Source: Thermococcus kodakarensis KOD1 (lineage in GTDB: Archaea > Methanobacteriota_B > Thermococci > Thermococcales > Thermococcaceae). Taken from it: a stretch of 32,000 nt of DNA. Numbering within the stretch: the stretch's first letter is position 1; each line of letters starts with the position of its first letter. Shown one piece after another: positions 1 to 32,000 of the stretch. The notes beneath the pieces were generated by a model. It was not told the DNA's origin and ran no database searches. It saw only the letters and a program-made list of their open reading frames with translations. Location: assembly GCF_000009965.1 (NCBI RefSeq), contig NC_006624.1, forward strand, positions 1,530,001 through 1,562,000, in the 5' to 3' direction. The translations under genes were made by a program, and so were the position numbers.

Positions 1-106
1 CACGGGTGTAAGCACGCTCAAGGACGTTGCCGAAAGCGGGATAAAGCCGAACCTCGTTCTCCCCGATGTGGGGGAGCTGAAAAGGTATCTGGAGGCTGCC
101 CTTTAG
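1..106 (+). CDS. 3' end of an unidentified CDS (partial, 5' end outside window)
   Basis: The frame 2..106 is open and ends at TAG 104-106 (...TGVSTLKDVAESGIKPNLVLPDVGELKRYLEAAL*). Composition matches neighbouring genes. The stop abuts the next ATG (TAGATG), suggesting co-transcription. The product cannot be identified from 34 aa. Confidence 0.4.
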   Translation, partial: TGVSTLKDVAESGIKPNLVLPDVGELKRYLEAAL

Positions 107-544
107 ATGGACGCAGGAGAGCTCATAAAGAAGATCATCTGGCAGGAAAACGAGCTCTACAACCTATACAAGCTCGGTGAGACCTTTGCCCTCTTTGAGA
201 GGCCCGACCTGAGGGACGACTTCGCCCAGCTCGCCGAGGAAGAACTTAGACATAGAAAGACCCTTGAAGGCCTCCTTTCGGAGGGTACAATCGAAGGGCT
301 CCTCCTCGATTACATGGACGAGCTTGAACTGGAGCCGATGGTGCACGACGAAAGGGCACACCCCGATAGCCTCGAGGAGCTGATAGTGGAGGCATTGATA
401 AGGGAGAAACATGCGTACGAACTCTACACAAAGCTCTCGCACATCCTGGAGGGAAGTCTGTCGCAGATATTCCGAATGATGGCAGGAGAAGAGCTGAAAC
501 ACGCCTACAGACTGAGGCTTATATACGAAAAGATCGATGGATAA
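107..544 (+). CDS. Ferritin-like / rubrerythrin-family diiron four-helix-bundle protein
   Basis: 145-aa ORF with two E-x-x-H metal-ligand helices (AEEELRH and AGEELKH) about 85 aa apart, the hallmark of ferritin-like diiron proteins. A T6 tract at 569-574 follows the stop. Confidence 0.65.
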   Translation: MDAGELIKKIIWQENELYNLYKLGETFALFERPDLRDDFAQLAEEELRHRKTLEGLLSEGTIEGLLLDYMDELELEPMVHDERAHPDSLEELIVEALIREKHAYELYTKLSHILEGSLSQIFRMMAGEELKHAYRLRLIYEKIDG

Positions 545-564
545 TTCGTCCAGCATTGTGATGC

Positions 565-575
565 CCCCTTTTTTA
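565..575 (+). terminator. Oligo-T archaeal terminator after the ferritin-like gene
   Basis: The sequence ccccTTTTTTaac lies about 20 nt after the stop at 542-544. T5+ tracts are the established archaeal intrinsic termination signal. Confidence 0.45.
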
Positions 576-668
576 ACATGGCTGCACCGTTATGCAAACA
601 TCACAGACATTTTTTGTCAACATGCCAAGCTGAAGCAGGGTAAGGTATATGTACCTTTTCCTCCATAG

Positions 669-5975
<5,307 letters not shown>

Positions 5976-5983
5976 ACTCTCTC

Positions 5984-6034
5984 CTTTTCTCCAATTTCGG
6001 CATTTTTACAAATTCCTGTCAAAGTATCATTTTT
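5984..6034 (+). terminator. Cluster of oligo-T tracts after nrdJ
   Basis: Within 60 nt of the TGA at 5973-5975 there are ccTTTTct (5984-5989), caTTTTTac (6003-6007) and tcaTTTTTaag (6030-6034). Confidence 0.5.
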
Positions 6035-6117
6035 AAGGGGGAAGTTTTAACTTCTGCCACTCATTGGGAAAGTTTAAGTTTGAGAAGACGAACCGGACTT
6101 ATTAAGGGGTGATGCTC

Positions 6118-6582
6118 ATGGACAAGGTTTACCTCACCTGGTGGCAGGTTGACAGGGCCATATTCGCCCTGGCGGACGAGCTGAGGAAGAACTTCATGCC
6201 GGATGTGATCGTTGGAGTCGCGAGGGGCGGGCTTATCCCGGCTGTGAGGCTCAGCCACATCCTCGGCGACCTTGAAGTGAAGGTCATAGACGTCAAGTTC
6301 TACAAGGACATAGATGAGAGAATGGAGAAGCCGGTCATAAACATCCCGCTCCACGGCTCGCTTGAAAGAAAGAAGGTCGTTATTGTGGACGACGTAAGCG
6401 ACACCGGAAAGACCCTCGAAGTTGTCATCGAGGAGGTAAAGAAAGCTGGAGCCGAGGAGGTTAAGGTCGCCTGCCTCAGCATGAAGCCCTGGACGAAGGT
6501 CGTCCCGGACTTCTACGTCTTCAGGACGGACAAGTGGATCGTCTTCCCGTGGGAGGAGTTCCCGGTCGTTGTGAGGGAGTGA
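6118..6582 (+). CDS. Purine (hypoxanthine/guanine/xanthine) phosphoribosyltransferase
   Basis: Type I PRT fold. The PRPP-binding loop is KKVVIVDDVSDTGKTL and the flexible-loop region is VGVARGGLIPA. Size is about 154 aa, as in small archaeal Gpt/Hpt enzymes. The SD aggggtga (6105-6112) favours ATG 6118; GTG 6109 and ATG 6112 are in-frame alternatives. A TATA-like gaaagtttaagttt lies at about 6070-6083. Confidence 0.85.
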   Translation: MDKVYLTWWQVDRAIFALADELRKNFMPDVIVGVARGGLIPAVRLSHILGDLEVKVIDVKFYKDIDERMEKPVINIPLHGSLERKKVVIVDDVSDTGKTLEVVIEEVKKAGAEEVKVACLSMKPWTKVVPDFYVFRTDKWIVFPWEEFPVVVRE

Positions 6583-6621
6583 GGTTTTTATTCTTCCGCT
6601 CCCACTCTTCTCGGTGATATC

Positions 6622-7176
6622 ATGAGGGCGTTCATAGCGATAGACGTCAGCGACGAAGTTAGGGACAACCTTCTCAGGGCCCAGGAAAGGATAGGGAACA
6701 AGGCAGCCAAGATAAAGTTCGTCGAGAGGGAGAACTTTCACGTCACGCTCAAGTTCCTGGGCGAGATAGACGAGACGACCGCCGAGGAAGTTAAGAGGGC
6801 ACTGGCGGAGATAGCAAAGAAACACAAGAAACACCGCGTCAGGGTGAAGGGGATAGGCGTCTTCCCGAACCCGAACTACGTGAGGGTCATCTGGGCGGGA
6901 ATAGAGAACGACGAGGGGATAAAGGCGATAGCGGAGGATGTGGAGAAGGCCATGAGGAAGCTCGGCTTCAAGAAGGAGAAGGACTTCGTCGCCCACATCA
7001 CTATTGGCAGGGTGAAGTTCGTCAGGGACAAGCTTGAGCTTGCCATGGCGCTGAAAGACCTCGCCAACGAGGACTTTGGGGAGTTCGAGGTCGAGGCGAT
7101 AGAGCTGAAGAAGAGCACGCTAACGCCAAAGGGCCCGATATACGAGACGGTTGCCAGGTTTGAGCTGGCCGATTGA
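6622..7176 (+). CDS. thpR: RNA 2',3'-cyclic phosphodiesterase (2H-phosphoesterase, LigT/ThpR family)
   Basis: Two H-x-T-x motifs with the canonical spacing and context (FHVTLKFLG and AHITIGRV). Length of 184 aa is typical. The SD ggtga lies 4 nt upstream of ATG 6622. Confidence 0.9.
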
Positions 7177-7425
7177 AGCTGTAAGGGGCCTGTGGACATT
7201 TCTGGAGAACTTCGGTATCCTTATTGACTGATACAAATCTTTTTCTTTCGATTGCATGCCTATGCCCCCCATTATTCAGATTTTTTCTTTTGAGATATCA
7301 TAAAAGTAGACCACATCCAAGAACAATTTTTTTCATTTCAAGTTAACATAAAAAATTTAGAGAAAATGACAAAAATATTTATAAGGACAAGGATACTATA
7401 ATGAATTGAAGATAAGTTATGGAGA

Positions 7426-8835
7426 ATGAACCTAATGCAGTGGAAAATTATAGTGATAGTCATATTAGGAATGATTGTCTTGGGGGCCTCCCTCGAATTG
7501 AGCGCAGTAAATCTTGACTTCAACAATCCTCCAGCTCAGGTAATATCCCTACCTCAAGACAACGAGACCAATACAAGGGTATGCGCAAATTTTGACCCAG
7601 ATACTGCATTACGAGAAATAAATATGACAATTCAAAAGCTCACATTAGATATCACTCAAAAAGAAAACAGATTGAAAGAGATCTCTAAAGAGATAAAGAC
7701 AACACGGGATTCCAAGTTACTGAAGGAAATAGTTGAACTCCACAGGGATATTGAAGTGTCAAAAAGCAAAAGAGCATTCTATCAAAGAAAAGCAGGAAGC
7801 ACACAGATATATAGACAATACCTAAACGGCGAAAACATTGGAGTAACAAGTGCTGAATTAAACAAATATAAGAAGACCATGCCTAACTTCAAAGACGTAA
7901 GGAACCCTGAGGACGCTATAATAAAGCTTTCAATTATGGGTGAAATGACCTTTGATAAAATAGTATTAATTGACAACAAAATAAACAGCATACTTGAAAA
8001 CATCTCTTCAGGAACTGCCATGGGAGATGACGTCATCAGCAAAGTCTTTTCATTAATGAACAATCAATCAATATTATGGAATCAGCTAAGAGCGTATGCT
8101 GCATTAAGAGATAACTTACGAGTTAGATCTTTTCTCTCAAAAAATAGCAATAGCTTAGCCATCAGTGCTAATAGCGATCACAATTGTCAGTTAAAAAGTA
8201 ACGGAAAAATAAACTGTAGAGAAATTCAAAAAGGCTACGACGAAGACTTTGACTGTTGTTTGAGCTTTTATAGACTCTTACCTGCGCTTAAAAGCTATCA
8301 GACTTACACCTTCATCAACCTCAGACCCGTAGCTGTGTGGGTTGGGATGTACAGTTCAGAATTCCCTAATAAGGATTACCACGTTGGAGATTGGTGCACT
8401 TACACTTTTCCCCCAGATAATAAAGAATCAACAATTATTAACATCTATTGGGAGACTGCCCAAGAAATAAGCAGAAACTGGGAGCTTAAAGTAAGTTCTG
8501 TTCAGATAAAGTTTTTTTACTCTGCTTTGGTATACCGGCAGGAAACACAGCGATATGAAGAGACAAACTTGATATTCCAATACGATTGTTATTTCAGCAA
8601 GGGAAGAGTCAGATGTCTACCTTCCTCGTCTTACGGAAAATATTTATTTACAAATCCTAGGACTCCTCCATACAAATACACCACTAAAATAGTTACTAAT
8701 CCATATTGGTTAGTATGCAAGTACGGAGGAAACTGCAATGGATACGGCTGTCAATATTCAAAATGGGCAAACGCACACTGTGGAGGATGCTTTGCACCAG
8801 ATAAATCCGCCAGTCAGTACTTTGCAAAATCCTGA
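7426..8835 (+). CDS. Orphan signal-anchored, coiled-coil plus Cys-rich extracellular protein (no recognisable family)
   Basis: 469-aa ORF in a markedly AT-rich stretch. The N-terminal hydrophobic segment is WKIIVIVILGMIVLGASL. A heptad-like K/E/L region (LTLDITQKENRLKEISKEIKTTRDSKLLKEIVELHRDIEV) follows. The C-terminal half is rich in aromatic residues and Cys (14 Cys counted by eye, ending AHCGGCF). Several N-x-S/T sequons are present. A TATA-like atatttataagg lies at about 7374-7386. An alternative start is ATG 7435. Confidence 0.7.
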   Translation: MNLMQWKIIVIVILGMIVLGASLELSAVNLDFNNPPAQVISLPQDNETNTRVCANFDPDTALREINMTIQKLTLDITQKENRLKEISKEIKTTRDSKLLKEIVELHRDIEVSKSKRAFYQRKAGSTQIYRQYLNGENIGVTSAELNKYKKTMPNFKDVRNPEDAIIKLSIMGEMTFDKIVLIDNKINSILENISSGTAMGDDVISKVFSLMNNQSILWNQLRAYAALRDNLRVRSFLSKNSNSLAISANSDHNCQLKSNGKINCREIQKGYDEDFDCCLSFYRLLPALKSYQTYTFINLRPVAVWVGMYSSEFPNKDYHVGDWCTYTFPPDNKESTIINIYWETAQEISRNWELKVSSVQIKFFYSALVYRQETQRYEETNLIFQYDCYFSKGRVRCLPSSSYGKYLFTNPRTPPYKYTTKIVTNPYWLVCKYGGNCNGYGCQYSKWANAHCGGCFAPDKSASQYFAKS

Positions 8836-8850
8836 GGGGGTACTATAAAA

Positions 8851-10068
8851 ATGGATCGGCGTATTCTTTTTCCCCTCATTTCCATGTTTTTGGCTTTTCT
8901 TCTGTGTTCTGACATTATATCTGCCCAAAACTGGATTTTCAAGGGAGTTGCAGTCTCGGACGAAGGTATATATGCTATGACCGAAAACAATACCCTCGTT
9001 AAGCTTACTGAAAGCCTGGAACCTCTATGGGTGGTTGAGATTCAAAAGAATGCCCATATCAAACGCCTAATTCCAGCCGACAACGGCGTTCTCCTTGTCG
9101 GCGATGTTTTAGCCAAGCTCGACGGTAACGGAACCCTGCTCTGGGCAAAGAACGTGAGCGTCCGCGACGCAAGAGTTTTGCCCGATGGAGGTATTGTCTT
9201 CACAGACGGGAAGGTCGTTGGAGTGATCGACAAAAATGGAAAACCACTCTGGACAATCAAGTTCGCAACAAGAATAGCTGAAGTCCCTCCCGGTGTGAGA
9301 ATAAACGCCCTTGCGCCGCTGGACGGCTACATCCTTGTGGCAGGAACCTACATTTTGCCCGACGATCCAAAGTCCCACCTTTTTATAGGGGCACTCTCCC
9401 GGGATGGAACCCTTATCTGGACCAAAGTTCTCAACACGGGATACTATGACTATCCAGATGTCGCCATCTCCCTTGGAAACAATGGGCTCGTTGCAGGGGT
9501 TTACGGCGGCGGGAGCGACGCTCCGTGGATAGCTGACTACTTTGCCTTAAGGGTGTCTCCCGACGGAAAAATTGAGTGGTTCAACTCCTACGCCTGCCCA
9601 AGAGAAGAGGACTGGGACAGGTTTTGGAGCATGAAAGTCCTCGGAGCGGCCTGTAACGATGACACCTGCGCTCTCGGAACAACGACCGGGACGTTTGTTA
9701 TCAACGCCGAGGGAAAACTTCTAACGGGGCTTAACTTTTCCGGAAAAGCCCTGAGAGTGGAGAACAATTCAATTCTTCTCCTCTCGAACGGGACTCTCCT
9801 AACGGTGCCGCTGAAGGGCGCTGAGTGCCGCGCGTACTCATCCAGTGTCCAGTTCAAGGAGATCACTCCAGACGTGAAGGTCGTCCCGGCGGAGTTGAAA
9901 GTGGGGGAAGCTCATCTGCAGGTGACAAAAATAAAGGAAGCCACACGGCCAGATCGCGGAATTCAGAATACTGGAGATGGAGGCCAGGCTAAAGGAGCAT
10001 ACTTTGGAGTTATCTTAGCTGTGGTCTTAATCGTCGGGATGGCTCTGGTAGCTAAGCTCAGAAAGTAA
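8851..10068 (+). CDS. Signal peptide-bearing PQQ-like beta-propeller repeat protein with C-terminal membrane anchor
   Basis: 405-aa ORF starting 15 nt after the upstream stop; the SD gaggggg overlaps that stop. The N-terminal signal is ILFPLISMFLAFLLCSDIISAQN. Motifs of the type G-(T/K)-(L/P)-(L/I)-W recur (NGTLLWAKNV, NGKPLWTIKF, DGTLIWTKVL, DGKIEWFNSY), as in BamB/PQQ-type propellers. The C-terminal TM plus basic tail is YFGVILAVVLIVGMALVAKLRK. Confidence 0.75.
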   Translation: MDRRILFPLISMFLAFLLCSDIISAQNWIFKGVAVSDEGIYAMTENNTLVKLTESLEPLWVVEIQKNAHIKRLIPADNGVLLVGDVLAKLDGNGTLLWAKNVSVRDARVLPDGGIVFTDGKVVGVIDKNGKPLWTIKFATRIAEVPPGVRINALAPLDGYILVAGTYILPDDPKSHLFIGALSRDGTLIWTKVLNTGYYDYPDVAISLGNNGLVAGVYGGGSDAPWIADYFALRVSPDGKIEWFNSYACPREEDWDRFWSMKVLGAACNDDTCALGTTTGTFVINAEGKLLTGLNFSGKALRVENNSILLLSNGTLLTVPLKGAECRAYSSSVQFKEITPDVKVVPAELKVGEAHLQVTKIKEATRPDRGIQNTGDGGQAKGAYFGVILAVVLIVGMALVAKLRK

Positions 10069-10142
10069 CTCCTACTTTTCTCTCTAACTCCACCAACAAA
10101 AGCAATAAAATACCTCAATGCGAACTCCAATCAGGTGTGAGC

Positions 10143-11513
10143 ATGGAGATGGAAGAAGTAATCGCTGAAGTCCTCCAGAAAATCGTACCAACCGAGGAAG
10201 AGAGGGCCTTCGTTAAGGAACTGATAGGGGAGCTTGAGGGTATAGCGAGAGAAAAGGCGCAAGAGCTTGGCCTCGAGGTTAAGCCATACTTCGTCGGCTC
10301 CCTCGCCAAGGATACCTATCTCGCTGGAGACCACGACGTTGATCTCTTCTTGGCTTTTCCGCTCGACACACCTCTTGAAGAAGTGAGGGAGAGGGGACTG
10401 GAGCTTGGGAAGGAGATAGGGAAAACACTTGGAGAATACGAAATAGCCTACGCGGAGCATCCATACGTGAGGGCTAAATACAGGGACGTTAAAGTCGATT
10501 TAGTTCCCTGCTACGACGTGAGGGACTGGAAGGACGTAAGAACCGCCGTTGACCGCTCAATTCTCCACACAAAGTGGGTGAACGAGAACCTCAACGGAAA
10601 GAACAACGAGGTTAGACTGCTCAAACGCTTCCTCAAGGGGATAAAAGCCTACGGGAGCGAGATATACGTCCGAGGTTTTTCAGGATACCTCTCCGAGATA
10701 CTCGTGATAAAGTACGGCTCTTTTGTTGAAGTCCTCGAAAAGGCCGACTTCATACTGAGGCAAAAGGTGGTTGATCCAGCAGGCTGGCTGAAAAGGGAAC
10801 CCGAAATAGCGATGAAAACAGTAAGGAGGGAAGTTGAAGAGGACAAGCCCCTCGTTGTCATAGACCCCGTTGATCCGAGAAGGAACGTGGCCGCTAACCT
10901 GAGCTGGGAGAAGTACGGGAGGTTTTACTTCAAGGCAGACGAGTTCCTCCAAAGGCCATCGCTTGAGTTCTTCTTCCCTACGGGAAAAACTGGAGGGGAC
11001 TATCTGGCGGAGCTGAGGAGAAAGGGGACTCACCTAATAACGCTTCTCTTTGACGTTCCGGAGATGGTGGACGACCTGCTCTTCCCACAGCTGGAGAGAA
11101 GCGCGAGGGGGTTTGAGAAGGCCCTTTCGAGGGAGGGTTTTGAAGTCTTAGGGTGGAACACTGGACGGTACGGTGCTGAAAAGGCCTTCGTAATGCTCGA
11201 ACTCGACAGGGTTGAGAGGCCGAGGGTAAAAATCCACCCCGGCCCGGAGTTCTTCACGGAGAGAGGCAGGGACTTCTACAGAAAGAACGAGAGGGTATGG
11301 CTCGTTGGCAAGAGGCTCTACGCGGAGAAGAGGGTAAAGGAAAATATCATTGACGTCGTCAGAGAACTGCTTGAGAAGAACCAGGTGGCCCTTGGAAAGA
11401 ATCTGCGGGAAACTGTAAAAGGAGCAGAGATACTCGTGGACTACGTGCCGAGGCCTTTAGAGAACGAGGCCTACCTCTTCCTTAGCAGAGAGAAGGAAGG
11501 CCTTAAACATTAG
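10143..11513 (+). CDS. cca: CCA-adding enzyme (archaeal class I tRNA nucleotidyltransferase)
   Basis: The N-terminal Pol-beta nucleotidyltransferase motif is FVGSLAKDTYLAGDHDVDLFLAFP (G-S ... D-x-D). Length is about 456 aa and the overall architecture is typical of archaeal CCA enzymes. The SD aggtg at 10133-10137 favours ATG 10143; GTG 10137 and ATG 10149 are alternatives. Confidence 0.92.
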   Translation: MEMEEVIAEVLQKIVPTEEERAFVKELIGELEGIAREKAQELGLEVKPYFVGSLAKDTYLAGDHDVDLFLAFPLDTPLEEVRERGLELGKEIGKTLGEYEIAYAEHPYVRAKYRDVKVDLVPCYDVRDWKDVRTAVDRSILHTKWVNENLNGKNNEVRLLKRFLKGIKAYGSEIYVRGFSGYLSEILVIKYGSFVEVLEKADFILRQKVVDPAGWLKREPEIAMKTVRREVEEDKPLVVIDPVDPRRNVAANLSWEKYGRFYFKADEFLQRPSLEFFFPTGKTGGDYLAELRRKGTHLITLLFDVPEMVDDLLFPQLERSARGFEKALSREGFEVLGWNTGRYGAEKAFVMLELDRVERPRVKIHPGPEFFTERGRDFYRKNERVWLVGKRLYAEKRVKENIIDVVRELLEKNQVALGKNLRETVKGAEILVDYVPRPLENEAYLFLSREKEGLKH

Positions 11514-11669
11514 GGCCAAGAGGAGGTCTTTTCTTTTCGTTTCACGTTTTAGCTTCTCAAGACGGTTGAGGGCATCCTCCAATTTTGAGCAGAACTCCCA
11601 GCTGAATCCCCGCTGGAGGCAATCTATCAGCATTCCCTCGACTTTCTTATTCGACTTCTGTTTTTCCAT
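11457..11669 (-). CDS. Possible small protein (about 70 aa), unknown function, overlapping the cca 3' end
   Basis: The minus-strand ORF reads MEKQKSNKKVEGMLIDCLQRGFSWEFCSKLEDALNRLEKLKRETKRKD... An SD-like ggtggg lies 4 nt before ATG 11669, and an in-frame ATG at 11684 is an alternative. It sits 28-43 nt downstream of the GH57-like gene stop, so it could be co-transcribed. Against it: its last 57 nt overlap cca, and its K-rich part is simply the complement of the cca T-tract terminator. Confidence 0.35.
   Translation of the reverse strand: MEKQKSNKKVEGMLIDCLQRGFSWEFCSKLEDALNRLEKLKRETKRKDLLLALMFKAFLLSAKEEVGLVL
11527..11550 (+). terminator. Oligo-T terminator region after cca
   Basis: tcTTTTcTTTTcgTTTcacgTTTT begins 14 nt after the cca stop (TAG 11511-11513). 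Confidence 0.5.
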
Positions 11670-11711
11670 GTAACCCACCGTCATAAAATTAGGAGGACAA
11701 AACTTAAAAAG

Positions 11712-13448
11712 CTATCCCCTGTGCTCGCACCACTCCCGGTTCTCCCAGTGACCATGCGCCTCGCCGGGTATGTGTCCAGTATCTGCGACCGCCCATTCAA
11801 GTTTATAGTTCTCTATCAGCTCCCTGAGCGACCCCCTGAGGTCGCGCTTTCCGACGAAGAGAGCCGCTCTCGTCACGACGTTGTAGCCGCTGTTTGGAAC
11901 CTCTGGGGCTAGGGCGTCGGCCCAGGCTTTTTCGGTAGTTTCCCAGCCCTCAAGCGACGGAAGAGTGCCGAGGTTCCAGAGGTGGTAAAGCTCTCCAAAG
12001 TTCAGAAGCTTGAGGTAAGCCCCGATGAAGAGGCCCTGAAGCTCGCTCCCCTCAAAGTATTCCATGAGCTCTATGAGCGCCTTCGAAAGGACCGAGACGT
12101 TGCCAAAGGCCACGCGCGTGTCGAGGTTCTCCCAGAAGCGCGGACAGGAGTGGTTGGCCAGGAGCATGAGGTAGTAAACCCTACCAAGCTTAAGGGCCTT
12201 CTCTTCTCCGTTCGCCGGCTCAAGGACGTAGTCCAGGGAGGTGTCCATGCCAAAGTAGTCATAGTAGTCCCTGAAGAAGACCCTTGCGTAGCGGACGAGG
12301 AACTCCGCCGCTCTTTCACGGTCAGCACCGATGTCTTCAAGGGCCCTGAGGACTCCGAGCCTCACAACCCTGTTCAGCTCTTCGAAGAGCCTCGTGAAGG
12401 CAACCTTCCAGAGCTGGCTTATCTTCCTTCCGTTAACCGCCCTCGCAAAGACCTTACCGTCGGCCCTGCGGTAGCCGAGCCAGCGTGAATCGCTTGTCTT
12501 GCCGTCGAGGCTCAGATCGAAGTAGTCGCTCCAGGCAGAGTAGTCCTTGACGCCCATTTCAAAGGAGCACTCCCCATCAAGGCGCCTGAACTCTCCCGAG
12601 AGCTTCCGTCTGACGAACTCCATAGCTGAAACCCTCTCGACGCCGTTCTCTTCGAGGCCTTTCATCCAGGAAATGAACCTGTCGAGCTGTGCAGGGTTTC
12701 CGAGAAGGCTCTCCAGGTCACTTGCCGTGAAGACAAGGTAGGGGACACCAACGCTCTCCTTGTATTCGTCCCGTCTCTCCAGGGTCTTGCCGATCAAACC
12801 TAGAACATCGAGGGTGTTGAAGGCAAAGGCGTCGCTCAGCTCCCACTCCCTCCCGAAGACAAAGGAGTTCAGATAGCGGTTGCAGGAGTACTTTGCCTGA
12901 GGAAAGTCGTAGAGGAGCTGCCTCTCGTCGAGGAGGAAGACAAGCTTTCTGTCAGTTGAAGATTCAACTATTGAAGCGCTCTCGCGGGTGATAACTGCTT
13001 CGGGAAGCCAGTAGCCAACGACTGGGCGGTTCTCTATCAGGGGCGAGTAGAAGTCAAAGGAGACCTTAGCGAGTATTTCCTGCTCAAACCTGTCGAGGTG
13101 GGGCACTATAGGATGGAAGGGCGTTGTCGGGACAGCGTCAAGCTCCCGCAAAAGCTCCACTGTCTCCTCAAAGGCGCGCCTGCGGTAGTGGAGGAGCATG
13201 AGGAAAGTGAACGGCTCTATGTCAACGCTCACGCCCTTCATCCTGCCGAGGACGTCGTTTATGTACTCATAGGAGTACAACATGGCCCTCGTCCAGTTCT
13301 CGCCCTTGACGTACTCGTCGCGGATTTTAATCGAGACGGGGCTCTTACGCTCTTCATACTCAATTGGGGATTTCCCATCGCCGTCCTTGACGTAGACTAT
13401 ATCGCCGGGCTGGTAAGCGTGGAAGTGGTGGGCGTACTTCATCTCCAT
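11712..13448 (-). CDS. GH57-like glycoside hydrolase family protein (specificity unknown)
   Basis: The N-terminus MEMKYAHHFHAYQP resembles GH57 region I (H-x-H-Q-P very near the N-terminus). HPIVPH and GYWLPEAV resemble GH57 regions around the nucleophile Glu. The SD cggtga lies 4 nt upstream of ATG 13448. The ORF also extends in frame to ATG 13502, which would fit a leaderless transcript from the TATA-like box at 13526-13534. Confidence 0.6.
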   Translation of the reverse strand: MEMKYAHHFHAYQPGDIVYVKDGDGKSPIEYEERKSPVSIKIRDEYVKGENWTRAMLYSYEYINDVLGRMKGVSVDIEPFTFLMLLHYRRRAFEETVELLRELDAVPTTPFHPIVPHLDRFEQEILAKVSFDFYSPLIENRPVVGYWLPEAVITRESASIVESSTDRKLVFLLDERQLLYDFPQAKYSCNRYLNSFVFGREWELSDAFAFNTLDVLGLIGKTLERRDEYKESVGVPYLVFTASDLESLLGNPAQLDRFISWMKGLEENGVERVSAMEFVRRKLSGEFRRLDGECSFEMGVKDYSAWSDYFDLSLDGKTSDSRWLGYRRADGKVFARAVNGRKISQLWKVAFTRLFEELNRVVRLGVLRALEDIGADRERAAEFLVRYARVFFRDYYDYFGMDTSLDYVLEPANGEEKALKLGRVYYLMLLANHSCPRFWENLDTRVAFGNVSVLSKALIELMEYFEGSELQGLFIGAYLKLLNFGELYHLWNLGTLPSLEGWETTEKAWADALAPEVPNSGYNVVTRAALFVGKRDLRGSLRELIENYKLEWAVADTGHIPGEAHGHWENREWCEHRG

Positions 13449-13525
13449 TGTCTCACCGTGAGTGATACAATTCGGAAGTTTATGGGCCTTTCGGAAGTCC
13501 ATTATTACCCAGAGATGTCCGACAG

Positions 13526-13534
13526 ATTAATAAA
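13526..13534. promoter_or_regulatory. Shared TATA-like element in a 62-nt divergent intergenic region
   Basis: ATTAATAAA (TTTATTAAT on the other strand) is the only AT-rich box between the divergent genes ending at 13502 (-) and starting at 13565 (+). It lies about 25-35 nt from both. Confidence 0.4.
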
Positions 13535-13564
13535 GGTGTACACTCAATTTCTCCCGGTGGAAGA

Positions 13565-13873
13565 ATGAGAAGGGAGATAAGGGAGCTTCTTGGTGAGGAG
13601 CTGGCCAACTACCTCGAACTGTTGAGGGCAAAGCTCGCCTTCGCCGAAGAGCTGTACGGAGTCAAGATGAACTACGTTCCTCTAATCACTGAGGGAGAAG
13701 TTGTTGTCCTCGATAAGAACGACGGGGAGGTAAAGTGGCTCAGGGATAAGAGGCCTCTCACGACGGAGGAGTTCCTGAGGCTGCTCCCGAAGATAAAGGA
13801 GAACCTTGAAAGCGGCTTCGTCGAGATGCTCCTGGCTATGAACATGGGCTGCATCAACGGGCCGGGGGAGTAA
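13565..13873 (+). CDS. Hypothetical protein (102 aa)
   Basis: Clean ORF with SD ggtgg 4 nt upstream of the ATG and host-like codon usage. It is a K/E/L-rich soluble protein with no motif I recognise. Confidence 0.6.
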   Translation: MRREIRELLGEELANYLELLRAKLAFAEELYGVKMNYVPLITEGEVVVLDKNDGEVKWLRDKRPLTTEEFLRLLPKIKENLESGFVEMLLAMNMGCINGPGE

Positions 13874-13903
13874 ATTTTTAAGCTCCCCATCGGACGACTT
13901 CCG

Positions 13904-14731
13904 ATGAAAAAAGCCGAACTCGCACTCCTCGGTGTCACTGTCTTCTGGGGCTTCACCTTTCCCGCCATGAAGGTTAGTCTCAACTATTTTCCGCCGATAC
14001 TCTTTCTCGCCTACCGCTTCGGTCTGGCTTCACTCCTCATGCTTCTTATCTTCGGGAGGAGGGCCCTAAAGCGTGAGACGTTTAAGGAAGGCTTCATCCT
14101 CGGCCTGACCCTCTTTTTTGGCCACGGCTTCCAGATAGTCGGCCTCAAGTACACGACGGCCTCGAACTCGGCGTTCATAACATCCCTCTACGTTGTATTA
14201 ACACCGTTCATAGCCTACTTCATGCTCGGGGAAAAAGTGACCGGAAGGGACTTAACTTCGCTAGTCTTGGCTGTCATCGGCCTCTACCTGATATCCGGGG
14301 CGGGAACGTCCATAAACTACGGGGACTTCCTCACACTGCTCTGCGCGGTGAGCTTTGCCTTCCAGATAGTCCTCGTCCACAAGTTCGGCGAGAAGGATTA
14401 TCTAAGCCTGACCTTCTGGCAGCTGTTCTGGAACTTCATCTTTTCGGCGCTCTTCGCCCTGGCCTTTGAAGAGCCTGCTTTTCCGAGGGAAGTGCTCCCG
14501 TGGGTGGGCGTCATCTACACGGCGGTCTTCGCCACGGTGATAGCCTTCACGGTCCAGCTCAAGTATCAGAGGTACACGACGGCCCAGAGGGCGGCCCTTA
14601 TCTATTCTTCCGAGCCAGTGTTCGGCTCGCTCGCTGCTTACATAGCTCTGGGCGAGACGCTCTCCCTTAGGGGCTACCTGGGTGCGGCGCTGATCATGAG
14701 TGGAATTCTGAACGAGGTCAGGAAAAATTAA
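13904..14731 (+). CDS. EamA/DMT (drug/metabolite transporter) family permease
   Basis: 275 aa with about 10 hydrophobic segments arranged as two similar halves. The N-terminus LLGVTVFWGFTFPAMKVSL is typical of EamA domains. A TATA-like aaatttttaag at 13872-13882, about 25 nt upstream, suggests a leaderless mRNA. Confidence 0.85.
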   Translation: MKKAELALLGVTVFWGFTFPAMKVSLNYFPPILFLAYRFGLASLLMLLIFGRRALKRETFKEGFILGLTLFFGHGFQIVGLKYTTASNSAFITSLYVVLTPFIAYFMLGEKVTGRDLTSLVLAVIGLYLISGAGTSINYGDFLTLLCAVSFAFQIVLVHKFGEKDYLSLTFWQLFWNFIFSALFALAFEEPAFPREVLPWVGVIYTAVFATVIAFTVQLKYQRYTTAQRAALIYSSEPVFGSLAAYIALGETLSLRGYLGAALIMSGILNEVRKN

Positions 14732-14780
14732 CGAAAGGTTAATAAATTTTGAATCCAACCTTCTCTGGAGGTGAGGCCGA

Positions 14781-15158
14781 ATGGTCCACGAGTACGTTAA
14801 GGAGAGGATTAAGGAGTTCACGAAGGAGGAGAAGGAAAAGCGCTACAAGTACCTTGGCAAGGAGGTCATCGACGTTGGAGACCCAGGCCTCGACAGCATC
14901 CCCGAGTTCTACGGCATAGCCAACGCCATCTGGAGGGACTGGAAGAACGGGGAGATAAGCACGAAGACGGCCCTCGGAAGGCTCGCGCTCCTCAAGCTCC
15001 TGACCTACAAGACCAAGAACAAGAAGATAGCAGACATACCTGAGGAAGACCTCGAGGAAGTCAGGAAGTTCATAGACTACGTCATACAGGTCATCAAGAA
15101 CGAGAGCAGGAGGAAGGGAGAACCCGAGGAAGAGAGGCAGATCGAGGAGAACGCTTAA
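14781..15158 (+). CDS. Hypothetical protein (125 aa)
   Basis: A strong SD ggaggtga (14767-14774) lies 6 nt before the ATG, and a TATA-like ttaataaa lies at 14739-14746. The protein is K/E-rich and soluble, with no recognisable domain. Confidence 0.6.
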   Translation: MVHEYVKERIKEFTKEEKEKRYKYLGKEVIDVGDPGLDSIPEFYGIANAIWRDWKNGEISTKTALGRLALLKLLTYKTKNKKIADIPEEDLEEVRKFIDYVIQVIKNESRRKGEPEEERQIEENA

Positions 15159-15180
15159 ATTCTCAAACGCTGAACTCCCA

Positions 15181-15238
15181 GTGCCCTCCCCTCTCACACC
15201 CCCGGGAGCGGTGACCGGGGGGCGGTCGGGGAGGGCAC
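15181..15238. repeat. GC-rich nested inverted repeat (hairpin) between convergent genes
   Basis: The outer stem is gtgccctcccc (15181-15191) paired with ggggagggcac (15228-15238), a perfect 11 bp. The inner stem is cccccgg (15199-15205) paired with ccggggg (15215-15221), 7 bp, with the 9-nt loop gagcggtga. It lies between the stop of the 125-aa gene (15156-15158) and the stop of the NTPase gene (15243-15245). Confidence 0.8.
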
Positions 15239-15242
15239 ACCT

Positions 15243-15779
15243 TCACAGTCCGTACCATTCAGGGTTCAGCCTCGGAACCAGGGCCATTAGGACAGCCAGC
15301 TTGTTCAATTCTTTTCTCACGAGCATTCCATGGGTCAGAACGCCTATCGCACCGATTTTTCTCTTCAGCTCGGGGTCGTTAACCAGCTCACCCATCGCAA
15401 TTCCGACCTCAACACCTTCCTCAAACACCCGCCTGATTACTCCTGGAGGGTACTCAAAGCCCGGCCCGTGGCCGAGGGTTATTCTGCCCTCCCGGTCAAC
15501 AACAGCACAGAACTGGACGTCCATGTAGCCGGTAATCGTTTCCGGAACCCGGTAAAGGCCGGCCTCGATGCCCACTCCAAAGTCTGCATCAGTTTTCTCA
15601 ATGGCCTGTTTGGCCCTGTTGATGGCTCCCTTAACAGTCTCCTCTAGCCCGACAGGCTGGTCAGGAACTCCGCTGTCCACCTCGATGGGGACTACCTCAA
15701 CGTCTCCATAAATCCCCAGGAAAACCTCTCTAACGGCCTCAACTTTGGCTGGGTTTGTTGAGCCGACGGCCACTTTCAT
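15243..15779 (-). CDS. Inosine/xanthosine triphosphatase (YjjX / NTPase_I-T family)
   Basis: [27 protein letters not shown] and [10 protein letters not shown] align motif-for-motif with E. coli YjjX (TTNPAK, ESGVPEQP, EGAIGVFT). The SD ggtggtgg lies immediately upstream of ATG 15779. The ORF-track start at 15806 adds an implausible MVFFGGGGR. Confidence 0.85.
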
Positions 15780-15975
15780 TCTACCACCACCCCCAAAGAA
15801 AACCAAGAGGGCTTAAAGGGATTGCCCGAGAACCATCCAAAAACCTTATAAGCAGACTTCCCAACTTTGCCCGATACCCATGAGGGGGGAGTGTTTTATC
15901 CTCCGCTTCGCCCGTTTCGAGGCTTGAGACCCTCTTCTGGGTTAGCATTGACTATCATTTCTGGAGGGATTTTCC

Positions 15976-18900
15976 ATGATCAGGGAGCCAGAGTTTAGGG
16001 AGTACAACCCAGGTCAGCTTGAGGAGAAGATAGAGGCCTTCTGGAAGGAGAACAACACCTACGAGAAGGTGAAAAAGCTCAGGGAGAACGGCCCGAAGTA
16101 CTACTTCCTCGACGGGCCGCCGTACGTCAGCGGTGCAATCCACCTCGGTACGGCCTGGAACAAGATAATCAAGGACATGATAATCCGCTTCAGGAGCATG
16201 CAGGGCTACAACGTCAGGAGACAGCCCGGTTTCGACATGCACGGCCTTCCCATAGAGGTCAAGGTCGAGCAGGCCCTCAAGCTGAAGAACAAGCGCGAGA
16301 TAGAGACCAAGATAGGCGTTGACAACTTCATAAAGAAGTGCAAGGAGTTCGCCCTCAACAACCTCAAGATCATGACGGAGCAGTTCAAACAGCTCGGCGT
16401 CTGGATGGACTGGGACAACCCGTACATGACGATAAAGAACGAGTACATCGAGTCGGGATGGTTCACGCTCAAGAGGGCCTGGGAGAAGGGCCTTCTCGAA
16501 AAGGACAAGCGCGTCCTCCACTGGTGTCCGAGGTGTCAGACGGCCCTTGCTGAGCACGAGGTCCGCGGCGAGTACAAGATGAGGAAGGACCCGAGCATCT
16601 ACGTCAAGTTCCCGATTGAGTGGAAGGAGAAAGAGTACCTCCTCATCTGGACGACAACGCCCTGGACACTGCCGGCCAACCTCGCCGTTGCCGCCCACCC
16701 GGAGTACGAGTACGCGAAGGTTAAGGTCGAGACCGAGAACGGCGAGGAGTACTGGATAATGGCAAAAGCCCTCGTGGAGAGGGTTCTCAGCGAGGTAGGC
16801 GTCAAGGGTGAAATTGTTGAGACGTTCAAGGGCGAGGAGCTTGAGGGGATACGCTACACCCATGTCCTCCTTGAAGAGTACCCAGCTCAGAAGGAGTTCC
16901 GCGAGAAGTACGAGTGGGCGCACCGCGTAATCCTCGGCGAGCACGTCACGCTTGAGGACGGTACTGGACTGGTTCACACCGCCCCCGGCCACGGTGAGGA
17001 GGACTTCGAGGTCGGCCAGCGCTACGGTTTGCCAGTCTACAGTCCGGTTGACGACGCCGGAAGGTACACCGAGGGCAAGTGGAAGGGCGTCTATGTAAAG
17101 GACGCCGACCCTGAGATAATCGAGTACCTCAAGGAGAAGGGCTACCTTGTGAAGGCTGGAGAGATAGAGCACAAGTACCCGCACTGCTGGCGCTGTAAGA
17201 CCCCGCTCATATTCCGCGCCACCGACCAGTGGTTCCTCAAGGTCAGTAAGGTCAAGGACCAGATAATCAAGGAGAACGACGAGAAGGTGACCTGGTACCC
17301 TGAGTGGGTGAAAGTTAGGTACGACAACGGCGTCATGAACTCCGGCGACTGGGTCATAAGCAGGCAGAGGTACTGGGGAATCCCGCTCCCGATATGGGAG
17401 AGCGAGGACGGAGAATACTACGTCGTTGGAAGCTTTGAGGAGCTCGTTAAGCTCGCTGTCGCGATAGAGGTCAACGGCGAGAGGATAGATCTCCCGGAGG
17501 GCTATGAGGAGAAGCTGAAGATAATAGAGGAGAAGCTCGGCCCAGAAGACCTTCACAGGCCCTACGTTGATGCCTTCATCATAAAGGTGAACGGCAAGGA
17601 GATGAAGCGCGTTAAAGACGTCGTTGATGTCTGGTTCGACAGCGGAATAGCGAGCTGGGCTTCCCTGGATTATCCAAGGAACAAGGAGCTATTCGAGAAG
17701 CTCTGGCCGGCGGACTTCATAGTTGAGGGCGAAGATCAAGTTACCAAGTGGTTCTACTCCCAGCAGGCGGCTTCAGTCATAGCCTTCGACACCGTCCCGT
17801 ACAGGGCCGTTGCAATGCACGGCTACGTCCTCGATGAGAAGGGCGACAAGATGAGCAAGAGCCTCGGCAACATCATAAGGCCGGAAGAGGTTGTCCAGAA
17901 GGAAGGAAGGGACCCGTTCAGGTTCTATATGCTCTGGGCAACGAACCCGTGGGAGAACCTCCGCTTCAGCTGGAAGGGCCTTGAGCAGGTCAAGAGGATG
18001 CTCAACATCCTCTGGAACGTCTACGTGCTTTCAGCCACCTACATGAGCCTAGATAACTTCAACCCAACCAAGGTCAATCCAGAGGAACTTCCCTTCAGGG
18101 AGGAGGACAGGTGGATACTCAGCAGGGTCAACAGCCTCATCGGAGAGGTCACCGACGGAATAGAGACCTTCAGGCTGACAAGAGCTACAAGGGGCATCTA
18201 CAACTTCGTTGTCGAAGACCTGAGCAGGTGGTACATAAGGCTCATCAGGAAGAGAATGTGGGTTGAGGGCGACGACCCGGACAAGCTGGCGGCCTACTAC
18301 ACCGTCTGGAAGGTCTTTGACGTCCTTCTAAGGCTCATGGCGCCGTTCACGCCATACATAGCCGAGGAGATATACCAGAACCTCATAAGGCCCTTCGTCG
18401 GTGTGGAGAGCGTCCACATGCTCGACTGGCCGGAGGCGGACGAGAAGGCCATTGACGAGGAGCTTGAAAAAGAGATGGAGTACGCCAGGAAGATAGTCGA
18501 GGCAGGCTCAAGCGCCAGACAGAAGGCCAGGATAAAGCTCCGCTACCCTGTCAGAAGGATAATCATCGAGACCGAGGACGAGACAGTTAAGAAGGCCGTC
18601 GAGAGGATCAACAGGATACTCAGGGATCAGCTCAACGCCAAAGAAGTCGTCGTTGGAAAGGTCGAGCGCGAGCTTATCATAAAGCCGAACTTCGCGAAGG
18701 TTGGGCCCGAGTTCAAGGGCGACGCCAAGAAGGTAATAGCCTGGATAAGCGAGCACGGCAGGGAGCTATACGAGAAGGGCGAGATGGACGTCGAAATAGA
18801 GGGCAAGACCTTCCACATCACGAGGGAGCACGTAACCATCGAGGAGAAGCTCCCGGACTTCTTCGTTGCTGAGGAGTTCGATGGAGGAAGGGTCTTCGTG

Positions 18901-19173
18901 GACAAGACCCTCACCAGGGAGCTCCTGGCTGAGGGACTGGCGAGGGAGTTCGTGAGAAGGATACAGGAGATGCGCAAGAGGCTCGACCTCGACGTGAACG
19001 ACAGAATAGTTGTAACAATCGAGACGACCGACGAGAACCGCGAGCTCCTCCAGGAGAACCTCGACTACATAATGCGCGAAACGAGGGCTGTGGAGGTTCG
19101 CTTCGAGGAGGCCAAGGGCTACGTCGTCGAGTGGCCAGAGGTGCAGGCGAAGATAGGGATTGAGAAGGTTTAA
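15976..19173 (+). CDS. ileS: Isoleucyl-tRNA synthetase
   Basis: A class I aaRS with a HIGH-type motif (PYVSGAIHLGTAWNK) and a KMSKS motif (GDKMSKSLGN). It has a large CP1 editing insertion and a CWRC Zn motif. The 1065-aa length is typical of archaeal IleRS. The SD ggaggg lies 6 nt upstream of ATG 15976. Confidence 0.95.
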   Translation: MIREPEFREYNPGQLEEKIEAFWKENNTYEKVKKLRENGPKYYFLDGPPYVSGAIHLGTAWNKIIKDMIIRFRSMQGYNVRRQPGFDMHGLPIEVKVEQALKLKNKREIETKIGVDNFIKKCKEFALNNLKIMTEQFKQLGVWMDWDNPYMTIKNEYIESGWFTLKRAWEKGLLEKDKRVLHWCPRCQTALAEHEVRGEYKMRKDPSIYVKFPIEWKEKEYLLIWTTTPWTLPANLAVAAHPEYEYAKVKVETENGEEYWIMAKALVERVLSEVGVKGEIVETFKGEELEGIRYTHVLLEEYPAQKEFREKYEWAHRVILGEHVTLEDGTGLVHTAPGHGEEDFEVGQRYGLPVYSPVDDAGRYTEGKWKGVYVKDADPEIIEYLKEKGYLVKAGEIEHKYPHCWRCKTPLIFRATDQWFLKVSKVKDQIIKENDEKVTWYPEWVKVRYDNGVMNSGDWVISRQRYWGIPLPIWESEDGEYYVVGSFEELVKLAVAIEVNGERIDLPEGYEEKLKIIEEKLGPEDLHRPYVDAFIIKVNGKEMKRVKDVVDVWFDSGIASWASLDYPRNKELFEKLWPADFIVEGEDQVTKWFYSQQAASVIAFDTVPYRAVAMHGYVLDEKGDKMSKSLGNIIRPEEVVQKEGRDPFRFYMLWATNPWENLRFSWKGLEQVKRMLNILWNVYVLSATYMSLDNFNPTKVNPEELPFREEDRWILSRVNSLIGEVTDGIETFRLTRATRGIYNFVVEDLSRWYIRLIRKRMWVEGDDPDKLAAYYTVWKVFDVLLRLMAPFTPYIAEEIYQNLIRPFVGVESVHMLDWPEADEKAIDEELEKEMEYARKIVEAGSSARQKARIKLRYPVRRIIIETEDETVKKAVERINRILRDQLNAKEVVVGKVERELIIKPNFAKVGPEFKGDAKKVIAWISEHGRELYEKGEMDVEIEGKTFHITREHVTIEEKLPDFFVAEEFDGGRVFVDKTLTRELLAEGLAREFVRRIQEMRKRLDLDVNDRIVVTIETTDENRELLQENLDYIMRETRAVEVRFEEAKGYVVEWPEVQAKIGIEKV

Positions 19174-19180
19174 CCTCTCC

Positions 19181-19999
19181 CTATCCTTTTTTAGCAGCAG
19201 GATTCGCGTAGGGCGCTACAACGTTCTTCGCTCCAGCTACTACCAGTATTCTGGCCAGTCCAAGGTCATCTATTTTTCCGCATTCAACGTATATGTACTC
19301 GCCGTTTTTGGTGTAAAGCTTCGAAAACACCACCTTTATGGGGCCGTTTTGCCATTTCCCCAAATCTTCAACGACGGTAAAGTTAAGCAGTCTTATATTT
19401 TCGTTAATTTTCTCAATGATGTCCTCAATGGAACACGAACAACCGGCCTCAATTAAGCGGGGTTCAGTCTCTCCACCAAAAAGGGGTTCTGGCCAGAAGG
19501 CCCATCGTCCCTTGACGAGGGGAATGAAATAGTAGGCAATCTTAACCTCTCCACTGGATGAACTGGTACTGCCCATCTCTACCTTCTCAAGTTTGGAGTT
19601 CTCACCTGAACAGCTTCCGCGTTCATACTGGAAATAATGCCTCAAACGGGCAGTATCTCCGGGCAGGATCATCTTCACTTCCCCTCCCCATACGGAGCAT
19701 TGTGGTGTGATACCCAGTTTTCTGGTCCAGCTGCTTTTCTCACCGTTGAGAAACGGTGGGATTATCTCACTGTCCTCGGTTTCATACACGTATCCCTCGG
19801 AGAAAAAAACGAATCCCCCTCCAGAAATCCGTACTGCCGTCGTGGGCCAATTGGAAGAGTAAGGGATTGAGGAGAGGCAATCGGTGGAGAAGTTGCTTAC
19901 CGAGAGCTTACAATCGGGATTCCTTTCTGGAAGAATATGCACAAAAAAGAGCAAAGAGAAAAGAAAAACCGCAGCACCGAAAACAAACCCCCTCTTCAA
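19181..19999 (-). CDS. Hypothetical membrane-anchored/secreted protein (272 aa), TTG start, second gene of the peptidase operon
   Basis: The N-terminal hydrophobic segment is FVFGAAVFLFSLLFFVHIL. The rest is Cys-containing and Ser-rich, with no recognisable family. The only start preserving the signal segment is TTG 19999-19997. It sits 5 nt after a perfect SD GGAGGGTGAT that contains the upstream gene's TGA stop. Confidence 0.65.
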   Translation of the reverse strand: MKRGFVFGAAVFLFSLLFFVHILPERNPDCKLSVSNFSTDCLSSIPYSSNWPTTAVRISGGGFVFFSEGYVYETEDSEIIPPFLNGEKSSWTRKLGITPQCSVWGGEVKMILPGDTARLRHYFQYERGSCSGENSKLEKVEMGSTSSSSGEVKIAYYFIPLVKGRWAFWPEPLFGGETEPRLIEAGCSCSIEDIIEKINENIRLLNFTVVEDLGKWQNGPIKVVFSKLYTKNGEYIYVECGKIDDLGLARILVVAGAKNVVAPYANPAAKKG

Positions 20000-20005
20000 T
20001 TTAAA

Positions 20006-21265
20006 TCACCCTCCAGAAGTTACTGCCACGTAGGGGCATATTCCATTCCAGCACATCTTTATGGGTTTTACAGTTGTTATCATTGCGTCCACCCAGTTGC
20101 CGACCTTTATCCATCCCGCAGGTAGATCCTTCCATGTTGTGTGTACGTATATTGCTGGGACGCTTGAATCGTACCCAACAAAGGTCATTGAGTGTCCAAC
20201 AATACTGCCATTTCTAAGTCTCCAGTGAACATTCAAAAGACCCGGATGGTTCTTATCAACTTCTCCTTTAATCGCTAAGAACAGTTGATAGTCCGAAGAG
20301 TATTCACGATTCGTGGCATCGTAGCTGTAGGTTGGATGAACACTAAGATGTCCGTCGTTATAGAGTTTCATGACCTCCCAGTAAAAGTCCTCAATTCCCT
20401 TCGTTATGCCGTTTGCCTCTGTTCTACCACTACTGTCTGTTCCCATTGTAAAGTGAAGAATATCAATTATTGCTTCCCTCATATAGGCGCTTCTAAATTG
20501 GGAGTCATAATATGCAACCACCATTGATGCCGCTATTGGGGAACAGCCATCCCAGTCACCCCACGGATCTGGCGCAGGACCCACGTTGTTAGGGTATCCA
20601 ATGTTGGCGTTTCCAGTGTCAGTGGATGTCCAAGTTGGCACCCCTTCAATGATCTTTCTTGGGGAACTTTTGAGGGCATCCTTTTCCAACTTGACCCAGA
20701 GCACCTCGTTTTTCTTGGATTCTATTGAGAATCTGAATGATGCACTCGGATCGATCCTGTACTCCCTACCGGCCAAATCAACGACCGTGCCATCCTCGGT
20801 CTGAATTCCAAACATTGCCGCCCCAAGAACAACGTAGCGATAGTGCTTAATTCCTATTGTTTCCGCAATTTTGTCCAGTTGCTGGCTGACAAGCTTCCTG
20901 GCCTCGAACACCTGCATCCATCCGGGAGGCATTGTTTTTAACGCAGGTATGAACATGACGCCAACAACTTTTCCATCCTTGAGGAGGGGAACCTCATAGT
21001 AGGCGGGTCTCCCATCGGGGAAGTAAAACAGAACCAGCTTCTTCCCGATTTCTGCCCCTTTGAAGTCCATAAAGGGAAAGCTGTTAAGCTCGTTTTTTGC
21101 TAGATACAACGCCACGTTTCTGGAAACCTGCGGTAGAACTTTAGTAGAACTTTTGGCCACTTCAAGGGCAGGGTCACCGAAAACGTAGCTTTCCGTGTTA
21201 AGTAATGTCATCCCCAAAATCAAAAACATCAGCAGTATTCCCAGGCTCCTGTTCTTCAACTTCAT
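20006..21265 (-). CDS. Secreted papain-fold cysteine peptidase-like protein with long N-terminal prodomain
   Basis: The signal peptide is LGILLMFLILGMTLLNT. The C-terminal ~190 aa contain a nucleophile-type motif DWDGCSPIAASMVVAYY and a His motif GSIVGHSMTFVGYD. Their spacing and context resemble C10/C39/C47-type Cys-His peptidases (compare the G-C-x-A-T-A ... G-H-A-x-V-x-D-G-Y pattern). The N-terminal ~200 aa have PepSY-like beta-rich segments (RPAYYEVPLLKDGKVVGVMFI). GC content is lower than in the flanking genes. Confidence 0.6.
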   Translation of the reverse strand: MKLKNRSLGILLMFLILGMTLLNTESYVFGDPALEVAKSSTKVLPQVSRNVALYLAKNELNSFPFMDFKGAEIGKKLVLFYFPDGRPAYYEVPLLKDGKVVGVMFIPALKTMPPGWMQVFEARKLVSQQLDKIAETIGIKHYRYVVLGAAMFGIQTEDGTVVDLAGREYRIDPSASFRFSIESKKNEVLWVKLEKDALKSSPRKIIEGVPTWTSTDTGNANIGYPNNVGPAPDPWGDWDGCSPIAASMVVAYYDSQFRSAYMREAIIDILHFTMGTDSSGRTEANGITKGIEDFYWEVMKLYNDGHLSVHPTYSYDATNREYSSDYQLFLAIKGEVDKNHPGLLNVHWRLRNGSIVGHSMTFVGYDSSVPAIYVHTTWKDLPAGWIKVGNWVDAMITTVKPIKMCWNGICPYVAVTSGG

Positions 21266-21404
21266 AGAGCATCATCTAACCGAGTGGTCACTAATAATGA
21301 TGTATGATGCTATATAAATTTTTCTATTTTTGCAGTTATTAGTTGAACCAACTAACGTTTTTTGTTATAACCAACTTGTAATAATTAAAATTCAAGCCGA
21401 TCAA

Positions 21405-21436
21405 ACGAAAAAAGCAAAGCAAAAAAGCAACAAAAG
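21405..21436 (-). terminator. Oligo-T terminators after vapC
   Basis: The minus strand reads cTTTTgttgcTTTTTTgctttgcTTTTTTcg, starting about 12 nt after the vapC stop (21448-21450). Confidence 0.55.
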
Positions 21437-21447
21437 AGCACGGAAGT

Positions 21448-21819
21448 TCATTTTTCCAAAATTTTCACCTTCAGTCCGTACTCCTTAAAGCGCTCGAAGC
21501 CCTTATCGCAGGTGAAAAGGACTGAATTGTGGGCTATTGCAGTTGCGGCGATGAGTAAGTCTTTAAATGGCGGCCGCTGACCTTTCTTCGTCAGATCTCT
21601 GAAGATTGCACCCGCGATCTTTGCGGCCTCTTCGTTGAATTCGACTTTCGGTATCATTTCAAGCATTAACTCTTCCCTCTCCTTCAAGCTTCCACAGTAG
21701 AGTTCAAAGAGGACTATAGCGGGGAGCGCGTAAGTTTCACCTGGGGAAAGACCCTCTATGACTTTTCTGTTTCCCCCGAAGAGCTCTATAACGACGCTGG
21801 TGTCCAGGAGTCCATCCAT
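21448..21819 (-). CDS. vapC: PIN-domain ribonuclease toxin VapC
   Basis: 123 aa. The acidic residues are in PIN positions: [10 protein letters not shown] (first Asp), FELYCG (Glu), LLIAATAI and FTCDKGF (distal Asp). It lies directly downstream of, and overlapping, a small antitoxin gene. Confidence 0.88.
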
Positions 21820-30192: not shown

Positions 30193-32000
30193 TCAGCGGC
30201 GTCTCCTCAGCAGCAACGGAATCACGGCCAGTCCCACCACGACCGCTGGGCCGCAGATGCCGCCGCCGTTGCTTGAGGATGTGGTGGAGCCCGAACCGGT
30301 GTTGGTCTTTTCGGATGTTGGGGTTTTGCTGGTGGTTGTCTCACTGGTCGTGGTTGTAGTTGTCGAAACCTCCTGAGCATTGGCGGGCTTGACGCCGAGG
30401 AGCGCAAGGGCGGTACCCCATGTGCCGTAGTTAGTCCAGAAGATCGGAACGCCGTAGGGGTTCTTCTCGTTCGGCCAGTTGATCCAGTACTCGGTGTTGG
30501 CCTCGTAGAAGAGCGTTGCCATGTAAACGGGAACCGCAGGAACGTCCTGGAGCCATATCTGGCAGAGCTGCTTTATGTACTGGGCCTCCTTGTTCTCATC
30601 CACGGTCTTTCCGAACTCCGCTAGAATCTGATCGACCTGTGGGTTCTCGTACTTTCCGTAGTTTGCACCGCCGTCCTTTGAGAGGAGCATGTTGAACACG
30701 GCGTAGGCGCTCGGCTGGAAGGTGCCTGACCAGTGGAGCGCAAGGTCGAAGTCACCGTTCTGGAGGCTCTTAACGAAGAAGTTAGTCCAGTCTCCCTTCT
30801 CTATCTCGACTTCAATCCCCACGGCCTTGAGCTGGTTGGCTATTATCTCACCCGCCTGGAGCCAGTCGTTACAACCTGCACAGGTGACAAATTTGAGCTT
30901 GAGCGGCTTGCCGTTGTACTCCCTTATTCCATCGCCGTCGGTGTCCTTGACACCAGCCTCATCGAGGAGCTTTATCGCCCCGGCAACATCACCGTACTTC
31001 CATCCGTACTGACTGATGAGACCGTCGATACCAACCTTATCGCCCCATTTCTTGAGGAGACCGGGGCCGAAGGGAACCTCCTTCGGAAGGTCGCTTATCG
31101 GACCCTGGTTGACGATCTGATATGGGTTGATGGCCATCGCTATTGCCCTTCTAACCTTCGGGTTGTCGAGCGGAGCGTGCTTGGTGTTGAAGTACAGGAG
31201 AACGGGGGCAACGGGCGGGAAGTAGGGGTACTTGTCGAGCCAGCTCACGAGCTTGGGGTTCTTCTGCTTGGCCGAGACTATGTCGATGTAGTATGTACCG
31301 ACGTCGAGGTCACCCTTGATGAACATGTTCGCTGCCTGGTTGTTGTCGGTGACGTAGAGCTGGACGATGTACTTCGGTCCGGGCTTTCCAAATACCTTAA
31401 CACCCCACCAGTCGTCGTTCCTCTCGAGGATGGCCTTCTCCTGGCCGACTACCTCCTTGAGCTTGTAGGCACCAGAACCGACGAGGTACTTCATCTCATC
31501 GCCGGTGAAGGTCATCTTGGGTATGTCCTCGGGGTTAATGTTCTCGAAAACGTGCTTCGGGACTATGAGTGCACCCTGTCCCCAGCCGAAGAACATCTGA
31601 AGCTGCCAGAGCTGGTAGTTAGGGGTTCCGTCGAAGATGAACTGAACCGTCCTGTCATCAACGACCTTTATCTCCTTGAGGCCAAGGTCGCCCCAGTTCC
31701 TAAGGCCGATCTTCTCATAGTATTCATAGGAGAACTTGACGTCTTCAGCAGTTAGGGGTTCGCCGTCCTGCCACTTCAGACCCGACCTAAGTTTAACCTC
31801 AAAGACGTTGTCGCCAACCCACTTGCCGCTTTCGGCAAGCCACGGCTTGAGCTCGCCCGTCATGAAGTTGAACATGAAAAGTGGCTCGAAGACGAGGCCG
31901 TCTATTCCAAGAACCGAACCTCCAGTGAAGGGGTTGGCGTTCGTTGGGGGTGCACTGTTGGCAGTGTAGAGGGTCTCGTTCCTCGGCAGGCTCTCTGCGG
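30193..32000 (-). CDS. ABC transporter substrate-binding protein, family 5 (probable chito-oligosaccharide binding), with Ser/Thr linker and CGP-CTERM anchor; 5' end outside window
   Basis: The frame stays open upstream of the ORF-track Met at 31875, all the way to 32000 (...AESLPRNETLYTANSAPPTNANPFTGGSVLGIDGLVFEPLFMFNF...), so the gene is 5'-truncated by the window. The body is DppA/OppA-like. The C-terminus is STTTTTTSETTTSKTPTSEKTNTGSGSTTSSSNGGG-ICGPAVVVGLAVIPLLLRRRR. Confidence 0.88.
   Translation of the reverse strand, partial: AESLPRNETLYTANSAPPTNANPFTGGSVLGIDGLVFEPLFMFNFMTGELKPWLAESGKWVGDNVFEVKLRSGLKWQDGEPLTAEDVKFSYEYYEKIGLRNWGDLGLKEIKVVDDRTVQFIFDGTPNYQLWQLQMFFGWGQGALIVPKHVFENINPEDIPKMTFTGDEMKYLVGSGAYKLKEVVGQEKAILERNDDWWGVKVFGKPGPKYIVQLYVTDNNQAANMFIKGDLDVGTYYIDIVSAKQKNPKLVSWLDKYPYFPPVAPVLLYFNTKHAPLDNPKVRRAIAMAINPYQIVNQGPISDLPKEVPFGPGLLKKWGDKVGIDGLISQYGWKYGDVAGAIKLLDEAGVKDTDGDGIREYNGKPLKLKFVTCAGCNDWLQAGEIIANQLKAVGIEVEIEKGDWTNFFVKSLQNGDFDLALHWSGTFQPSAYAVFNMLLSKDGGANYGKYENPQVDQILAEFGKTVDENKEAQYIKQLCQIWLQDVPAVPVYMATLFYEANTEYWINWPNEKNPYGVPIFWTNYGTWGTALALLGVKPANAQEVSTTTTTTSETTTSKTPTSEKTNTGSGSTTSSSNGGGICGPAVVVGLAVIPLLLRRRR

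Follow-up and report, generated by a model that had tools for sequence, protein, structure and literature searches.

In the 32,000-nt stretch of Thermococcus kodakarensis KOD1 DNA analysed here (the window), the forward-strand gene thpR (TK1738, 6622–7176; Pfam LigT_PEase, 1.3e-38) is followed on the same strand by an AT-rich spacer (7177–7425, 31.7% GC) and by an ORF at 7426–8835 whose 469-aa product is 100% identical to TK1739. Next come TK1740 (8851–10068) and cca (TK1741, 10137–11513; Pfam tRNA_NucTransf2 and CAA_C), both again on the forward strand, the latter being the conserved right-hand neighbour of the TK1739–TK1740 pair. The spacer and TK1739 together make up an islet (7177–8835) of about 32–38% GC, with the thpR stop as its left boundary. 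Successive 500-nt windows across 7001–9000 have GC contents of 0.416, 0.356, 0.382 and 0.398, against 0.51–0.55 just 5′ of the islet, 0.52–0.55 just 3′ of it and a mean of 0.520 over the full 32,000 nt. An earlier note, made by reading the sequence alone, had described an abrupt fall in GC right after the thpR stop, an untranslated AT-rich stretch of about 250 nt and a 469-aa ORF, and all three are borne out. It placed the block at 7177–9050; the start holds and the end does not, since low GC stops at about 8835–9000, where the gene ends, and position 9050 lies 200 nt inside TK1740.

The codon composition of TK1739 is equally distinct. The ORF has 37.6% GC, with values of 0.38, 0.36 and 0.39 at the three codon positions, and its GC3 is the minimum among the 21 ORFs of the window, the second lowest being 0.50. 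Neighbouring values are 0.80 for the PRTase gene, 0.79 for thpR, 0.56 for TK1740 and 0.64 for cca; GC3 is likewise lowered (0.51–0.56) in TK1740 and in other genes for secreted proteins within the window. The first codon position is shifted too (0.38 vs 0.55–0.59 elsewhere). Proper GC and codon calculations thus separate TK1739 from the window background (GC 0.376 vs 0.52), in agreement with the foreign codon usage that had been suspected. No tRNA gene was found in the window, a repeat scan gave a single 12-nt repeat that lies inside the spacer, leaving the islet without flanking repeats, and no mobility genes mark the islet, its neighbours being housekeeping genes.

Archaeal transcription termination follows an oligo-T rule, and because of this rule the T-tracts at about 7238–7340 of the spacer are likely to be termination signals for thpR. 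A direct repeat, TTTTTCTTT(C/T)GA, occurs in the same region at 7240 and 7282, and an Rfam scan of the islet and spacer returned no match. Further downstream, a TATA-box-like element, TTTATAAGG (7378–7386, forward strand), is preceded by a BRE-like A-run; it occurs once in the window, has conserved counterparts 5′ of four of the five aligned orthologues and is the putative TK1739 promoter. A GGAG ribosome-binding site (7421–7424, forward strand), which three of the five upstream regions in the alignment share, stands 10 nt 5′ of the ATG at 7435. Since orthologues begin at this second ATG and the GGAG is conserved, the true start is probably at 7435 (MQWK...), which would give a protein of 466 aa. 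A sigma-70 promoter and terminator scan of the islet scored at chance level, with a model that is not applicable to archaea. TK1739 is transcribed: in supplementary file 10 of Jager et al. 2014 none of the five count columns gives zero reads for it, and its counts are similar to those of neighbouring genes; no transcription start site entry for it was found in the supplement of that study. The 15 nt between the TK1739 stop and the TK1740 start hold no T-tract, and for this reason the two genes are likely co-transcribed.

TK1739 begins with a predicted Sec-type signal peptide (residues 1–27, forward strand 7426–7506, ending ...GASLELSA/V), which is the sole hydrophobic segment of the protein. 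Close orthologues share with it a small residue ahead of the predicted cleavage site (LSA here, x-N-A or x-D-A elsewhere), which suggests that the peptide is cleaved. In the AlphaFold model (mb87f571c6111; pLDDT 82, pTM 0.83), residues 58–242 (7597–8151) form a predicted coiled-coil or helical bundle of four long helices and one short one, with pLDDT mostly 86–98 in this region. Alignments and the model delimit a Cys-rich alpha/beta C-terminal domain at residues 253–469 (8182–8832). Its motifs are VWVGMYSS..P, WCTY.FP, YW..A, SIQIKFFY, NLIFQY.C and KWAN.HCGGCFAPD.SASQ.F. Across 19 diverse family members V304, W305, G307, Y309, C324, F328, Y341, S358, Y365, I383, C431, W447, N449, C452, F456, A457, D459 and Q464 are invariant, and H451 and C455 are nearly so. 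The protein has 13 cysteines, namely C53 and 12 within residues 253–469, where 14 had been counted by eye. The proposed secreted, helix-rich and Cys-rich architecture is otherwise sustained by the single N-terminal hydrophobic segment, the modelled helices and the cysteine content, and aromatic residues amount to 18.4% of the C-terminal half, which had been called rich in them.

Structure and profile searches yielded no relative of known fold. Foldseek searches of the model against PDB and BFVD gave no match at E <= 1e-3, and a PDB sequence-profile search with the C-terminal domain gave none at E <= 10. A full-length profile searched against PDB retrieved coiled-coil noise only (E >= 0.05), and these matches were rejected. 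The C-terminal domain, and with it the protein, therefore apparently has a new fold, as far as the predicted model allows. Scans of TK1739 and 23 family members against Pfam, NCBIfam, PHROGs and PADLOC produced nothing above noise: the best Pfam match of TK1739 scored 14.6 bits, where the cut-off is 27, and no profile recurred across the 23 members, the commonest being OmpH in three of them (best E-value 0.015). The absence of a family signature that the earlier note reported from inspection is thus confirmed by the Pfam and NCBIfam scans. Its description of an orphan gene has to be given up, since genes orthologous to TK1739 occupy the corresponding neighbourhood in Pyrococcus yayanosii as well as in several Thermococcaceae MAGs and metagenome contigs. 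A further orthologue occurs in Thermococcus camini.

Judged from its sequences, this family is an undescribed archaeal family of predicted secreted proteins; we refer to the protein unit as the X module and to the gene as X. A search of 1.8 billion proteins gave 30 cluster representatives of it, and wherever the source is named it is Thermococcales or, more broadly, Thermococci. The remoter relatives come from low-GC Thermococci, with genomes of 35–41% GC in which X has the same GC content as its host. Neither TK1739 nor TK1740 is named in searchable papers, and both are absent from the interactome supplement (PMC12016516).

The product of TK1740 has a signal peptide, a putative PQQ/BamB-like beta-propeller and a C-terminal TM anchor (residues 385–405). 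It resembles PQQ/BamB-like extracellular beta-propellers (PF13360) in its signal peptide and in its repeat signature, and this likeness is one of repeat signature, not of PQQ binding or of a BamB-like role. It differs from them in being archaeal, in its C-terminal anchor and in a PQQ_2 (PF13360) score of 26.7 bits, just under the Pfam gathering cut-off of 27.6; the partners of X in L006, L019 and L017 score 59.4, 55.2 and 29.3 bits, respectively. A PQQ-type propeller gene lies 12–75 nt 3′ of X in 11 of 11 distinct loci, a count that covers the three closest clades, of KOD1, L017 and L020 type, and a number of distinct genomic neighbourhoods. L040 has the order X1, X2, propeller. One metagenomic contig, L013, shows a fusion: it encodes a protein, at least 2668 aa long, that starts with an entire X module (hhalign probability 99.9%, E 2.6e-36) and in which an FG-GAP propeller, CARDB and Ig-like domains and a subtilase are present as well. 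What follows X in the clades of L024, L031 and L045 type is different, namely further X genes in tandem or genes for other secreted proteins that have no annotation, with no PQQ propeller detected; profile comparison of the ~400-aa 3′ genes of L024, L029 and L032 with the PQQ partner detected no homology. The functional unit very probably includes TK1740, most of which lies beyond the limits first proposed for the block. The adjacency of X and propeller could also be due in part to a permissive insertion site.

Comparison with relatives defines the islet at its edges. The neighbourhood of RNR, PRTase, thpR and cca genes holds X in KOD1, P. yayanosii and MAGs, and X is present at this locus in KOD1, L001, L002 and L003. 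In genome L010, the thpR stop is followed 16 nt on by a TK1740 homologue, without X, and the islet is therefore a precise presence/absence indel. Likewise, L011 and L012 have the PRTase gene followed by the partner without X, where L001 and L002 have PRTase gene, X and partner in that order. The insertion that the earlier note had placed directly after thpR has its empty site in L010, and the note's suggestion that thpR might run directly into cca in relatives is replaced by a different picture, in which a TK1740 homologue follows thpR. For T. kodakarensis, a genuine insertion of one gene accounts for the AT-rich block that follows thpR. Because the partner is found in many genomes without X (L008, L010, L011 and L012 among them), it can do without X. 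Its identity to the KOD1 protein is 56% in X-less L010 and 48% in X-bearing L001, so that identity does not track the presence of X and there is no co-evolution signal. In T. indicus, the slot 5′ of the propeller gene holds a different secreted protein with a near-identical signal peptide.

The history of X was approached through its divergence relative to flanking genes. Between KOD1 and L003, the proportion of differing 4-fold sites is 0.08 for X and 0.09 for the partner, against 0.26 for both thpR and cca (Fisher p = 1e-5). In deeper pairs X differs at 0.41–0.46 of these sites and the flanks at 0.54–0.70, so that X lies below its flanks in every pair and threefold lower for KOD1 and L003. 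P. yayanosii X has its highest identity (77%) to the X of Thermococcus L002, whereas thpR and cca pair KOD1 with L002 (90% and 74% vs 72–73% and 63–64%); this discordance is a distance argument, not one of topology, and comes from the four taxa that have both X and flanks. Together, the lower synonymous divergence, the discordant distances and the low-GC relatives point to lateral exchange of X among Thermococcales, in keeping with the acquisition by transfer that had been proposed, and the lower divergence could also stem from constraint on synonymous sites. Thermococcales are known to carry low-GC genomic islands such as PYG1–PYG10 of P. yayanosii (PMC5126054), which the islet resembles in its sub-host GC, patchy distribution and signs of exchange within the order. 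Unlike them, it consists of one gene in 1.66 kb, lacks an integrase, a tRNA target and direct repeats, and in all close relatives is placed exactly 5′ of the same resident gene. The X locus of P. yayanosii (record positions 1277402–1298799) overlaps none of the PYG1–PYG9 ranges (PMC5126054).

An ancestral X, inherited vertically in Thermococcales and repeatedly lost, with its AT-richness arising from weak codon selection and AT-biased mutation, would account for the shared neighbourhood in KOD1, P. yayanosii and MAGs, for X protein identities of 67–77% that fall within the range of the flanking genes, and for the reduced GC3 of the partner and other secreted-protein genes. We regard this history as unlikely, because it does not fit the low 4-fold divergence and discordant distances of X, the shift that extends to GC1, or transcript counts that are no lower than those of neighbours. 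A viral or plasmid origin, raised in the earlier note, would make TK1739 an envelope or fusion glycoprotein left behind in the chromosome. In favour of such a remnant are the foreign composition of the gene and, in its product, a signal peptide, long helical hairpins and a Cys-rich domain, and the likeness to class I viral fusion glycoproteins of the influenza HA2 type extends to signal peptide, long helices and cysteines. Weak profile matches to influenza HA2 (E 0.05–0.25) are non-significant and confined to the coiled-coil region, and were rejected as compositional. TK1739 differs from these glycoproteins in having no C-terminal membrane anchor, its only hydrophobic segment being N-terminal, and no significant sequence or fold similarity or viral context. 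Searches of 2.9 million IMG/VR contigs, INPHARED phages, PLSDB plasmids, PHROGs and BFVD structures brought up no relative of X, and all long X-family contigs bear housekeeping archaeal genes, with no integrase or capsid genes found. A remnant of this kind is very improbable.

The functional alternatives turn on the C-terminal domain and on the partner. An extracellular enzyme or redox protein using C324, H451, D459, N449 and the CGGC (CxxC) motif would explain the strict conservation of C324, N449, C452 and D459, and the almost strict conservation of H451 and C455, in the 19 diverse members. Yet searches of Pfam, PDB and Foldseek gave no similarity to hydrolase, transglutaminase or thioredoxin families or folds, and C452-G-G-C455 sits in a predicted beta-hairpin of the AlphaFold model, unlike the helix N-terminus of thioredoxin; it could equally well be a disulfide or a metal site. 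Catalysis by TK1739 is accordingly improbable in our judgement. Toxin/immunity pairs (polymorphic toxins, bacteriocins and archaeocins) likewise place a secreted-protein gene tightly before a membrane-protein gene. If TK1739 were a secreted archaeocin-like toxin and TK1740 its surface immunity protein, genomes with the propeller only would hold orphan immunity genes. The gene order, with its 15-nt spacing, and the distribution agree with this: X is patchy and laterally exchanged, and the partner, which also occurs alone, is commoner and fast-evolving, at 48–56% identity. The different secreted protein that fills this slot in T. indicus, near-identical in its signal peptide, would fit as well. 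Against it, profile scans found no toxin, PADLOC or known-enzyme domain in TK1739, and the partner is large, syntenic and probably vertical, with a similarity that does not track X in this small sample. Tandem X paralogues occur without additional partners. Polymorphic toxins normally carry their toxin domains at the C-terminus, whereas the X module is N-terminal in the giant propeller and subtilase surface protein of L013. We consider a toxin and its immunity protein quite unlikely here.

The reading that we give about an even chance is that the secreted TK1739 and the membrane-anchored TK1740 propeller form a mobile cell-surface module. On this proposal the islet supplies promoter and TK1739 between the thpR stop and the TK1740 ribosome-binding site, and the Sec signal peptide would export the protein. 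The mature protein would be soluble, with a long helical stalk or bundle and a compact Cys-rich domain of unmatched fold. It would then most likely act at the cell surface with TK1740, through a presumed physical interaction in which TK1740 would be the tether or working partner; the resulting surface module of two parts would serve recognition or attachment and not metabolism. X would move between Thermococcales by homologous recombination through its conserved flanks, and would have its ultimate source in low-GC Thermococci, which hold diverse members of the family with host-like composition. In Staphylothermus marinus, the tetrabrachion stalk with the STABLE protease is a coiled-coil surface assembly carrying a subtilase. 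This combination of stalk and subtilisin-type protease, compared here by description, resembles the L013 fusion only, since TK1739 itself has no protease partner.

A bolder version, in which TK1739 founds a new fold and family and, with the propellers, makes up an unrecognised mobile surface apparatus of Thermococci with TK1740 as its membrane dock, we hold to be doubtful; if true, such an apparatus could serve inter-strain antagonism, cell–cell recognition, aggregation or the exchange of DNA. As a model hyperthermophile, T. kodakarensis is amenable to genetics, and through the present analysis what had been an anonymous hypothetical protein becomes part of a two-gene module that is defined and can be tested, with a natural fusion and empty-site strains for comparison. 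Should the TK1739–TK1740 pair have no measurable effect, the locus would be an ordinary accessory ORFan islet. If instead it acts in contact, adhesion or antagonism, the pair would be a new component of the poorly known surface biology of Thermococcales and, in addition, a clean case of one gene being exchanged laterally at a fixed slot of the chromosome.

The 469-aa open reading frame (ORF) at 7426-8835 (+) matches 'hypothetical protein TK1739 [Thermococcus kodakarensis KOD1]' with 100% identity, and coordinates in a published supplement, by which the window begins at 1,530,001 of NC_006624.1, give the local gene order as TK1737 (phosphoribosyltransferase, PRTase), TK1738 (thpR), TK1739, TK1740 and TK1741 (cca). 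GC content falls from 0.51-0.55 to 0.36-0.42 over 7001-9000 and then returns to 0.52-0.55; the thpR/TK1739 spacer (7177-7425) has 31.7% GC and the TK1739 ORF 37.6%, with GC1/2/3 of 0.38/0.36/0.39. This GC3 is by far the lowest among the window's 21 ORFs, the two upstream genes having values of 0.80 and 0.79 and the two downstream genes 0.56 and 0.64. These measurements therefore confirm what the earlier note had observed, a low-GC block after thpR encoding a Cys-rich protein with an aromatic-rich C-terminal half, with three small corrections: the protein has 13 Cys rather than 14 (12 of them within residues 253-469, where aromatics reach 18%), the island ends at about 8835 rather than 9050, and the probable translation start is ATG 7435 rather than 7426, as judged from the aligned orthologue N-termini, M(Q/K/R)WK, which match the former. 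Elsewhere in the window, lower-GC stretches (501-1000 and 2001-3000) fall within a 1756-aa ribonucleotide reductase ORF (705-5975) interrupted by inteins; relatives carry Intein_splicing and LAGLIDADG_3 domains, and the version in L010, a close relative of KOD1, is intein-free (908 aa). The second lowest-GC block comprises a dip at 21-22.5 kb and two adjacent genes of GC3 0.51-0.52 (19181-21265, minus strand, and 22141-22899), whose products have N-terminal hydrophobic (signal-like) segments; one product resembles Peptidase_C39_2 weakly, its neighbour belongs to no family, and a DUF835 membrane protein comes next.

The spacer contains oligo-T runs (7238-7340), a TATA-like TTTATAAGG preceded by an A-run (7378-7386) and GGAG (7421-7424). 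Archaeal transcription termination follows an oligo-T rule, so the T runs are probably thpR terminators; a TATA-like element lies upstream of four of five aligned orthologues and GGAG upstream of three. Only 15 nt, without a T-run, separate the TK1739 stop from the TK1740 start, and the two genes are therefore likely to be co-transcribed. RNA-seq counts for TK1739 exceed zero in all five count columns, at a level like that of its neighbours (Jager et al. 2014 supplement). The encoded protein has a single hydrophobic segment, at its N-terminus, with a small residue before the predicted cleavage site (LSA; x-N-A or x-D-A in close orthologues), making a cleaved Sec signal peptide likely. The AlphaFold model, built from a 23-sequence alignment, is confident (mean pLDDT 82, pTM 0.83) and consists of a disordered linker (residues 22-52), long helices (58-242) and an alpha/beta domain (253-469).

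In L010, whose PRTase and thpR are 95% and 92% identical to those of KOD1, a TK1740 homologue begins 16 nt after the thpR stop without any TK1739-type gene (hereafter X), and the KOD1 insertion is thus 7177-8835. The expectation that thpR would abut cca in relatives fails, because here it abuts TK1740. With or without X, a TGA precedes the ribosome-binding site of the partner, TK1740 or its homologue. A second arrangement is PRTase-partner-thpR-cca in the X-less relatives L011 and L012 and PRTase-X-partner-...-thpR-cca in Pyrococcus yayanosii and the Thermococcus metagenome contig L002; in Pyrococcus sp. NA2 the partner stands alone. Both arrangements thus occur with and without X, and where X is present it sits immediately before the same resident gene. 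A second indel lies beside the locus: TK1742 (11507-13500, minus strand), a 596-aa maltose-forming alpha-amylase-like gene (PSMA-like_N/C), is present in L010-L012 and absent from the otherwise collinear L003, another close relative of KOD1.

The low GC of X could alternatively reflect an old gene kept AT-rich through weak codon selection, since the partner and other secreted-protein genes likewise have reduced GC3. All seven KOD1-type copies have 37-41% GC, their adjoining partners 46-51% and the flanking genes 53-59% (flanks read for L001 from P. yayanosii, L002 and L003). Distant X relatives lie mostly on archaeal contigs of 35-41% GC, beside housekeeping genes, and share their host's composition. 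Between KOD1 and MAG L003, the share of 4-fold degenerate sites that differ is 8% for X and 9% for the partner, versus 26% for both thpR and cca (Fisher p = 1e-5), and nucleotide identity reaches 96-98% over 7600-8799, the bulk of X, against 83-94% for the flanks; in deeper pairs the 4-fold differences are 41-46% for X and 54-70%, near saturation, for the flanks. The P. yayanosii X is nearest to that of L002 (77%), whereas thpR and cca group KOD1 with L002 and leave P. yayanosii apart. Host-like GC in distant relatives, low 4-fold divergence and discordant distances together indicate that X was exchanged among Thermococcales after species divergence and, in the KOD1/L003 case, together with its partner. 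The viral or plasmid envelope origin entertained in the earlier note finds no support, none of IMG/VR, INPHARED or PLSDB holding a relative. The islet has no integrase, tRNA or flanking repeat. T. kodakarensis is naturally competent, and the likely route of transfer would be recombination via conserved flanks. TK1739 and its spacer are best described as a real single-gene islet that is exchanged laterally.

As the earlier note had read from the sequence, no family signature is present: Pfam, NCBIfam, PHROG and PADLOC gave no match. Among 5.8 billion proteins, a word-indexed search returned eight relatives (among them P. yayanosii, 70% identity; Thermococcus camini, 61%; T. litoralis, 47%), and a profile run exhaustively against 1.84 billion cluster representatives gave only 30 matches at E <= 1e-3, a few of them spurious. 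One scan of metagenome contigs found 32 loci, and GTDB representative genomes held five, each with a Thermococcaceae or Thermococci label. The C-terminal domain is common to all members, with, as invariant residues in 19 diverse ones, V304, W305, G307, Y309, C324, F328, Y341, S358, Y365, I383, C431, W447, N449, C452, F456, A457, D459 and Q464 and the tail motif W(A/C)N.HC.GCFA(P/C)D....Q.F. TK1739 thus represents, as a secreted protein, an archaeal family that had not been described, with named sources that are all Thermococcales/Thermococci; the family is new, and so, apparently, is its fold. Conserved residues (Cys, His, Asp and the CxxC) make an enzymatic or redox role possible, but no matching fold or family supports it.

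In the KOD1-, L017- (T. litoralis-like) and L020-type clades, each distinct locus with downstream sequence (11/11) has, 12-75 nt after X, a gene for a PQQ-type propeller protein that bears a signal peptide and is anchored at its C-terminus; X identity among these clades drops to 36%, and several different neighbourhoods are represented. The more distant locus L040 has the order X1, X2, propeller. In L013 (contig of 46% GC), an ORF of at least 2668 aa (1333-9336) that runs off the contig begins with a complete X module (hhalign probability 99.9%, E 2.6e-36) that includes the signal peptide, the helices and the Cys-rich domain; an FG-GAP propeller comes next, then CARDB and Ig-like domains, and after these a fervidolysin-type prodomain and a subtilase (S8). 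A stand-alone paralogue of X (P0032) lies before this ORF. Conserved adjacency combined with domain fusion is the way in which functional coupling classically shows in genomes, and on such genomic grounds X is linked in function to the propeller gene next to it. Of the two proteins only the partner carries an anchor, so that most simply the propeller would tether secreted X, or cooperate with it, at the cell surface. X as toxin and partner as immunity protein would match the gene order, patchiness and 'orphan' partners, but X lacks a toxin signature, and its N-terminal position in the giant L013 surface protein fits poorly. As a caveat to the coupling, the partner evolves fast (48-56% identity), much faster than X or the flanks, without co-variation with X presence; its GC3 lies below that of the flanks in each genome, X or no X (0.46-0.62 vs 0.74-0.83; 8851-10068, L001, L002, L010-L012).

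A further caveat is that in other X clades the genes downstream of X encode secreted proteins of different, unannotated kinds or are further X copies in tandem. In L024, L029, L031 and L032, two such families (~398 and ~310 aa) follow X; on five metagenome contigs of 35-39% GC (L037, L039, L040, L043, L045), tandem paralogues and truncated copies keeping the helical part only lie directly downstream of full-length X. In L009 from Thermococcus indicus, a 351-aa secreted protein (4934-5989) directly upstream of the propeller gene has only its first ~20-75 residues in common with X (MRWKPLFAVILGLLVV...), the remainder being unrelated, and in P. yayanosii a 93-aa ORF (L001 12842-13123) downstream of the propeller gene has an X-type signal peptide (15/19 residues identical). 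This pattern suggests that genes of this slot share or swap the signal-peptide region.

Small accessory islets that carry the gene of a surface protein are an ordinary kind of feature. New, and directly testable in a model archaeon, are the protein family with its apparently novel fold and the coupling to the propeller.

Follow-up and report, generated by a model that had tools for sequence, protein, structure and literature searches.

A conserved gene pair of Thermococcus kodakarensis KOD1 predicted to encode an exported papain-fold cysteine peptidase and a membrane-anchored partner

Background

Papain-fold proteases that are exported from the cell are well studied as virulence factors of bacteria. 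In the staphopain-staphostatin operons (a family C47 protease with a cytoplasmic beta-barrel inhibitor) and in the Bacteroides Bfp/Bfi systems, the exported clan-CA protease and a dedicated downstream gene are co-transcribed. The staphostatins are soluble cytoplasmic lipocalin-like barrels of ~110 aa, and Spi, the partner of streptopain, is a small cytoplasmic homologue of the pro-domain. True C39 domains (PF03412) are the cytoplasmic N-terminal domains of ABC exporters. The C10 enzymes of MEROPS (streptopain SpeB, interpain A) are exported zymogens with a signal peptide, an I69-type pro-domain and a papain-fold domain. C10 enzymes function with a Cys-His dyad (PMC10318531). In archaea, arCOG10864 has been described as a 'predicted peptidase of C39 family' in dark matter islands (Makarova et al. 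2014, PMC4158269).

The gene pair TK1750-TK1749 was analysed in a 32,000-nucleotide stretch of the Thermococcus kodakarensis KOD1 genome (the window). Its gene order recalls those of streptopain-Spi and staphopain-staphostatin, with a different protein in the downstream position that is predicted to lie outside the cell. A literature search returned no activity data for any member of the TK1750 family and no characterised archaeal papain-fold exported protease. An extracellular thiol protease, reportedly the first of the KOD1 enzymes to be purified, was obtained from the culture supernatant by Morikawa et al. in 1994, and is said to be of 44-45 kDa, inhibited by E-64 and extremely thermostable. 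E-64 is a clan-CA-selective inhibitor.

Gene pair and its transcription

Both open reading frames were found on the minus strand, where the first-pass annotation had placed them; all features given below lie on the same strand. TK1750 (20006..21265, ATG start, 419 aa) is a predicted pre-pro cysteine peptidase of clan CA and PF13529, as indicated by the reading frame, the KOD1 match and the AF2/Foldseek results. TK1749 (19181..19999, TTG start, 272 aa) is predicted to be a single-pass (N-in) membrane protein with an external domain of ~250 aa. It corresponds to RefSeq WP_048053748.1, and the older GenBank entry BAD85938.1 is a 165-aa truncation with a GTG start at 19678. TK1750 is 100% identical to one KOD1 protein and shares 34-81% identity with other relatives, and full-length homologues of TK1749 were found at 59-91% identity. 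The identity to KOD1, the RefSeq match and the homologues show that both reading frames are genuine genes and did not arise by chance. The peptidase type of TK1750 is already known and annotated, since relatives are named 'C39 family peptidase' in RefSeq.

The GC content was found to be 46.7% for TK1750 and 47.5% for TK1749, compared with 55.8% for the adjacent ileS and 52.0% for the window, and GC3 was 51% against 80% in ileS. The contrast with ileS that had been noted earlier is thus real, but the estimate of low-to-mid 40s was too low, the values being in the mid-to-upper 40s. A VapBC pair adjoins the cassette.

A putative archaeal promoter of TK1750 was read from the sequence at 21309..21324 and is unique in the window. 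It combines a BRE-like purine-rich GAAAAA (21324..21319) with an adjoining TATA box, TTTATATA (21318..21311), which is placed 46-53 nt upstream of the ATG. Published dRNA-seq covers both genes and gives TK1750 a strong primary 5' end, with 895-1491 reads in the TEX-treated, 5'-end-enriched libraries versus 473 in the untreated control; this enrichment is consistent with the putative promoter. Reads of TK1749 in the TEX libraries were ~60-fold below those of TK1750; this is expected of 5'-enriched libraries, and attenuation between the two genes would fit it as well. A proteome supplement has no entry for TK1750.

At the gene junction (19997..20014), the TGA stop codon of TK1750 lies within the Shine-Dalgarno-like GGAGGGTGA (20014..20006); 6 nt, TTTAAA, separate this motif from the TTG at which TK1749 starts (19999..19997). 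The coupling through a ribosome binding site that overlaps the peptidase stop codon was therefore borne out by the junction sequence. The transcribed pair has the gene order of the protease/inhibitor type, with the partner directly downstream of the peptidase.

Conservation of the pair

A homologue of TK1749 was found immediately downstream of the peptidase in T. aciditolerans (27% identity, E 3e-26), Thermococcus sp. LS1, AM4 and several MAGs. The genes that surround the pair differ, with no fewer than three settings (ileS, Nop5/fibrillarin and PsiE/XPG), and the locus next to ileS shows stable synteny in three species. In 50 loci, a partner HMM matched only reading frames directly downstream of the peptidase, and a second partner subtype was homologous by hhalign (probability 95%, E 2.7e-8). 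The related loci, searched with a 16-sequence subset of the 62-sequence alignment described below, had junction gaps of -4 to +14 nt in most cases, and nearly all had a short-gap downstream reading frame with an N-terminal transmembrane segment. Because a partner homologue lies directly downstream with tight gaps in several Thermococcales neighbourhoods, TK1750-TK1749 is a real cassette, and the two genes accompany each other in related archaea. Outside the Thermococcales, the downstream gene is often another membrane protein, or is absent (Halopiger).

Sequence divergence is faster in the partner than in the peptidase, with 39% identity compared to 71% at one locus (L041) and means of 32% and 45%. 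The co-divergence of peptidase and partner was modest (Spearman 0.32) and the pairs are not independent, so it was not used as evidence of interaction. Some MAGs carry 2-3 paralogous cassettes. The peptidase is patchy across the genus Thermococcus, and in T. guaymasensis it is a pseudogene beside an intact partner gene. Predicted exported cysteine peptidases of the TK1750 family are common in Thermococcus genomes and MAGs, contrary to the earlier remark that secreted cysteine peptidases are not standard in Thermococcales; an extracellular thiol protease reportedly came from KOD1 itself in 1994.

Catalytic domain of TK1750

The predicted papain-like catalytic domain covers about residues 206-404 (20054..20650), as judged from Pfam, pLDDT, Foldseek and C1 profile matches. 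TK1750 matched PF13529 (Peptidase_C39_2) with 25.2 bits (E 2.8e-5), residues 237-375 aligning with positions 12-140 of the 143 in the profile, and thus passes the gathering cut-off of 24 bits narrowly. A diverse set of 62 relatives (17-71% identity) was compared, and the same profile was matched by 60 of them, the best at E 5.3e-17.

The motifs DWDGC(241)SPIAASMVVAYY and GH(358)SMTFVGYD, which had been quoted as the Cys and His motifs, are both present. The predicted nucleophile Cys241 (codon TGT, 20543..20545) was conserved without exception among the close (18/18) and the diverse (62/62) relatives. The predicted general base His358 (codon CAC, 20192..20194) is likewise invariant (62/62) and aligned with His159 of papain. 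Thr376-Thr377-Trp378 (20132..20140) aligned with Asn175-Ser176-Trp177 of papain, which puts a non-canonical Thr at the third position of the triad. The relatives have Asp (34), Asn (18), Thr (7) or Ser (3) at position 376, that is Asp/Asn in 52/62 and Thr/Ser in 10/62. The glutamine of the VPxxxQ motif, assigned from a reading of the alignment, was observed in 22/62 relatives, and TK1750 has VPTWTS instead. With the C39-like peptidases of PF13529, TK1750 shares the order of Cys and His, the motif of a small residue followed by Cys, and the G-x-H-x-V-x-x-x-G-Y strand. It differs from them in its score barely above the cut-off, in the missing upstream Gln, in having Thr for Asp/Asn after the His strand, and in an extra N-terminal I69-like domain of ~160 aa.

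A direct phmmer search of TK1750 against the PDB gave noise only. The family profile matched dionain-1 (E 3e-6), ginger protease (1.3e-4), bromelain (2.4e-4) and interpain A (0.011). In the C1 structures matched at E 3e-6 to 4e-3, His358, position 376 and Trp378 were in register with papain His159, Asn175 and Trp177; with a narrow profile the papain alignments were marginal (E 0.04-0.7). Family C1 thus has the most significant profile similarity to the TK1750 family, and the strand before the His aligns too. TK1750 differs from C1 in having no I29-type pro-peptide and in the N-terminal half of its catalytic domain, which is unalignable by sequence; Pfam Peptidase_C1 was touched by one of the 62 relatives.

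The AF2 model of TK1750 had a pLDDT of 79.9 overall and 85-96 in the catalytic domain. Foldseek against the PDB returned interpain A (E 9e-5) and staphopains (1e-4 to 4e-4), and also Lpg2622, xylellain and AvrPphB, with probabilities of 0.99-1.0 and a TM-score normalised to the target of ~0.5. These matches, which include C10 and C47 peptidases besides further clan-CA structures, agree with the Cys/His arrangement that had been compared earlier to C10/C39/C47, and the profile and structure searches of the C-terminal domain led to papain-family and clan-CA peptidases. The alignments and the model together support the assignment of TK1750 as a papain-fold cysteine peptidase of clan CA, with predicted activity.

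The predicted architecture of TK1750, with signal peptide, putative I69-like pro-domain and papain-fold domain, resembles that of the exported C10 zymogens. Interpain A stands near the top of both the structural and the profile matches, and a partner gene is directly downstream in both cases. Peptidase_C10 (PF01640) was matched by 5/62 relatives (best E 6.7e-5), one relative being named 'C10 family peptidase', and TK1750 itself matched neither PF01640 nor PF13734.

Predicted export signal and putative pro-domain

A Sec signal peptide is predicted at about residues 1-30 (21176..21265) from sequence features and hydropathy, with a putative cleavage site. The region reads MKLKNR, hydrophobic SLGILLMFLILGMTLL and NTESYVFG, and contains the single N-terminal hydrophobic stretch of the protein (residues ~6-28, Kyte-Doolittle ~1.7), in agreement with the signal peptide noted previously. 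It was modelled with low pLDDT and a helix at 6-21. An N-terminal hydrophobic stretch was found in 38/62 relatives and a Tat-like RR motif in 16/62, the haloarchaeal relatives carrying Tat motifs. Longer relatives have PKD, InlB-B-repeat or PD40 domains, which are typical of surface proteins. These features suggest that TK1750 is exported.

An N-terminal alpha/beta domain follows at about residues 45-205 (20651..21133, from the secondary structure of the model). The equivalent region of relatives matched Inhibitor_I69 (PF13734) with E-values from 7e-4 to 1e-6, the matches inspected being below the gathering score, and the family profile matched the pro-region of the streptopain zymogen at E 0.04. 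At the family level the domain is therefore a putative streptopain-type (I69-like) pro-domain. The isolated N-domain of TK1750 gave no Pfam match at E<=10, neither to I69 nor to PepSY. The long pro-region of the first-pass annotation was thus retained, but its PepSY-like segments were ruled out.

The partner protein TK1749

TK1749 has a predicted transmembrane anchor at about residues 4-22 (19934..19990), preceded by Lys2 and Arg3. The hydrophobic stretch covers residues ~4-24 with Kyte-Doolittle values up to 2.5, and the model has a helix at 3-21. The structure model is of moderate quality (pLDDT 68) and shows an external two-domain body. N-terminal hydrophobic segments, 1-4 in number, were present in every partner homologue. 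No match to TK1749 was obtained in Pfam, NCBIfam, PADLOC or PHROGs, and the PDB sequence profile search was empty. The protein is therefore membrane-anchored with no recognisable domain, as proposed before, and by sequence its family is restricted to the Thermococcales.

In the comparison with known partners, TK1749 was neither a small soluble beta-barrel nor a homologue of the pro-domain. Unlike Spi, it has 272 aa and a membrane anchor; a Spi-like origin was ruled out by hhalign against the peptidase family (probability 0.2%). Staphopains are among the top Foldseek matches of TK1750 and share with it a dedicated downstream gene, but TK1749 differs from a staphostatin in its anchor and external two-domain body, and Foldseek against the PDB gave nothing at E<=1e-3, with no staphostatin in the top 50. 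Weak Mog1/PsbP/DcrB/EagT6-like matches (E 0.03-0.15) were recurrent and were not relied on.

Proposed role and alternative explanations

The C39_2 match, the invariant Cys and His, the Foldseek and profile matches, the I69 matches of relatives and the coupled partner gene support the core reading of the first-pass annotation, namely a two-gene operon for a predicted exported papain-fold Cys/His peptidase and a membrane-anchored partner. The explanation which we favour and regard as probable is that the pair forms a cassette for a thiol protease acting at the cell surface or outside the cell, with TK1749 as its dedicated non-enzymatic partner. TK1750 would be made as a pre-pro-enzyme and exported by its Sec signal peptide (~aa 1-30), and the I69-like domain (~aa 45-205) would most likely hold the enzyme latent and/or aid its folding until the pro-domain is presumably removed. 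In catalysis, Cys241 would act as the nucleophile and His358 as the general base, with Thr376 and Trp378 at the positions of papain Asn175 and Trp177. TK1749 would be translated from the TK1750 mRNA through the ribosome binding site that overlaps the stop codon. Its single N-terminal helix would remain in the membrane and its ~250-aa domain would lie outside, in the compartment of the exported peptidase. There it may interact with TK1750, most likely as a surface tether and/or as a chaperone or inhibitor timing the activation of the pro-enzyme.

A second explanation, which we hold to be possible though less likely, is a freely secreted nutritional protease, TK1750 being the gene of the 44-45 kDa thiol protease of 1994 and TK1749 a maturation helper or unrelated. 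It overlaps the favoured one on the peptidase and differs on its site of action and on the importance of the partner. The predicted mass of TK1750 without the signal peptide, 43.4 kDa, is close to 44-45 kDa, the clan-CA fold fits, and the gene is well transcribed in peptide-rich medium. The mature enzyme without the pro-domain would however be of ~24 kDa, and the strictly conserved membrane partner favours a surface-linked role. The T. guaymasensis pseudogene and the patchy distribution also argue that the peptidase is not part of core nutrition. The combined proposal that TK1750 is the E-64-sensitive protease of 1994, active with its N-domain attached, and that TK1749 is the founder of a group of membrane-anchored extracytoplasmic regulators (tether or inhibitor) of archaeal clan-CA proteases, analogous to Spi and staphostatin and working extracellularly, is rather doubtful.

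The papain fold could also serve specific processing, transpeptidation or amide formation on envelope components, with TK1749 as substrate or adaptor. The targets would be S-layer or surface proteins, or lipid- or glycan-linked peptides. Foldseek did return non-protease enzymes of papain fold (the CtaG amide synthase, the phytochelatin-synthase-like Alr0975 and a 'CD lyase'), and the non-canonical third residue, the missing Gln motif and the membrane-anchored partner that always adjoins the peptidase would be in line with such a reaction, as would the functional heterogeneity of the C39_2 members (PMC10318531). We consider it unlikely, as the strongest profile matches were to genuine endopeptidases (families C1 and C10), a zymogen-like I69 domain is characteristic of proteases, and no glycosyl- or lipid-related genes were conserved in the neighbourhoods examined.

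A conflict module, in which an exported toxic protease acts against competitors and a membrane-anchored immunity protein guards the surface of the producer, appears still more improbable. The GC of the cassette below its flanks, the adjoining VapBC pair, the varied genomic positions among species, the paralogous cassettes of some MAGs and the faster divergence of the partner would suit it, and archaeal 'dark matter islands' show an enrichment in predicted C39-type peptidases (PMC4158269). TK1750 bears a putative likeness to arCOG10864 in this respect, as the latter groups C39-like peptidases that are predicted to be extracellular and lie in variable, little characterised islands; that group is noted for pseudomurein-binding domains (PMC4158269), which TK1750 does not have. 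Neither PADLOC nor PHROGs returned a match to TK1750, TK1749 or TK1753, so that a defence or phage origin was rejected and the earlier suggestion of a defence module was not upheld. No delivery, toxin-cassette or polymorphic C-terminal architecture was found, and the synteny beside ileS is stable in three species. The decayed peptidase with an intact 'immunity' gene in T. guaymasensis is compatible with such a module and not diagnostic.

That TK1750 is a C39-type leader peptidase maturing double-glycine bacteriocin-like or signalling peptides, as the Pfam name Peptidase_C39-like and the RefSeq name of its relatives might imply, is very hard to reconcile with its predicted export signal and pro-domain, with PF03412 unmatched by TK1750 and the 62 relatives, and with neighbourhoods in which no ABC transporter, small-peptide gene or conserved GG-leader small reading frame was found.

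Significance and distribution

Three questions arise from the pair: whether the protease of 1994, hyperthermostable, of biotechnological interest and so far without an assigned gene, is encoded by TK1750; whether catalysis by a Cys-His-Thr site is possible at ~100 C; and of what use the partner is to an exported zymogen. T. kodakarensis is genetically tractable and its cell has no outer membrane; given this tractability, the questions are directly testable. Ordinary answers would still leave a better-supported, corrected annotation of two 'hypothetical' genes. In metagenomes the TK1750 family counts at least 634 clusters at 50% identity, and it is largely archaeal where the organism is identifiable (Thermococcus, Halopiger, Methanoregula).

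Gene pair and transcription

TK1750 and TK1749 form a conserved, tightly coupled and transcribed gene pair. The placement of the window in KOD1 (NC_006624.1, 1,530,001-1,562,000) is in accordance with the gene coordinates of a published table; ileS is TK1748. TK1750 (20006-21265, minus strand) is an ORF of 419 aa with an ATG start, and TK1749 (19181-19999, minus strand) is an ORF of 272 aa with a TTG start. The stop codon of TK1750 lies within GGAGGGTGA and the TTG of TK1749 follows six bases further on. RefSeq now lists the identical 272-aa protein (WP_048053748.1); GenBank originally called 165 aa from a GTG at 19678 (BAD85938.1, UniProt Q5JJ30). Since homologues share 59-91% identity over all 272 aa, the first 107 residues included, the long form is judged to be the correct one. 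The UniProt entry is still truncated and lacks the membrane anchor.

Transcription was assessed from published dRNA-seq read counts (PMC4247193, Table S7), where TK1749 was counted on the old 498-nt call. TK1750 had 895-1491 reads in the TEX-treated exponential-phase samples, 138.5 in the TEX-treated stationary sample and 473 in the untreated control; the corresponding values for TK1749 were 14-26, 0.5 and 105. Set against each other, the TEX-treated and untreated counts point to a strong primary 5' end for TK1750, and both genes are covered, the read density of TK1749 in the untreated control being about 0.56 of that of TK1750. For TK1750 the TEX-treated counts exceeded the untreated control, unlike its neighbours. 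A BRE/TATA-like element, GAAAAA-TTTATATA, lies 46-59 nt upstream of the TK1750 ATG. Reads of TK1750 were about 8-fold lower in stationary phase (138 against 1083).

Catalytic domain of TK1750

The Cys and His motifs recognised by the first-pass annotation are both present, the Cys being residue 241 and the His residue 358. TK1750 itself passed the Pfam Peptidase_C39_2 cut-off narrowly (25.2 bits against 24). The word-indexed search returned 18 relatives, every one from Thermococcus, and when 1.84 billion cluster representatives were searched exhaustively by profile, 634 reached E<=1e-3, 69 of them E<=1e-30; most are proteins of about 400 aa matched over their full length. The named members belong to Thermococcus, to Methanoregula formicica (as a 'C39 family peptidase') and to a Dehalococcoidales MAG (as a 'C10 family peptidase'). 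Cys241 and His358 were invariant across 62 aligned members, which share 17-71% identity with TK1750. PF13529 was matched by 60 of these 62 relatives (best E 5e-17), Peptidase_C10 and Inhibitor_I69 by five each and Peptidase_C1 by one.

The 62-member profile was compared with solved structures and matched dionain-1 (E 3e-6), ginger protease II (1.3e-4) and bromelain (2.4e-4), with weaker matches to actinidin (3.5e-3) and interpain A (0.011). The alignments placed GH(358)SxTxVGY...H-T(376)-T-W(378) on papain His159...Asn175-Ser-Trp177; the narrower 18-sequence profile gave the same papain-family alignments at marginal E-values. The AF2 model of TK1750 had an overall pLDDT of 79.9, with 85-96 across the catalytic domain. 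Foldseek with this model retrieved interpain A (C10), staphopains A, B and C (C47), Lpg2622, xylellain and AvrPphB, at probability ~1.0 and E-values of 4e-5 to 1e-3. From the family profile, the invariant Cys/His and the structure matches, the C-terminal papain-type catalytic domain proposed earlier stands, and neither a non-catalytic fold nor an unconserved Cys/His pair was found.

TK1750 and its close clade have Thr at position 376; the 62 relatives carry Asp (34), Asn (18), Thr (7) or Ser (3). The VPxxxQ motif occurs in 22 of the 62, and TK1750 has VPTWTS at that place. As judged from these residues, Thr376 and the missing VPxxxQ lower the confidence in a high activity of TK1750, though its activity may still be high. 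According to a recent classification of papain-like enzymes, C10 peptidases work without a third catalytic residue (PMC10318531).

Export signal and N-terminal domain

The N-terminus of TK1750 consists of MKLKNR, a 16-residue hydrophobic core and NTESYVFG, which by inspection is predicted to be a typical Sec signal. A comparable hydrophobic N-terminus was found in 38 of the 62 relatives and a Tat-like motif in 16, and longer relatives carry additional PKD, InlB B-repeat or PD40 propeller domains. The family is therefore predicted to be extracytoplasmic.

The AF2 model revealed a separate alpha/beta domain at residues ~45-205. PepSY-like segments had been read in this region at first pass; Pfam run on the isolated domain gave no match, PepSY included. 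Inhibitor_I69 (PF13734, the streptopain pro-peptide/Spi family) was matched in the equivalent region of relatives with E-values of 7e-4 to 1e-6, and the family profile reached residues 55-89 of the streptopain zymogen (E 0.04). With moderate confidence, at the level of the family, residues ~45-205 are assigned as a putative C10-type pro-domain. TK1750 would be exported by Sec and, by analogy with C10 peptidases, may be held latent as a zymogen before autocatalytic activation.

Partner protein TK1749

In TK1749, Lys2 and Arg3 precede a hydrophobic helix of 20 residues, after which come about 250 residues with seven cysteines. The earlier description of a partner with no recognisable domain held, as no match was obtained in Pfam, NCBIfam, PADLOC or PHROGs and no sequence match in the PDB. 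In the AF2 model (pLDDT 68, pTM 0.68) the transmembrane helix is accompanied by a beta-rich and an alpha/beta domain; Foldseek gave nothing significant with this model, only weak recurring matches of Mog1/PsbP/DcrB/EagT6 type (E 0.03-0.15). The invariant residues of the family are mostly Pro, Gly, Cys and aromatics, with one Glu and one Arg, and no conserved catalytic-looking residues were seen. Since the partner lacks such residues, is always predicted to be membrane-bound and evolves faster than the peptidase, a non-enzymatic role as a surface tether and/or chaperone-inhibitor is favoured. The peptidase could be linked functionally or physically to the external domain of TK1749. Homology of TK1749 to staphostatin or Spi was ruled out by structure comparison and by profile comparison.

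Conservation and variants of the gene pair

Directly after the peptidase gene, T. aciditolerans (27% identity, E 3e-26), Thermococcus sp. LS1, AM4 and several MAGs encode a partner homologue, and these loci fall into at least three unrelated neighbourhoods. Run against all ORFs of 50 loci, the partner HMM gave no match other than to ORFs that directly follow the peptidase. A second partner subtype, from other vent metagenome loci, was homologous by profile-profile comparison (95% probability, E 2.7e-8). Where there is room downstream, the peptidase stop is followed at nearly all loci, after -4 to +14 nt, by an ORF on the same strand whose product has a transmembrane segment at its N-terminus; at some loci small polytopic membrane proteins are added or substituted. 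In the close relatives of KOD1 the whole locus is syntenic beside ileS.

Among the variants, the T. guaymasensis orthologue of TK1750 (CP007140.1, locus L052 5962-7052) is a pseudogene that has lost an internal segment and changes frame twice, with GHSMTFVGY and VHTTW among its remnants; the partner gene (L052 7061-7879, 272 aa) is intact. The AM4 partner is encoded in two pieces, a transmembrane fragment of 70 aa and a body of 211 aa (L002 7298-7510 and 7540-8175). In Thermococcus sp. Bubb.Bath (L051 7176-8198) the 831 nt that follow the peptidase have no called gene and contain a partner-like reading frame with a possibly altered C-terminus. The Halopiger djelfimassiliensis homologue (L017 3965-5269, plus strand; 434 aa) has a twin-arginine signal and a canonical IHDTW motif, and no same-strand partner follows it; it is adjoined by a convergent 139-aa ORF (L017 5340-5759, minus strand) with a Tat/lipobox-like N-terminus, RRQFLATG...FAGC.

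Operon content varied at three loci (L013 5152-6168 and 6194-6991; L035 5349-5822, 5832-6380 and 6464-7219; L036 5121-5438 and 5456-5764). One has two tandem partner-like genes; in the others, small polytopic proteins of about 100-180 aa with 3-4 transmembrane segments, one or two per locus, are encoded between peptidase and partner or replace the partner. Paralogous cassettes, two or three per MAG on separate contigs, were found in Thermococcus sp. S144_40 (L009, L012, L014) and 132-544 (L010, L011).

Relation to known peptidases

The observation of the first-pass annotation was confirmed and its interpretation is essentially right; the result is a sound annotation-level finding and not a new kind of system. 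RefSeq names relatives C39 family peptidases, UniRef labels TK1750 itself 'Peptidase C39-like domain-containing protein', and C39-like extracellular peptidases were predicted in archaeal variable islands in 2014 (PMC4158269). The peptidase is therefore an uncharacterised member of an already known type, and the conserved membrane partner appears to be undescribed so far. The view of exported cysteine peptidases as foreign to Thermococcales carries little weight, as the family is widespread in Thermococcus, and the first description of KOD1 included an extracellular thiol protease (Morikawa et al. 1994).

An attractive hypothesis from this locus is TK1750 as the orphan thiol protease. Without its signal peptide TK1750 has a computed mass of 43.4 kDa, the catalytic domain alone being about 24 kDa. 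The KOD1 thiol protease reportedly had a mass of 44-45 kDa and an optimum near 110 C, and is said to have been inhibited by E-64 and pCMB and stimulated by cysteine. Sensitivity to E-64 points to clan CA. The mass match requires the N-terminal domain to be retained, because the catalytic domain alone is too small. The identity of TK1750 with this enzyme is conceivable and rather unlikely.

Base composition and neighbouring genes

The GC content is 46.7% for TK1750, 47.5% for TK1749 and 55.8% for ileS, and GC3 is 51% against 80% for ileS. The lower-GC stretch spans ~19.2 to 22.9 kb and includes, besides the cassette, a VapBC pair and a DUF835 membrane protein. VapC (21448-21819, minus strand; PIN match, E 2.5e-14) and VapB (21786-22028, minus strand; PF02697, E 2.7e-24) are toxin-antitoxin genes overlapping by 34 nt, directly upstream of the TK1750 promoter. 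The pair is also present at the syntenic T. guaymasensis locus, and a PIN gene in Bubb.Bath. The DUF835 protein (E 5e-35) is TK1753 (22141-22899, plus strand). Its N-terminus contains a membrane region, and NCBIfam gave a weak match of FlaH/KaiC type (E 0.018). Synteny of this gene with the cassette holds in three species, and cassettes at other locations lack it.

The lowest GC of the window (37-39%) was found in two plus-strand genes. The product of 7426-8835 (469 aa) has a hydrophobic segment at its N-terminus and is rich in Cys at the C-terminus, and that of 8851-10068 (405 aa) carries a signal sequence and, at the C-terminus, a transmembrane anchor. This gene pair (7426-10068) may be another variable surface-protein island.
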